Shown piece after piece: positions 1 to 64,000 of a stretch of DNA of 64,000 nucleotides (within the stretch, counting starts at the first letter, position 1; each line of letters begins with the position of its first letter). Below the pieces are notes generated by a model. That model saw nothing but the letters and a program-made list of their open reading frames with translations. It was not told where the DNA came from and did no database searches. The position numbers and the translations under genes are program-made. The DNA lies in contig CAWBOS010000012.1 in assembly GCA_963790475.1 (NCBI GenBank), positions 704,001-768,000 on the forward strand. The letters are read 5' to 3'. This DNA comes from an uncultured delta proteobacterium. Lineage in GTDB: Bacteria > Desulfobacterota > RBG-13-43-22.

Positions 1-1452
1 TTAGGGATCAAACCCCTTTATTACTATTTTCGGCAGGGGCGGCTGGCCTTCGCCTCGGAGATCAAGTCCCTTTTGCAGATTCCGGAAATAAACCGGGGGG
101 TAGATCTTCAAGCCCTGTATTATTATCTGGGGTATGAATTCGTACCCAGCCCCTTGACCATGTTTGAGGGGATTCAAAAACTCCGGCCAGGTCATTATCT
201 CCAGTTATCCGGGAATGAACTGATTCAAAAATCTTATTGGGACCTCAACCGGCCCGGCACCTCTCTGACCCAGGAGGAGGCGGTTGTCGAACTGCGACGA
301 CTGCTCCAGGAAACCGTTAAAAGCCATCTGGTCAGTGATGTTCCCTTGGGAGTATTTCTTTCCGGAGGTTTGGATTCCAGCACCCTGGTGGCCTTGATGC
401 GCCGGTTGGGTGTCAATCCTTTGAAGACCTTTTCTATCGGTTACCCGGACCCCTCCTTCAGTGAATTGCCCTTTGCCGAACTGGTGGCCAAGGAATTTGG
501 CACCGAACATACGGTGTTGATGATCCCGGAAGTAACCCTGAACGATCTGGAAGAAGCGGTCTGGCATCTTGACGAGCCCATGACCGATCTTTCGGCCCTG
601 CCCCTTTATTTAGTCTGCCGGGAGGCCAAGAAACATGTAACGGTCTGCCTTTCGGGAGAGGGGGGGGATGAAATCTTCGCCGGCTATGACCGTTTCAAGG
701 CCAGCAAGGCCGATCAGTTTTACCGCCTTCTACCTGGGCTGATCAGGGAAAAAATTATTTACCCGATCATCGAGGCCCTTCCGGACCGGCCCCAGAAAAA
801 AGGCCTTATCAATATCATCAAACGGTTTGTAGAGGGCTCCCACTTGCCCTTGGAGGGCGGGCATTTGAGGTGGCAGTATTTTTCTTCGGCCAAGCAGGAT
901 GCCCGGTTATTTAATGATCGTTTTAAAGGGCTGGTGGAGATGGACCCCTTTGCCCCGGTAAGAGCCCTTAGATCGACCTGGTGTGGAGAGGATCGCTTAG
1001 ACCGGGAGATTTATGTCGATCTGCGCTTCACCATGCCGGATTCGGTCCTGATGAAAGTGGACAAGATGAGTATGGCCCACGCCCTGGAAATCCGGGTCCC
1101 TTTTTTGGATCACCGGTTTGTGGAATTTACGGCCTCCCTCCCCGGCGATTGGAAACTGAAAGGGTTTCGTACTAAAGCTATTTTTCGTCAGGCCTTGAGC
1201 GGCCTGCTCCCCGACCAGATCGTTTGGCGGGGAAAACAGGGGTACAGCCTGCCTATAAAAAACTGGCTCCGTGAGGGGCTCAAAGGGCCCTTGATTACAG
1301 TCCTGAAGGAGTCACCGGTCATCAAAGAATATATGAACGGCCCTTATATTCAGGACCTCATCAACCAGCATATGGCCCGGACCCATAATCACAATCATAT
1401 TCTCTGGGCCTTGTTGAATCTGGGGCTGTGGCATCGGCGTTTTTTCGATTGA
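1..1452 (+). CDS. asnB: Asparagine synthase (glutamine-hydrolysing)-type amidotransferase, 5'-truncated by window edge
   Basis: Frame is open from base 1 (LGIKPLYY). Motifs SDVPLGVFLSGGLDSS, LSGEGGDEIFAGY, KVDKMSMAHALEIRVPFLD. Next to glycan genes, so probably a polysaccharide amidotransferase. Confidence 0.9.
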   Translation, partial: LGIKPLYYYFRQGRLAFASEIKSLLQIPEINRGVDLQALYYYLGYEFVPSPLTMFEGIQKLRPGHYLQLSGNELIQKSYWDLNRPGTSLTQEEAVVELRRLLQETVKSHLVSDVPLGVFLSGGLDSSTLVALMRRLGVNPLKTFSIGYPDPSFSELPFAELVAKEFGTEHTVLMIPEVTLNDLEEAVWHLDEPMTDLSALPLYLVCREAKKHVTVCLSGEGGDEIFAGYDRFKASKADQFYRLLPGLIREKIIYPIIEALPDRPQKKGLINIIKRFVEGSHLPLEGGHLRWQYFSSAKQDARLFNDRFKGLVEMDPFAPVRALRSTWCGEDRLDREIYVDLRFTMPDSVLMKVDKMSMAHALEIRVPFLDHRFVEFTASLPGDWKLKGFRTKAIFRQALSGLLPDQIVWRGKQGYSLPIKNWLREGLKGPLITVLKESPVIKEYMNGPYIQDLINQHMARTHNHNHILWALLNLGLWHRRFFD

Positions 1453-1547
1453 ACGGAGGATGAAATGCTGGCAAGGGGCAAAAAGATTAAAACCTTTTCA
1501 TCCAATAATTCTCTGCTCTCTGCTCTCTGCCCTTTGCCTGATTTTTT

Positions 1548-2606
1548 ATGATGAAATCCAATTTAAAATCCTACCTCTGGAAGCTGCTGGTCAGTCTGCT
1601 GCTTATTTTGTTTTTACTTCGTTTTGTCAACCAGAAGGAAATGGCCGAACTTCTGAGAAACATCCGCTGGCCTTACCTCTTCGGATATTTCATTCTTAAT
1701 TTTTTCGACCGCCTGATCATGGCCTACAAATGGAAAATTCTTCTGACGGCCAAAGAAATTCCCTGTAGCTGGAAGAAAGTCATCGTAGTTTACTTTAAAG
1801 GTACCTTTTGGGGGAATTTATTCCCTACTTCCCTGGGAGGAGACGCCATTCGCGCCTATGAACTTTCCAGAAACACCAACACCGGGATTGATGTGATCAC
1901 CTCCATTATTATGGAAAGATTCCTTGGGTTTCTTTCTTCGGCGGTCATGGCCATTATGGTCATTCCCTTGCTGTTCTTTATGGTCCCCAATTTTCCGAGG
2001 GTCCTGTTATGGCTCCTGCTAGGTTTCCTTTCCGCCGGGGTGTTATTTCTGGTGCTCCTTATGCGCGGGGGCGGACCACCGGTCTTAAAAAATTGGCTGA
2101 CCAAACTGCCTTGGGCCGGTAAGATTTCCCAAGTTACCTCTTCTTTTGCCCTGTATCGTAATCATCCCCAAGCCTTGGGAAGATTCTTTATGTGGTCCTT
2201 CGGGGAACAACTGGTACCCATCCTGACTCTTTACTTTTTGGTTCTGACACTGGGTCTTCCCGTCCCTTTTTACTATTTGGTTCCTATAATTCCCATCGCC
2301 CAATTTTTTGCCCGGATACCCGTTTCCCTGAGCGGTTTCGGGATCCAGGAAGGACTATTTATCACCTTATTTTCTTTTTTTGGAATTTCAGCGACGGTAG
2401 CCTTTACCCTGGGGTTGGCTTCCAATTTAGGCAACATCTTCGTTGGGCTTCCAGGGGCTTATTTTTATCTCCGAGGTTCACCTGAAAATAACCGCAGGTC
2501 GGAAGACCACCCCCACCCCTTCCCCTCCCGCCCCGCAGGCCCCTCCGAGGCCGGCGACGAGCTCAGCCGAGGCGGGGAGGGTGAGGGAGGGGGGGAGGTT
2601 GCCTGA
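1548..2606 (+). CDS. Lysylphosphatidylglycerol synthase TM-domain (UPF0104) flippase-like membrane protein
   Basis: Multi-TM protein with PTSLGGDAIR and PVSLSGFGIQEG motifs. The last ~35 aa are read through an inverted repeat. Confidence 0.8.
   Translation: MMKSNLKSYLWKLLVSLLLILFLLRFVNQKEMAELLRNIRWPYLFGYFILNFFDRLIMAYKWKILLTAKEIPCSWKKVIVVYFKGTFWGNLFPTSLGGDAIRAYELSRNTNTGIDVITSIIMERFLGFLSSAVMAIMVIPLLFFMVPNFPRVLLWLLLGFLSAGVLFLVLLMRGGGPPVLKNWLTKLPWAGKISQVTSSFALYRNHPQALGRFFMWSFGEQLVPILTLYFLVLTLGLPVPFYYLVPIIPIAQFFARIPVSLSGFGIQEGLFITLFSFFGISATVAFTLGLASNLGNIFVGLPGAYFYLRGSPENNRRSEDHPHPFPSRPAGPSEAGDELSRGGEGEGGGEVA
2507..2598. repeat. GC-rich REP-like inverted repeat inside the 3' end of the flippase-like CDS
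   Basis: C-rich arm ccacccccacccctTcccctcccgcc pairs with G-rich arm ggcggggagggtgagggagggggg. Confidence 0.6.
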
Positions 2607-2609
2607 AAT

Positions 2610-3167
2610 ATGGCCTCTCCTTATGGACACGCCTTAGTCGGCTTGGGACTCTTTAATCTTTGTTATCCCCGGTGGAGTGCTTCTCGACTGAAAACCATTC
2701 TGCTTTATGGATTGGTTATCCTGGGGGCTTGTTCCCCTGACCTGGATTTTGTTCCGGGTATGTTATTAGGAAATATCGGCCGATTTCATCATGGGCCTTC
2801 TCACAGCCTGGGGATGGCAATAGGTTTAACTTTGATCGCCGGTGTCTTGGTGACCCTTTTCGGAAAGAGGCCTTCAGTATTAAGAATAACCAGTTTCGTT
2901 TTTATTCTGATTTTTTCCCACCTCGTCCTGGATTATTTTACAGAGGACTTTAATCCTCCCTTTGGTTTTCCTTTGTTTTGGCCTTTGTCGGAGAGCTATT
3001 ATATCTCTCCCTGGTCGATCTTGCCCGCCGTGGAGAGAAATTTGTCAAACCCGGTCATCTGGAGTCAGAGTCTGAAAGTATTCCTGGTCGAAAGTCTTTT
3101 ATTCCTCCCTTTTTTCTTTCTTTCCTTAAGGCTCAGGCGATGTGGAGCAGAAGAGCCTCCCAAATAA
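2610..3167 (+). CDS. Membrane-bound metal-dependent hydrolase (YdjM/YbcI-like)
   Basis: Motifs GH..., PDLD, HHGPSHS, SHLVLD, LFWP. Confidence 0.8.
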   Translation: MASPYGHALVGLGLFNLCYPRWSASRLKTILLYGLVILGACSPDLDFVPGMLLGNIGRFHHGPSHSLGMAIGLTLIAGVLVTLFGKRPSVLRITSFVFILIFSHLVLDYFTEDFNPPFGFPLFWPLSESYYISPWSILPAVERNLSNPVIWSQSLKVFLVESLLFLPFFFLSLRLRRCGAEEPPK

Positions 3168-3171
3168 AACC

Positions 3172-3200
3172 TTGACATTTCGGGTCAAACCTTCTACTTT
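3172..3200 (+). promoter_or_regulatory. Putative sigma70 promoter for the GT2 gene
   Basis: TTGACA-17 nt-TACTTT about 50 nt upstream of the start. Confidence 0.5.
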
Positions 3201-3251
3201 GCTCAAATATTAAGTAACTTAACAATACTATTAGATAAATAGGAAACCCAT

Positions 3252-4208
3252 TTGGACCTCTCAGTAATTATTCCTTTTTATAACGAAGCCAAAAATATTC
3301 CGATCATTATCGATGAGCTGTTCCGGGCCCTTGAGCCAACGGAGTGGTCTTGGGAAATATTAGCCATCGATGACGGGAGTACAGATTCGACCTTTTCTCT
3401 TTTGAAAGAAGAGGCCCAGCGCCGCAAGCATATCAAAGTGGTGCGCCTTAGAAAGAATTTCGGGCAGACGGCGGCCCTTTCCGCCGGTTTCGATTCGGCC
3501 GAAGGAGACATTATCATCACCATGGACGGCGATTTGCAGAACGACCCCAAGGATATCCCGGCCCTGGTAACCAAGATAGGAGAAGGATACGATATTGTCA
3601 GCGGATGGCGCCAAAAGCGGCAGGATCCTTTTTTCTCCAGGCGACTCCCATCGTTAATAGCCAACAAGATGATCTCTTGGGTCACGGGGGTAAAGCTCCA
3701 TGATTACGGTTGCACCCTGAAGGCCTTTAAAGGGGAGGTGACCAAAAACATCCGTTTGTATGGAGAGTTGCATCGCTTTATACCGGCTGTGGCCAGCTGG
3801 ATGGGAGTGACTATTGCCGAGATACCAGTCAATCACCGGTCCCGTAAGTTCGGGCGCTCCAAGTACGGGATTTCCAGGACCATCCGAGTCCTGTTGGATT
3901 TGATTACCGTAAAATTTTTATCCACCTATTCCACCCGACCTATCCATGTCTTTGGTCTTTGGGGGGTCCTTTCTGGTTTGGCCGGTTTCGTGTTGGCCTG
4001 CTATCTGACCATTCAACGATTATTTTTCGCCATTCCTTTGTCCAACCGTCCCATTCTGCTTTTGGCCATTCTTTTGATCTTTATCGGTATTCAATTCATC
4101 AGTATGGGTCTGTTGGGCGAACTTCAAGTCAGGACCTATCACGAATCCCAAGGGAAACCCATTTATTATATTAAAGAGATCGTTGACAAGAAAGAGTCCC
4201 GGCAATAA
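3252..4208 (+). CDS. Glycosyltransferase family 2, ArnC/polyprenol-phosphate glycosyltransferase-like
   Basis: IIPFYNE, DDGSTD, RKNFGQTAA, MDGDLQNDP, HDYGCTLKA, two C-terminal TM helices. Confidence 0.9.
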   Translation: MDLSVIIPFYNEAKNIPIIIDELFRALEPTEWSWEILAIDDGSTDSTFSLLKEEAQRRKHIKVVRLRKNFGQTAALSAGFDSAEGDIIITMDGDLQNDPKDIPALVTKIGEGYDIVSGWRQKRQDPFFSRRLPSLIANKMISWVTGVKLHDYGCTLKAFKGEVTKNIRLYGELHRFIPAVASWMGVTIAEIPVNHRSRKFGRSKYGISRTIRVLLDLITVKFLSTYSTRPIHVFGLWGVLSGLAGFVLACYLTIQRLFFAIPLSNRPILLLAILLIFIGIQFISMGLLGELQVRTYHESQGKPIYYIKEIVDKKESRQ

Positions 4209-4238
4209 ATACTCTACTTCATTGGGGTATCGTTCAGC

Positions 4239-4859
4239 ATGAAAAAGGATTCAAGGGATCGGAGGTTCATGATTCAAGGCCTGCGCCTGCAGGCCCGCAG
4301 GGCCAGGAGGTTCAAGGTTAATTTGCATCCTTTGTGCCTAAGGGGATTCCTGCTCGTGGCCATGGCGTTGGTTGTTCTTCCTTTGGCTCCGGGCTGCCAG
4401 GAAAAAGAAAAGGCCACGCCAGCCCCTCCTGCGGCTGAATCAAATCCCGTAGAACGAGTTCCCGCCCAGGCAGGTGAGCAAAAGGTTCCAGAAGCCTCGA
4501 CCGGAGCCCAAGCCATGACCTTTCATTCCACCCTGACCAAAGACCTGAATCGCCCGATTCCGGCCGACACTTTTTCCAAAAACGATCGAATCTATTTGGT
4601 GACCGCATGGACCGGCCTCCAGGGGCCTCATGAGATAAAGGTGCTTTGGGTCCGGCCCGATAAAACGGTTCAGGAAACCGTGCGGCTCAAGGAGAATATT
4701 TCTTCCAAAATCCCAACTTATAGCTCCTGGGCTTATCTGTCCTTCACCAAAGGCCTGCTGAACATTTCTCCTGTGGAAGGAAAGTTTATCGGTGCCTGGA
4801 AGGCCCAGCTTTTTTTGGATGGGAAGTTATTAAAGGAATATGACTTTTCGGTTTTCTGA
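4239..4859 (+). CDS. Hypothetical lipoprotein (true start probably downstream of 4239)
   Basis: Hydrophobic stretch ending LAPGC, Pro/Ala linker, beta-rich C-terminal domain. The 5' part of the ORF overlaps short tandem repeats. Confidence 0.55.
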   Translation: MKKDSRDRRFMIQGLRLQARRARRFKVNLHPLCLRGFLLVAMALVVLPLAPGCQEKEKATPAPPAAESNPVERVPAQAGEQKVPEASTGAQAMTFHSTLTKDLNRPIPADTFSKNDRIYLVTAWTGLQGPHEIKVLWVRPDKTVQETVRLKENISSKIPTYSSWAYLSFTKGLLNISPVEGKFIGAWKAQLFLDGKLLKEYDFSVF

Positions 4860-4929
4860 ATCTATCCTTACAAACGGAAGCGCGGCTCCAACGAAACATT
4901 CGTACCCGATGAGCGCTGAAGCCGGAGTG

Positions 4930-6723
4930 TCATGCAAAACGCTGGTACTCCGGATAATACATGAGCGACTTGATGTAAGACGCCAAATCGTCTGGCCGCG
5001 GCACACGCGCGAGCCCTCGCTTATAGGCCGTTTCAGCCACCTCGACGGCGATCGCCGTCGAGACGTCCCTGATCTTACGCAGAGACGGATAGACACTTCC
5101 CCGAGACAGATCAGCATAGGACACATGTCGTGACAGGGTCCGGGCGGCAACCAGAAACATTTCGTCCGTGACATATGCGGCACCACAGGCGATGACCCCC
5201 AACCCAATACCTGGAAAGATGTAAACGTTATTCCCTTGAGCGGGGACAAAGGTTTGGTTGTGAACGGTGACCGAATCAAAGGGGCTGCCGCTGGCAAATA
5301 TTGCGCGGCCCTTAGACCAGGTGTAAGCCTCGTAGGCCGTGCACTCGGTCTTGGAAGTCGGATTGGAAAGGGAGAAGACGATTGGCCTTTCATTGATCCT
5401 GGCCATGGCTTCCAGCACTTGTGGCGTGAACATGTGAGGTTTCCCCGAGACCCCGATTATCGCCGTGGGCTTGAGGGCTTCAACACATCCGAGAAGGTCC
5501 GGAATGAACTCATAATCATGGGCATAAGGGAGTTTGCGCTCGTCCAGGTCGGTACGGGACTTCACGACCAGGCCCTTGGAATCCACAAACCAGAATCGCT
5601 CCCTGGCTTCCACTTCTGTAAGCCCCTCATCCACCATGGCCGCAACCATCAAATTACCGGTTCCGGTTCCCGCCTCGCCCGCGCCGAGAAAAAGGATCTT
5701 CTGATCTTTGAGCTTTCCTCCGGTGATGTGTATGGCAGAATAAATACCGGCCAGCGTTACGGAAGCCGTTCCCTGTATGTCGTCATTGAAGCAGCAAATC
5801 CGGTTCTGATATTTCTGCAAGAGGCGAAAGGCGTTGCGGTTGGCAAAATCCTCGAACTGGATGAGAACGCCGGGAAACATCTGCTGAGTGGCGACAATAA
5901 ACTCTTCGATCAGCTCATTATAAGCCTCTCCACGTAGCCGTCGCTGTCTGAGGCCGACATAGAGCGGATCATTGAGCAGGTCTTCGTTTTCCGTGCCTAC
6001 ATCAATAGTCACCGGAAGACCGTGAAAGGGATGAATCCCTCCGCACGCGGTATAGAGAGAGAGCTTCCCGGACGGGATGCCCATGCCGTGAGCTCCGATG
6101 TCTCCAAGGCCCAGGATGCGCTCCCCATCGGTCACCACAATGATACGAATATCGTGGATGCGTGCGCTGCGAAGCAGGCCAGCGATGTTTCCCTTGTCAT
6201 TCGCGGTAATGAACACTCCATGCGGTCTTTGCAGAATATGGCTGTACTCCAGGCAGGCCTGTCCGACCGTAGGGGTGTAGACGATAGGCATCAACTCCTC
6301 GATGTTCTCCAGAATCACCCGGTAAAACAAGGTCATGTTCCGGTCTTGAAGGCCGGCTAGAAAGATATACCGGTCAAGGTCGGTGGGCTTTCTCCTCACG
6401 TTTCCGAGAACCCTGACCAGCTGTTCCTCTATTGTTTGGACCCGGGGCGGTATCAGGCCACGAATGCCCAATGCATCCCGCTCTGCTTTGCTGAAAGCCA
6501 TGCCTTTATTGAAAGCCGGATCCCGCAGGACCGCAATACCGAGAGGAAGCCGAACCATAAGCTCCTTCTTGGCTTTCTTCAGCGGGTCAAGTGACGCTGT
6601 ACCCGGCTTCCCGGTGCCTCCGCTGGCCCCCGGTTGGGACGATTCCGCTACCCCGTTGCTTTTCACTGGATGTTCCATACTCTCCTTCACCCTATCGTTC
6701 GGGTCGTCTGTTGGATTAGGCAT
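4930..6723 (-). CDS. maeA: NAD(P)-dependent malic enzyme (MaeA/SfcA type)
   Basis: PIVYTPTVG, VTDGERILGLGD, QFEDF, FNDDIQGT, GAGEAG, LSNPT. ATG at 6723 follows a GAAAGGT RBS; the ORF track starts at 6741. Confidence 0.92.
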   Translation of the reverse strand: MPNPTDDPNDRVKESMEHPVKSNGVAESSQPGASGGTGKPGTASLDPLKKAKKELMVRLPLGIAVLRDPAFNKGMAFSKAERDALGIRGLIPPRVQTIEEQLVRVLGNVRRKPTDLDRYIFLAGLQDRNMTLFYRVILENIEELMPIVYTPTVGQACLEYSHILQRPHGVFITANDKGNIAGLLRSARIHDIRIIVVTDGERILGLGDIGAHGMGIPSGKLSLYTACGGIHPFHGLPVTIDVGTENEDLLNDPLYVGLRQRRLRGEAYNELIEEFIVATQQMFPGVLIQFEDFANRNAFRLLQKYQNRICCFNDDIQGTASVTLAGIYSAIHITGGKLKDQKILFLGAGEAGTGTGNLMVAAMVDEGLTEVEARERFWFVDSKGLVVKSRTDLDERKLPYAHDYEFIPDLLGCVEALKPTAIIGVSGKPHMFTPQVLEAMARINERPIVFSLSNPTSKTECTAYEAYTWSKGRAIFASGSPFDSVTVHNQTFVPAQGNNVYIFPGIGLGVIACGAAYVTDEMFLVAARTLSRHVSYADLSRGSVYPSLRKIRDVSTAIAVEVAETAYKRGLARVPRPDDLASYIKSLMYYPEYQRFA

Positions 6724-6894
6724 GGTATTATTACCTTTCACCTGTTATAATCATATACCTAATATGGCTTCTTTAGTCTCCTGACGATCCAAGGACAACC
6801 GGTAAGAATAAACTTTGATGTTTTAGATCGGCTGGTGGCCATGACTCCTATATCCCCGATCAGGGGGAACAAAAGGTTCACTATTGCGGCCTCT

Positions 6895-6978
6895 ATAGTA
6901 GCGGCTCTTGGAAGCTTCGTCAAAGAGAAAATGGAAATACCATAATTCCGTAACCGTCAATGGAGATACTCACCGATT
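6895..6978 (-). promoter_or_regulatory. Repeated promoter module, copy 1, upstream of malic enzyme
   Basis: TTGACG (6923-6918)-17 nt-TACTAT (6900-6895). Homologous to 20038-20118 and 48355-48421. Confidence 0.6.
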
Positions 6979-7127
6979 ACTTAAAGCCTTATTTCAAAAA
7001 GCTTGAAAATGGTGTATACTGATAACAGGTAATCAATGTTAAGGGCAAAACGAGATAAGCATATTTATTGGAATATAAACAAGAGGTTAAATTGATTTTT
7101 TTAAGCAAGTAGGGAAGGCAGGTTGTT

Positions 7128-7325
7128 ATGATCGGTATTAATCAAGATTTAATAGTTATTTTGGTAATAGCCGCTTTTATCTTTGGGGCCAAAAAATTGC
7201 CTGAAATTGGAAAAGGCTTGGGAAAAGGAATCCAAGAATTTAAAAACGGACTTTCCGGTCAAGGGGAAGAAACACCATCCAAACCAAAGGAAGTTGAAAA
7301 AGACACCAAAGATGACAAGGGATAA
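7128..7325 (+). CDS. tatA: Twin-arginine translocase TatA/TatE subunit
   Basis: N-terminal TM, then [21 protein letters not shown]. Confidence 0.9.
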
Positions 7326-7637
7326 AAATAGTTTTTTGGAGGTGACCATTGAAATAGGACTGGTTTCAATCCCAAGTTTCTTATTATGTTTACAAATTAA
7401 CCCAGCAGTTTGGGGGTTGGTAGGGGAGCATTATTTGTCGATTTTTAAAATTCTAATTTTGGTAATAGATCAAGGTGCAGCGGAGCTCCTGCCTATTTCC
7501 ACTTGATCCTCTCCTTTCCTTTTCATATATTCTTTCCATTTACAGCCAATAAGTTCTCGAATACCAGAATATTGAAGTCTTCTTACTGGCGTGATATATT
7601 GAATTATAGGCCAAAAACTATCCAGAGAGTTAAATTG

Positions 7638-8591
7638 ATGTCTCTACAGCAACGCAAAGAAAGAGTGGCAATATTATCAGTCGGTTCCAATTCTTTTCTA
7701 GTTCTATTTAAAATAATTGTCGGTATATTAATTGGCTCTGTTTCGATAATATCCGAAGCGATTCATTCAGGTATGGATTTGTTGGCTGCAATTATTGCCA
7801 CGTTTTCCGTGAAAACGTCCAGCATCCCCGCTGACGATGATCATCCCTTTGGCCACGGAAAAATAGAAAATATATCCGGTTTGGTGGAAGCAGCTCTTAT
7901 TTTTATCGCGGCCTTTTGGATTATATTTGAGGCACTGAAAAAAATTAGTTCTTCGCAAACATTGGATGCTCCGGAATGGGGGGTTGCCGTCATGCTCTTT
8001 TCCGGTATCATTAATTTTATTGTTTCCAGAAAACTCTTCCAAATAGGTAAGGAAGCCGATTCTATTGCTTTGCAAGCCGATGCCTGGCATTTACGCACGG
8101 ATGTATATACCTCGATGGGTGTAATGCTTAGCCTGGGAATAATTTGGGTCAGTCACGGCATTTTTACCGATCCAAAGATCCATTGGCTTGATCCGATTGC
8201 CGCTATATTTGTTGCTGTCATTATCTTGCGTGCAGCGTACGAATTAACTGCAAACTCTATTCGCGATTTAATGGATGTTAAGTTGCCGCCAGAAGAAGAG
8301 GATTGGATTCGCGGTGTAATTGTAAGCAGTCAGCCATCCCTTTATGGTTTTCATCAGTTAAGAACACGTAAAGCCGGGCATTTTCGTTTTATTGAATTTC
8401 ATATCAAAGTTAATTCGCAAATGTCGGTGTTTGATTCTCACAACATTACTAAAGGATTAAAATCAAGAATCAGGCAAAAATTTCTCGATTCTGTCATTAC
8501 AATTCATATTGAACCATGCGACGGTGAATGCGCAGACGCTTGTATTGCTGGGTGTTTGTTAGCTGAAGAGAAAAGGCCAAGACTTGCGTAA
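7638..8591 (+). CDS. Cation diffusion facilitator family transporter (FieF-like)
   Basis: SEAIHSGMD, HPFGHGKIE, ADAWHLRTD, C-terminal IHIEPC with Cys-rich tail. Start placed at ATG 7638 (MSLQQRK). Confidence 0.9.
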   Translation: MSLQQRKERVAILSVGSNSFLVLFKIIVGILIGSVSIISEAIHSGMDLLAAIIATFSVKTSSIPADDDHPFGHGKIENISGLVEAALIFIAAFWIIFEALKKISSSQTLDAPEWGVAVMLFSGIINFIVSRKLFQIGKEADSIALQADAWHLRTDVYTSMGVMLSLGIIWVSHGIFTDPKIHWLDPIAAIFVAVIILRAAYELTANSIRDLMDVKLPPEEEDWIRGVIVSSQPSLYGFHQLRTRKAGHFRFIEFHIKVNSQMSVFDSHNITKGLKSRIRQKFLDSVITIHIEPCDGECADACIAGCLLAEEKRPRLA

Positions 8592-9009
8592 ATTTTTTAA
8601 GTGGTAGGGAAAATACATCGTTGTGACGCCGCAGGCCAAGGTATCGCGGGTTTTTACCCATTAAAAGGCATTATTGTTATTTGGTTCATCATGGTTTCGC
8701 AGTTTCCGGGGATCATTTGTGCGTTTGAGATATTCAATCGCCAGTCTAACGCATCCTCCCGGTGAGTCGTTTGAGAATCCAGGCCAGTAATCTCATAATT
8801 ACTATTCCAATGATAATCTTTAGTTCCTACTGTTTGATGCCCTTCATCATAAGGTAGGAGGCTTCCCCAAAAAAGATGGCCTCCGAGAGAAATAAATCGA
8901 TAGAATTGCACTATAAATCACCCATCTTCTGTCGGACTTGGTGAATAAGTTCAGATACCGTCCTGGGGTGGATATTGGACTAGAAAACGGGAATTACTAA
9001 GTCTTTTGA

Positions 9010-12000
9010 CTATTCTTCTATTTGAACAAATTTTAGTAGCAAAGGAAGGAACAGAAGCATCATGATCGTCCCGATCAACATGCCACTGACCACCACAATA
9101 GCTAGAGGCCTTTGGACTTGACTGCCGACCCCATGGGCCAACGAAGCCGGTAAGAGTCCCAAAGAAGCGACCAGGCCACCCATCAGGAGGGGCCTGAATT
9201 TATCCTTAATCGCCTCGAAGATGGCCTCATCTTTATTTAGGCCATGAATAACAAGATTGATAAAATGGGTGATCAAAATCGACGAATTGAGAATCGAAAC
9301 GCCGATGATGGAAATAAAACCTACTATGGATGAAACGTTCAGGGATTCACCAGTTATAAGGAGGCCTTCGAGACCACCAAAAATCGAAAACATTGCGACT
9401 GCCATGGTTATAAGGACGTTGTTAACCGAGCGATAACAGACGTAGAGGACCGTCAAGATGAGAAAAATCGAGATAGGGATTGAGACATAAAACCGCTTAA
9501 AGGACTCCTCCATCTCGTTGAACATGCCGCTCCACTTCATGAAATAACCATCGGGCATTTTTATTTTCGAGGTCTCCTTTTGGGCCTGTTCCACCGTTCC
9601 TCCAAGATCTTTGGAAGTAACGGTAAACTTTATCGGAATATACCTTCTGAACCCTTCCCTATAAATGAAGGATGCTCCGGTATCGTAATGCACATTGGCT
9701 ATACGGGAAAGAGCGACAAAGCCGCCGCCTGGCAAAATGAGAGGGATGCCGGCAATCTTGTCCGGGTCCTTTCTGTAACTCGAGGGAAAGCTCACAATGA
9801 GCGAAAAGTTCTTCTCTCCTTCAATGACCTTGCTGATGTCCTTTCCCCCGAGGGCTGCCGAAACCGTATCCAAAACGTCCTGGGTCGTCAGTCCCAAGGC
9901 TGAGGCATTTCCCTTGTTTACTTCGATTAAGAGATTGGGCTGCCCCAATTCTCTTAGTATCCCCTCATCTTCTATGCCCGGAATTTTCTCCAGCCCTTGT
10001 TTTACGGATTTCGCCAACCGGTCGAGCTCGCTCAGGTCATCGCCGAAGATCTTAACGGAGTTCTCTCCTTTAACCCCGGACATAATTTCTTCGAGGTTGT
10101 CCTGAATATATTGAGATACATTGATATCGGCATTAGGGAAGAGCTGTTTCAGTTTTTCCCGGGTATGGCCCTCCAGTTCTTCTTTGGACGCCCTGCTTTT
10201 CCACTGGTCGTAGGACTTCAGCAAAACCGTATATTCGGAATTGAAGGGACCATTAGGATTGGTGCCGTCTTCCGGCCTTCCTATCTTGAAATCGACGGTT
10301 TTCACTTCCGAAAAACCAAGCAGTAGATTTTTTACCTTTTTGGCATTTTCATAGGTTTTATCTAATGAAATCGAGTAGGGGAATATTATTCGGATATACA
10401 TATTACCTTCATCCATCTTGGGAATAAACTGGCTGCTGATGAATTTGAGGGCGATAATCGATCCGATAACCACAACGGCAAATATGATGCAAAGAACTCT
10501 TCGGTAGCCTCCGAGCAAAATTTTAACGATCTGGACATAGCGCCCCTTGAAGCGGGTAATGAATCCGAATTCCCGGTCCTCTGAATTTCTCAGGAAGAGT
10601 TTTTTAGAAGCGATGAGATAAGAAAAGGTTAGGGCAAGGGTAAAGATGATCGCATAGAGATAGGTCTTGGCCATGGGAGAAAAAATTTGGGCTTCCGCCC
10701 CTTTCATCATAAATATGGGGATAAAGGCGAGGAGAATAATCATCACCGAAAAAATCATCGGCCGGCCTATCTCCTCGGAGGCCCTTTCAATGGATTTGAA
10801 GCCAGTCCCAAATTTTTTGGAAAGCCGGAAATAATCCTCCATCAAAATCAGTGGAATATCAGCGATAATGCCGAAATCTATCGCTCCGATGGAGAGGAGA
10901 TTGGCCGATTCGCCCCTGACAGCCATAATGGCCAAAGTTATGATCAGGGATATGGGGATCACGCAGGCGGTAATAACCGCGGCCCTGACGTTTCCAAGGA
11001 ATAGAAAGAGGGCTATGGCCACCAGGGCGATACCCGTTGAGGCGGTTTCTATGACCTTTTTGATTACGGTGGTGATCAGGTCCCATCGCTCATAGTAGGG
11101 GACTACCTTTACTCCCTTGGGGAGAATCCGATCATTGAGTTCTTTGATCTTCTCATGGATCGATTTGATCGATGGGATACTCTTGGCATCTTTTCTCAGG
11201 ACGACGGTTCCCATGACGATATCATCCTTATCGTTCAAGGCGACTATCCCGGTCCTGGGGATATTTCCAATAGTGACTTGGGCAATGTTTCTAACCAGGA
11301 TCGCTTTTCCGTTTTTATAACCGATCAGTGAATCTTCGATGTCGCTGATATTCTTGATGAGACCCAGTCCCCTGACCATATAGTACTGGTCGCCCTTTTC
11401 AATCACACGTCCACCGACATTCAGGTTAGATTTCGACAGCGAATCCGTAACCTGTGAGAGGGTGATCCCATACTTAATCAGATTTTCCGGCTGAACGACC
11501 ACGTCGTAGGTTTTTATAAAGCCGCCTTCACTGGGGACATCTTCCACCCCATCGGCCGTCTTTAAGTATCTGGCCACGCTCCAGTCCTGCAGCGATCTCA
11601 GCTCCATAAGATTCTCCAAGCCTTCAAGGCTGTAGCGCATAACCTCTCCCATGGGATTGGGAATAATCGACGGTTGAATATTGTCAGGGAGGGTTACATT
11701 GGCCAGTCTGTTCAGGACTTCCTGTTTCGCTTGCCGGTAATTTGTAGCATAGGAAAATTTGCATTTGATATCCGAAAGCCCGTAAAGAGAGATGGAATTA
11801 ATCCGGTCCAGGCCTTCCATCCCGGCCAAAGCCACTTCTATGGGAACGGTCATCTGACGCTCAACCTCTTCCGCCGACCGGCCCTGAAAGATGGTCACGA
11901 TTTCGACGATCGGAGGAGCCGGGTCAGGGAAGGCCTCGACGTTTAAATTTCTTACAAGGAAAAGTGAGAGAAGAAAACCCGAGGCGATGAGGAGCAAAAC

Positions 12001-12042
12001 CAACAGACTGTGCTCCGTTACGAAAAGGACCCATTTTTTCAT
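9010..12042 (-). CDS. CusA/CzcA-family heavy-metal efflux RND permease
   Basis: 1010 aa. AFPD, GAIDFGIIAD, QRPLAIVVVSG; two-repeat RND topology. Confidence 0.92.
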   Translation of the reverse strand: MKKWVLFVTEHSLLVLLLIASGFLLSLFLVRNLNVEAFPDPAPPIVEIVTIFQGRSAEEVERQMTVPIEVALAGMEGLDRINSISLYGLSDIKCKFSYATNYRQAKQEVLNRLANVTLPDNIQPSIIPNPMGEVMRYSLEGLENLMELRSLQDWSVARYLKTADGVEDVPSEGGFIKTYDVVVQPENLIKYGITLSQVTDSLSKSNLNVGGRVIEKGDQYYMVRGLGLIKNISDIEDSLIGYKNGKAILVRNIAQVTIGNIPRTGIVALNDKDDIVMGTVVLRKDAKSIPSIKSIHEKIKELNDRILPKGVKVVPYYERWDLITTVIKKVIETASTGIALVAIALFLFLGNVRAAVITACVIPISLIITLAIMAVRGESANLLSIGAIDFGIIADIPLILMEDYFRLSKKFGTGFKSIERASEEIGRPMIFSVMIILLAFIPIFMMKGAEAQIFSPMAKTYLYAIIFTLALTFSYLIASKKLFLRNSEDREFGFITRFKGRYVQIVKILLGGYRRVLCIIFAVVVIGSIIALKFISSQFIPKMDEGNMYIRIIFPYSISLDKTYENAKKVKNLLLGFSEVKTVDFKIGRPEDGTNPNGPFNSEYTVLLKSYDQWKSRASKEELEGHTREKLKQLFPNADINVSQYIQDNLEEIMSGVKGENSVKIFGDDLSELDRLAKSVKQGLEKIPGIEDEGILRELGQPNLLIEVNKGNASALGLTTQDVLDTVSAALGGKDISKVIEGEKNFSLIVSFPSSYRKDPDKIAGIPLILPGGGFVALSRIANVHYDTGASFIYREGFRRYIPIKFTVTSKDLGGTVEQAQKETSKIKMPDGYFMKWSGMFNEMEESFKRFYVSIPISIFLILTVLYVCYRSVNNVLITMAVAMFSIFGGLEGLLITGESLNVSSIVGFISIIGVSILNSSILITHFINLVIHGLNKDEAIFEAIKDKFRPLLMGGLVASLGLLPASLAHGVGSQVQRPLAIVVVSGMLIGTIMMLLFLPLLLKFVQIEE

Positions 12043-13082
12043 GGTTTCTCCAGATCGATGGCTGAGTAGACGATTTCGTCTCCTTCGTCTAGGCCCTCAA
12101 CAGCCATGGTTCTATTGGAAATGTCTTCAATGGTCTTAATTTCTTTAAGTTCGATTTTCTCCCCTTCTTTTTTAAGGTATACGTAGAACTTGCCGTCTTT
12201 GTAAAGGCAGGCGGTCTTGGGGATTACCGGCAGGCTCTTTTCACTGTCGAGCATTTTTATTTTTAGGAACATGTTTTGTTTGAACAGGCTTCCCCCTTCC
12301 AAAATCCTTATATAAGCTTTTATTGTTTTTGTATCCTGGTCCTCCACATCGCTAATATAAAAGACTATTCCTTTAAAGTTCTTTTCAGGGAAGATGTCCG
12401 TCGAGAAAGTAACTTTCTTACCTTTCGGAATTTTTGGCAGATCCGTGTCATAGATATTGGCCACGACCATAACCCTCTGAGAATTGGCAATGACTATAAG
12501 AGGAGTGCTTGTATCAAAACGGTCGCCGATATGGGCCTGGATGTCCACGACATGTCCATCAATCGGGGCCTTGATGATGAACTGGCCATGCACAGCTTCT
12601 TCGGATGATGCGCCGTAGATGTCGAGTTTCTTCTTCAACCCGCTGGATAGGGCTTTGGCCTGTTCATAACTCGCCTCGCTGTTGAAAAGGTCGTTTCGGG
12701 CGATTGCCCCGACTTCAAAAAGTCCTTTATTGAGATGGTAGATTCGTTCAGCTTGTTTGAGCTGAGAAAGTGTCGATAAATAACTGGTATAAGTGTCGCT
12801 GGCTTCCGAACTCCTGAGCATGGCCAGAGGCGTTCCCTTTTTTACCGCTTCCCCAATTTTTATGAAAATCCTTTCGACAACCCCCTGGAGAGGCGAGACG
12901 ATCTTCGCGCCTCCTTCGAGGTCGGGTTGGATCGTGCCGGTCATTTCTATATAAGACTGTATTTTTTCAGACGTTACCTTATAGGTTTGCAATTGCCTTT
13001 TGAATTCAGTTCGGGGGGGATCTCCCTGGCTGCACCCATAGAGCGTTATGGCCAATATCACGCCTATAGCCGTATTTCTCAC
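12039..13082 (-). CDS. RND efflux periplasmic adaptor (CzcB-like MFP)
   Basis: Lipobox LYGC, lipoyl-like halves, IKAPIDG; overlaps the RND start. Confidence 0.88.
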   Translation of the reverse strand: MRNTAIGVILAITLYGCSQGDPPRTEFKRQLQTYKVTSEKIQSYIEMTGTIQPDLEGGAKIVSPLQGVVERIFIKIGEAVKKGTPLAMLRSSEASDTYTSYLSTLSQLKQAERIYHLNKGLFEVGAIARNDLFNSEASYEQAKALSSGLKKKLDIYGASSEEAVHGQFIIKAPIDGHVVDIQAHIGDRFDTSTPLIVIANSQRVMVVANIYDTDLPKIPKGKKVTFSTDIFPEKNFKGIVFYISDVEDQDTKTIKAYIRILEGGSLFKQNMFLKIKMLDSEKSLPVIPKTACLYKDGKFYVYLKKEGEKIELKEIKTIEDISNRTMAVEGLDEGDEIVYSAIDLEKP

Positions 13083-14335
13083 CTTAACTCTCCCGTGTAA
13101 ACCTTTAAAAGGTTCCCATTTAGATTGGCTTGCACCAGCGACTGGTTGTATTTTGACATAAAATTCCTATAGGCTTTTTCCGTGTCGAGCAAGTCGAGCA
13201 CCGTGAGCCCGCCAAGCGAAAAGGCCTTTTCACTCTCCTCCATTAGTTTTTCCATATCTTTTTTCCTGCTTCCATAAGCCCCAAACACCTTTTTCGATGC
13301 CTCAAAATTGTTTAGGGACTGGCGAACATCTGAGAGAATCTGCCGCTTCACCTTATCCCTTTGGATTTCGAGTTGGTGGTATTCGGCCTTTTTTTTGGCG
13401 ATTTCCCCCTGATTTCTGTTGAACAGAGGGAGGGGTATGCTGAAACCGAGGCCTGCACCGGGATCATTTTTTGGTCCTATGGTGTCGAACTCAGCCCCGA
13501 AGGTGATGTCGGGTATCCTCTGGGCTCTGGCCAGTTGTTGGTTCAGGGCCGAGGCCTTTAGCTGTCTTTCAATCGATAGAAGATCGAAGCGATATTGATA
13601 GGCCTGTTGGAGAAGGTCTTTCTCGGTTTGGTCATTGAATCCTTCGATGATATGAAGAGCCGGTTTTACCGGTGAGGCCTTCCCTAACAGCATACTGAAT
13701 TGTTCAACGTCGTTCCGGAGCTGGGCCTCAAGGCTGAAGAGGTTGTTTTCCAGGTCGATCCTGGCCAGCTTCAGTTTCGTATAATCAACTAAAGACAAAA
13801 AACCTGCCTGGAACCTCTTCTCCCCGATCATCAGCGTTTTATCGAATCGCTTCAGCTCGTCTCGGGCCAATTCCGTATTGAGCAAGTCGGTATTGATATT
13901 GAAAAAAAGCGTATAAAATCCGATAAGAAGCGTCCTGACTGTGTCTTTTTGGGATAATTTTATAGCTTCAAGGGCTTCTGACGAAGCACCGGATCTCAAC
14001 TCCCTTTTCCCTCCCGGTTCGATTAACTGGTCGATTCGGGTAACCGTTTGTGTATTATCAGTAGCTTTTGGGAATCCATCAAATCCGATAAAGCTATAAT
14101 TAAAGCTCAAGTTCGGATTGGGTAATAGACGCGATCCTACATAGTCCCCATAGGCCTTATCGATCTCATATTTGCTTATCAGGACGTCGTAGTTGTTTTT
14201 ATAAAATAAATCCAGGGCATAAGAAAGACTGACTTCTTCATCCGCTGCAAGAGCCTGAAAGGAAGAAAGGACCGTCAAGGCCAGGAATACCGCCAGAAAA
14301 AAAACAGATCTCAATAAAAGCTCTTTAAGCCTCAT
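13079..14335 (-). CDS. TolC/CzcC-family outer-membrane efflux protein
   Basis: Signal peptide, LLPNP, SIPLPLFNRNQG, LDLLD. Confidence 0.88.
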   Translation of the reverse strand: MRLKELLLRSVFFLAVFLALTVLSSFQALAADEEVSLSYALDLFYKNNYDVLISKYEIDKAYGDYVGSRLLPNPNLSFNYSFIGFDGFPKATDNTQTVTRIDQLIEPGGKRELRSGASSEALEAIKLSQKDTVRTLLIGFYTLFFNINTDLLNTELARDELKRFDKTLMIGEKRFQAGFLSLVDYTKLKLARIDLENNLFSLEAQLRNDVEQFSMLLGKASPVKPALHIIEGFNDQTEKDLLQQAYQYRFDLLSIERQLKASALNQQLARAQRIPDITFGAEFDTIGPKNDPGAGLGFSIPLPLFNRNQGEIAKKKAEYHQLEIQRDKVKRQILSDVRQSLNNFEASKKVFGAYGSRKKDMEKLMEESEKAFSLGGLTVLDLLDTEKAYRNFMSKYNQSLVQANLNGNLLKVYTGELR

Positions 14336-14404
14336 CTCAAAGATATCCTTTGCGATATTTTATTAATAATAATCATTTCGCGGCTATCCCCTTTATTATT
14401 CTCC

Positions 14405-15001
14405 TTATTTTTCAGGTATCCGCTCGTTGTTTAAAAACACTTTGAATCCAATTATGCCTTTCAAATAGTTTTGATTGGCAGATTGGTATCTCCGATAGAT
14501 CGGTTTGAGTTCAAGATTACAGGGCTTCCCCTCCTTGCATGTTATTTCAAATTTTATTCTATAATCATCCCCCGGCAAACCAAAGAATACCCTATGAACC
14601 CCTTCTTTCAGTCTGATCCTTTTCTCCAGGATATATTTCACCCCTTCACCACAATCTGGGATATTTTCCCTCGAATTACATTTATGGTCATTTTCCTTTT
14701 TCCCCGGCGCTTCCCATATAATGGCTTGGCCGTCTATGTTAAATAAAAAAGGATAGCGAGGCTTCCCGTGTAACGAATTCTTTGATTCTAAGAAATACCA
14801 ACCTTCGGGATGCGTCTTAATCTGGGCCTTGACTGTTAAATCGACCAGACCTTCTTGTGGTGTCTCTTCGCCTTCAATCTCGTAAAAAACGCCTGTCCTC
14901 TCACTGAGTGATTGCTTTACTATCTCTTTTGATGCAATGATATCACACCCAACAAGAGTGATAACTATCCCAATAAACAGCAACACCGGCATTTTTTTCA
15001 T
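14405..15001 (-). CDS. Hypothetical lipoprotein, first gene of the RND operon
   Basis: GGAGG RBS, lipobox LVGC, co-oriented with the RND genes. Confidence 0.7.
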   Translation of the reverse strand: MKKMPVLLFIGIVITLVGCDIIASKEIVKQSLSERTGVFYEIEGEETPQEGLVDLTVKAQIKTHPEGWYFLESKNSLHGKPRYPFLFNIDGQAIIWEAPGKKENDHKCNSRENIPDCGEGVKYILEKRIRLKEGVHRVFFGLPGDDYRIKFEITCKEGKPCNLELKPIYRRYQSANQNYLKGIIGFKVFLNNERIPEK

Positions 15002-15062
15002 AACTCCTCCAAAAGAGATAAGAGTTTAGACCGGACAATCTGAGCAATAAAAAAGCTACCGT

Positions 15063-15305
15063 TTAAGCCTCCCACGCAACAAACATCCCCGAACGCATCA
15101 AACGACCGGGATCGTCAAGTTCGAGGTGTTCCATCTCGATTATATTGGATTGGATGATTTGATGCTCTTCTTCTGTGAATCTCCGGGCGTTTTCGAACCT
15201 GCAGAATGGCAACCAGTTCCTGAAGCGACAAATAGGGAAAGCCAGCACCGACAGAAGATCTGCTTGACAGGCCGTCGCACAAACGCACCCGTAATTGACG
15301 AGCAA
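15063..15305 (-). CDS. Possible small Cys-rich protein (CVCATAC) in the RND operon leader; start uncertain
   Basis: Lies between the sigma54 promoter and the lipoprotein. An upstream in-frame ATG is cut off by TAA. Confidence 0.35.
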   Translation of the reverse strand: MLVNYGCVCATACQADLLSVLAFPICRFRNWLPFCRFENARRFTEEEHQIIQSNIIEMEHLELDDPGRLMRSGMFVAWEA

Positions 15306-15689
15306 GAACCGAGAAGCAATGATGATTTGATTGTTTATTTATAGCTGTTCGTTATGAATCATTATTTGGGATTCTAAGCTATGGTTCTGAAACCAGGTAA
15401 AGTTGCTGGCCAAAGGGCTTAGCAATTTCTTCTACACACCTTCCTCGAAATCATCGGGCATTGCTTCATCTCGCCTTCATCCTGGATCCGGGTTTCTAAC
15501 GAAAAGTCTTCCAATTCTATTTTTGCTATTATAACTAATAAAACTTACATCAAGTTTTCCTTTAGTCCACTAACCCACATTACCTATGAAAAAGTTGTGC
15601 AAGATGTTTTTGGTCCTTTTTTTCTATTGATCAAAGAGCTGACAAACTCGCTTTAAAAGCGAAGTTGATTATTCAACGTTAGTTCCTTC

Positions 15690-15704
15690 GCAAAAAGAAT
15701 GCCA
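15690..15704 (-). promoter_or_regulatory. Sigma54 (-24/-12) promoter for the RND operon
   Basis: TGGCATTCTTTTTGC = GG-N10-GC, just downstream of a sigma54 activator gene. TGCAAGAATTGTA at about 15758-15770 may be an activator site. Confidence 0.7.
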
Positions 15705-15803
15705 CGATATAACCAACTAAATTAACTGAAATATTAAAAACTTAGAGGTGGGATCCGTGCAAGAATTGTATACGTTAATTGAATGTTTTAAAAAAATGGG
15801 GGA

Positions 15804-17168
15804 TCAAATTTGCGGATTATGTATCTTGAGTTTGTAATGCAAAGTCCTTACCGATATGCCGAGTATTTTTGCTGCCTCGGTTTTGTTATTGGTGGCTAAA
15901 GCCAAGGCATGGATTAAGTATTTTTTTTCAAGATTTTCCATTGCTTCTGTGAAAGGCAGCGAATAGTCAACAGCATCCTCTGCTGGAGGAATTTTTTCAG
16001 ATTTGGTTTGGAAAGTGGTAATATCGTCATCAAGAATATCCCCCGTAGCAACGGCAACAGCCCTGTTGATATACCATTTGAGTTCCCTGATGTTGCCTGG
16101 CCAATCATGGGATACCAAAATCTCCATGGTCCGAGAAGTCACACCCCGAATCTGTTTTTTGTAAGCGTAGTTTGCTTCTTTTATGAATGCTGAGACAAAT
16201 AGTGGGATATCATCCCGGCGCTCACGTAGAGGTGGTAGTTCGAAGGCTATGCCGTTAATTCGGTAAAAGAGGTCTCTGCGGAACGAGCTGGCAGGATCGG
16301 CGAGATCACTGTTAGTGGCGGAGATAAGCCTGAAGTTTACCTGCCTTTCCCTAGTGTCCCCAAGCTTGTAATAGACACCATTTTCCAGAACTCTAAGGAA
16401 TTTCGACTGAACGGTTTCCGGTAATGCGCTGATCTCATCGAGGAAGAGTGTCCCACCGTCAGCCTTCTCCACAAGCCCTTCTTTGGTGGCAGCAGCCCCG
16501 GAAAATGCTCCTTTCACATAACCAAACAGTTCGCTCTCCAGGATGTCCTTCGGCAGTGCTGCGCAGTTGATGGCCACCATCTCACCTCCTTGGCCGGAAA
16601 GGGCATGGATCCACTTGGCCAGTTTTTCTTTCCCTGTGCCGGTCTCGCCACTGATGAAAACCGGAATATCGAGAGGAGCGATCATTGACACTCTGTCGAT
16701 GATCGGCTTCATCGTTCCAGTTCCCGAGGTGATGAAGGGGGTTGCGATTATCTTGAGCTCTTTATCCAGTATATCTATCTTTTTCTGGAGTAACTGGTTT
16801 TCCAGATAAACGGTCATCTCCCGTTTGAGCTTTTCTACATCGAAAGGCTTAACGAAATACTCGACAGCCCCTTCCTTCAGGGCCCTCACGGCGCTGTCCA
16901 CGGTGGCGTAAGCGGTCATGATGAATACCACCGGTATCCGCCCGCACAATTTTAGCTCCTGTAGGAATTCCACCCCGTTTCCATCGGGAAGCCTGATGTC
17001 GAGCAAAATGCCATCCGGAACTTTCTTGTTCACATATTCTCTGGCCGCAGCGAGTGAGCTGGCCCCTGAGACATCGAAAGTATCCTCGATGGCCATTTCA
17101 AGGGACTCCCGGAAGTTGTCTTCATCATCCACGACCAGGACAGAAGATTTTTGCTTATACTTATTCAT
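15804..17168 (-). CDS. Sigma54-dependent response regulator (REC-AAA-Fis HTH)
   Basis: VVDD, LLDIRLPDG, GETGTGKE, ESELFG, GAFSGA, LFLDEI, WPGNIREL, HTH. Confidence 0.93.
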   Translation of the reverse strand: MNKYKQKSSVLVVDDEDNFRESLEMAIEDTFDVSGASSLAAAREYVNKKVPDGILLDIRLPDGNGVEFLQELKLCGRIPVVFIMTAYATVDSAVRALKEGAVEYFVKPFDVEKLKREMTVYLENQLLQKKIDILDKELKIIATPFITSGTGTMKPIIDRVSMIAPLDIPVFISGETGTGKEKLAKWIHALSGQGGEMVAINCAALPKDILESELFGYVKGAFSGAAATKEGLVEKADGGTLFLDEISALPETVQSKFLRVLENGVYYKLGDTRERQVNFRLISATNSDLADPASSFRRDLFYRINGIAFELPPLRERRDDIPLFVSAFIKEANYAYKKQIRGVTSRTMEILVSHDWPGNIRELKWYINRAVAVATGDILDDDITTFQTKSEKIPPAEDAVDYSLPFTEAMENLEKKYLIHALALATNNKTEAAKILGISVRTLHYKLKIHNPQI

Positions 17169-18343
17169 GAATTATGATCCTTTTTTTGCGGAAGCAAAAT
17201 ACTGATCCCCGCTCCGTGTTCCATTCTGTAAAGAGAGATCTTACCATCATGCGCCGTCACTATCTTCTTTGCCAAATATAGCCCCAGACCCATACCTCTT
17301 GAACGGAAAGTGATAAAAGGATCGAATAGGGTGTCGAAATCAGCGCCCTCTGGAAACCCAGCACCGTTATCCTTTAATTGAATTTTTGTCGAAGCATTAT
17401 CTTCTGCCTGAATAGTGCAGACCTTTAGCTGGATTTTATCCGCGCCAGCCTCCCAGCTGTTCCTTAAAAGATTGTCAAGAAGCAGTTCCAGGTAAAACTT
17501 ATCACCATAAACTTCTACAGGAAGGGGAACGTGTAATTGCAGAGAGTATTTTGAAGCCACTTCGGTGATAAGTGGGGTAAGGGGTACCCATTCTTCGTTA
17601 CCGATTTCTATCTCTTTTCCATAGACCAGAAGGCTGTTTATAAGCTGCTGAGCCCGGCCAAGCTCTTCTTTTGCCAATGTTATGAAACGATCAGTGAACT
17701 TTTTATCCCGGATGCGTGCAGGCAGGATTTGGACCAGGTTCGATATGGTAGCAATAGGGGTTTTTATTTCATGGGCAAGGGTGGCCACCATACGTCCTAT
17801 CAAAGCCAGCGCCTCGTGCTCCTCCAAAACCTTCTTGAACTCTGCTTGTTTAACTTCAAACTGTTGATGCATGGCAAGAGCCTGTTTCTTCTTTTCCATA
17901 AACAGGACTATGAAGGTAAACATAAAAATAGTTGTTATAAGGCCGTAAATCAGCTCTGGCGTGTCCAGGATAGCGAGCTCTCTCTCCAGAAATGAATTCA
18001 CAATGTAATAATCAAGCCGTTCTTTTCCCTCCTCATAGGTAAACAAGAAACTGAAATCCTTACTATTAGGTCTTGCATTTTGCTCCGGATTGACAGCAAT
18101 GATTTTGCCGCTCAGGACAGAAACAGAGAACTTCTTTATGAAAAGGAATACTTCTTCAGGCGTGGGAGCTTTGGCGGAATCTTTAAAAGAGGCGGCAACA
18201 TTTGTGATTTCTTGCCTTAGTTCATTCCGTAATCTTTTTTCGACTGCGATGTTTGCAATGCTGTCTATCAGGAGGGTGACTATTATTCCGGTTAACAATG
18301 CAGCCAGAAGATATAAGATGGGACGGAACAATTGTTTCAGCAT
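17165..18343 (-). CDS. Membrane sensor histidine kinase
   Basis: Two TMs, LAHEIKTP H-box, DNGAG, GMGLGL. Start placed at ATG 18343 (MLKQLF). Confidence 0.88.
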   Translation of the reverse strand: MLKQLFRPILYLLAALLTGIIVTLLIDSIANIAVEKRLRNELRQEITNVAASFKDSAKAPTPEEVFLFIKKFSVSVLSGKIIAVNPEQNARPNSKDFSFLFTYEEGKERLDYYIVNSFLERELAILDTPELIYGLITTIFMFTFIVLFMEKKKQALAMHQQFEVKQAEFKKVLEEHEALALIGRMVATLAHEIKTPIATISNLVQILPARIRDKKFTDRFITLAKEELGRAQQLINSLLVYGKEIEIGNEEWVPLTPLITEVASKYSLQLHVPLPVEVYGDKFYLELLLDNLLRNSWEAGADKIQLKVCTIQAEDNASTKIQLKDNGAGFPEGADFDTLFDPFITFRSRGMGLGLYLAKKIVTAHDGKISLYRMEHGAGISILLPQKKDHNS

Positions 18344-18775
18344 AGATGGAATCTTTACATGTTTTTTGATAGTATTGGCTTTGGAAATCCGTCTTATTTT
18401 TGCTAATCCTGGAGAGGGCCGGTTCTCCCACCAACTTCTCCAGGCATGAATTTTCCTCTCCTGGTTCCTTGATTTTTCAAGCTGCCGCATTGTATCATAT
18501 AAGCCGTATCAAATCAAAAACTCAGTGGCGGTAATAATAGTTGTCTTTCTCATTCCCGGCCCTTTATAAAGCCCCTTTAAAAAATACAGTCTGTTAAACG
18601 AAAAAATACTGTCTTTCAAACATTTATCTTTTGCTTCTTATTCCCCCATGATAAAAGGAATTTATTCTGAAATAAATCCAAACGAGGACTGAATTAACGG
18701 GCCTCGGGCAAGAGTTAAAAGACATAGGCTTGATAACGATTTCACTTAACTATTGAGAAAGGTGGGAAAAACCTA

Positions 18776-19456
18776 ATGAAGAACTGGAAAAATCAGTGCT
18801 GCCTATTCCTATTCCTGTTGTTGTTCATCCCATTTCCCTTATATTCAGCAGAAACCGCGCTTTCTTCAGATGGTAATCTTCCAGATAGACTGGAAGATGG
18901 GGCATTTTCAAAAAAGCCGGGGATCTTTCTTTCCGGAGTCGGACAGGGATTTCGCACCGGAACAAAAGTAGTGGGCTTATCCGTCGGGGTAACTGAGGGC
19001 TTAGTGATATTAGGTAGCACCTCGCGACATGATCTGGCACTGGTCTCAGTCTCGTATGGTCAAATGATCGGAAAGGTTAAAGGAATTGACAAATGGTATC
19101 AGGGCAACTGGGAGCTCCGGGCGGAATTATTCGGAGGGGCTCAGTTTAATCCGGACACCCGCTCACTCTTCGGAGTGACTCCGCATTTACGATACAATTT
19201 TGCAACAGGCACCCGCTTTATTCCTTATATCGACGTGGGCGCAGGTGTGTCTCTCACGGAAATTCGAGAACCGGACCTAGGCGGCGCTTTCGAGTTTAAT
19301 TTGCAAGCAATCACCGGAATGAATTATTTTGTGCAAGACAACCTGAGCCTCAATTTCGCCATACAATATCTTCACCTCTCGTCGGCTGAAATTTACAAAC
19401 CAAATAATGGCGTAAATACCTTAGGCTGTTTCCTGGGTGTCCAATGGTATTTCTAG
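18776..19456 (+). CDS. Acyloxyacyl hydrolase / PagL-like outer-membrane beta-barrel
   Basis: Signal peptide, PYIDVGAG, FEFNLQ, HLSSA...NNGVN, terminal aromatic residue. Confidence 0.8.
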   Translation: MKNWKNQCCLFLFLLLFIPFPLYSAETALSSDGNLPDRLEDGAFSKKPGIFLSGVGQGFRTGTKVVGLSVGVTEGLVILGSTSRHDLALVSVSYGQMIGKVKGIDKWYQGNWELRAELFGGAQFNPDTRSLFGVTPHLRYNFATGTRFIPYIDVGAGVSLTEIREPDLGGAFEFNLQAITGMNYFVQDNLSLNFAIQYLHLSSAEIYKPNNGVNTLGCFLGVQWYF

Positions 19457-19529
19457 ACTCGATTTGATTTTCTACTAGAGGTCTATTCTACCTATAAATT
19501 AAAGAGTCGTTCGTAAAATGATTTTATTC

Positions 19530-19793
19530 ATGGGAAAAAGACTACAAAAAATCATGGGGCTTGAAGCAGATGAAAGAGAAATAGCCCTAAGAGAATATGG
19601 TCAAGAATTAGGTTGTAGTCTTTCTGTAAGTTAGTCATCTAATGACGAACATCTTGAGGAAGATATTGTTAGGAGAATCCAGGAACCAATGAAGAGTATT
19701 CGGAAGTCGAGGCTATGGTTACTTGCCTTTATTTTAACCATTGTAATTTATGCCGGCACCTTTGTTTTATGGTTTATTTTATGGAGTCATTAA
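19530..19793 (+). pseudogene. Small single-TM protein gene interrupted by an in-frame TAG
   Basis: MGKRLQKIMG...LSVS*SSNDEHLEEDIVRRIQE...LWLLAFILTIVIYAG. TAG at 19632-19634 (codon 35 of 88). Confidence 0.45.
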
Positions 19794-20037
19794 ATGTTCC
19801 TGACGATTTAAATGTTGATTCCTCCGATTTCAATTCTTCGTCTTCGCTTTATTGATTGCGATCTGTTTCTTGGGCGTCAGTTGAACTAATGCTGAATGGA
19901 TAAGGTTGCCAATCCAAAACCGGGAAATAAGAAATCCCTGATACAAATATTTGTGGTTTGGATCTTATGTAACAATCATGTTAGACTATAGAGAAAATGG
20001 TTCGGGATAGAGCCTGTCTCAATGCTATAGAGGTACT

Positions 20038-20118
20038 ATAATAACGGTTCTCGGAGAATTCGTCAAAGAGAGAATCTGGATACCAACCCGGTGGCCTTGA
20101 CATGGCTACACCCCGATC
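20038..20118 (-). promoter_or_regulatory. Repeated promoter module, copy 2 (no clear ORF downstream)
   Basis: TTGACG (20066-20061)-17 nt-TATTAT (20043-20038). Aligns over about 90 bp with 6892-6986. Confidence 0.55.
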
Positions 20119-20121
20119 GCT

Positions 20122-21399
20122 CTAAGAAAATTTATGCTCCAGGTTCATTACATCCCGGTAGGGAATGACCCCTTGAATCACATCATTTTTATCAGTTACC
20201 GGGATAGCCCGGAATCCATATCGGGTAAACATCTCCGACGCCTTGGCGATGTTGTCTGTGGAGTCGAGGCAGATAACCTGGGTGTTCATTACCTCTTTCA
20301 GTTTATCAGAGGGTTCGGCCATCAAGAGATCCTGCGTCCCGAGAACGCCGACAAGTTTGTTGTCCCCATCAATCACAAAAACGTAATTGGTCACATCCAT
20401 CTCCGGGGCGAGATTGTGATAAAGTTCAATCACCTCGGAGATGGTGTCGTCTGGACGGGCCGAGATGAAGTCGGATGTCGCCAGATTGGTTATAGTATCC
20501 AGTTGTTTTTCAAGCAATGTTTTGATCTTCTCCGATTCTTCATGCTCCATCAGGTTGAGGATTTCATCAGCCTCCGAGGCGGGCAGGACCGACAGGACGT
20601 CGGCAGCCTGGGCCGGCGTCATCTCATCGATCAGATCGGCGGCCTTCTCTTTGCTCATGGATGAGATAAGACTTCGCTGCACCCGGGGCTCTATCTCTTC
20701 CAGGGTGTCCGAGGCATGTTCCGTCTCCAACTCATTAAAGATGGCGGTCCGCTGCCCATCATCCAGCTCCTCCAGGATGTCCGCCAAATCCACCGGATGG
20801 ATCTCCGGCAGTTTTTCCTTCAAGACGTTAAGCTTGACGTTTCCCTTAAAGCTTCCGATATGCTCCGGCAGACGTTGCACATAGGCCCAGGAAAGAGTTT
20901 CCTTTTTGAATATCTCCGCCAGACTATATATCATTTTGGCTATTGGAGCCAGGCCCAGTCTTTTCAGAAGTCCATACCGGCTGAAGTCCACATCGGTTAC
21001 AAAGAGTCGACCATAACGCAGTACTAACTTTACGTCGTAGACCACGTCGATGTCATTATCGTCCATATCGATGACCTTCTTGTCCAGGATATGGTCATTG
21101 AGAAGGACCTGATGTTCTTCCGGTTCACCTTCATATTTTTCCGGTGATTCGATGTCGATGGTTACGGATTTCTTGCCGATCTCCCTGATCCTCTCCCAGG
21201 GAACCAACAAGGGCTTGTATCCGAATGGGCGGCTGATTATGAAATGGGTCGCTTCGGGAATTTTATCATGCTCGACAATGGCGATGTCCTGTAATTTGCC
21301 TATTTTTTTTCCTTTGGAAATCACTTTGGTATGGATGATATCGCTAAGGAAATAGACGGATTCATTGGCCTCCGGTCCCCTGGAAATAAAGGAATTCAT
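20122..21399 (-). CDS. Soluble PRC-barrel + MgtE N-terminal + CBS-pair protein (no TM domain)
   Basis: KIGKLQDI, IHPVDLADILEEL, two CBS motifs, no hydrophobic helices. Confidence 0.85.
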   Translation of the reverse strand: MNSFISRGPEANESVYFLSDIIHTKVISKGKKIGKLQDIAIVEHDKIPEATHFIISRPFGYKPLLVPWERIREIGKKSVTIDIESPEKYEGEPEEHQVLLNDHILDKKVIDMDDNDIDVVYDVKLVLRYGRLFVTDVDFSRYGLLKRLGLAPIAKMIYSLAEIFKKETLSWAYVQRLPEHIGSFKGNVKLNVLKEKLPEIHPVDLADILEELDDGQRTAIFNELETEHASDTLEEIEPRVQRSLISSMSKEKAADLIDEMTPAQAADVLSVLPASEADEILNLMEHEESEKIKTLLEKQLDTITNLATSDFISARPDDTISEVIELYHNLAPEMDVTNYVFVIDGDNKLVGVLGTQDLLMAEPSDKLKEVMNTQVICLDSTDNIAKASEMFTRYGFRAIPVTDKNDVIQGVIPYRDVMNLEHKFS

Positions 21400-21414
21400 G
21401 ATCGATGTCTCCTC

Positions 21415-21594
21415 TTACAACAAGGTAATGAATTTATAGATCAACAACCCGACGAGAAAGATCAGATAGAAGCGGAGGCAGAGAAGGGAAAACTTGACCG
21501 CTCCTGACATTTCTATGTTGGGGGTGGCGTACTTCTTGTTTATGTCGCGGACCTTCGCATAATTGTGGCTGATGAAATTCCTGATCGGTGTCAT
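21415..21594 (-). CDS. 59-aa single-TM protein, missed by the ORF track
   Basis: GAAAGGAGA RBS. MTPIRNFISHNYAKVRDINKKYATPNIEMSGAVKFSLLCLRFYLIFLVGLLIYKFITLL*. Fills the gap between the transporter and the MgtE-like gene. Confidence 0.75.
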   Translation of the reverse strand: MTPIRNFISHNYAKVRDINKKYATPNIEMSGAVKFSLLCLRFYLIFLVGLLIYKFITLL

Positions 21595-21609
21595 GACAAT
21601 TCTCCTTTC

Positions 21610-22884
21610 CTATCTGAACATGTTCGGAAACAAAGTACTGATTCCGTACAAAGTGGACAAGATGACGATAATGACAACAATCACCGTGGTGATGGTATTT
21701 TGCCAGAGGGTATTGGTGTACTCACCCATAGTCTTTTTGTTGTTTAAAAGCAGGATCAGGAAGACCAGGGCCGCCGGCAGGAGCGTGACGGCGATGACCT
21801 GGACGAACAGGGTGATCAACACCAGCGGGGCCTTGGGAATGAGGACGACGAGGCCGGCCGTTATCAGGGTGAAGAAATAGTTGGCGTAAAACCAAGGGGC
21901 CTCTTTTATCTTGTTGTTTAGGGAGTGGGCCCAGCCGAAGACCTCTCCGAAGGCCCAGGAACTGGCCAGGGAGATGCAGATCGCTCCGAGAAGACCGGCA
22001 TCGAATAATCCTATGGCCATGAAGGTGCCGACATAATGATTGCTTTTCATCAGTATTTGCGAAGCCTGGGCGGCGTCATCGATGGTGACCCCCTTTAAGA
22101 CCGTGGCAGTGACCACCAAAATGAAGATGGCAACCAGCACGGTCATGATCGAGCCGACTAAGGTGTCGATTTTCCCCCAGGGGATATCTTTTTCCTTCAT
22201 GGCCTTGTCAACCACGGCGCTTTGCTGGAAGAAGAGCATCCAAGGAGCGATGGTCGTCCCGATATTGGCCATTAGAAAGAAGAACAACTCATTATGGAAA
22301 CCGCCCGGGAAATTGGGGATCAAACCCGTATGGATGATCTGCGACACTGACGGTTTAACCAGAAAGGCCCCAGGTATATAAATAAGGTTGACGGCACAGA
22401 AGAAAAGAGCGATTTTTTCCCAGGTCCAGTAACGGCCGTGGAGGACCAATATACCCATAAACACACATACGATTGTGACCGTAATGATTGGTGGGATGCC
22501 AAAGATCCTCATGGCCGAAGTCATGCCGATGAACTCGGTTACCAAGGTGAGCCAATTGACCAGAATCAGGTCGAGAAGCGAAAACCATCCCCAGAAAGGA
22601 CCGAACCCGGCGAAGATGGCCTCCGCATGTCCCCTTTTGGTAACGGCGCCCAGGCGAACGGTCATTTCCTGCACGTAATAGGCCACTGGCACAAGAATAA
22701 TCAGAAACCATATGAGATTATAACCGAACTTGGCCCCGGTGGCGGCATAAGTCGTGATCCCGCCGGCGTCATTATCCGCCACCATGACCACGATTCCCGG
22801 ACCAGCCAGCATGAAGTAAAGCATGATCGCCTTCCATACCCGACGAAAGACGTAATATAGTTTGGAAAGATTAAGCATCCTCAA
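21610..22884 (-). CDS. NRAMP-related (NRMT-type) divalent cation / Mg2+ transporter
   Basis: TM1 DNDAGGITTY (not DPGN) and TM6 GTTIAPWMLFFQQS; downstream of an M-box riboswitch. Confidence 0.88.
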   Translation of the reverse strand: MRMLNLSKLYYVFRRVWKAIMLYFMLAGPGIVVMVADNDAGGITTYAATGAKFGYNLIWFLIILVPVAYYVQEMTVRLGAVTKRGHAEAIFAGFGPFWGWFSLLDLILVNWLTLVTEFIGMTSAMRIFGIPPIITVTIVCVFMGILVLHGRYWTWEKIALFFCAVNLIYIPGAFLVKPSVSQIIHTGLIPNFPGGFHNELFFFLMANIGTTIAPWMLFFQQSAVVDKAMKEKDIPWGKIDTLVGSIMTVLVAIFILVVTATVLKGVTIDDAAQASQILMKSNHYVGTFMAIGLFDAGLLGAICISLASSWAFGEVFGWAHSLNNKIKEAPWFYANYFFTLITAGLVVLIPKAPLVLITLFVQVIAVTLLPAALVFLILLLNNKKTMGEYTNTLWQNTITTVIVVIIVILSTLYGISTLFPNMFR

Positions 22885-22962
22885 ACCCTCCGTTCACTCA
22901 TTCCAAAATCCAGTAAGACCCCCATAGGTGCGATTTTTCCATTGCCAGACTCTTATCTCACT

Positions 22963-24233
22963 TCAATCGCTAATTCGTAACCGTAGGGAATAAACGGTAA
23001 CGGGGCCTCTGTCCCGGTTAAACCCCGGGTTCTCGATATACTGGAAATCCGGGCTGAGTTGCACATAACGTCCGAGCTGGACGAGGTAGTAGACTTCGAA
23101 TATCTTCTCAGAACCGTAATTGAGCTTTCCGTCGCCGAGAAGCATACCGATGCCTCCTTCCGCCAGGTAGTCCCTGTGGACCCCGGATAACCCCTGTAGG
23201 GCCATGGCGAAACTTAGATGATCCCGGGTCCGGCCCCATTTGCGACCGCTTATCTGTAGGCCCGCAGATATGATGCGGTCAACCTCGGCGTAGGACCAGG
23301 CGGAGTTGGACCCATCGGCCCAACCGAGCCTGGCAAAGAAGCCTGTTTCACCTTCATCGGTAATGGGCTGCTCCAGATTTAAACCGAAGCCATATTTCAC
23401 ATGACCGGGACCATCGATGGCCGTCGTATCCGGGACGGTTCCTTGACGGTGGCCGATGTCGATGGCCTGCTGGAAGTCGCCCATGCGTCCCTCATTGCGG
23501 AAGGCAAGAAAACGGACCACCGTACCTCTGGTTCCCGGTTTCACGGTGAGCTCCAGGGCGGGATGAGATACCGGGCATAAAAACGGGCCAGGTAGGGATC
23601 CTGCCCCAGGTCCGCGGACCCGGCCCTGACGACATCCCCATTCATATTGCCCCCCAGGCCGAGGCCGTCGCCTATCCCGCTCCCCTTAAACATCTCGAGG
23701 TCAAGATAGAGCTGCAAGGATGGGCCGATCCGGGAACCCAGATAGATGCCGTAGGTATGGGTGAAACCCTGTCCTTTGCCCTGGTCGAACCTGAGGCTGT
23801 TATCTCCGGTGTAGGGGCTATTAAAATCGGGCATCTTTTGATAGATTCCAGTAAACTGGGCGCCGAGAAACTGCGGAAACCAGTCGGGCAGCCGTCCTTG
23901 TTGCTGCCCCGGCTGCTGTTCATTACTCGTATCGGCATAAGCCGAATAATTGACAAAAAGCAGTAGGACAAGGGCTACGGCGAAGCACTGGAACAGCGTT
24001 TCCAACAGTGAGACCGCCCTTTTTTTCATATAATCATCAAAAGGGACGGCTTGGGAACGGTCGAAAAAGCCTCGGGTTTCCAGAAAATCCGTAATATCCC
24101 GGCCCTTCGTAACCGCAGATTGATAGTGGATAAGCAGGCTGTCCGTGGTGCAATTAATGTCCACAGTTTCAATGCCCCCGATCAGGTTCAAGGCCTTCCT
24201 GATTTCGTCAGCGGCTGTGGGATTTCGTTTCAA
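22963..24233 (-). pseudogene. OprB-family (MnoP-like) porin with an internal deletion/frameshift, fused to a 5'-truncated HMA2-like domain
   Basis: The N-half ends PYLARFYARYLIP and the C-half resumes LELTVKPG...EVYY...SPDFQYIENPGFNRDRGP in another frame at about 23555; the central part appears missing. Upstream RIKSDTLKRNP...DINCTTDSLLIHY is preceded by stops. Confidence 0.7.
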
Positions 24234-24606
24234 GGTATCGCTTTTGATCCTTCTTTATCAAAAAATGACGATTTCTGCCAAAAATATGGCCATTCGGGAA
24301 AGAATTAATATGAAAAGATTTTGTCTAAAAAAAGAGACGAAGAGCCTTAGGCGAAGGTATTGCAAGGTTATAAGAGGAAGAGAGATAGCCTGGGAAGAAA
24401 TCAGAACGCCTTGCACCCTTGGCTTACACCGCTAAGAGGTCGTGGAAGAAGCGGGCAGGTGAGGTGATAGGGAAGAAATGCAGAAACTATCGAATCACGG
24501 ACGCAACTCCCACAACATAGTGTGAGACTCCCCCCTACTTGGGGGTTGGTCGTCGTTTTCTTTCATAGACTCTGTCTCCAAAAAGGTTATCTGGTAAGGC
24601 CGGGGT

Positions 24607-24653
24607 AAAAATAAAAAAGCCCTTTCCCTCAGCCAGTGAGCAGAGAAAGGGCC
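24607..24653 (-). terminator. Intrinsic terminator of the M-box expression platform
   Basis: GCCCTTTC...GAAAGGGC stem followed by TTTTTTATTTTT. Confidence 0.8.
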
Positions 24654-24697
24654 CAACAACCCGAAACCCGCAATGGCTCCGGCTAAACCTCAAATTC

Positions 24698-24865
24698 CCC
24701 GCTCGTTCAAGTTTTAGCACCGCGTACCGTAAGAGGCTTTCGCCTCAGCCACCTTAAGCAAGCCCTTAATCCGGGAATGCCTGTTCTACCCTAATGCGCC
24801 GCATCTTTGGATGCTTTTGGGCAGTGGCCTGTGTGTTACTCGGGAGCCTCACCTACCGAGGACTA
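24698..24865 (-). ncRNA. M-box (ykoK) Mg2+-sensing riboswitch
   Basis: CTCGGTAGGTGAGGCTCC...GCCACTGCCCAAAAGCATCCAAAGATGC...GGGTAGAACAGG...TTAAGG...GTGCTAAAACT...ACGAG matches the remembered ykoK consensus. Terminator and Mg-transport genes lie downstream. Confidence 0.9.
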
Positions 24866-24894
24866 ACTTCATCCTAAATACAAAAATCAAGGCT

Positions 24895-24923
24895 AAGGTA
24901 AACTCTTGATCGACCCTTGTCAA
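24895..24923 (-). promoter_or_regulatory. Putative sigma70 promoter of the M-box operon
   Basis: TTGACA-17 nt-TACCTT about 30 nt upstream of the riboswitch. Confidence 0.55.
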
Positions 24924-25103
24924 GATTTTTTTGACTTGAAAAAGATAAAAAGATCAAAATTGAGTTGACAAAGGTGAAAAAAACCTTACTGTTTTTTAGC
25001 AAATATTCCAGACAATTATTTGCAGGTTGAAAGTTAGTTTAACCTTGAGTTCCAGATCAGGGAATTTAAAAACTTCAAAATATAATAGTCATAAGGAAGA
25101 CCT

Positions 25104-26300
25104 ATGGACGAAAATTCTACAACTCTCAATCAACGTAAAAAAAAGGGGATTATAATCCTTGGAATTATAGGGATCATTGGTCTGATTGTCGGGATTTTTT
25201 ATTATCGCTATTCCCAAACCCATATTTCCACGGACGATGCTTATGTGACCGGCTCCATTTATTCCTTAAGTTTTCGCGTACCAGGGTCCGTAGCGAAAGT
25301 AATGGTCCATGACAATCAACTGGTGGAAGAAGGCCAGGTCATCGCCACCTTGGATCCCACCGATTATGAGGTGGCTTTTAAACAGGCCCAGGCCAACCTG
25401 GATTCGGTTAAAGCCCGCTGGATTTCAGCCCAAATCGGGGTTCCTTTGGAATCGGAACAGACTCAATCCCGGATCAGAGAGTCTACCGCCGGGAAAGGGG
25501 CCATTGAAAAAACGTTGTCGGAAGCCCGAGAACAACTAAAAAGAGCTCAGGAAGAGACCAAGGCCCTCAAAGCGATTCAGGACAAGGCCACCCTCGATCG
25601 GGATCGTTTTGACACCCTGTTTAAGACGCATGCGATCTCCAAACAACAATTTGATGATGCCTTAACCCAATACCAAGTGGCTGAGGCCCACTATAAAGCC
25701 GCTCTGGCGGGGGAGGAGGCCCTTCGAAAGAACCTCGAATCCCTGAAGGATCAAATCACCCGGGCCGACGCCCAGTTGACTCTGGCCCACACCGGTAAGC
25801 AATCGGTTAAGATCAGACAACAAATGGCCAAAGCGGCCAAATCGGATTTGGTCTTGGCCGAAGCCCGGCTGGAACAAGCCCGTCTGCAGTTATCCTATAC
25901 TCAGATCAAGGCCCCGGCTAAAGGATACATCACAAAAAAGAATGTTGAAGTCGGAAATCAGATTCAGGCCGGTCAACCGCTTGCTGCCCTGGTCCCTTTG
26001 GAACATCTATGGATCGTGGCCAACTATAAAGAAACCCAGCTAGCCAGGGTCAAAGCCGGTCAGAAGGTTGAAATCAAAGCGGATACCTTTCCCGGGAAAA
26101 AAATTAAGGGCCGGGTGCAGAGCCTTATGGCCGGGACCGGCTCGGCTTTTTCGCTGTTCCCGCCGGAAAATGCAACGGGAAATTATGTAAAAATCGTTCA
26201 ACGACTTCCGGTCAAAATCATACTGGATGAAGGGCAGGAAAATCTTCCCCTGCTTAGAGTCGGGATGTCCGTCGTCCCAACAATCCTGATCGAAAATTAA
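25104..26300 (+). CDS. EmrA/HlyD-family multidrug efflux adaptor
   Basis: STDDAYV, ANYKETQL, FSLFPPENATGNYVKIVQRLPVKI. Confidence 0.92.
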   Translation: MDENSTTLNQRKKKGIIILGIIGIIGLIVGIFYYRYSQTHISTDDAYVTGSIYSLSFRVPGSVAKVMVHDNQLVEEGQVIATLDPTDYEVAFKQAQANLDSVKARWISAQIGVPLESEQTQSRIRESTAGKGAIEKTLSEAREQLKRAQEETKALKAIQDKATLDRDRFDTLFKTHAISKQQFDDALTQYQVAEAHYKAALAGEEALRKNLESLKDQITRADAQLTLAHTGKQSVKIRQQMAKAAKSDLVLAEARLEQARLQLSYTQIKAPAKGYITKKNVEVGNQIQAGQPLAALVPLEHLWIVANYKETQLARVKAGQKVEIKADTFPGKKIKGRVQSLMAGTGSAFSLFPPENATGNYVKIVQRLPVKIILDEGQENLPLLRVGMSVVPTILIEN

Positions 26301-26309
26301 GTCCCTGGT

Positions 26310-27857
26310 ATGGAACCGTCTTTTTCTCCCACCCCAGAGGTAAATAAATGGTTGATAACTTTCACGGTCATGTTGCCGACCGTGATCGAGATCCTGGATA
26401 CGAGTGTGGCCAATGTTGCCCTGGGCCATATTCAGGGCAGCATGAATGCCGGTTTGGATGAAGTCACCTGGGTCTTGACCTCCTATCTGGTCTCCAATGC
26501 GATTATCATCCCCATCACCGCCTGGCTGGCCAGCACCTTCGGACGGAAAAGATATCTGATCTTTTCCCTTGGGCTTTTTGTTTTCAGCTCCGTTATGTGC
26601 GGGGCCTCCCCAAACCTGCAGACCTTGATTTTTTTTCGTATATTGCAAGGCCTCGGCGGAGGGGCCTTACAACCCTTGGCCTTGTCCATCTTATTGGAGA
26701 CCTTTCCTCCCAAACAACATGGGATGGCCATGGCCGTTTACGGCATCGGTGTGGTTTTCGGCCCTATCCTTGGTCCTTTGCTGGGCGGTTATATTACCGA
26801 CGCTATGAGCTGGCGATGGATCTTTTATATTAATTTGCCCCTGGGAGGATTGGCTGTCCTGATGACCGCTCTTTTTATTTTCGATCCCCATTATATCCGA
26901 AAGACGGAGACTCGCATCGATTACTGGGGGTTGGGTTTATTGACCATGGGTCTGGGCTGTTTGCAGATCGCCTTGGATCAGGGAGAACGGAAAGACTGGT
27001 TTGATTCCAGCTTTATTGTATCGCTGACCATTATCGCTGCTGTCTGTTTGTTGCTTTTTATCATCGTTGAACTCAGGGTCGCTTATCCGGTGGTCAATCT
27101 ACGTATTTTTAGGCATCGATCCTTCAGTTCCGGGAATATGATCATATTCTTTGGATTTTTTTGTTTTTTTGGCAGTATCGTTTTGATGCCTCTTTATGTA
27201 CAAAACCTGATGGGCTATACCGCTTTTCTGTCCGGGTTGGTTTTGGGTCCAGGAGGGTTGGCCACACTTTTTTTGATGCCGATAATAGGAAGATTAGTGG
27301 GTCGGGTGGATTCCAGGTACCTATTAAGCTTTGGGATGTTGACCAATGCCTATGCTTTATTGTTGATGTCCCACTTTAGTCTGGAAGTGGATTTTTGGAC
27401 CATCATCTGGTCCAGGATCGTTCAAGGGATCGGCATCAGTTTCTTTTTTGTACCCCTGTCCACCTTGACCTTGTCCAATATCCCTAAGCCCGAATTGGGG
27501 AACGGCACAGCGATCTTTAATCTCCTCAGGAATTTGGGAGGGAGTTTCGGTGTCGCCTTTATCACCACCGTCCTTTCCCGGCGGACTCAATTTCATCAAC
27601 TTCATCTCAGCGAGGGATTTTCCATATTTGATTTTAGATTGCAGCAGGCTGTCCCAAATATCCAGACCTTTTTACAGGGGAGAGGATTAGAAGGGACCAC
27701 GGCCCAACAGGGATCCCTGGGAATCATTTACGGCCAGCTTCAGAAACAAGCGGCCATGCTCGGGTTTAATGATGTCTTCTATCTGCTTTTCCTTTTCTTC
27801 CTCTGTCTGGTTCCTTTGATTTGGGTGATCCGAAAGAGCGCCACGGTATCGGTGTAG
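26310..27857 (+). CDS. EmrB/DHA2-family MFS efflux permease
   Basis: ILDTSVANVAL, WVLTSYL, WRWIFYINLP; multi-TM. Confidence 0.92.
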   Translation: MEPSFSPTPEVNKWLITFTVMLPTVIEILDTSVANVALGHIQGSMNAGLDEVTWVLTSYLVSNAIIIPITAWLASTFGRKRYLIFSLGLFVFSSVMCGASPNLQTLIFFRILQGLGGGALQPLALSILLETFPPKQHGMAMAVYGIGVVFGPILGPLLGGYITDAMSWRWIFYINLPLGGLAVLMTALFIFDPHYIRKTETRIDYWGLGLLTMGLGCLQIALDQGERKDWFDSSFIVSLTIIAAVCLLLFIIVELRVAYPVVNLRIFRHRSFSSGNMIIFFGFFCFFGSIVLMPLYVQNLMGYTAFLSGLVLGPGGLATLFLMPIIGRLVGRVDSRYLLSFGMLTNAYALLLMSHFSLEVDFWTIIWSRIVQGIGISFFFVPLSTLTLSNIPKPELGNGTAIFNLLRNLGGSFGVAFITTVLSRRTQFHQLHLSEGFSIFDFRLQQAVPNIQTFLQGRGLEGTTAQQGSLGIIYGQLQKQAAMLGFNDVFYLLFLFFLCLVPLIWVIRKSATVSV

Positions 27858-27919
27858 AAAGGGTTCTAATAGAAATTTCTTGACTTAATCGGGAACCGAT
27901 TATAATGCTTACTTAAGGA

Positions 27920-29296
27920 ATGAACGGAGAAAAAAAGATGAAAAAATCCATGGCCTCCTCATGGAAATTAGTTTTGCGATCAGGGCTCTTGGGGATGGTC
28001 CTTTTCATTTGGCCTATCACGGCTCAGTCGGAAACTCCGGCTAAAATTCTTACTATGGAAGAAAGTATTCAATGGGCCTTCAAAGAAAGTTCCCAACTCA
28101 AAACCGCCCAGGAAGCGATCCAGGGGGCGGAATTTAAGAAAAAACAGGCCCAAACCGGATTTTTGCCCAAATTGAGCACCCAGTATAATTATTACTATAT
28201 CAACGCGCCTCAAACCGTCACTATTCCGGCCCAAGATAACGGTCTGATCCCGGAATCCACCTTGACCCTCGGGTCTCAAAATAATTATGCTTTCTATGCC
28301 ATTCTGGAACAGCCGGTTTTCACCGGCCTGGCCCTTACCCGGACCTATGAATTGGCCAAATTGGGCATCGATGTTTCCAGGATTAAATTTGAAGAGGAAA
28401 AGGTAACCTTGGCCTATAAAGTTAAAGAGGCCTATTGGAACATCTTAAAGTCCCAGAAGATCCGGTCGGTCGCCGAACAGACGGTTCTTCAAATCACCGA
28501 TCATGTTCGGGTGGCTAAGGATTTCTATGGGGTCGGCCTGATTCCCTTGAATGATTTACTCAAATCCCAGGTCCAGTTGGCCGATGCCCAGCAGAATCTG
28601 GTTCGAGCGGAAAACAGTGTCTTATTGGCCCTGGCCAATTTCAATACCTTGTTGCGTCTCCCTTTGGAAAAGGAGACCAAGATTCAGGACATACTAAAAT
28701 ATAACCCTTTTGGGGATAGTCTGGAGACCTGTCAGGCTGAGGCCCTTCAAAAAAGACCCGAAATCAAGGAAACTGAAACTCAACTGGAAATAGCCCGCAA
28801 GAATATCCAGCTGGCTCAAAGTGAGTATTATCCCCAGGTGGTTGTGCAAAGCCGTTATATAAAACAGGGGGACACCCCAGCCGTTTCCGGAAGTCTCTTT
28901 GTTCAAGCTGACAACTGGGATGTAACGGCAGCTGTGAAATGGACTTTTTGGGAATGGGGCCGGACCCATAACTTGGTCCAGGAAAAGATCAGCCAAAGGG
29001 AACAGGTCAAGGAGGCCTTAACGCAGATCAAGGATCTCATCCGGTTGGAAGTGAAGGAAGCCTATTTATCGTTAAGGGAGGCTGAAAAAAATATCGGAGT
29101 GGCCGAAAAAACCATCGAACAGGCGGAAGAAAATTTCAGGATCAGCGAGGTCCGATACCGGGAACAGGTTACCACTTCCCTTGAGGTCTTGGATGCCCAA
29201 ACCCTGTTGGCACAGGCCAAAAACAACGCCTATCAGGCCTTATATGCCTACAATCTGGCCCAATCCCGTTTAACGAAGGCCACTGGAAGTTGGTAA
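27920..29296 (+). CDS. TolC-family outer-membrane efflux protein
   Basis: Signal peptide, duplicated OEP repeats, LEVLDAQ. Confidence 0.88.
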   Translation: MNGEKKMKKSMASSWKLVLRSGLLGMVLFIWPITAQSETPAKILTMEESIQWAFKESSQLKTAQEAIQGAEFKKKQAQTGFLPKLSTQYNYYYINAPQTVTIPAQDNGLIPESTLTLGSQNNYAFYAILEQPVFTGLALTRTYELAKLGIDVSRIKFEEEKVTLAYKVKEAYWNILKSQKIRSVAEQTVLQITDHVRVAKDFYGVGLIPLNDLLKSQVQLADAQQNLVRAENSVLLALANFNTLLRLPLEKETKIQDILKYNPFGDSLETCQAEALQKRPEIKETETQLEIARKNIQLAQSEYYPQVVVQSRYIKQGDTPAVSGSLFVQADNWDVTAAVKWTFWEWGRTHNLVQEKISQREQVKEALTQIKDLIRLEVKEAYLSLREAEKNIGVAEKTIEQAEENFRISEVRYREQVTTSLEVLDAQTLLAQAKNNAYQALYAYNLAQSRLTKATGSW

Positions 29297-29474
29297 GGTT
29301 ATTGTGAGAAAACAGGATCGAAAAATTCGAAGGAGCAGTTTTCGGTCAGGAGTGATTAGTTCGGAGTAAAAACCTAAAAAATATGAACTCTGAAAAAAAA
29401 TAAAGTATTAAATCCTCAGAAATATTGATATCCTTCTTAACAAAGAAAATAAATTATTAAACCTTGGGGGAATT

Positions 29475-30812
29475 ATGAAAGGAACTTTTAAAGTAAAGTA
29501 TTTTGGGTTGATCGTATTGGTGATTGCTTTCTTCTTTTTGATGGATAATCGTCAAAAAGATACCAATGCCGCCGATGTCGAGAAGACCTTTTCAAAGATC
29601 AAGGTTTTCAGTGAGGCCTTGACTGAAATCCAGAAAAAATATGTAGAAGAAAAAGACTCCAAGGAACTGATTTATGGGGCTATCCGGGGGATGATGAATA
29701 CCCTGGATCCCCATTCCAGTTTTCTCACTCCCGAAGAATTCAAAGAATTGGAAATCGAAACCTCCGGAATATTCAGCGGAATAGGAATAGAAATAACCTT
29801 AAAAGATGGTATATTGACCGTAGTTTCCCCGATCGAAGGGTCCCCGGCCGATAAAGCCGGGCTGTCCCCGGGAGACAAAATCCTCCAGATTGACGAAAAG
29901 AGCACTAAGAGTATGAATTTGAATGACGCCGTCCGATTGATTCGCGGGCAAAAAGGGACCAAGGTCATCTTGCTGATTTTCCACGAAGGGGCCAAAGAGC
30001 CCCAAAAATATACCATTGTTCGGGAAGTCATCCCGATCAAGAGCGTCAAATCAAAAATGCTTGAGGAGGGTTACGGTTATGTGAGGGTCAGCACCTTCCA
30101 GGATAAAACCACTGATGATTTTCTGATTGCCCTTAAAAAATTGGAAGCGACCGGTAAGGGAGGATTGAAAGGTCTGGTTCTTGACCTTCGAAATGATCCC
30201 GGAGGATTACTTAATGAAGCGGTCAAGGTTGCCGATGTCTTTTTGGAATCGGGGGTAATCGTCTCCATCCAGGGGCGAAACAAGGAACAGAATCAGAAGT
30301 TTCTGGCTCATCCCAACAAAGAACTGCGTAACTACCCTCTGGTGGTCCTGGTTAACGAGGGTAGTGCCAGCGCCTCGGAAATCGTAGCCGGTGCCCTGCA
30401 GGATCAAAAAAGGGCCATTATTTTAGGCACCCAAACTTTTGGAAAAGGATCCGTTCAGACTATTATTCCTTTGGAGGATAATTCGGGGATTAAACTGACT
30501 ACTGCGCGTTATTATACCCCCAGCGGTCGCTCCATTCAGGCCAAAGGAATTACGCCCGATATCCTGATTAAGGGAAAACCGTTAAGAAGGGGGGAACCCT
30601 TGGAAAAGGAACCCCGGGCCCTTCGCGAAAAAGACCTGGAAAGACATATGGAGGATGAAAAGAATGGGAAGGAGCCCGCTCCTGAAATCCCTCAAGTCGA
30701 AGTGAAAAAACCCACTGGTGAGAATGGGGATGATCCCCAATTAGCCAGTGCGCTGCAGCTTTTAAAAAGTTGGGGTTCGTTTTCCCAGGTTTTTAAGAAT
30801 GTGACCCCTTAA
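29475..30812 (+). CDS. ctpA: Carboxy-terminal processing protease (S41, PDZ)
   Basis: LDPHS, GIGIE, DLRNDPGG, SASASEIVAGALQD, TFGKGSVQ. Confidence 0.92.
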   Translation: MKGTFKVKYFGLIVLVIAFFFLMDNRQKDTNAADVEKTFSKIKVFSEALTEIQKKYVEEKDSKELIYGAIRGMMNTLDPHSSFLTPEEFKELEIETSGIFSGIGIEITLKDGILTVVSPIEGSPADKAGLSPGDKILQIDEKSTKSMNLNDAVRLIRGQKGTKVILLIFHEGAKEPQKYTIVREVIPIKSVKSKMLEEGYGYVRVSTFQDKTTDDFLIALKKLEATGKGGLKGLVLDLRNDPGGLLNEAVKVADVFLESGVIVSIQGRNKEQNQKFLAHPNKELRNYPLVVLVNEGSASASEIVAGALQDQKRAIILGTQTFGKGSVQTIIPLEDNSGIKLTTARYYTPSGRSIQAKGITPDILIKGKPLRRGEPLEKEPRALREKDLERHMEDEKNGKEPAPEIPQVEVKKPTGENGDDPQLASALQLLKSWGSFSQVFKNVTP

Positions 30813-30879
30813 GGTTTTCGGTGTCCGGACGACGTTCCCTGAACCATGCCCCTCGCCGAAGGAGGGGGGAGGGCATGGG

Positions 30880-31728
30880 ATGGTTATTTGGATCTGGGTG
30901 GTGGGTCTGACCCTGGCCGTGGGAACAGGATATATCTGGTCGTCCTGGAGACCGGGAAAAAGGCCATCGATTCCAAACATTCCCCTTTTTGAAGAAAGAA
31001 ATCACAAAGGAATAAGTCCTCCAAACAAATCGGAACCCTATACGGGGCAATCCTATCCGCAGGTGAATGGGCTTCCACTGGTGGCTATTGTCATAGATGA
31101 CCTGGGTTACCAAAAGGAGTTGGCCATGGATTTTATCGAAATAAGCGCCCCCCTGACCTTATCTTTTTTGCCCCAAGCTCCTTTTGCCGAGGAATTAGTC
31201 CGTCAGGCCGATCAAAAAGGTAAAGAAACTCTGCTGCACCTGCCCATGGAACCCAAGGCGTTTCCCCAAGTCAATCCCGGACCAAAGGCGCTATTGACCA
31301 GTATGTCCGATGAGGAAATCCGGAACATTTTGGAAAGCGATCTTGAGCTCTTTCCACAGGTAGCCGGAGTCAATAATCACATGGGCTCCCGTTTCACCGA
31401 GGATCGGGACAAAATGACTCTGGTATTAACAACGATAAAGAAAAAGAAACTGTTTTTTTTGGATAGTCGAACCAGCGCTTCTTCCGCCATCCTGCCCCTG
31501 GCTTCCCGGATAGGAGTCAAGGCCATACAACGAGATATTTTCCTGGATAATATTGTAGACGTAGATGCTATCCGAGGGCAATTGGAGTTATTGATTCGTT
31601 TGGCGCAGGAACGGGGTATTGCCGTGGCCTGCGGTCACCCCTATCCCCAGACCCTGCAAGTCCTTAAAGAAAAAATGCCTGAATTGCAGGATAAGGTCCA
31701 TCTGGTCCCTGTCTCAAAATTATTGTAG
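30880..31728 (+). CDS. Divergent polysaccharide deacetylase (YibQ-like)
   Basis: AIVIDDLG, LHLPMEP, NNHMGS, FLDSRT, RDIFLDN, GHP. Confidence 0.9.
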   Translation: MVIWIWVVGLTLAVGTGYIWSSWRPGKRPSIPNIPLFEERNHKGISPPNKSEPYTGQSYPQVNGLPLVAIVIDDLGYQKELAMDFIEISAPLTLSFLPQAPFAEELVRQADQKGKETLLHLPMEPKAFPQVNPGPKALLTSMSDEEIRNILESDLELFPQVAGVNNHMGSRFTEDRDKMTLVLTTIKKKKLFFLDSRTSASSAILPLASRIGVKAIQRDIFLDNIVDVDAIRGQLELLIRLAQERGIAVACGHPYPQTLQVLKEKMPELQDKVHLVPVSKLL

Positions 31729-31748
31729 GCACCAAGGAGGAAGTTCTT

Positions 31749-33116
31749 ATGGATAAAAAACTCAGGGTGGTCATTGCCGGAGGATCGGCAGCCGGTCCAA
31801 CGGCGGCCAGTACGGCCCGACGAAAAGATTCTACCGTCAGTATAACCCTGCTGGAGAAGGGGGAGTACATCTCATATGGGGCCTGAGACCTCCCCTATTA
31901 CATCGGGGATGTAATCAAGGACTCCAATGAGCTGATTGTCAGGACACCCCAAGAATTCCAAGAAAAACAACAGATAGAGATCAAGCTTAAACACCAGGTC
32001 CTGGCCATTGACCGGGAAAAAAGTCAGCTGCGGGTCCTCTCCCTGGAAACCGGAGAAGAATTCTTTCTCCCCTATGACCGGCTTGTTTTGGCCATAGGAG
32101 CCCGTTCCCGAAAACTGGGAGTTGCAGGGGAAGAATCCCAAAATATCTTCACCCTGAAGGAAATGGCGGACGGCCTTCGAATCCGAAGTTTTATAGATCA
32201 AAATAATCCCCGGAAGGCGGTGATTGTCGGGGCTGGTTATATTTCTTTAGAAGTGGCGGAGGCCTTACGGGAACGTGGGATCGAGACCACTCTCCTCTAT
32301 CGGGGGAAATTTCCTTACAGCGGGTTGGAACCGGAGCTGGGACCGATCATCGTCAAAGAATTGGAGGCCCACGGTGTGCGTTATGTCGGGGAAATCCAGC
32401 CGCGGTTTTTTGAAACCGAGGGGACTGCAGCCCGTCAACTGGTAACCGATCAGGGGGACTTTCCTGCCGATCTTTTTTTCGTCGGGGTTGGGATAGTCCC
32501 TAATATCGAGATAGCCCGGGAGGCGGGAATCATCGTTGGAAAATCCGGAGGAATTCAGGTCAACTCTCTGATGCAGACCAGTGATCCCAATATCTGGGCG
32601 GCCGGTGACTGTTGTGAGAAACTCCATTTGGTGACCGGTCAACCCCATCTGGCCCCCTTGGGAGATGTGGCCAACAAGGAGGGGAGGGTGGCTGGTGAAA
32701 ACGCCGTTGGAGGCCAGGCCGAATTTCATGGAATCGTTGGGGCGGCCTGTGTGAAGGTTTTCGACCTGGAAATCGGCATGGCCGGGATCAGTGAAGCCCA
32801 GGCTAAAAAGATAGGTTTCCCGGTTATAACTCAGGTGGTGGAAGCTTCTTCCCGGGTAGAATTTTTTCCTGGGGCCAAACCGACTTTATTGAAGATCGTA
32901 GCCGATCAGTCGTCGGGCCGCCTCCTGGGCGGCAATTGGATCGGAGGGGACGGAGAGGCCCGTAAAATAAATGTCCTGGCCGTTGCCCTCTATCAGGGAA
33001 TGACTCTGGAGGCCATCTCCCGATTAGACCTGGCTTATTCCCCTCCTTTCAGCCCGGTCTGGGATCCCTTTTTGATTGCGGCCAATCTTCTTAAAAGAAA
33101 AGTTGCTGTTAAGTAG
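31749..33116 (+). CDS. CoA-disulfide reductase / NADH oxidase family flavoprotein, predicted selenoprotein (UGA at codon 46)
   Basis: AAGGAGG RBS and ATG 31749, then IAGGSAAG...ISYGA-TGA-DLPYY, in frame with ORF 32088-33116 (GAGYI, WAAGDC, AYSPPFS). SECIS-like hairpin follows. Confidence 0.88.
31897..31915 (+). promoter_or_regulatory. Putative bacterial SECIS hairpin
   Basis: ATTACATC-GGG-GATGTAAT; loop starts 18 nt after the TGA at 31884-31886. Confidence 0.7.
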
Positions 33117-33334
33117 GGGCAAGATTCGAGAAGGTGATGGTTCTGTAACCCAAAGTTAAATGTTAGGGATTCGGAGTCGGGAGTCGTAAGATGGCAAAAT
33201 TCTACTTTCAAATCCGACCTAATTACTCCCAACTGCCAGAGCCTGTTACCTAACTTTCCCCTTTTTCTCTTTACTTTACCGGTGAGGACGCGTATATTCC
33301 GACAAAACATTACCTTATGCTATAAAAGGACCTT

Positions 33335-35182
33335 ATGAAATCAAAAGCTCCCCAGCGTATTATTTTAATAGAACCTCACTCTCCGGCCGAACATGTTTTC
33401 AGCCGGGCGCGAATCCCCCGCCTGGGGACTATCCTCCTGGGTACTATGCTTCGGAACCAGGGGTACGAGGCCCGGGTCATAATCGAAGAGACCTCAGGAG
33501 AGGTTACCGGGGAAGACTTGCGCTGGGCCGATATGGTCGGCATTTCCTCGATCACCAGTACTATACCCCGTGCCTTCTCTCTTGGGGATCAGGCCAAGGG
33601 CTTGGGAAAAAGAGTTGTCTTTGGAGGCCCCCATGTCACCTTTTTGCCGGATGAGGCCCTGCCCCATGGTGATTTCGTGGTCCGTGGGGAAGGAGAAGAA
33701 ACTCTGACTGAACTCGTGAATGTCCTTCAGGGCCAAAATTCGCTGGATGGTATTTCGGGTCTCTCTTACTGGGAAGACGGTCGAACAAAGCATAACCCCG
33801 ATCGTCCCCTCCTTCAAAACTTGAATACCTTGCCTATCCCGGATTTTTCCCTGATCAAAGGCTGGAATTCACGTCAATCGGTGGTTCCGGTGGCCACTTC
33901 CAGGGGTTGTCCCTTTGCCTGTAAATTTTGTTCAGTGGTTACCATGTTCGGCCGGGGATATCGATTCCGGTCCAATGATCTGATCATGGAAGAGGTCCGG
34001 GTTAATGCCGGACAAGCCAACCATCTTTTCTTCTGTGATGATAATTTTGCCGCCAATCCCACCAGGGCCAAGGATCTTCTTCGGCGTATGAAAGAAGATA
34101 ACTTCCGGACCGGCTGGAGCACCCAGGTTCGGGCCGAATCGGCCTTTGATACCGAATTCCTGGAACTTCTCCGCGAGACCAACTGCTGGGGGGTTTATAT
34201 CGGTTTCGAAAGCGCCAGTGATCAGGTCCTGAAGGGCTATCGAAAAAAACAGGACCAGGACGGCATGGCCCGGGCCATATCGGCCTTCCATCGTCACGGG
34301 ATTCATATCCATGGGATGTTTATGGTCGGGGCCGACGAAGACACCCCGGAAACCATCCGGGAGACGATCCGCTTTTCCATCAAAAACCGGGTGGATTCGG
34401 CTCAATTTATGATGCTGACCCCTCTTCCGGGGACCGAAACTTTTGAGGCCCTGGAGCGGGAAAACCGGCTCCTGACCCGCAACTGGGAGCTCTTTGACGG
34501 GTCGCATGTGGTTTACCGGCCCCGTCTGATGACTGAAGAAGAATTACAAAAGGCCGCTTACCAGGCCCTGATTTCTTTTTATTCCTGGAAGGCCATTTTT
34601 AAACGACTGGTCAAGATGGACATTTATTATAGTTACCTCCGGTTTTACGGAAGAAGACTTCTTAAAAGGGCCAAGGACCGAATGGATAATCATCGTCGTT
34701 GGCTGTCGGACAATTTTCTGGACCAGGTCCAGAAACAATTCGGGCCCATCTGGGAATTCCGGGGGGTTCGCAAGGTAGCCCTTATTCCGGGGAATGCTAC
34801 TGAGGCCTATCAGAAATTTATCGCCGGCTTTTTAACCCGCCTGGGGGTTGAAGTTATTCAGGGTAATGAAAGGTCGGAGTTTTTGCAGCCTTTAAAAGAA
34901 AAGGTGGATCTGGTGGTGGTGCCTTTTCTTAATTACATTCAGGAAGAAAAGAAACGTCTTTCTCCGGCCTGGGAACAGCTTATCGCCGGCATCAAAGAAA
35001 AACTTCCCGAAGGCCTGACCCCGATCAAACTGCCCATTGATCTCAGAGGAGAGTCCCTTTACCGGTCCTGTGTACGCTTCGGCCTGCTATTTTCCACCAA
35101 TACCAACAAGATTCGCCGCGCCTACCGGAAGGCCTACCAACAACTCAACCCTCTCTTGCAGCCGGAGAGGGTTCGTTCTTAA
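33335..35182 (+). CDS. B12-binding radical SAM protein with a C-terminal extension
   Basis: GGPHVT, RGEGE, TSRGCPFACKFC, DDNF, GFES, LTPLPGT. Confidence 0.9.
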   Translation: MKSKAPQRIILIEPHSPAEHVFSRARIPRLGTILLGTMLRNQGYEARVIIEETSGEVTGEDLRWADMVGISSITSTIPRAFSLGDQAKGLGKRVVFGGPHVTFLPDEALPHGDFVVRGEGEETLTELVNVLQGQNSLDGISGLSYWEDGRTKHNPDRPLLQNLNTLPIPDFSLIKGWNSRQSVVPVATSRGCPFACKFCSVVTMFGRGYRFRSNDLIMEEVRVNAGQANHLFFCDDNFAANPTRAKDLLRRMKEDNFRTGWSTQVRAESAFDTEFLELLRETNCWGVYIGFESASDQVLKGYRKKQDQDGMARAISAFHRHGIHIHGMFMVGADEDTPETIRETIRFSIKNRVDSAQFMMLTPLPGTETFEALERENRLLTRNWELFDGSHVVYRPRLMTEEELQKAAYQALISFYSWKAIFKRLVKMDIYYSYLRFYGRRLLKRAKDRMDNHRRWLSDNFLDQVQKQFGPIWEFRGVRKVALIPGNATEAYQKFIAGFLTRLGVEVIQGNERSEFLQPLKEKVDLVVVPFLNYIQEEKKRLSPAWEQLIAGIKEKLPEGLTPIKLPIDLRGESLYRSCVRFGLLFSTNTNKIRRAYRKAYQQLNPLLQPERVRS

Positions 35183-35678
35183 TATGGAAACAGATTTTAT
35201 GCTTTGGTAAAAATTGCCGTTGTCTCCTTTTGGCTGGAGATAGAGATCATGGCCTTCGCCCGATTTAAACCCTCGTAGATTTTTCTGGCCGATTATTCTT
35301 GGTCTGTTAGATGATATAGACCTTTGCCGAGGATATTCTCTTATTCATCATCAGATCATCCGACTTCTCGACCTGGAACGGAATCGAATCCATAAACAAA
35401 TTCGATTGTTCCAGCAAGCTCCTTCAACGCATTGCCGAGATCCCTTCGTACTCTTGGCTCCAGATGAAATCCATAACCGAACAACAGTCCCTGATTCTCT
35501 TTTGACTCAAAGATTATCATCGGGAAAAATTTCTTGAATAAAAAAAAAGGCAAGACTATTATATCATAGTTATAATTATAATAATTTTGTCCCAACTTTT
35601 TTAAGTGGACTCGAGGTTATCCCAGGATTTGAACAATAGGTTTTCATGAGCTGATGATTGCATTAAGGGAGGGTTTTT

Positions 35679-36497
35679 ATGAGACTGAAAGGCAAAATCG
35701 CCATTGTGACTGGCGGCGGCGGCGGGTTGGGTGAAGGGATTTGCCTCTGTTTGGCGCAGGAAGGTGCTGACGTGGTGGTCAGTGACATTGACAAGCAGCT
35801 GGCCGATGCCGTGGCTGCGAAAGTTCGGGAGAAAGGTTCCAAATCTCTGGCTATCAAGACGGACGTCAGCCGGGAAGAAGAGGTCAAAAATCTGGTGGAT
35901 CAAACAGTCAAAGAAATGGGTGATGTTGATATCCTGGTGTGCTGCGCCGGGGTCTCCGGGTTTTCAAACCGGGAAGCCACCAGCATCCTTATCGAAGAAT
36001 TGCCCGTGGAGCAATGGGAAGAGACCTTCGCCATTAATATGAGGGGGGTGTTTTTGTGCAACCGTACCGTGGCCCCTATCTTTCGAAAAAAGAATAAGGG
36101 CCGGATCGTCAACATCGCCTCAATTGCCGGAAGAAAGGGGTCTGAAATGCTCCCGGCCTATAGCGCAAGCAAGGCCGCCGTCATCTCTTTTACCCAAAGT
36201 ATGGCCCTGCAGATGGCACCGCATCACGTTAATGTGAACGCGGTCTGCCCCGGTATCATCTATACGCCCATGTGGGAAAGAGGTGCTCAGGTAATAGCCA
36301 AAGCCCATCCGATGTTCGCGGGTACCGGTATCAATCCCAAAGAGGCCCTGGATTTGATGGTCCAGACCTCGATCCCTTTTAAAACGTATCAGACTCCGGA
36401 GGATATCGGGAAGGCAGTAGTTTTTCTGGCCTCGGAGGAGGCTAAAGAAATTACCGGGCAGGCTCTGAATGTTTGCGGGGGAATGTACTTTAGTTGA
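35679..36497 (+). CDS. Short-chain dehydrogenase/reductase (acetoin/butanediol dehydrogenase-like by context)
   Basis: TGGGGGLG, NIAS, YSASK, NAVCPG. Confidence 0.88.
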   Translation: MRLKGKIAIVTGGGGGLGEGICLCLAQEGADVVVSDIDKQLADAVAAKVREKGSKSLAIKTDVSREEEVKNLVDQTVKEMGDVDILVCCAGVSGFSNREATSILIEELPVEQWEETFAINMRGVFLCNRTVAPIFRKKNKGRIVNIASIAGRKGSEMLPAYSASKAAVISFTQSMALQMAPHHVNVNAVCPGIIYTPMWERGAQVIAKAHPMFAGTGINPKEALDLMVQTSIPFKTYQTPEDIGKAVVFLASEEAKEITGQALNVCGGMYFS

Positions 36498-36515
36498 TAT
36501 GGTGATTAGCGTTAA

Positions 36516-37538
36516 ATGTTACAAAACCATAAAGGTGATTCATTGGTTAAATCCGTAGGTATCATAGCCAATCCCGCTTCTGGCCGCGACATCCGACGGT
36601 TGGTGGCTCACGGGTCGGTCTTTGATAACCAGGAGAAAATCAACATCATTCGGAGGGTTCTTTTGGCCCTGGATGAGGTTGGGATAGAGCAGGTTTTTAT
36701 GATGCCTGATTTTGCCGGTCTGGGAATCAGGGCCCTGGAAGACCTTGACTTGTCCCTCCAGGCATCAGTGCTGGATATGGAGGCCCAGGGGACCCAGAAC
36801 GATTCGTCCAGAGCGGCTGCACTTATGAAGGGGAAAGGGGTGGGCTGCCTGATCACTCTGGGGGGAGACGGCACAAATCGGGTAGTGGCCAAGGCCTGCG
36901 GCGACATCCCCCTTGTTCCCATTTCCTGTGGGACCAACAATGTATTCCCTTTCCTGGTGGAAGGCACTGTGGCCGGTCTGGCGGCGGGGTTGGTGGCCGG
37001 GGGGCAGGTAAAGATGACGGACGTCTGTTTCCGCGCGCCCATCTTGGAGATCCTGCGAAACGGGGAACCGGAGGATGTGGCGCTGGTTGATGTAGTAATT
37101 ACCGACGACCTTTTTACCGGGGTTCGTGCCGTCTGGGATGTGGATCGGGTGAAAGAAATATTTCTGGCGCGGTCCCGGCCATCGGCCATCGGATTTTCAT
37201 CCCTCGGAGGGTATGTTTGTCCCCTGCCCCTTCAGAGCGGTCTTGGCCTTCACCTGGTTCTGGGACCAGGTAAAAAGCGGGTCAAATCTCCCATCGCCCC
37301 CGGGCATATTTGTTGGGTCTCCATCGCTTCCTATCGAAAATTCGAGGGAAAAGAGGAAATACCCATTCTAGAAAGTGCGGCAATGATCGCCCTTGATGGT
37401 GAGCGGGAGATAGGCATACGGAGGGGTGAGAAATGGTCGGTGAGGATTAATTCCGTAGGCCCATGGGTGGTGGATATTGAAAAGGCGGTGGACCTCGGGT
37501 GCGGATGTGGTCTGTTTCACGAGGAAGTGAATCCATAA
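36516..37538 (+). CDS. acoX: AcoX / NAD-kinase-like acetoin catabolism protein (possible TTG start at 36543)
   Basis: GIIANPASGRDIRRLVA, LGGDGT, GTNNVFP, ALDGERE. Confidence 0.85.
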   Translation: MLQNHKGDSLVKSVGIIANPASGRDIRRLVAHGSVFDNQEKINIIRRVLLALDEVGIEQVFMMPDFAGLGIRALEDLDLSLQASVLDMEAQGTQNDSSRAAALMKGKGVGCLITLGGDGTNRVVAKACGDIPLVPISCGTNNVFPFLVEGTVAGLAAGLVAGGQVKMTDVCFRAPILEILRNGEPEDVALVDVVITDDLFTGVRAVWDVDRVKEIFLARSRPSAIGFSSLGGYVCPLPLQSGLGLHLVLGPGKKRVKSPIAPGHICWVSIASYRKFEGKEEIPILESAAMIALDGEREIGIRRGEKWSVRINSVGPWVVDIEKAVDLGCGCGLFHEEVNP

Positions 37539-37589
37539 TCAGAATTAAAAAACGTCAAAAGGTTTTTAATGAGATAAAGGAGGTATGAC

Positions 37590-38571
37590 ATGGCTCTGAC
37601 GAAGGAAAATTTAGTGACTCTTTACATCAATCTGGTGCGGACCAGGGCCTTTGACCGGGCTTTTGTCCGGAGACTGGGCGAAGGTAAGCTGCTGGGCTTT
37701 TTCCACCTGGCGGATGGCGGAGAAGCCCCTGGTGTGGGCGCCTGTAGTTTTTTGCGTCCGGATGATTATTTATGGCCCCATATCAGAGGACACGGTCTGC
37801 CCCACATGATTAGCAAGGGGGTTGACCCAAAATATTATATGGCTGAACATTGCGGCAAGGACACAGGCCTGTGCCGGGGGATGTCCACCTTTCATGGTGT
37901 AGCCCCCGAGTATGGCATTATGGGATTTGCCGGAACCATCGGTTCCGGGTTCCCGGTCACGGTGGGTTATGGCCTGGCGGCGAAAAAAAACGGCCGCGGC
38001 CAAATTGTCATGAGCTGTTTCGGTGACGGAACCTCCAACCGGGGGACCTTTCATGAATGCGCCTTAATGGTGAATAACTGGAAGCTCCCTGTTGTTTTTC
38101 TTTGCGAGAACAATGGACTGGGTATGTTTGTTCCTGTGAAAGACTCCCATCCGGTGGCGGATATCGCCTCACTGGCCCAGGGTTACGGGATGCCCGGTGT
38201 AGTGGTTGACGGGCAGGACGTCATTGCCGTGGCCGAAGCGGTTCAGGTGGCTGTGGAAAGGGCTCGCCAGGGCAAGGGAGCCTCAATGATCGAAGCTAAA
38301 TGCGAACGTTTTGGCCCACACGCCGTCGGAATCCCCGATTATAGCGGGGCGGAAGTTCGCTCGGCAGGAGGAAATCAATTATCTGCGCGAAAATCGGGAT
38401 CCGGTCAAGATCTGTCGGGTCAAGTTATTGGATCAAGCGGTGCTCACCGAAGAGGACGTGCGCCGCATCCAGGCCGAGGCGGATGCCGAGGTCGCAGCGG
38501 CGGAAAAGTTTGTTGAGGAGAGTCCGATCCCGGACCCTTCCTTATTTGAAGAATTACTCTATGCGCGCTAA
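37590..38571 (+). pseudogene. ThDP-dependent dehydrogenase E1 alpha (AcoA-like) with a +1 frameshift (possibly a sequencing error)
   Basis: FGDGTSN...CENN ThDP motif. Removing one G at 38363-38364 gives a 326-aa ORF ending RSQEEINYLRENRDPV...LYAR. Confidence 0.75.
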
Positions 38572-38582
38572 GGAGGTAAATA

Positions 38583-39548
38583 ATGGCTCAAAAATTTTAT
38601 GTTCAGGCATTGGCTGAAGCTTTGGCCGAAGAGATGCAGCAGGACGAAAAGGTCTTTGTGGTCGGCGAGAGTGTGCGCGCGGGATCTTTTGGTATTACGA
38701 GTGGACTGGTTAAGAGGTTTGGTGCCGATCGTGTGCTGGACACTCCCATTTCCGAAACAGGAGTGGCCGGGGCGGGAATCGGGGCAGCCCTTTGCGGTTA
38801 TCGCCCGGTGGTAGATTTAATGTTCGCCGATTTTATGTTTGTGGCCGGAGACGAATTATTTCTCAAAGCCCCCCAATGGCGGTTTCTCCATGGGGGCAAA
38901 GTGGACATGCCGGTGACCTTCCTGGGCGCGGTCGGCGGGGGAAATAAGCTGGCCAATGAACACTCCAAGACACCTCTTTCCCCTCTTTTACACTTTCCTG
39001 GGATTAAGGTTGTCTTTCCTTCTACGCCCTATGACGCCAAAGGTCTTTTAAAAACAGCCATACGGGACAATAATCCGGTATTTTTCTTCTGGCATAAGGC
39101 CTTGCTGATGTCTGCCGGAGAAGTCCCCGATGGCGAGTACACGATTCCTCTGGGAGTGGCCGATGTCAAGAGGGAGGGGTCAGATGTGACCCTTGTTGCA
39201 TCCGGGATGATGACCCACTATGCCTTGCAGGTTGCCGCGGAACTGGAAGGGAAGATCAGTGTCGAGGTGATTGACCCGAGATCCTTTGAACCTCTGGACC
39301 TGGCGACTATCTTGAAATCCGTGGAAAAAACCGGCCGGCTGGTCATCGCCGACGAAGATACCGAACGATGCGGGTTTGCCGCTGAGCTGGGCTTCCAGGT
39401 TATGGAAAAGGCCTTTGATTTACTGGACGCCCCGATAAAACGGGTCTGTTCCCCCAACTACCCGATTCCCGGCGGTTACATGGAGGCGTTTTATCTGCCC
39501 AACCCTGAGAAAATTTCTGCCGCCATCAAAGGGGTAGTGGGGGGATAA
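38583..39548 (+). CDS. 2-oxoacid/acetoin dehydrogenase E1 beta subunit
   Basis: DTPISE, PSTPYDAKGLL, EVIDPRS, LDAPIKRV. Confidence 0.9.
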   Translation: MAQKFYVQALAEALAEEMQQDEKVFVVGESVRAGSFGITSGLVKRFGADRVLDTPISETGVAGAGIGAALCGYRPVVDLMFADFMFVAGDELFLKAPQWRFLHGGKVDMPVTFLGAVGGGNKLANEHSKTPLSPLLHFPGIKVVFPSTPYDAKGLLKTAIRDNNPVFFFWHKALLMSAGEVPDGEYTIPLGVADVKREGSDVTLVASGMMTHYALQVAAELEGKISVEVIDPRSFEPLDLATILKSVEKTGRLVIADEDTERCGFAAELGFQVMEKAFDLLDAPIKRVCSPNYPIPGGYMEAFYLPNPEKISAAIKGVVGG

Positions 39549-39573
39549 ACAAACGAATTAGAAACAGGGTTAA

Positions 39574-39704
39574 GCGCAAAGCGCAAGGCGCACGGTTCAG
39601 GGTGCATGGTGTAGGGTTTAAGGTCGAAGGTTTAGGGTAATAAAACTTTATACCTTATACTCTAGATCCTAGACTTGATATCGTACCCCTTTGACCTTTT
39701 ACCG
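39574..39704. repeat. Degenerate heptamer tandem array followed by a roughly complementary array
   Basis: gcgcaaa gcgcaag gcgcacg gttcagg gtgcatg gtgtagg gtttaag gtcgaag gtttagg ... ctttata ccttata ctctaga tcctaga cttgata. Confidence 0.65.
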
Positions 39705-39736
39705 GTTATTAGTTTGACAAGGAGATATATAGAGAA

Positions 39737-40993
39737 ATGACAACTCAAGTCGTGATGCCCAAATTGGCCATGGCCATGAGTCAGGGGAAAATCGTTGAAT
39801 GGAAGGTTAAGGAAGGAGACCGTGTTGAAAAGGGTCAGGTCATCATGGTTATCGAGACGGAAAAGGTGACCTATGACATCGAGGCCTCGGTATCGGGGTA
39901 CTTCCACATTGTGACCAGGCTTGATGAAACCGTGCCGGTTAACCATGTCGTGGCCTGGATTGCCACCTCGGAAGAAGAACTGATCTCTCTTCAGGCTGAA
40001 TCTCCAGCACCGGCGGCAGGTGAGGAGAAATCTGGGCCAGTCGAAAAGGCTCCTACCTCCCAGCCACCGATTCAGCACCCTCCGGAAGGCAGGGTTAAAA
40101 TTTCCCCGGCCGCGAAAAAGATTGCCGAGGATCACAGTATTAATTGGAGCGTATTGATCGGAACCGGGCCGGGGGGACGTATTGTCAGAGAAGATATCGA
40201 AAAGGCCATCGAAGCCGCCAGAAAAGAACCGGCCGCGGTACCTGCCGAATGGGGCGGAGAAGTGATTGACGGCAAAAGGGTCAAACAGGCCCTTCCTTTA
40301 AAGGGTATGCGGGCGGCGATCGCCGAACACATGATTCGGAGCCTCCATACTGCGGCCCAACTGACCACGACCTGTGATATAGATATGTCGGAACTGATTC
40401 GCATCCGCAATTCATTTATGGCCAAAGAAGAAGAGATCGGGGTGAGGATTTCTTTTACCGATCTGCTGGTTTTCATCCTGTCCAGGGTTTTGAAAGAGCA
40501 GCCTCGGATGAACTCAAGCCTGATCGATAACCGGGTCATTTTATGGGAGGATATAAACATTGGCGTGGCCGTGGCGGTTGAACTGAGTGAGATGGAAACC
40601 GGATTGATCGTGCCCGTGACCCGCAATACGGACCAAAAATCCCTGCTGACTATTAGTAGAGAGATCAAGGCCCTGACCAAAAGGGCCAGGGCCATGCAGC
40701 TTCTTCCGGATGATTTGGGAGGAGGGACCTTTACCATCACCAATTTCGGAGTCTTCGGTGTCGGCTATTCGATCACAACCCCCGTCATCAATCAGCCCGA
40801 AGCGGCGATCCTCGGAACCGGGGCGGTAGTAGACCGGGCGGTGGTCAGGGAGGGCCAGATTGTCGTCCGTCCAATCATGCCCTTAAGCCTCACTTTTGAC
40901 CATCGACTTTTGGACGGTGCGCCCATCGGCAAATTTTTTAAACGGCTCCAGGAACTGCTGGAAAACCCGAATCTTTTGCTATTAGGAGAATAA
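39737..40993 (+). CDS. Dihydrolipoamide acyltransferase E2
   Basis: Lipoyl domain ETEKV, E3-binding GTGPGGRI, GGTFTITN, FDHRLLDG. Confidence 0.92.
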   Translation: MTTQVVMPKLAMAMSQGKIVEWKVKEGDRVEKGQVIMVIETEKVTYDIEASVSGYFHIVTRLDETVPVNHVVAWIATSEEELISLQAESPAPAAGEEKSGPVEKAPTSQPPIQHPPEGRVKISPAAKKIAEDHSINWSVLIGTGPGGRIVREDIEKAIEAARKEPAAVPAEWGGEVIDGKRVKQALPLKGMRAAIAEHMIRSLHTAAQLTTTCDIDMSELIRIRNSFMAKEEEIGVRISFTDLLVFILSRVLKEQPRMNSSLIDNRVILWEDINIGVAVAVELSEMETGLIVPVTRNTDQKSLLTISREIKALTKRARAMQLLPDDLGGGTFTITNFGVFGVGYSITTPVINQPEAAILGTGAVVDRAVVREGQIVVRPIMPLSLTFDHRLLDGAPIGKFFKRLQELLENPNLLLLGE

Positions 40994-40994
40994 C

Positions 40995-42356
40995 ATGTAC
41001 GATGTCCTGATTCTCGGCGGCGGCCCCGGCGGATATGCCGCCGCCATCCGCGCTTCTCAGTTGAAGGGGAAGGTCGCTTTGGTGGAAAGCACAGGACTTG
41101 GCGGAACCTGTGTGAACAGGGGTTGCATCCCCAGCAAGGTATGGTTGCGCTCAGCCTATCTCAAATACTGGATTGAGCATTCCGAAGAATTCGGCCTCAT
41201 GACTACTCTACAGGGTTGGGACCTGGGAGCCATCGTCCAAAGGAAAAATGGAGTTGCTCACGACATCAGGGAAGGCATGAGAGCGCTCCTCAAGAAAAAC
41301 GGTGTTGATCTGGTCAGCGGACAGGGCATTTTGAAGAATACCAAGGTGGTTTCCGTCGACGGGAAATCCTATGAGTCTAAAAAGATCATCATCGCCACCG
41401 GGAGTTCTCCTGCCGTCCCTAATGTTCCGGGGCTCGTCGACCTGGCTTTGACCGCGGAGCAGGTATTCGATCTTGAGGAGCTGCCGGCGTCGGTTTTGAT
41501 TCTGGGCGGTGGCCCGATAGAGGTGGAAACGGCTGCCATTTTCGCCGCCTTCGGCACCAAAACCACCTTGGCTGTCCCGGAGCGACGAATCCTACCCAAG
41601 GAAGACAACGGAACGAGCCAGCGTTTGACCCAGGTTTTGAAAGACCAGGGTATTGAAATCATCAGGGGCATTGTGGCGGATGAAATCCTTAAATCCGAAG
41701 GTGAGGCCAGTGCCAGGTTCGGTGAGAAATGGGTGAAGGCGGCCCGAATTGTTGTCGGTGGACGTAAACCCAGCACCGCGGGGTTGGGTTTGGAAAGCCA
41801 GGGTCTTAAACTGAACGACGATGGGTCCGTCAAAGTGAATGATAAACTTGAAACATCTATACCTGGGGTCTATGCCATCGGGGACGTTACCGGTGGTTGG
41901 ATGCTCAGCCATGCGGCCAGCACCATGGGGGTGATTGCCGCCGAAAACGCTATGGGTGGTGAGGCCATCTTTCGTTCTCATCTCGTGCCGCGGGGGCTGT
42001 GGACCAACCCGGAGATGGCCGCTGTGGGAATCAGCGAGGAAGAGGCTGGAAAGCAGGGGCTCGACATCAACGTCGGTTATTTCCCTTATCCGGTCAATGG
42101 GATGGCCATGTTGAGTGGACAGGCCGACGGCGCCGTCAAGATCATTTCCGAGGCCCAATATGGGCAAATATTGGGTGTACACATTGTAGGGGCCGGCGCA
42201 ACCGAGCTCATCGGCGAGGCGGTCATGGCCCTGCAGTTGGAATGCACCGTGGACGAACTGGCCCATTCCATCCGAATGCATCCCACCTTTTCAGAATGCC
42301 TGATGGATGCGGCCCGGGATGCGGCCTCCTGGGCGCTATATTTGCCGCCTCGCTAA
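40995..42356 (+). CDS. lpdA: Dihydrolipoamide dehydrogenase E3
   Basis: GGGPGGY, GGTCVNRGCIP, YAIGDV, HPTFSE. Confidence 0.9.
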   Translation: MYDVLILGGGPGGYAAAIRASQLKGKVALVESTGLGGTCVNRGCIPSKVWLRSAYLKYWIEHSEEFGLMTTLQGWDLGAIVQRKNGVAHDIREGMRALLKKNGVDLVSGQGILKNTKVVSVDGKSYESKKIIIATGSSPAVPNVPGLVDLALTAEQVFDLEELPASVLILGGGPIEVETAAIFAAFGTKTTLAVPERRILPKEDNGTSQRLTQVLKDQGIEIIRGIVADEILKSEGEASARFGEKWVKAARIVVGGRKPSTAGLGLESQGLKLNDDGSVKVNDKLETSIPGVYAIGDVTGGWMLSHAASTMGVIAAENAMGGEAIFRSHLVPRGLWTNPEMAAVGISEEEAGKQGLDINVGYFPYPVNGMAMLSGQADGAVKIISEAQYGQILGVHIVGAGATELIGEAVMALQLECTVDELAHSIRMHPTFSECLMDAARDAASWALYLPPR

Positions 42357-42671
42357 ATCTGACCAGTTCGCGAGAATCTCATCTTTTTTCACCAAGGCGA
42401 AAACCGGAGTCCGGGAGTAGAATTCAAGTGGTTCTATTCCGCCGGAGAAGGGACCGGGACTTATCAGGCCTCGGCCGGTTGTTGGAACTTATTACGGGTC
42501 CATCCGTTGAAAATTTGTATAAAGACAAGTTAGATTCATTTTCAGAATATCAGAGCAAGAGAGGATTTCGATGAGGACACAAGCTTCACCTTTCGGGATC
42601 CTTTCCTAAAAGAATTATCCCTATGGGGAGCCTGATCACGGTGTCAACCGTTCAAAGCGCGATTTGTTTCC

Positions 42672-42965
42672 TTAAGGCTCGTGAAAAATAGGGGGGCCTA
42701 ATTCCTTTAAAGAGAAATTATTCAGGATACGATGACCGTCATAATCTAATACCCGGAAATCATCCTGCTGATGAAGGTCGCCCATAACTACATTAAAATG
42801 GTTGCCATACTTTTCTTTGACCTGGCCTTCCGACACTTCGTAGGCAATGAACTTTTTGAATCCCTTGGTGTCCAATTTCTGGATGAATTGCGGATTGGTT
42901 AAAGAATCGTACGAAGTCAGGATAATAATGGGACCCGTTCCGGTAAAAAAAATTCCAGCTTTCAT
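42672..42965 (-). CDS. Conserved-looking hypothetical cytosolic protein
   Basis: AAAGGAGG RBS; 97-aa ORF with globular composition. Confidence 0.7.
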   Translation of the reverse strand: MKAGIFFTGTGPIIILTSYDSLTNPQFIQKLDTKGFKKFIAYEVSEGQVKEKYGNHFNVVMGDLHQQDDFRVLDYDGHRILNNFSLKELGPPIFHEP

Positions 42966-43198
42966 GTACGTCCTCCTTTCAGCTAATGACGCAAGGTTCC
43001 AAGGTTCGGTTAAATGAAAGTAGCCCCTAGAACATTTTTATATATCCTTATACTACAAAACGGAGAAAAAAGCAATTTGATTGTTATACTTCTGTGCGGA
43101 TAACTAATTAATATTTAATATTAAAAAATGCAATAGTTCAATCCCCGTCTTTTAATGGGTGATCCTTAACTATCTAACTTTATAAGGGAGGGTGGATA

Positions 43199-44248
43199 AT
43201 GGAAACTGGAAATGAGGTGCAGCCGGTTGTGGATGTCAAGGGTAAGGTGATAATTCAAATCGGCTTCGTGGTCCGTGATGCGGTGAAAATGGCCAAACGG
43301 TATTCAGAAATCTTTGGTGTCGGCCCCTGGAACTTCATAGAAGGCAAGGCCAGGGATTTCATCTTGCATGGTAAAACCCTGAGGAATTCAGACTGTGGTC
43401 TCCGGATAGCCCTGGCTGATCTGGGCAAGCTGCAGATAGAGCTTATCCAACCGTTATACGGACCGAGCACCCACATGTCATTCTTAAAGGAACAGGGGGA
43501 AGGAATCCACCATGTAAGTTTCGGGGCGGTAGAAGACCACGATCAGATCGTCTCCAGTCTAACCGCCAGAGGCATAGACATCGAGATGCAGGGTCTGATA
43601 GGAGAGGTCCCAACCTTCACCTACCTGGCCACCCAACAGGCGCTGGGTACCATACTGGAAGTGGTCAACCCCAGCTCCCGGCCCACTGGTCCCCTCCGTC
43701 CCTGGGGGACTTATCAACACCCGGGTGAAGGCGCAATCAATATCAGGGGAAAAGAAATCAAGCAACTGGGGATCGTAGTAAGGGATGCAGAAGAAACAGC
43801 CAGAAACTACTGGGAAATTTTAGGAGTCGGCCCCTGGATGCTCCTCGATTTTAAACCACCCCACCTGACGGATGCCACTCTGCACGGCATTACCCTGCAT
43901 GATTATATGAATCTTCATACCAGGGCAGCCATCGCTCACCTGGGGGACCTGCAGATTGAACTGCTGCAGCCGGTTAAGGGACCAAGCACCTATATGGATT
44001 TCTTAAAAACCAGAGGTCAGGGGATTCATCATCTGAGTTTTGCCCAAATAGAAGACCATGATGATATGATCTCAGGATTCAACAGGATGGGCATTGAGAC
44101 AGAATCCTCCGGTCTCCTCGGCGGCGCCATTACCTTTACCTATCTGGCTACCCAAAAGGACCTGGGGACGATCTTTGAAGCCTTGAAAATCGATTCCAGC
44201 AAAAGAAATGCACTGACCGCCTATGGGACCTATCCGCCAGCCGAGTGA
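43199..44248 (+). CDS. VOC/glyoxalase (methylmalonyl-CoA epimerase-like) protein with two tandem domains
   Basis: Internal repeat Q(I/L)GxVVRD...GVGPW...LQIEL(I/L)QP...FLK..GxGIHH(V/L)SF occurs twice. Confidence 0.85.
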   Translation: METGNEVQPVVDVKGKVIIQIGFVVRDAVKMAKRYSEIFGVGPWNFIEGKARDFILHGKTLRNSDCGLRIALADLGKLQIELIQPLYGPSTHMSFLKEQGEGIHHVSFGAVEDHDQIVSSLTARGIDIEMQGLIGEVPTFTYLATQQALGTILEVVNPSSRPTGPLRPWGTYQHPGEGAINIRGKEIKQLGIVVRDAEETARNYWEILGVGPWMLLDFKPPHLTDATLHGITLHDYMNLHTRAAIAHLGDLQIELLQPVKGPSTYMDFLKTRGQGIHHLSFAQIEDHDDMISGFNRMGIETESSGLLGGAITFTYLATQKDLGTIFEALKIDSSKRNALTAYGTYPPAE

Positions 44249-44393
44249 AAGAATGGCAGATGTTTTTATTTACCGGAAGAGTCGCGGATCATCTGCCGAC
44301 CCAGGTCAAGAGGATTGAAATGACGGGTTGGAGATCCACCTATTGAGGGAGACTTTGAAAGGGGCTTGGTATCTTAACAGGAACCAGAACTGT

Positions 44394-46349
44394 TCAAGAA
44401 TGATTTGGGGCCGATAGATCCGTCCGCAACGTAGGCATTCCCGATTCGACCAGCTTTAGTTTGGGTTCTTGCTCGATGACCGCATAGAGCTCGTGTATGA
44501 CGCGGTCGTCGATCTCTGCCGCATTCTGCAGCGCAACCGGAAAGTGTACCGTCACCTCAATCCCTGAGGCGGTGAAGTGAAGACTTGTCTTTGGCATTAC
44601 TTCAATGGCGTGGATTGAACTAAGTGTCTGTTCCATATGGCGCATTTGCCGTTCTATCTCCGGGCGATGGTCCTTTAATGCAGTATCCATCGCGGTTGCG
44701 ATCCGTTCTTGAATCATACGGTAATCGCTCTCGGGCGAAAACTTGAGGCTGACCTCATGCCAGGCGAAGCTGGCACCCGGGATTTGTTTGAAGATACCGG
44801 AGGTGGGCTGAAACACAACGGAGTTCGCAAAAGCCACCACCCGGCCGCTGGGTTGGGCATCCGTTCCGCCGCTCCCGAGTTCGAGCAGATGGAGTCGGAC
44901 GAGTCCTATGTCGACTACTTCTCCGGTTACACCCGAAATCTGCACCCGGTCTCCAACTCGAATTCCGTATTTCCCGATCAGGAAGAAATAGCCGGCGATT
45001 GACAAGATCACGCTCTGCATCGCCACTGCTACTCCGGCGGTGAGGAGACCCGCGAAGGTGGCTACGGATCCCAATTCGGTAGTGAAGGTGAAGGCGATGA
45101 TCGCGCCGACCGCGATCCAGATCATAATTTTCCCCATTAAGATGAATTGATAACGGCGGCGGGTCTCATGTATATAATACAAGATGGCCCTGCGCCAGGC
45201 CTCTCCGGCCGCGAAAACCAGGGCAATGATGATGATCAGAACAGCCAGCCGCACCAGAAAGCTTCGCATCTTATCGCTGTATTCTTTGTGCACAGCGTTA
45301 CGCCAGTTTTCGAGTGTCCGTTTATAAAGATTGAGCAAGATGCCTTGTTTATTGAGCGGCAAAAGCCCGGCTGAGCTCTGCTTGAACTGAGCCGTGAGCG
45401 TATCCAGTTGGTTTTTCTGTTGCGTGAGGGCAACGGGATCCTGGGATGGCGGCTGGCTTGCGAGCTGATCTCCGCTCTGGATAAAACGTCTGAGGTTAGC
45501 CAACAGAGGTTCTCGTAATTTTTTTGCCACTTGCATGAGTTGATCGGTGGATCGGATCTGTTGGTCAAGTGTGTGTTTTTTGCCCGATAACTGCAGCAGG
45601 TCGGCGATGAGCCCCCATATCCCGGAGGGTTGTTGTGGGTTCGTGGATGGGGATGTTCTTCCAGAAATCCTTCCGGTAGCATTTTGCTCGGGAGAAGTGC
45701 CCTCCACAGCGCTCAGGACGTCAGGGACCAGACGCGCCAGCTCTTCGATCTGGGCCCGCAATCCGGCGGCCCCCAGGTCATGAGCGCTGGTTTCCGCGGT
45801 GAACTGAAGGATGTTATGCAGGGCATCGCGACGAGCCTGGCGAAAGGCCAGCTCGCTTTGTGTCTCCGCGATTAGAGACTGCAGAGCAGAGCGCTTTTTC
45901 TGCGGAGCGGTCTCCAGTTGTTTTTGAAGCGATTGCAGTTCGTTTTGCGTGCGCTCAACCTGTTGATCGGCATTGGCTACTGCCTGGATCAATCGTTGAT
46001 TTTGTGAAAGCGTATTCGCCTGATCCGGTGTCTGGTTGGCCTTGGGCTGTTTGGATTCGCTCTGTTCTTCCTGACGTGCGAAGTCAAAGGCCAGCCGCAC
46101 GATCTGTCTGGAAATACGGCGATTATCTTCCTGAAAAGTAACATCGCCCGGCCCGTTGGCAATCTGCTGCTCGACCACCGTTCCCCGATACCAGTTGATC
46201 GTTTCCGTCAAATAGGTAAGGATGTCGGGGGCCCTGGAGGCACTTTCGGGCGGATTTTGTGAGAAAGTCAGACCGCTACCCAGACAGGCGCCGAGAACAG
46301 TTAAGATACTGACGATCCTTCGGACGGTCCGTTGACGCGTGAAAGTCAT
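44394..46349 (-). CDS. MscS-family mechanosensitive channel with a long periplasmic coiled-coil
   Basis: Signal peptide, Gln-rich helices, TMs, IRVGDRVQI..VTGEVVDIG. Confidence 0.85.
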   Translation of the reverse strand: MTFTRQRTVRRIVSILTVLGACLGSGLTFSQNPPESASRAPDILTYLTETINWYRGTVVEQQIANGPGDVTFQEDNRRISRQIVRLAFDFARQEEQSESKQPKANQTPDQANTLSQNQRLIQAVANADQQVERTQNELQSLQKQLETAPQKKRSALQSLIAETQSELAFRQARRDALHNILQFTAETSAHDLGAAGLRAQIEELARLVPDVLSAVEGTSPEQNATGRISGRTSPSTNPQQPSGIWGLIADLLQLSGKKHTLDQQIRSTDQLMQVAKKLREPLLANLRRFIQSGDQLASQPPSQDPVALTQQKNQLDTLTAQFKQSSAGLLPLNKQGILLNLYKRTLENWRNAVHKEYSDKMRSFLVRLAVLIIIIALVFAAGEAWRRAILYYIHETRRRYQFILMGKIMIWIAVGAIIAFTFTTELGSVATFAGLLTAGVAVAMQSVILSIAGYFFLIGKYGIRVGDRVQISGVTGEVVDIGLVRLHLLELGSGGTDAQPSGRVVAFANSVVFQPTSGIFKQIPGASFAWHEVSLKFSPESDYRMIQERIATAMDTALKDHRPEIERQMRHMEQTLSSIHAIEVMPKTSLHFTASGIEVTVHFPVALQNAAEIDDRVIHELYAVIEQEPKLKLVESGMPTLRTDLSAPNHS

Positions 46350-46829
46350 AAAGCACTCGAAGAGTCTTCAAGATTTTGGTTTTTAAGACTTAAGGCAGAG
46401 GGACTACAGGAAGCCCTTAAGAACCTGCCGGTAAAACGCGGGCTTTTTCACCCGAGATTCCCCTTCTCCCAGGGCACCGTAAGACTGCTATCAAATCTTG
46501 TATTTAATTCTATCATAAATTTAAGACCCTTGGGAAGAAATAGGGTGTACTCTGTATTTTCAGGGAAGAAACACATTATTTTATGTTGAAATGTCCTCAG
46601 TAGCGGCGGTGGGAAGAGAGGTCTGTTCAAAATTCGAGTCTTGAAACGGGAATGCTCCCCCTTCCAGCCATTCGAACACCGTCCGGAGATGTGCTCCGGG
46701 CTACCTTCCAACCGATTCCTCCAGCTTTCGCTGCCCACGTAGACGTACAGCCGCCTGAATGCGGGATTCGGGTTGGTTGTCGGCTGGTGAGACTTGAGTG
46801 TGGGGGAGCTAACAGGCGCGGCCTGGCCG

Positions 46830-47454
46830 AGCGTACCCGTTGGGAGCTAATTTCGATGGGTCCGGGACGAACTTCTCATTATTCTCGGAGAAGGCAACGG
46901 CCGTGGAGCTGATCCTGTTTAAAAACAGGGAGGATCACCTGCCAGCCAAGGTCATACCGTTCACGGCGCGTCACGGGTATAGCTGGCACGTCTATCTGCC
47001 CGGAGTCGGTCCCCGGCAGCTTTATGCCTTCAGGGTACACGGCCCGTTTGAGCCTGAGAAGGGTTTCCGTTTCAACGGCGCCAAAACGCTCATCGATCCC
47101 TATGCCAGGGCCATAGTGTCTCCCGATCTTGCAAGAGAATTCTGGCAGAAGCGTACCAAAGTATCGAACTTTTTAAAACACGCGGATCGTGACGCAAAAT
47201 TTCACATCTCACTTGAAGAAGTAGATACTGTAGACCTATTGATACTGGCGCTTGGCTCATACGATGATCTCTTGAAGGATGACCTTGGGGCCGAAGGAAT
47301 CGTTTTTTGGCTTTACTATTGTGTTGATTCGGGAATAAAAGAAGTATTGCCCCCAAAGCTTCAAGCTATTGCAGCAGAACTGAAAGAACTTGATTGTGAA
47401 GGCAGGCTTAATTTGTGTTCAAAACTATTACACAAGGTGAATGAAAGGGCCTGA
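46830..47454 (+). pseudogene. glgX: Glycogen debranching enzyme N-terminal (CBM48) fragment fused in frame to an unrelated fragment
   Basis: YPLGANFDGSGTNFSLFSE...YAFRVHGP...IDPYARAI, then an abrupt switch at about 47116 to AT-richer NFLKHADRD-containing sequence. No catalytic domain. Confidence 0.7.
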
Positions 47455-47559
47455 TCCATTTCGCAGCATAATTCATATCATTTGAGATACGGAATGATGC
47501 CACGGCTTGCAGCGGATCGCATACCGCTCCCGCTGAAGCCTATATTAGAGCCGTCGGTG

Positions 47560-48264
47560 TTATCTACTGCGCTCTTCCTTCCAGGGATCGGCTGAATTGC
47601 TGTAACCATTACTCTCCCAGTATCCCGGCTCATCTTTGGCTGTAAATTTAATTTCTTCCAGCCACTTGGCGCTTTTGTAAAAGTAGCGGTCGGGTACAAG
47701 TGACCGCACAGGGCCTCCGTCCTCCTTCGGAATCTTCTGACCAAAGAAACTATGGGCGAGAATAACATTTTCCTTGCCTGCCTCTGTTATGGGGATGTTG
47801 GTGGTATAACCGGCGGCGGCCTTAAAGATAACAAAATTGGCCTCTTTCCTTAGTTTAGCCAGATGCATTATGGTGCTCAGGCGGACCCCGCTCCACCGGG
47901 AATCCAACAGAGTCCAGCCCGTAACGCAATGCACATCACAGGTTAATTGAACCTGCTCAAGTGCCAGCAGATCCTTGTAAGAAAGGACTAGTGATTTTTC
48001 CACCTCACCTTTCACCTGGAGCGTAAAGTTGTCCGCCGTGGCCGTTCCGGGACTACCGCCCATATTAAGAATCTTTTTTATCGCATCCTGACCCGGGGGG
48101 ATACGCAGCTTGCCGTCTGGCCTGGTTTGGGCGGCAAGGGCCTGTTGTTCAAAATCAAAGAGTTTCACAAAAGTCCCCGGCAGACCAATACTGACCATCG
48201 TGTCGCCTGCTGCTGCCAGGAAGGTGCGTCGGGAGATATGGGTGTTTTTTCTCATGGCTCTCAT
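47560..48264 (-). CDS. Molybdopterin-dependent oxidoreductase (sulfite oxidase/YuiH-like) with an SRRTFL motif
   Basis: PPGQ, DVHCVTGW, GGPVR, YFYKSAKW, GYWE..GY...DPW.EER. Confidence 0.88.
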   Translation of the reverse strand: MRAMRKNTHISRRTFLAAAGDTMVSIGLPGTFVKLFDFEQQALAAQTRPDGKLRIPPGQDAIKKILNMGGSPGTATADNFTLQVKGEVEKSLVLSYKDLLALEQVQLTCDVHCVTGWTLLDSRWSGVRLSTIMHLAKLRKEANFVIFKAAAGYTTNIPITEAGKENVILAHSFFGQKIPKEDGGPVRSLVPDRYFYKSAKWLEEIKFTAKDEPGYWESNGYSNSADPWKEERSR

Positions 48265-48354
48265 TCCTAACCTTTATTTGTATTCAATCTAATTACTCCA
48301 GCCAGGCTTTTCAAGATGGGAAGGTAGGCTTCTATGGGAGTAAATGAGACGAGG

Positions 48355-48421
48355 GCATGGTTACAGGGGATGAGGTGATCCCGATTTTCCTTTTGACGAA
48401 GTCCTCGGGAACCGTTACTAT
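48355..48421 (+). promoter_or_regulatory. Repeated promoter module, copy 3, upstream of the MFS gene
   Basis: TTGACG (48393-48398)-17 nt-TACTAT (48416-48421), with spacer GAACCGT as in copy 2. Confidence 0.55.
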
Positions 48422-48516
48422 TGAAAACGTACTATTGAATCCAGCCGATAGGGGGATTCCCCCCTACAATAACTCGAGGTCTGGGGTCACGTCCAAGTCA
48501 TTCAAGGGAGAAAAAA

Positions 48517-49698
48517 TTGAACAAAGAAGAAAAGCGCATCATCACCTTGACCACAGCCTCTCATGCCCTGGTCCATCTTTTCGAAGGTGTCCTCCCCCCC
48601 TTGATCCCTCTGCTCATGCTGGAGTTCGGCACTGATTATTTCCATATGGGGCTGGTGGTGACGGTATTCTCTTATGCCTTCGGTATCGGCTCGTTACCGG
48701 CCGGCTATCTGGCGGATAAAATCGGTCCCAGACGTTTAATCACGCTCTTCCTTTTCGGGGCAGGTATCCTGGCCATGGGAGTTTGGTCGATGAATTCCCT
48801 GGTCAACTATGGCCTTCTCATGGGGGGAATCGGTTTTTTTTGCAGCACCTATCACCCGGCCTCGAACACCCTCATCTCCCTGGGCATCCGGGAGAAAGGG
48901 AGGGCCTTCGGCATCCATGGAATTGCCGGAAGTTTGGGGGTCGCCGCGGTCCCGGTGCTCTCCGCCTGGATCGGGTCCGCCTTGGGTTGGAGGATGCCCC
49001 ATGTCCTGTATGGGATTTTCGGAATTCTTGTCGGGTTCTATTCTCTTACCATTCCCACTCGACCGGAAGTCAGGCAAGAGGGAGCCGCTCCATTGGAAAG
49101 CGACGCCTCCTTGATCTTTTCCTATTTTAATCTAATCATCTTTTTTCTCTCGGCCATGGCCCTGGGGTTGACTTACAAAGGCATCATGACCTTCCTTCCG
49201 GCCTATATGGGAGAAAGTATTCATTTCGGGGGACTCCAACTGGGCAAGGTGGCCCTGGGGGGGACAGTAGCCACCATCGCCCTCCTGTCCGGTGCCCTGG
49301 GCCAATATGTTGCCGGACGAGGTGTGGATCGTTTTCAGGCCGAACGGCTCTATCTCGGGGCGATCCTCCTGGGAACGGTCTTTGTAATTCTGATGGCTGT
49401 TTCCGAAAACCTGATCTTGGTATTGTCAGCCGTTATGTACGCATTTTTCTATTTTGCCACCCAGCCCATCCAGAATTACCTGTTGTCAACCTACCTCCCA
49501 AAGAACCGGCATGGCCTGGGATATGGCATTCATTTTTGCATCACTTTCGGGATCGGATCGACCGCGGCTGCGGCCTCCGGCTATCTCGCGGATCACTATG
49601 GGCTGCGTTCGGTCTTTTATGCCATGGCCGTTTGTTTCCTTTTTTCCGCTGCTATGGCCTTCGCCCTGTTTATCCGGGTGAATAGAAGGCAGCATTAG
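48517..49698 (+). CDS. MFS transporter
   Basis: GYLADKIGPRR motif A, YHPA; about 12 TMs. Confidence 0.88.
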   Translation: MNKEEKRIITLTTASHALVHLFEGVLPPLIPLLMLEFGTDYFHMGLVVTVFSYAFGIGSLPAGYLADKIGPRRLITLFLFGAGILAMGVWSMNSLVNYGLLMGGIGFFCSTYHPASNTLISLGIREKGRAFGIHGIAGSLGVAAVPVLSAWIGSALGWRMPHVLYGIFGILVGFYSLTIPTRPEVRQEGAAPLESDASLIFSYFNLIIFFLSAMALGLTYKGIMTFLPAYMGESIHFGGLQLGKVALGGTVATIALLSGALGQYVAGRGVDRFQAERLYLGAILLGTVFVILMAVSENLILVLSAVMYAFFYFATQPIQNYLLSTYLPKNRHGLGYGIHFCITFGIGSTAAAASGYLADHYGLRSVFYAMAVCFLFSAAMAFALFIRVNRRQH

Positions 49699-49732
49699 AT
49701 AGGAAAATCACAATGAAAAATAGGAGAGGGTT

Positions 49733-50272
49733 ATGAAAATGGGAATAGGACTGTTCATTGGAGTTTTAATTATTCTCCTGGGCTTGGGAATCATCGTCAA
49801 TGTCATTTTCCACATTCACATTCCGATATTTAAAATTCTTTTCGGATTGGTTCTCATATTCATAGGCCTGAAAATCATCTTTGGCAGTTGGATTTCTTTC
49901 CCCTCTGGTCAGGGGAAATCGGGCAATGCGATATTTCAAGAAGGGACTTACCGAGGCCTTCCCCGAGATTCAAAAGAGTATAATGCCGTATTCGGGAAGG
50001 CAGTGGTTGATCTGCGAGGTATTGAACTTAAGGATAAAATTACTCGAATAAAGATCAGTGCCGTTTTTGGCGGCGCGGAGGTCCTTTTAAGTGAAGCAAC
50101 ACCGGTGCGCATTAAGGCCGATGCGGTTTTTGGCGGTGTCCATTTACCGGAGAATATCTCCGGTGGGTTTGGAACCTCCACCTATCAGAGCAAAAAATTC
50201 GATGAAAGCCAGAATTATTTGGTTATTGAAGGGACCAGTGTGTTTGGCGGGATTGTGATCCGTTATCAATAA
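49733..50272 (+). CDS. LiaF/DUF2154-like membrane protein
   Basis: Two N-terminal TMs; repeated AVFG/VFGG beta-strands. Confidence 0.75.
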   Translation: MKMGIGLFIGVLIILLGLGIIVNVIFHIHIPIFKILFGLVLIFIGLKIIFGSWISFPSGQGKSGNAIFQEGTYRGLPRDSKEYNAVFGKAVVDLRGIELKDKITRIKISAVFGGAEVLLSEATPVRIKADAVFGGVHLPENISGGFGTSTYQSKKFDESQNYLVIEGTSVFGGIVIRYQ

Positions 50273-50375
50273 AACCTGACAGAAAGGAACCGGGTTAACC
50301 GTTTTTATCTACCGATTTTATTTTTGGCAACGGGGAGTTTTTTAAATCATTCTTGGCCAGGATTAACCGGCCTTA

Positions 50376-50606
50376 TCAGTCTCCTGTTCGGGTCAAGGCC
50401 AGGGCTTCGCGCAGAATTTTGAGACTTTCCATGGCCGCTTCTTCATCGATTTTATGTAAGGCAAAACCGGCATGGACGATGACATAATCCCCCACTTTGG
50501 CCTCATCCAACAGAAGGAGACTGACCTTCCTGATGACCCCATCGACATCGATGATGCCGAGTCCCTCTTTAATTTCCACAATCTTTGACGGTATGGCCAG
50601 ACACAT
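50376..50606 (-). CDS. hypC: Hydrogenase assembly chaperone HypC/HupF
   Basis: MCLAIP, GDYVIVHAGFA. Confidence 0.95.
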   Translation of the reverse strand: MCLAIPSKIVEIKEGLGIIDVDGVIRKVSLLLLDEAKVGDYVIVHAGFALHKIDEEAAMESLKILREALALTRTGD

Positions 50607-51099
50607 AATCAGTACTCCTAAGGTGGTAAGGCGCTCCCAGGCGGGTAATTTCCGTCAGGACCCTTTCGATCATCGAATCCACTTTTGTCTGGATTAGAGG
50701 CGTAAGTTCGGTACTGAGCGTTTCAATGTCCTGGGGCTCCACGCCTAAAATGACCGTTTGAGGAACTTTATCAAGGGCCTGGCACAATGTCAAGGCTTCC
50801 AGAAAGTCCACTTGATGGAGGGAGTTTTTAGCCCTGATTCGAGCCGGTATCTCCTCCCCTTCCAATCGAATAAATGTACCGGGGCGGCATTTATTTCTGA
50901 CGATATCGATGACGATGAGATAATCCGCCTCGGATAGGAACCCTAGTAGATTCATTCCCAGCACACCCCCATCGATAATTGAGACGTTGTCTGAAAAGGC
51001 ATAGAGGTCCTGTATTCTTTCAATAACCCGCACCCCGAATCCCTCATCCCTGAAAAGGATATTACCGATGCCTAAGATCACGATCAAGGGTGAATCCAT
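50569..51099 (-). CDS. Hydrogenase maturation protease (HyaD/HybD family)
   Basis: LGIGNILFRDEGFG, IDGG, SLHQ. Start placed at ATG 51099. Confidence 0.9.
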   Translation of the reverse strand: MDSPLIVILGIGNILFRDEGFGVRVIERIQDLYAFSDNVSIIDGGVLGMNLLGFLSEADYLIVIDIVRNKCRPGTFIRLEGEEIPARIRAKNSLHQVDFLEALTLCQALDKVPQTVILGVEPQDIETLSTELTPLIQTKVDSMIERVLTEITRLGAPYHLRSTDYVSGHTVKDCGN

Positions 51100-51118
51100 T
51101 AGTCCTTGCTTTGAATGA

Positions 51119-51147
51119 AAGGAGCGGGTTTCAAACCCGCCCCTACA
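51119..51147. repeat. GTAG-type REP-like palindrome
   Basis: Minus strand TGTAGGG-GCGGGTTT-G-AAACCCGC. Confidence 0.55.
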
Positions 51148-51200
51148 AAACCCCATCAGATTTGATGAATATGCATTATTGACAAACCCGTAAGAAGTCG

Positions 51201-51479
51201 TCACCCCTGATAGCTCGCTCCAGGAAAGTTCTTTCGAAGATAATGGACCAGTTTGTCTGCTTCTGGAGGTTGGGTAAAAGTCTTATGCTCGCACTGTTTA
51301 GAAAAAATGCTCACGCTCCAACTCTTCTTGTGGACATCCAGTCCCACGTAAATCGATTGACCCGAAAAATCCAATTTGTTAATCTGTACCACGGCAAGTC
51401 TCCTTTCGGTTTGTTTTTTTACCCTAAAAAAAGTATATCCGAAAGCTTCGAGACTTGCCTTTCTTTTTCAATCATAAGG
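51201..51479 (-). mobile_element. IS110-family remnant: 5' end plus the first 63 codons of the transposase
   Basis: YVGLDVHKKS DEDD N-terminal motif, truncated. Leader hairpin GGCAAGTCTC/GAGACTTGCC. Sits between halves of a REP-like element. Confidence 0.75.
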
Positions 51480-51558
51480 TCCGGTGAAAACCGGTCCCGC
51501 CTAGGCGGGATGGATTCCGGCTGGAGTCTATCCGCACTTAATGCAGGACCGGAATGAC
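51480..51558. repeat. REP-like composite palindromic element (right part)
   Basis: CCGGTGAAAACCGG, TCCCGCCTAGGCGGGA, GGATTCCGG...CCGGAATGAC. A related GAAAACCGGAGTCC occurs at about 42399. Confidence 0.55.
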
Positions 51559-51616
51559 AAAAATGAGCATTCGGTGATTTTTCGCCGAACTCTGAACTCC
51601 GAACTTTCTTTTCTTC

Positions 51617-53257
51617 TTAAAGTGCCTTGACCTTGTATACCTGGTTGGAGTCGGGGTCAATGACATGAATCCCGCAGGCGATGCAAGGGTCAAAGGAATG
51701 GACGGTCCGAAGTATCTCCAGGGGCTGTTTTGGATCGGCCACCGGCGTTCCGATCAGGGCCTCTTCCACCGGTCCCATCTTGCCCTTTTCATCCCTCGGG
51801 CAGAGGTTCCAGGTGGAGGGAACCACCATCTGGTAGTTTTCGATCTTCTTATCCTTGATCTTGATCCAGTGACCCAAGGCACCCCTGGCCACATCATTCA
51901 AACCGCAACCGATGGCCGTGCCCTCGGGCATCTCCCAGTGCTCATAGGTCTTGATATCCCCCCCTTTGATATGGCCGATCAGGTCGTTGATCCAGCCTTC
52001 CATGGCATTCCCGATAACCACGGTCTCCAGGCCCCTGGCCGCTGTTCGGCCCAGGGTGGAAAAAAGGGCCTCCACCGGAACTCCCAGCTTTTTCAAGGTG
52101 TCATCCACGAGGGCATTGATCCCTTTATTCCCCCTGGCATAAGCGACCAGCACTCTGGCCAGAGGTCCCACTTCACAGGGTTCTCCGTCATACCGCGGGG
52201 ATTTGAACCACGAATATTTGCCCTCCGGTCTATAATCCCCGTGCTGGGGTCTGGTTTCCCCTTCCCAGGGGTGCTTTGGGGATCCTGCTTCGTACCAGGA
52301 GTGGGCTACGTGTTCGGTCACCTTTGCTTGATCCGCCATCTTTATACCCTTCAGGTCCCTTTTCATGATCACCCCCCGGGGCAGGAAAAGGTCTTCGGGT
52401 TCCTTGTCTCCCAGAGGTAAATCACCCCAGGCCAGAAAATTGGTAGTCCCGCCGATGGCCCCCCAATCTTTATAAAAGGAAGCGACGGCCAGGAGATCGG
52501 GGATATAGACGTCTTTGATAAATTCCTGGGTTTCCTTCCAAACGTAAAAGAACTCGGTGATACGTTCAGGATTCAGGTCGGCCACGCAGGTAATACCGCC
52601 CACGACCAGAGATTGGAGATGGGGGTTCTTTCCGCCGAATATGGCGTGCATCCTGGCTGCCTTGGCCTGGAGGCGAAGGGCTTCGATATAATGGGCCGCA
52701 GCCATCAGGTTGGCCTCGGGGGGAAGTTTATAGGCCGGATGCCCCCAGTAGGCATTGTTAAAGGGGCCGAGTTGACCGCTGTCGACAAAGGTTTGGAGTC
52801 GTTGCTGCACGTTCTTGAAATAGGCCGTACCGCCGGGTGCGTTGGAGACGTTATCCGAAAGGACGGCGGTTTTGACCGGGTCTGCTTTCAAGGCGCTGAC
52901 GATGTCCACCCAATCCAAGGCATGGAGATGATAGAAATGGACCAGATGATCCTGCTGGAACTGGGCCCCGTGCAGAAGATTCCTCAGGATGCGTGCATTG
53001 TCCGGAATCCTGACTTTTACCGCATTTTCAACTGCCCTCACCGAGGACAGAGCATGGGTGTAAGTTCAAACCCCGCAGGCGCGCTGTGTAAAGTGATGGG
53101 CATCCCGGGGATCCCGGCCCTGCAAAATAATTTCGATACCCCTGAACATGGTGCCTGAACTCCAGGCATTAACCACCTTGCCCCCAGCCACCTCCACCTC
53201 GATCTTGAGGTGGCCTTCTATCCTGGTAATCGGATCAATCGTTATTTTCGTACCCAT
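51617..53257 (-). CDS. Periplasmic group-1 [NiFe] hydrogenase large subunit with in-frame UGA (predicted Sec) in the N-terminal CxxC
   Basis: IDPITRIEGH, RGIE...QRACGV-TGA-TYTH reads in frame into ORF 51617-53041 (546 aa total). C-terminal DPCIACGIH plus a cleavable tail. SECIS-like hairpin. Confidence 0.88.
53032..53050 (-). promoter_or_regulatory. Putative bacterial SECIS hairpin
   Basis: CUGUCCUC-GGU-GAGGGCAG (8 bp, one G-U pair); loop starts 23 nt after the UGA at 53068-53066. Confidence 0.7.
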
Positions 53258-53323
53258 AGGATCTCCTTAAATTCTTTTCTAAAGTTCTAAGATAAAAACA
53301 ATGTCATCCGCCATGGCTGGAGA

Positions 53324-54268
53324 CTAACTCTTTATATTCTCTCTGTAAAAGGGCGTCATCTCATCCCAAAAATTGGGTTCGCTGCAGCCGATGCAGGGAT
53401 GTCCGGCCTGAATAGGCCAACTGGTGCCTCCATGGAACTTGACCGTCGGGCAATTATTATAAGTTTCAGGACCTTTACAGCCCATCTTGTAGAGGCAATA
53501 ACCCATGCGGGCCTCGATTGAACCGAATTCAAGAACAAAATTATTGGCTTCAAAATAGGATCTTCGCGGGCACTGGTCATGAATCGTGTTGCCGTAGGCA
53601 AAGAGAGGACGCCCCAGGTCGTCCAGGGCCGGAAGTTTGCCCAGAAGGAGATAATTGACCACGGTCCCTACCAGATTGACCGGGTTGGGGGGACAACCCG
53701 AGATATTGACCGGCTTTATCCCCAGGGCCTCTCCGACACTTTTGTACCCGCCGGGGTTGGGCTTGGCTGCCTGAATGCCTCCGAAACAGGCACAGGTACC
53801 CATGCAGACCACGGCCAGGGCCTGGGGGCAGACTTCCCGGGCGATTTCCAGGAAGGGCCGGCCGGCAATTTTTCCGTAAGCCCCGTCATACTTGGTGGCG
53901 ATGGCGCCATCAACAATGCAAATGAATTGCCCTTTGTATTTTTTAACTGCGGCCTTCAGATTTTCTTCAGCCTGATGCCCTGCTGCGGCCATGATCGTTT
54001 CGTGGTATTCTATGTCGAGAATATCCAGAACCAGGTCGGCAACCCAGGGATACATGGATCTCAAGAGGGCCTCCGTACAGCCGGTACACACCCCGAAGGA
54101 GAGCCAGATCACCGGAGGCCGCTGTTTGGGCGCGGCGAAGACCTCGGCCACTTTCGGGACGAACGATGACGAGAGCCCCAGGGTGGCGGTAAGAAGGGTA
54201 CAGAACTTCATGAAGTCTCTCCTCGAGACTCCTTTTTGCTCCAGTCGTTTATAGAAATCCTTTTCCAT
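53324..54268 (-). CDS. [NiFe] hydrogenase small subunit with Tat signal
   Basis: SRRDFMK, CTGC, GTCA, GCPP, HDQCPRR, CLYKMGCKGP, SWPIQAGHPCIGC (Pro indicates a [3Fe-4S] medial cluster). AGGAGG RBS before ATG 54268. Confidence 0.93.
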   Translation of the reverse strand: MEKDFYKRLEQKGVSRRDFMKFCTLLTATLGLSSSFVPKVAEVFAAPKQRPPVIWLSFGVCTGCTEALLRSMYPWVADLVLDILDIEYHETIMAAAGHQAEENLKAAVKKYKGQFICIVDGAIATKYDGAYGKIAGRPFLEIAREVCPQALAVVCMGTCACFGGIQAAKPNPGGYKSVGEALGIKPVNISGCPPNPVNLVGTVVNYLLLGKLPALDDLGRPLFAYGNTIHDQCPRRSYFEANNFVLEFGSIEARMGYCLYKMGCKGPETYNNCPTVKFHGGTSWPIQAGHPCIGCSEPNFWDEMTPFYRENIKS

Positions 54269-54287
54269 TGTCACCTCCTGAAAACAA

Positions 54288-55100
54288 TTATTCTTTTGGT
54301 CCAATTGGTATCATTCCTCTCTTTTCAATGATCTCCTTCCCTTTGTCCGACAGGGCGAAGTCAATGAAGGCCTTGGCCGCTCCCGCCGGTTTCCCCTTGG
54401 TGACAAAGGAAAATTCTTGAAAATAAGGATACCCTTTGTCCTTCGGGGAAAGACCATTGACTTTGACCGTCTTGACTCCTCCTGCTTTTCCTATGGCCCC
54501 CTGGGTAACGAAAGAAATGGCCGCGGGAAAACGTTTGACTACTTCCAAGGCCATGGTGGAAAGATTAGTCATGATGTCATAATGGGTCTCTTTTCGTTTC
54601 ATGGCCAGATGTCCGAAATTCTCGTAGGCGGCGGTGTTTTTCCCGGGAACGACCAGAACAATCATCTCCTCCGGCCGGCCTAATTGTTTCCAGTTGGTGA
54701 TTTTTTTGCCGAAGATATTCCGGAGTTGTTCTTCAGATAGATTAGCCAGCCGATTCCTGGCGTTGACAATAATCGCCAAAGGGTCTTTGCCGAAGAGCGT
54801 CTCCACAAATCCGCCCTCCTTAAGGGGGTATGTCCCCCCCCGGGCTATACTGGAGATGTCGCTCTGTCCGGACATGAGACGGTTCACCGCGACGGAAGAA
54901 GAGGACACATACAACTCCACATCAATCCCCGTGGCTTTGGTAAAAAGCTCAAGCCTTTCCTTTTCAAAGGCTTCGTAAACCTGGGAAGAGCAACTGTACC
55001 TCAATTTTTCTTGGGCCTGGACGGCCGGAGTCAGGAGCATGATCCAAGAAACCAGGATGGAGGCCACAACCGTTACAACCAATGCCAATCTTCTTATCAT
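54288..55100 (-). CDS. Stand-alone periplasmic binding protein (PstS/PBP-like)
   Basis: Signal peptide, DPLAIIVN, GKKITNWKQLG, FIDFALS. Ends 19 nt before the small subunit start. Confidence 0.8.
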   Translation of the reverse strand: MIRRLALVVTVVASILVSWIMLLTPAVQAQEKLRYSCSSQVYEAFEKERLELFTKATGIDVELYVSSSSVAVNRLMSGQSDISSIARGGTYPLKEGGFVETLFGKDPLAIIVNARNRLANLSEEQLRNIFGKKITNWKQLGRPEEMIVLVVPGKNTAAYENFGHLAMKRKETHYDIMTNLSTMALEVVKRFPAAISFVTQGAIGKAGGVKTVKVNGLSPKDKGYPYFQEFSFVTKGKPAGAAKAFIDFALSDKGKEIIEKRGMIPIGPKE

Positions 55101-55660
55101 GATTCCTCCTGTTTAATAATGGTCAAAAGGCCTGATAAAGGTGAATCGCCGCGACCCCAGCGGGAGGTCCCCTAAGACACAATCCTTCAAATAATAGGGG
55201 GGTTCCCTGAGCATGAAACATACGGGTGAAATTTTTGGAATTTTTTGTTAGGTCTTTATTGTCCGGACAAAAGGAGTTCATCTGCCTGGGAGGGACTTTG
55301 GTTAAATAAATGTTTCCCGACACATTCGGATTAAGAAATCGACCCAAGGGATGGATTCCTCTTTCATAGAAGTGATCCGAAAAAGGGGGAAAATGACTCT
55401 TTTCCGGACCTTTTATTACCAATTATTCCTTTGGCCGGCCAAATAGCTATTTCGGAGCGACGGCCTTTGTATTTAAGGCAAAAAATTGTCAAGCAGGGAT
55501 TGTTTGCTTATATTCACTTCAGCCGGCATCATATCCGACAGATTTCTTCCAAAACAACAAAAAGTGAACTTCACAAATTACATTTGATAAGATAAAGAGA
55601 TTGGACTGCAACCAATAGGTTTAAGTTTGCCTATGTATAAATCGGAAGGAATAAGGTGTC

Positions 55661-55678
55661 AAGTGAAAAAAATTACGA
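55661..55678. promoter_or_regulatory. Possible Rex-like operator next to a minus-strand TTGACA
   Basis: TCGTAATTTTTTTCACTT is an imperfect match to TTGTGAA-N4-TTCACAA, upstream of the hydrogenase operon. Confidence 0.3.
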
Positions 55679-55828
55679 CCTTCAATTGCAAGGGGCGAGA
55701 GGCTTAAGGGTCGAGCCAGAGAAAGCTTATTGTAAAAACAAAAAAAGGATATTCGTGCAGAGGGGCTTAATCATTTCTGCACGAACATCCCTTTTTGCTT
55801 CTCGGACTTACAACTTCCCCGGCTTGGC

Positions 55829-56719
55829 CTACCAGATTTCCGTCTCCAGTCGGGATAAGATCCAACGGAGCTGCTTCTCACTCAGCTCACCCACATGCTC
55901 CTTAATCCAAAGCAGGTCTCCGGAAATGATAGCGGCCTTGGCCTCATTGGAGATCCGATAATCTCCCAGGGCAAAGGACCCCTGCTGCATCAAATCAGTC
56001 CAGAAACCCCGGTCTTCCCCTGCCCTCTCCAGGACCTGGGCCACCTCCCGTTTCTCAATCACTGTGGCCTCCGTCTCCATCAGAGACAGAATCGAACGAA
56101 ATTGCTTTTCGCTCAGATGATCGAGGTTTTCATTAATCCATTGGAACTCCCCGCCGACAATCGCGTTCTTGGCCTCCATGGAAATCTGGCCGTTTCCCAG
56201 ATTCTCGAAACCGCTCAATACATCCTGTCTGAAGACTTTATCCATTGTCGCCCGATCCGGGAGGGATGGCGTTTCCCTTTTTGAAGGGGTCTCCTTGAGC
56301 ATTGGACCATATCTTTCTTTCAAAGCACCCTGGACCGAATCGACGAATTCGTTCTTGGTAAAGGGTTTGGAAAGATAGTCAAAAACTCCGATTTTCATAG
56401 CCCCGACGGCCGAGGGCACACTCCCATACCCGGTGATGATGATTACCGGGAGTTCCGGATTTTTTCCTTTGGCCCTTTTGACCACTTCCATACCATCGAT
56501 ATCCGGAAGCCGCAGATCGGCTACCAGCAAGTCGTAGGGTTTTTGGCCGAAATAATCCAAGGCCCCCTGGCCGGTAGTGGCGTAGTCGACGGTATAACCC
56601 TCTTTGGTTAGAATTTTCTCCAGTCCTTTCCCGAGGGTCATTTCATCATCCACCAATAAAATCTTAGGGGGAGGATTCGATCCTTTATAATCTGTAGAAA
56701 CACTCATATTTCCTCTCAT
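55829..56719 (-). CDS. Response regulator: REC domain plus two tandem ~65-aa helical repeats
   Basis: LVDDE, ADLRLPDIDG, ITGYG, KPF. Repeat ISxEAKxAI..G...WIxE....LSEKQ.RxILS..ETE occurs twice. Confidence 0.85.
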   Translation of the reverse strand: MRGNMSVSTDYKGSNPPPKILLVDDEMTLGKGLEKILTKEGYTVDYATTGQGALDYFGQKPYDLLVADLRLPDIDGMEVVKRAKGKNPELPVIIITGYGSVPSAVGAMKIGVFDYLSKPFTKNEFVDSVQGALKERYGPMLKETPSKRETPSLPDRATMDKVFRQDVLSGFENLGNGQISMEAKNAIVGGEFQWINENLDHLSEKQFRSILSLMETEATVIEKREVAQVLERAGEDRGFWTDLMQQGSFALGDYRISNEAKAAIISGDLLWIKEHVGELSEKQLRWILSRLETEIW

Positions 56720-56799
56720 GGTCTTTCTCCTTTCTTATATAAATCAATGAAGTTATCGTAAACAAGGTTTGTATATTAACGCTTCATAATTTAGTATAA

Positions 56800-56814
56800 G
56801 CAAAAGACATTCCA
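56800..56814 (-). promoter_or_regulatory. Sigma54 (-24/-12) promoter
   Basis: TGGAATGTCTTTTGC = GG-N10-GC, 80 nt upstream of the 56719 start. Confidence 0.7.
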
Positions 56815-56915
56815 AAGAAGACAAATCCTTAAAATAATTTCACTTACATAACAGGCTATAATCATTAAATATTTTCATTTGAAGGAAAAGAGGCTAGCCC
56901 GGTCGGAAAGAGAAA

Positions 56916-57001
56916 TGTAAGACCAGTCGTACAGTAAAAAAGAAAGAATAAAAAATTTCTGATGGAAATCCTATGGTTGATTGAGTAAGACTCCCCTTAC
57001 A
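56916..57001. promoter_or_regulatory. Two palindromic putative enhancer (UAS) sites
   Basis: TGTAAGACCAGTCGTACA (56916-56933) and AGTAAGACTCCCCTTACA (56984-57001). Confidence 0.55.
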
Positions 57002-57023
57002 GGTTTGTTCCGGTCTTGTATAG

Positions 57024-57790
57024 TCAACGGATCGTTTTTGAACCCTTGGCTTTCAAACCGTATCGTTTGATGAGGGAATGAAAATAGGGCCTTTGCATAC
57101 CGACCCTCAGGGCCGCCTGAGTTATATTCCCCTGGCAGGCCTCAAGGGCCTTAACGAGAAACATCTTTTCAACCACCTCGTAGGTTTCCTTAATTAGGTG
57201 CTGCTTGAAGTCCCTCAGTTCCTCGGTGGTTTCAGGGACCCGATCGGCTTTCGTACCTCCCCGCAGCCTTGTTGAAAACATGGGAAACACATTTTCCAGG
57301 GTTCTTCCTTCGGCCAGGATGACCAGGCGTTCGACGATGTTTTTGAGCTCACGAACATTCCCCGGCCAATCATATTGGGCCAGGGCTTCCAGGGCCTCAA
57401 CACTGAACCCTTCAACCTTCTTCCCCGTCTTTCGGCAAAAAAGCTTTAAGAAGAAATAAGCCAGCCGGGGGATATCGTCCCTTCGTTCCCGCAGAGGGGG
57501 AATGAAGATCGGAAATACGTTCAGCCGGTAATAAAGATCTTCCCTGAATTGGCCCTTTTCCACCAGCGTCTTAAGATCCCGATTGGTGGCTGATATGATC
57601 CGGACATCGCTTTTTTTGATCCGGCTTCCGCCGACGGGTTTGTATTCCTGTGCCCCTGCAGAATGGCCTCGAGGCCTGCCTGACCATTAGGGCAGATGTC
57701 GACCAAATGCCCTTTGTTACTGAGGGACAAACGGCAGCCTTCACGAATGGAACGTTCGTCGTCGATGACCAGGATATTAAGAGGGTTCAC
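57024..57790 (-). pseudogene. Sigma54-dependent response regulator with a large internal deletion
   Basis: REC start (ILVIDDE) jumps at about 57655 to QEYKPVGG..SATNRDL..FREDLYYRLNV..WPGNVREL..HTH. Walker A, GAFTGA and Walker B are absent. Confidence 0.8.
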
Positions 57791-58311
57791 CTTGTCGGTC
57801 CTCAGAAGAGGGGTTTACTTCTCCGGCCTGGACCGGCAGAGTAATGGAAAAGTGCGTCCCGCTTCCGGGCAGGCTGGAAACCTCGATCTGCCCTTGATGA
57901 TTTTGGATAATGCCGAAACTGACCGATAACAGAGGCCGCTCCCTGAAAAAATCCAGAAGCTCCTGAATGACGAAAACTCCCGGGGTACTGGATGCGGGGA
58001 TTCTTTTCAATGTCGCGGATCAGGATCACCTTATTTAATTTACACAGATCGGTAATAATGGTTTCGCTGGAGACCTGCCCTTTGGAAAGATACCGCTCGC
58101 TGAGACCGTGAGCGGCAAAAAGATCCATTTCATGGGATTCAAGATTGAGGATGCGGATAAGGGCGCCCCTGGCCTGAAGGAGCTCGGTAGACTTCTTGAC
58201 CACCAGGGACAAAACTTCATCGACCTTGGTGCTGGAGTGCACGGATCGGCTGATGTCTCTGAAGGTCCGATAAAAGACCTCGAAAATGTTGGAGGAGGCT
58301 TTCACTTTCAA
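57777..58311 (-). pseudogene. GAF-containing histidine kinase with deletions
   Basis: AAGGAGG plus TTG. GAF N-terminus (…DIEKNPRIQYP), then only the HATPase tail (SVSFGIIQNHQGQIEVSS.PGSGTHF). Confidence 0.7.
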
Positions 58312-58329
58312 CTGACCCTCCTTTATCCC

Positions 58330-59204
58330 TTTTTTAAAGAACCTAATGGCGACCCAAGGAGAGCTGCCTAGGATATCGATGATTGTTTCAGCCTGATTCA
58401 TGGTATAAAAATGGAAATAGCGGATACCCTGTCTGATCAGGTCGGCGCACTGCTCAATGGCAAATTCCCGGCCATAAGCCCGGCATCTTCCGGGGAAGCC
58501 TTTTCCATGCGGGCAACCAGTGAATCGGGGATGGTGGCACCGCACTTCCGGCAGAATTCGCGGTTCTCTTAATATCGAGATCGGCATAATACCAGGGATA
58601 ATAGGTATGGGATGCCGATCTTCTCCGCCCGCTCCAGAAAATCATAGTAAAAATGATTGTCGAAAAACATCTGGGTAATTGCGAAATGGGCCCCGCTGTC
58701 AATCTTTCTTTTGGTGAATAACAGGTCCTTTTCCAGGCTTGATGCTTCGATATGACCTTCAGGATAACAGGCGACGCCTATCGAAAAGGCCGGTATGTTG
58801 CCGTCAGATCTACCAAGTCTTTAGCACAGGTCAAACAATCATCAGGAAAATCGGTCTCGCTGGTCCCTTGCGGAAAGTCTCCTCTGAGGGCCAGCACATT
58901 TTCAATGCCCCGGTGTCGGTAATGGTCAAGGATGGTTTTCAAATCCCCATTGCTCTGGCCGATGCAGGTCAGGTGGGGCATGGCGGTGAACGGAGTCTCT
59001 TCTTGGATGCGTTCGACCAGGCCGGCGGTATTCTTCCTGGTGCTTCCCCCGGCCCCATAGGTCACCGACACAAAATCGGGTTCGAGGGCCTCCAGTTTCT
59101 TGATCACGGGGAGTAATCTGTTTTCTCCGGACGGGTCCTTCGGGAGGGAAGAATTCAAAGGAAACACTCTTCCCTTGATTCTTGATGATCTCGTGTATCT
59201 TCAT
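58330..59204 (-). pseudogene. metF: Methylenetetrahydrofolate reductase with multiple frameshifts
   Basis: SFEFFPP / DFVSVTYGAGGS, HLTC, LALRGD / YPEGH, ITQMFFDN / FHFYTMN spread over different frames. Confidence 0.85.
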
Positions 59205-59251
59205 GAAAATACACTTCCGTCAAAGGAGGGATAAGACGGGCAAATCTCTCA

Positions 59252-59398
59252 GAGAGAGCAGTTGAAAAACATTCCCTTTTGCCCGATCTCAGCGTCAGAC
59301 TCAAATTTTACTCCTCGAAATAGCTTCATGTATTTCTGCGGTTAAAATTCTCGTCTTCCATGACCTTGAACAAATTGAACGTTTTTCAAAGCTCTCTC
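59252..59398. mobile_element. MITE-like element (~147 bp) with terminal inverted repeats
   Basis: GAGAGAGCAGTTGAAAAAC ... GTTTTTCAAAGCTCTCTC; non-coding. Confidence 0.6.
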
Positions 59399-59449
59399 AA
59401 GACAGTTATGAGGTCCTCGACCTGACAGTGGATAGTCAGGCAATTTTTC

Positions 59450-59485
59450 CTCTGTCCTCTCTCCAGGTTTGGAGAGAGGACAGAG
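59450..59485. terminator. Perfect 16-bp hairpin downstream of hoxH (terminator or REP)
   Basis: CTCTGTCCTCTCTCCA-GGTT-TGGAGAGAGGACAGAG. Confidence 0.55.
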
Positions 59486-59499
59486 TTGTGAGGGAGGGT

Positions 59500-60919
59500 T
59501 TAACGTTCAACGTGATCGATCAGAGTACCATCCTCCTCCCTTAGCTCGATAATCATCGGCATGGCCCCAATGGCATGGGTGGAGCAGGAAAAACAGGGAT
59601 CATAGGCCCGGATGGCCGCTTCCACCCGGTTCAACATGCCCTCGGTCAATTTCTTCCCATCCACAAAGGACTTGGCCACCATTTCCACGGATTTATTGAT
59701 GGCCCAATTGTTATGCCCGGTAGCGACAATCAGATTGACCTTGGTCAACATCCCGTTTTTGTCGGTTTTATAATGATGGAACAGGGTCCCCCGAGGGGCC
59801 TCTAAACATCCCACCCCTTCACCGGTCAGACTATTCGATTCCGTCACCAGATTCGTGGAAAGGACCTCCGGGTCCATGAGGATTTCTTTGGCTCGTTCTA
59901 TGGCATAAAGGTCTTCAATCAGGCGGGCGTAGTGATACCATAAGGTGCCCTCTACCGGTTTACCTCCCCCCAGGGCCTTAAAATTTCCGAATTCCTCATT
60001 GGCCAGAGGGGTATTGATTTTTTCAGCCACATTCAGCCGGCCCAAAGGTCCGACCCGGTAGGTGCCCTCAGGATAGCCCATCTTGCGGTAATAAGGGAAT
60101 TTCAGATAGGACCAATCTTCCACATGCTCGGCAATAACCTCCAGATAATTTTGGGGATCGAATTCCTCCAGCGTTTTCCCGGTCTTGTCCGTTAAACGAA
60201 TCCGGCCGTCGTACAACTGCAATCCCCCCTGTTCGTCTACCATCCCCATGTAGCCTGACGAAAAAACCGCATATTTATCCACCAAATCCCGGTTGGCCTC
60301 AAACCAACCTTTAGCCACGGTTAAGGCGAGTCTTAATCGTCTCCATCACCTCATCAATCCGGCTCAAAAGATCGTCACAATCTTCGGCGGAAAGAGGGGC
60401 ATTAACCCCCCCGGGAATGGAATGAATGGGATGAACCCGTTTCCCGCCCAGTTTTCGGATAATTTCCTGACCGAAAGCCCTGGACTGGACCGCCTTCAAG
60501 GCCAATTCCGGATTGGCCTGGATGACCCCCACCACATTTCGAATGGCCGGGTCGGCATCGAACCCCAGCAGCATATCCGGACCGGCCAACTCAAAGAAAT
60601 GCATGGAGTGGGATTGAATAAACTGCCCCATATGCATCAATTCCCGAAGGAGCTGGGCCGTTCGGGGAGGGGTCACCCCGACGATCCGGTCACAGGCCTT
60701 GGCCGAGGCCAGATGATGGCTGACCGGACAAATTCCACATATCCGTGGCGTTATTTGAAGCATTTCAAAAAAGGGACGCCCTTCGGTGAATTTCTCAAAC
60801 CCCCGAAATTCATTGACATGCATAAAGGCGTTTTCCACTTTCCCTTTGGCGCCCATATTAATGGTTACTTTGGCGTGACCCTCTATCCTGGTTACGGGTT
60901 CTATCGTGATTTTCTGCAT
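59500..60919 (-). pseudogene. hoxH: Group 3d-type [NiFe] hydrogenase large subunit with one +1 frameshift
   Basis: EPVTRIEGH, RGFE, PRICGIC; EAPRG, DPCFSCSTH. Removing one base near 60331 gives a 472-aa ORF. Confidence 0.8.
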
Positions 60920-61029
60920 TTTAAATTCTCCTCATCTTGGACCCATGTACTTGCCTTAGATTATACTTAAAATTAAACACGATTCTCAGGTATTGTCAAA
61001 TATCCTCTATCGATAGACCTCTCCCCCGA

Positions 61030-61569
61030 TTAGTCGTACTTCAATACCTGGTCTTTCAAGACCGGGATACGACCTTCCAATAACTCACTGATCACAAAAT
61101 GGATGGCGTCCGCCGACGGAGGACAGCCGGGCAAATACACATCCACTTTGACCACCTGATCCAAGGGGCGGGCAAAGATCGGTTTGGCCAGTTCCTCCGA
61201 CCGGGGGATAAGACCATCCACCGTGCTCTCGGTCTCCACATAGGCCCTTCGCAGGGCATCTTCCATGTTGACTTGGTTCCTCATTAAAGGGACACCCCCC
61301 AGAACCGAGCAATCACCCAACGAGACCAGGATCTGACAGCGTTCCCGCATGACCCTGGCCACCTCCAGATGGGCCGTGTTGTTGACCGTGCCGGTCAGAA
61401 TTCCGACCGTTACGCCATCTCTCGGCGGGTGTTTCAAGTCGGTAATCGGGCTTGAAGTAATTTCAATTTTATCCAAAAGCTGGACCAGCCTCTCGTCCAT
61501 ATCCAATAAGGACATATGACATCCGGCACAAGCGGCCAGCCAATCTGTTGCAATTTTTATCTTCGCCAT
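61030..61569 (-). CDS. hoxY: NAD(P)-reducing hydrogenase small subunit
   Basis: WLAACAGCHMSLLD, GDC, LPGCPP. Start placed at ATG 61569. Confidence 0.88.
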   Translation of the reverse strand: MAKIKIATDWLAACAGCHMSLLDMDERLVQLLDKIEITSSPITDLKHPPRDGVTVGILTGTVNNTAHLEVARVMRERCQILVSLGDCSVLGGVPLMRNQVNMEDALRRAYVETESTVDGLIPRSEELAKPIFARPLDQVVKVDVYLPGCPPSADAIHFVISELLEGRIPVLKDQVLKYD

Positions 61570-61589
61570 AGATCTTTCTCCTCCCATTC

Positions 61590-63310
61590 CTACATTCGGG
61601 CGGCCAGTTGGGTTAATACTTCATTTTCAGGAATCAAACCCTCCGGCAGCGGCACGGCTTGTCCTGACGGCCACTTTTTTGCCTTCCAGGTTATAAAGCG
61701 AACCTTCATGTTCATACCAAAGCAAGGCCGGAAATACGACATCGGCAACCTCGGTGATCGGGCTGTGATAGCTGGCATGGACCGCCAAAAATTTTGCCTC
61801 CCGGGCCTGTTTGATTTTCTCTTCCGATAACGTGGTGTCTTCCAGGAGAAGATAGACCGCTTCCATCTGGCTGGGGGCAAAGTTCGCCCGAAGACCTAAG
61901 GCCTTGGCATGGAATCCGTTGCTTTCCGGAAACAAGGGAATAAAATGGGCCTTTCTTTGCAAGGCGGCCAATTTTTCGGCTTGCTCGGGCGGTGTTTCCT
62001 CACCATACAGTACAACCGGCGAGGCACTGTCCTGGCAAAATTTGACGGCCTTGCCCATTTCATTGAGGGCAAAAGTCTTATGGGCAAACCGCCTCATCTC
62101 GTTGTTGTTGTCGGAAACCAGGACCAATCGAGCGCCTTTCATACAGGCCCGTTTGATATGATAGCCGATGACCGGATGATCGGACGAGCGGATCAGCCCC
62201 GGTGACCAAAATGGTATCGGCGGAAAGCAAATCATTCAAAGAGCCTCCCAGGGGCAGTTTAAATCTGGCCAGGGTCAGTTCCAGGACACCCACATTGGCA
62301 CCGATCTTTCCCAGGAATACGGCTACAAATTCACTCAGGGTCAGGTTAAGGGTCCGGCAAGTCGTCCAGGCCCCGACCTTTTTACTTGGACTTTTTTTGA
62401 AGGCCTGAGCAACGGTATCCAAGGCCTCCTCCCAGGAGACCGGCACCATCCGACCATCTTTTCGAAGAAGCGGGGTTTCTATACGTCTTCGCTCTTCCTT
62501 GAATGGTTGAAATCGGCCCTTGGTGCAAAGGACGCCGTTATTATGCTCTTCCCATTCCCCTTCCACCCGCAACACCCTTCCGGCCCGGGTGATAATTTCC
62601 GAACCGCAGCCCACGCTGCAGAACATGCAGACAGTTTTGGTTCTCTCCACCTGGGTTTCACGTCCGGCATAAGCGCTCTTGCGGTCGATCAAGGCCCCGG
62701 TGGGACAAATTTGCAGACAGGTACCGCAACTGATACAGGTGGACTCCCCGAAGGGAACCCCACCATCGGCACAAATCACGGTCTTGGCCCCCCGAAATTT
62801 AACCCCCAGGGTGTTATTGGCTGCCAATTCACTGCAGGCCCTTATGCAGCGACGGCAGAGTATGCAGCGGTTATGATCCATAATAAAATGTTCCCGGGTG
62901 CCGTCCACCGGTTTGGCTTGACCTGGATTCGGATAAACCCAATGATCCAGACCGTATCGATAGGCCAGGGCCTGCAGTTCGCAGTCCCCGCTCCTTTCAC
63001 AAAAGGGGCAATAGTGGTTTCCTTCCGAGAAAAGCATTTCCAGAATGAATTTACGTTCCTCAACCACCTTGGGGGATTCAGTCTCCACCCTCATGCCTTC
63101 AGTGACCGGGAAGGTGCAGGCCGGTTGAAGACCCCTTTGCCTCTCGATTTCAACCACACAAATGCGGCAGGCCCCGAGGGGGGTAACAGCCGGATGATGG
63201 CACAGGCTGGGTATATCAATCCCAGCCCCCTTAGCCGCCTCCATGACGGTCTGTCCGGCCCTGGCCCGAATGTGATGTCCGTTGATTCTTATATTCACAA
63301 CCTTATCCAT
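61590..63310 (-). pseudogene. HoxU/NuoG-like FeS subunit with a molybdopterin-oxidoreductase-like C-terminal region; two +1 frameshifts
   Basis: 2Fe-2S (CRICVV), HYCPFC..C, two CxxCxxC, CMFCSVGC. Removing bases near 62182 and 61662 gives a 572-aa ORF. Confidence 0.78.
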
Positions 63311-63359
63311 TAGACAAACCTCCTTCTTAGAGATCCGAAAAACCTATCAGATCTGTTCC

Positions 63360-64000
63360 TCATGCGGATTGCACTTTCATCTCCTGAGTCGGAGTCTGGA
63401 GACCCATCGACTTTAACCATTCCAAATCACATCGCAGACAACGTTTGCACTCCTCACGAGCTGAATGTTCATCGAAACCGGCTTCCACCTCATCAAAACA
63501 ATGAATACTCTTTTCCTCGGGAAGGCGTCTGACCGCCGGCCGTTTGGCCTCGGCATACTCCTCCATGGAATAAAGTTGTGGAATTTCTCGCTCGGTGGGC
63601 ACAAACCGGACTCTTTCCAAGGGTTGCCCTTTGAGATAGGCATCTACGGTTATGGCCACCTTGTTTCCTTGATCGACGGCTTCGATGACCGTAGCCGGTC
63701 CTAAGGTCACATCACCGGCGGCAAAAACGCCTTCTCGCGTAGTCATCAAATTTGCACTTACGGCTATGGTGGTATCCGGTTTCACTTCGATTTTAGTATC
63801 TTTCTGGAGACCTTCCAGATCCGAAGCCTGTCCGATGGCGGCGATGAAAAGGTCGGCATCCAGGATGAATTCAGGAACTTCAAATTCCGTGGCTTCAATC
63901 GGTATGGGACGCCGGCGGCCTCCGGCATCAAACTCGCCGAGCCGCTGCAAATGGCATTCTACGCCGGTCACCTGATCCGGACCCAGAATTCCCACCGGGT
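63360..64000 (-). CDS. C-terminus of a GltD/NfnB-like FAD oxidoreductase (likely fused to NuoF/HoxF); 5' end outside window
   Basis: GRRRP, AIGQ, GVFAAGDV..GPATVIEAV..G, ECKRCLRCD. Confidence 0.8.
   Translation of the reverse strand, partial: PVGILGPDQVTGVECHLQRLGEFDAGGRRRPIPIEATEFEVPEFILDADLFIAAIGQASDLEGLQKDTKIEVKPDTTIAVSANLMTTREGVFAAGDVTLGPATVIEAVDQGNKVAITVDAYLKGQPLERVRFVPTEREIPQLYSMEEYAEAKRPAVRRLPEEKSIHCFDEVEAGFDEHSAREECKRCLRCDLEWLKSMGLQTPTQEMKVQSA

Follow-up and report, generated by a model that had tools for sequence, protein, structure and literature searches.

The window is a 64,000-nucleotide stretch of a contig from an uncultured delta proteobacterium. We focused on a [NiFe] hydrogenase large-subunit gene on the minus strand (51617..53257). 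Two open reading frame pieces on this strand, 53066..53257 and 51617..53041, translate as a single frame of 546 codons. As an earlier note on this DNA had proposed, a TGA is the sole break. The UGA (53068..53066, minus strand) is codon 64 and lies in the context QRACGV-TGA-TYTH. It falls at the second cysteine of the L1 motif, RxCGxC, which is the Ni-Fe bridging ligand position, and is predicted to be read as selenocysteine (Sec). The C-terminal motif, DPCIACGIH, is all-Cys. Both placements had been claimed before and were borne out by the translation. The frame begins with an ATG at 53257, preceded 6 nt upstream by AGGAG. In profile searches it scored 591.7 bits with NF033181 and 569.3 bits with NF007778. 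Apart from the UGA at the second L1 position, the RxCGxC and DPCxxCxxH motifs of a Group 1 large subunit of about 550 amino acids are present.

The gene order is small subunit, large subunit, protease. The small-subunit open reading frame (53324..54304, minus strand) matches TIGR00391 with 407.1 bits, and its twin-arginine signal matches TIGR01409 with 28.9 bits (cut-off 16.7). The likely start codon is the ATG at 54268. The third gene (50569..51204, minus strand) encodes a HyaD/HybD-family maturation endopeptidase and scores 166.1 bits with TIGR00140, above the cut-off of 151.8. The operon does have its own maturation protease, as previously stated. The true start of this gene is probably downstream of 51204, because the profile match starts only at residue 41. 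The remaining neighbours, a PstS-like binding protein, a response regulator, an MFS transporter and a LiaF-like protein, are unrelated to hydrogenase. No gene for a cytochrome b or HybA-like partner adjoins the hydrogenase genes.

Family assignment of the enzyme

The best match to the large subunit in the PDB is 1h2a_L, from the periplasmic [NiFe] enzyme of D. vulgaris Miyazaki (727 bits, residues 5-545 aligned), followed by the enzymes of D. gigas, D. fructosovorans and D. desulfuricans. All of the best 21 PDB rows are Desulfovibrio-type periplasmic enzymes. The Allochromatium, E. coli Hyd-1 and Hyd-2, and Ralstonia enzymes score 500-613 bits, and classical [NiFeSe] large chains score 339-352 bits. 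Similarly, the small subunit scores 382 bits with 1h2a_S and 179-205 bits with NiFeSe small subunits. The first alignment block of the large subunit is gapless and, therefore, U64 pairs with Cys84 of 1h2a_L. In the small subunit, the sequence SWP aligns with NWP of 1h2a_S. We take this proline to be the mark of a medial [3Fe-4S] cluster; small subunits of the NiFeSe type have a Cys in its place and a medial [4Fe-4S] cluster. We also take PDB entries 1h2a, 2frv, 1frf and 1e3d to belong to HydDB group 1b. The enzyme looks like a standard Desulfovibrio-type periplasmic [NiFe] hydrogenase, group 1b-like, with a UGA at a bridging ligand. This agrees with the prototypical periplasmic type assigned earlier. 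Gene order, a Tat signal and the lack of a cytochrome b or HybA neighbour are shared with the Desulfovibrio periplasmic enzymes (1h2a, 2frv, 1frf, 1e3d). However, the bridging position is a cysteine in those proteins and UGA in this gene.

We also considered a classical HysA-type identity, and rejected it. The motif DPCIACGIH contains no Sec, and scores with the HysA model (NF045518, 431.7 bits, cut-off 780) and the NiFeSe small-subunit model (NF045520, 246.2 bits, cut-off 470) are far below the thresholds.

The classical [NiFeSe] enzymes, such as HysAB of D. vulgaris Hildenborough and the Desulfomicrobium baculatum enzyme (5jsu, 1cc1), belong to the same superfamily and also have one UGA-encoded Ni ligand. 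Like the enzyme predicted here, they depend on SelB and a SECIS element. In those proteins, however, Sec is the first residue of the C-terminal motif and a terminal Ni ligand; here, the UGA is at the second L1 position. The comparisons support the proposal that the gene arose separately from the classical C-terminal Sec enzymes.

Conservation of the UGA and of a downstream hairpin

We looked for the UGA in related genomes. Fourteen genomes of the genus, including this one, were compared. A TGA is found at the same column in nine loci of eight genomes, with 89-96% identity. Two genomes have only a Cys-type enzyme, 61-62% identical, and four have no match at 1e-200. In an even sample of the phylum (401 genomes), TGA forms with 76-81% identity occur in four genomes. 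The TGA was checked at the same column in three of these (G096, G163 and G328) and lies within a UxxU motif in the fourth (G272). Cys forms appear in this sample from 74% identity downwards. Over all searches, homologues with Cys at this column reach 84% identity.

Species-representative genomes were then scanned for the pattern Q-R-x-C-G-V-TGA-T-x-x-H. At least 119 stretches matched. Among the 119 listed, at least 112 are hydrogenase large subunits with an in-frame TGA. The others are the same gene cut by the end of a locus (two), a Cys-type gene (one) and non-hydrogenase sequences (four). The records, all metagenome-assembled genomes (MAGs), are labelled Thermodesulfobacteriota/'Deltaproteobacteria', Chloroflexota, Nitrospirota, Spirochaetota, Rokubacteria and Nitrospinota, which amounts to at least about six phyla. 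Among the matches listed, the C-terminal motif is all-Cys in each of the 96 full-length Sec-type loci. In the protein database, seven of the 120 relatives listed are forms of 474-475 amino acids, with 87-95% identity and the N-terminus (V/M)RAVE. These start right after the TGA, exactly at the point where a gene caller would resume. The conservation across relatives that the earlier note had asked to see is present, and supports a conserved recoding site, as predicted, at the position of the Ni-Fe bridging ligand.

A SECIS-like hairpin, CTGTCCTC-GGT-GAGGGCAG, follows the UGA (53050..53032, minus strand). It had been described as an 8-bp hairpin with a GGU loop 23 nt past the UGA, and was confirmed as such. 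The 8 bp include one G-U pair, and the stem begins 15 nt after the UGA. As a single sequence the region folds unexceptionally (z = -1.71; 13 of 200 shuffles fold equally well or better). Hence, the significance of the hairpin rests on comparison between genomes. The hairpin columns (19-37) are almost invariant across the window's protein type, for which 61 distinct Sec-type sequences were compared, and third codon positions vary on either side. We used 14 Cys-type loci from metagenome contigs encoding TYTHxLSSVRAV as a control. All 43 Sec-type sequences that encode this peptide form 8 of 8 pairs; these are mutually related sequences and not 43 independent events. Their codons TCC, TCG, GTG, AGG and GCA are fixed and flanking codons vary. 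Conversely, each of the 14 Cys-type loci forms only 4-6 of the 8 pairs. Here, the same residues are encoded by TCT/TCC/TCA/TCG, mostly GTA, AGG/AGA/CGT/CGC and GCN. The codon pattern indicates that the hairpin is under selection together with the UGA.

Other protein clades have different hairpins at the same site. Every hairpin class has a G in the apical loop. Likewise, Takano et al. 2026 (PMC13582414) describe a G in the apical loop for Group 4. Compensatory changes are seen in the 6-bp stem of a Chloroflexota-dominated clade, represented by 20 distinct sequences. At pair 22-36, 12 sequences have A-T, six have T-A and one has T-G; pair 25-33 is T-A in 18, T-G in one and G-C in one. In the window's own clade, covariation is uninformative because the hairpin scarcely varies. 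RNAalifold gave no consensus structure for 57 mixed Sec-type sequences from other clades, because the hairpins occupy different registers; pairs were then counted per protein clade. Minimum free energy over the 50 nt after the codon did not separate Sec-type from Cys-type sequences (-14.2 vs -14.0 kcal/mol). At Rfam gathering scores the window contains no SECIS family, the M-box riboswitch being the sole hit.

Probable decoding of the UGA

All components of the Sec machinery that we searched for, selA, selB, selC and selD, are present in the genome. The tRNA-Sec scores 74.3 bits (cut-off 47), and selA, selB and selD score 629.5, 390.6 and 394.1 bits, respectively, all above curated cut-offs. 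The selD gene itself carries one TGA. ARAGORN identified 50 tRNAs in the genome, which is a bin of 20 contigs with 9.68% contamination. Only one has a UCA anticodon. This tRNA, of 98 nt, has a long extra arm, and its discriminator base is G, which we take to denote serine/Sec identity and not Cys. A search for a SelB-dependent, Cys-inserting tRNA had been suggested, and this is the sole UCA tRNA that it returned in the 20-contig bin.

A second recoded gene had been proposed at 31884, and the genus comparison bears this out. The gene (31746..33116) encodes a pyridine-nucleotide-disulfide oxidoreductase (Pyr_redox_2, 193 bits) with an in-frame UGA (31884..31886) in the context ISYGA-U-DLPYY. Orthologues in 13 genomes of the genus have one TGA in 12 cases and TAA in one. 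The region downstream of this UGA is nothing special in RNAfold (z = 0.13), and a 7-bp hairpin, TTACATC-GGG-GATGTAA, can be made out on visual inspection.

Public sequencing runs, searched as Logan contigs, included none with half or more of the gene's sampled words. The highest shares came from three DNA runs belonging to a single study (0.21-0.33), followed by two metatranscriptome libraries with 0.12 and 0.05. The TGA is spanned by a DNA contig (52970..53167, one difference) and by an RNA-library contig (53064..53250, two differences), both being assembled contigs. Among the 40 contig-difference rows listed (173 further rows exist), none is at 53066..53068. This overlap is weak support at best for the TGA. 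Contigs from two RNA libraries overlap the gene, which does not show transcription.

The simplest interpretation of these data, to which we assign a probability of about 0.87, is a functional selenoprotein gene for a Desulfovibrio-type periplasmic [NiFe] hydrogenase with selenium at the position of a bridging thiolate. Briefly, the product would be the large subunit of a periplasmic, group 1b-like uptake enzyme. SelB and Sec-tRNA(Sec) would decode the UGA at codon 64 as Sec, directed by the hairpin 15 nt downstream. Maturation would then yield an enzyme in which a thiolate bridge between Ni and Fe, that of Cys84 in D. vulgaris Miyazaki and C79 in E. coli Hyd-1, has given way to the selenolate of residue 64. 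The remaining three ligands would be Cys. Export is predicted to follow the Tat route, with the large subunit travelling on the signal of the small subunit, and the adjacent protease would trim the C-terminal extension once the metal is inserted. A Se bridge may alter catalysis.

It is unlikely that the UGA is recoded via SelB and the hairpin with cysteine wholly or partly inserted, either by a Cys-accepting tRNA of the ReC kind or by tRNA-Sec mischarged under selenium scarcity. Takano et al. 2026 (PMC13582414) raise this caveat for Sec hydrogenases identified in silico, and Cys is the common state among relatives (150 of 253 rows in the tree described below). The single UCA tRNA of the bin, with its long extra arm and G discriminator base, argues against such insertion, as does the presence of selA and selD. 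Much less probable still is termination at the UGA with reinitiation at the GTG at 53041, so that pieces of 63 and 474 amino acids form a split enzyme. Gene callers yield exactly these pieces, but the break would take out a metal ligand, and no ribosome-binding site precedes the GTG, which is itself part of the hairpin. Conservation of TGA, rather than of any stop codon, along with a selected hairpin, fits recoding.

Alternatively, the region could be decaying or poorly polished, with the TGA arising by nonsense mutation or misassembly and no full-length protein being made. Bin contamination (9.68%) is in keeping with this. So is a neighbouring group 3-like hydrogenase large-subunit gene (59500..60919), which is frameshifted here and intact in relatives. 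However, eight of the 14 genomes in the genus share this TGA, as do over 100 further genomes at species level, always with an intact frame downstream. Furthermore, synonymous sites in the hairpin are frozen only where the TGA is present, and contigs from two other runs span the site with one or two differences, none of those listed being in the codon. Hence, a private nonsense mutation, named earlier as a case that would overturn the proposal, is countered by at least 112 species-level loci, and this explanation is already close to refuted. Incorporation of Sec at the bridging position is the reading that we carry forward.

Predicted Sec at the N-terminal motif of Group 1 hydrogenases

[quoted passage not shown] Zhang et al. 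2007 (PMC1976440) list a CxxU form of the hydrogenase large subunit 'FrhA'. Takano et al. 2026 (PMC13582414), citing Baltazar et al. 2011, mention two Group 1 sequences and one Group 3 sequence with an N-terminal CxxU, predicted to bridge Ni and Fe. The same authors describe 47 Group 4 sequences with an N-terminal CXXU, UXXC or UXXU, of which 27 are CXXU. They predict that Sec of CXXU bridges Ni and Fe, the first position of the motif being a non-bridging ligand. With UGA at the second N-terminal Cys, and Cys at the other three ligands, the gene described here is of the N-terminal CxxU type as they define it. Like other members of that type, it has an all-Cys C-terminal motif and a mosaic distribution of Sec and Cys, and is known from sequence only. 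It differs from the published cases in belonging to a Group 1, Desulfovibrio-type periplasmic enzyme in an uncultured Thermodesulfobacteriota genus. In addition, our scan places such genes in at least 112 species-level genomes, many more than the 'two sequences' cited for Group 1. In the portions available, a 2026 review of the prokaryotic selenoproteome gives UxxC alone for hydrogenase alpha subunits, and Tamura et al. 2016 describe C-terminal Sec only.

The position has also been altered by design. Evans et al. 2021 (PMC8020662) describe Hyd-1 of E. coli as having two terminal and two bridging cysteines. They built and assayed the variants C76U, C79U, C576U and C579U. Of the four, C79U kept the most activity: the enzyme matured, its H2 oxidation was 13% of native, and its KM for H2 was lower. 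Therefore, the position tolerates Se. Sec in C79U is at the equivalent ligand position of a Group 1 enzyme, as here. However, that protein is artificial, UAG-programmed, EF-Tu-driven, O2-tolerant and membrane-bound, and the gene in the window is a natural variant.

Novelty of the enzyme, as the earlier note implied, does not hold. The CxxU form has been known since 2007, with a further report in 2011 and a Group 4 survey in 2026; more than 100 such genes are public, and C79U was engineered in 2021. Since the kind is already in print, the gene adds a member and not a new kind. The narrower statement, that no natural enzyme with a bridging Se has been characterised, agrees with the literature searched. 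We found neither a Group 1 survey nor a characterised natural enzyme in the accessible text on CXXU and UXXU hydrogenases.

In a related clade, both cysteine positions of L1 hold TGA (R-T-U-G-V-U). The clade comprises G272 and seven further species-level genomes, from at least four genera and two families. In these UxxU genes the second TGA is followed by the same hairpin, and the C-terminal motif is all-Cys. UXXU is 'previously unrecognized' in the words of Takano et al. 2026 (PMC13582414), who report it for Group 4 only. We found no report of UxxU in Group 1 in the main texts searched; the supplements of Takano et al. 2026 and Evans et al. 2021 may list Group 1 cases. If made as predicted, such enzymes would have Se at both a terminal and a bridging position.

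To examine how the two states are distributed, we built a FastTree phylogeny of 253 large subunits. These were 96 Sec-type loci, the seven shortened database proteins, counted as Sec-type, and 150 Cys-type sequences. The tree requires 22 Sec/Cys changes, or 15 once branches with support below 0.95 are collapsed; both counts are rough, because Sec-type rows came from the pattern scan and Cys-type rows from best matches to this protein. The window's clade has 16 leaves, all Sec-type (support 0.995), and its sister (support 1.0) is a Cys-type clade with 83-84% identity. Separated Sec clades of this protein type have a hairpin that is identical letter for letter. This favours one origin with many TGA-to-TGY reversions, or transfer, over many origins, and we tentatively infer one of the former two. 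No alignment column follows the Sec/Cys state, the largest frequency difference being 0.43, so the swap looks like a plug-in change. Given how frequently Sec-type and Cys-type proteins alternate in this phylogeny, a Cys at the bridging position is clearly functional as well. Such frequent natural alternation suggests fine tuning and not a new mechanism.

We tentatively propose, at slightly less than even odds, that Group 1 hydrogenases with N-terminal Sec are a large, mostly unannotated natural class and not a two-sequence curiosity. This proposal draws on the spread of CxxU genes over about six phyla and 112 or more species-level genomes, on a minimum of 15 Sec/Cys switches and on the UxxU sub-clade of eight species. 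Gene callers split such genes into pieces of 63 and 474 amino acids and, therefore, they would be mis-annotated in most MAGs. Surveys of hydrogenases and selenoproteomes will undercount them.

Work on selenium in hydrogenases has so far concerned Sec as a terminal Ni ligand, and a bridging Se has been studied only in a single engineered variant from E. coli. A naturally selected enzyme of this kind, in the best-studied structural class, would permit direct comparison of S and Se at the bridge. The comparison would be aided by natural Cys sisters with 84% identity, in which no other residue is consistently different. Provided that these proteins are produced as predicted, anoxic sediments and soils would commonly harbour a Ni-(mu-Se)-Fe core. 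It would then presumably have been selected for a catalytic or stability property unlike that of the classical terminal-Se enzymes.

Predicted selenocysteine codons in other Group 1 hydrogenases

Group 1b-like large subunits from eight species-level genomes have TGA at both cysteine positions of the L1 motif (R-T-U-G-V-U, a UxxU form). These genomes span at least four genera and at least two families. One such large subunit is encoded at positions 1501-3138 of locus L167, from genome G272. Further UxxU loci are L204, L205, L206, L207, L208, L210 and L212. The UxxU large subunits are 76% identical to that encoded in the window, and their C-terminal motif is all-Cys. As in the window's gene, the second TGA is followed by the CTGTCCTC-GGT-GAGGGCAG hairpin. 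In print, the UXXU motif is described for Group 4 hydrogenases only (Takano 2026, PMC13582414). The papers searched on UXXU and hydrogenase yielded no report of the motif in Group 1 enzymes.

A TGA codon at the second L1 cysteine also occurs in Group 1 large subunits with just 52-55% identity to the window's. These are encoded by MAGs of Chloroflexota, Nitrospirota, Spirochaetota and Rokubacteria. Examples are L027 (genome G020), a gene on contig C24 of G016, and loci recovered by scanning species-representative genomes for Q-R-x-C-G-V-TGA-T-x-x-H (e.g. L048, L067 and L083). Among these relatives, both the sequence and the register of the hairpin differ clade by clade.

Interrupted genes and other elements

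In the G013 orthologue of the window's large subunit gene (L013), an extra TGA replaces TGG at the conserved Trp of NAYWGHP; this second TGA is probably an error or lesion. In the G003 orthologue (L017), residues 150-546 are read in a different frame from the N-terminal part.

The window encodes a second [NiFe] hydrogenase large subunit, which is group 3-like (59500-60919, minus strand; motifs PRICGICPVSH and DPCFSCSTH). A frameshift near 60311-60318 splits the gene into two ORFs, of 202 and 272 aa. Relatives have an unbroken frame of 476-482 aa, and contig C5 of the same genome carries an intact, 98% identical copy. These observations point to an indel introduced during assembly, to a pseudogene, or to the presence of a second strain in this bin, whose contamination is 9.68%.

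Outside the window, a second selA-like region (contig C13, 443305-444664) accompanies the intact selA on contig C20. This region is split into four fragments that do not share a frame, and one of them contains a TAA. Within the window, a 63-aa ORF (51201-51392, minus strand) separates the large subunit and protease genes and matched no NCBIfam or Pfam family. This ORF may be spurious because the profile match of the protease ORF begins only at its residue 41. An M-box (magnesium) riboswitch is located at 24691-24867 (minus strand; 118.6 bits, gathering score 44).

A second predicted selenoprotein gene

The gene at 31746-33116 (plus strand) codes for a pyridine-nucleotide-disulfide oxidoreductase, specifically one of CoA-disulfide reductase/NADH oxidase type. 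Its TGA (31884-31886) occupies the redox-active cysteine position, in ISYGA-U-DLPYY. This codon is retained in 12 of the 13 genomes of the genus that bear the gene; the match in G001 has TAA instead. Judged from its sequence, this is the second predicted selenoprotein gene of the window.
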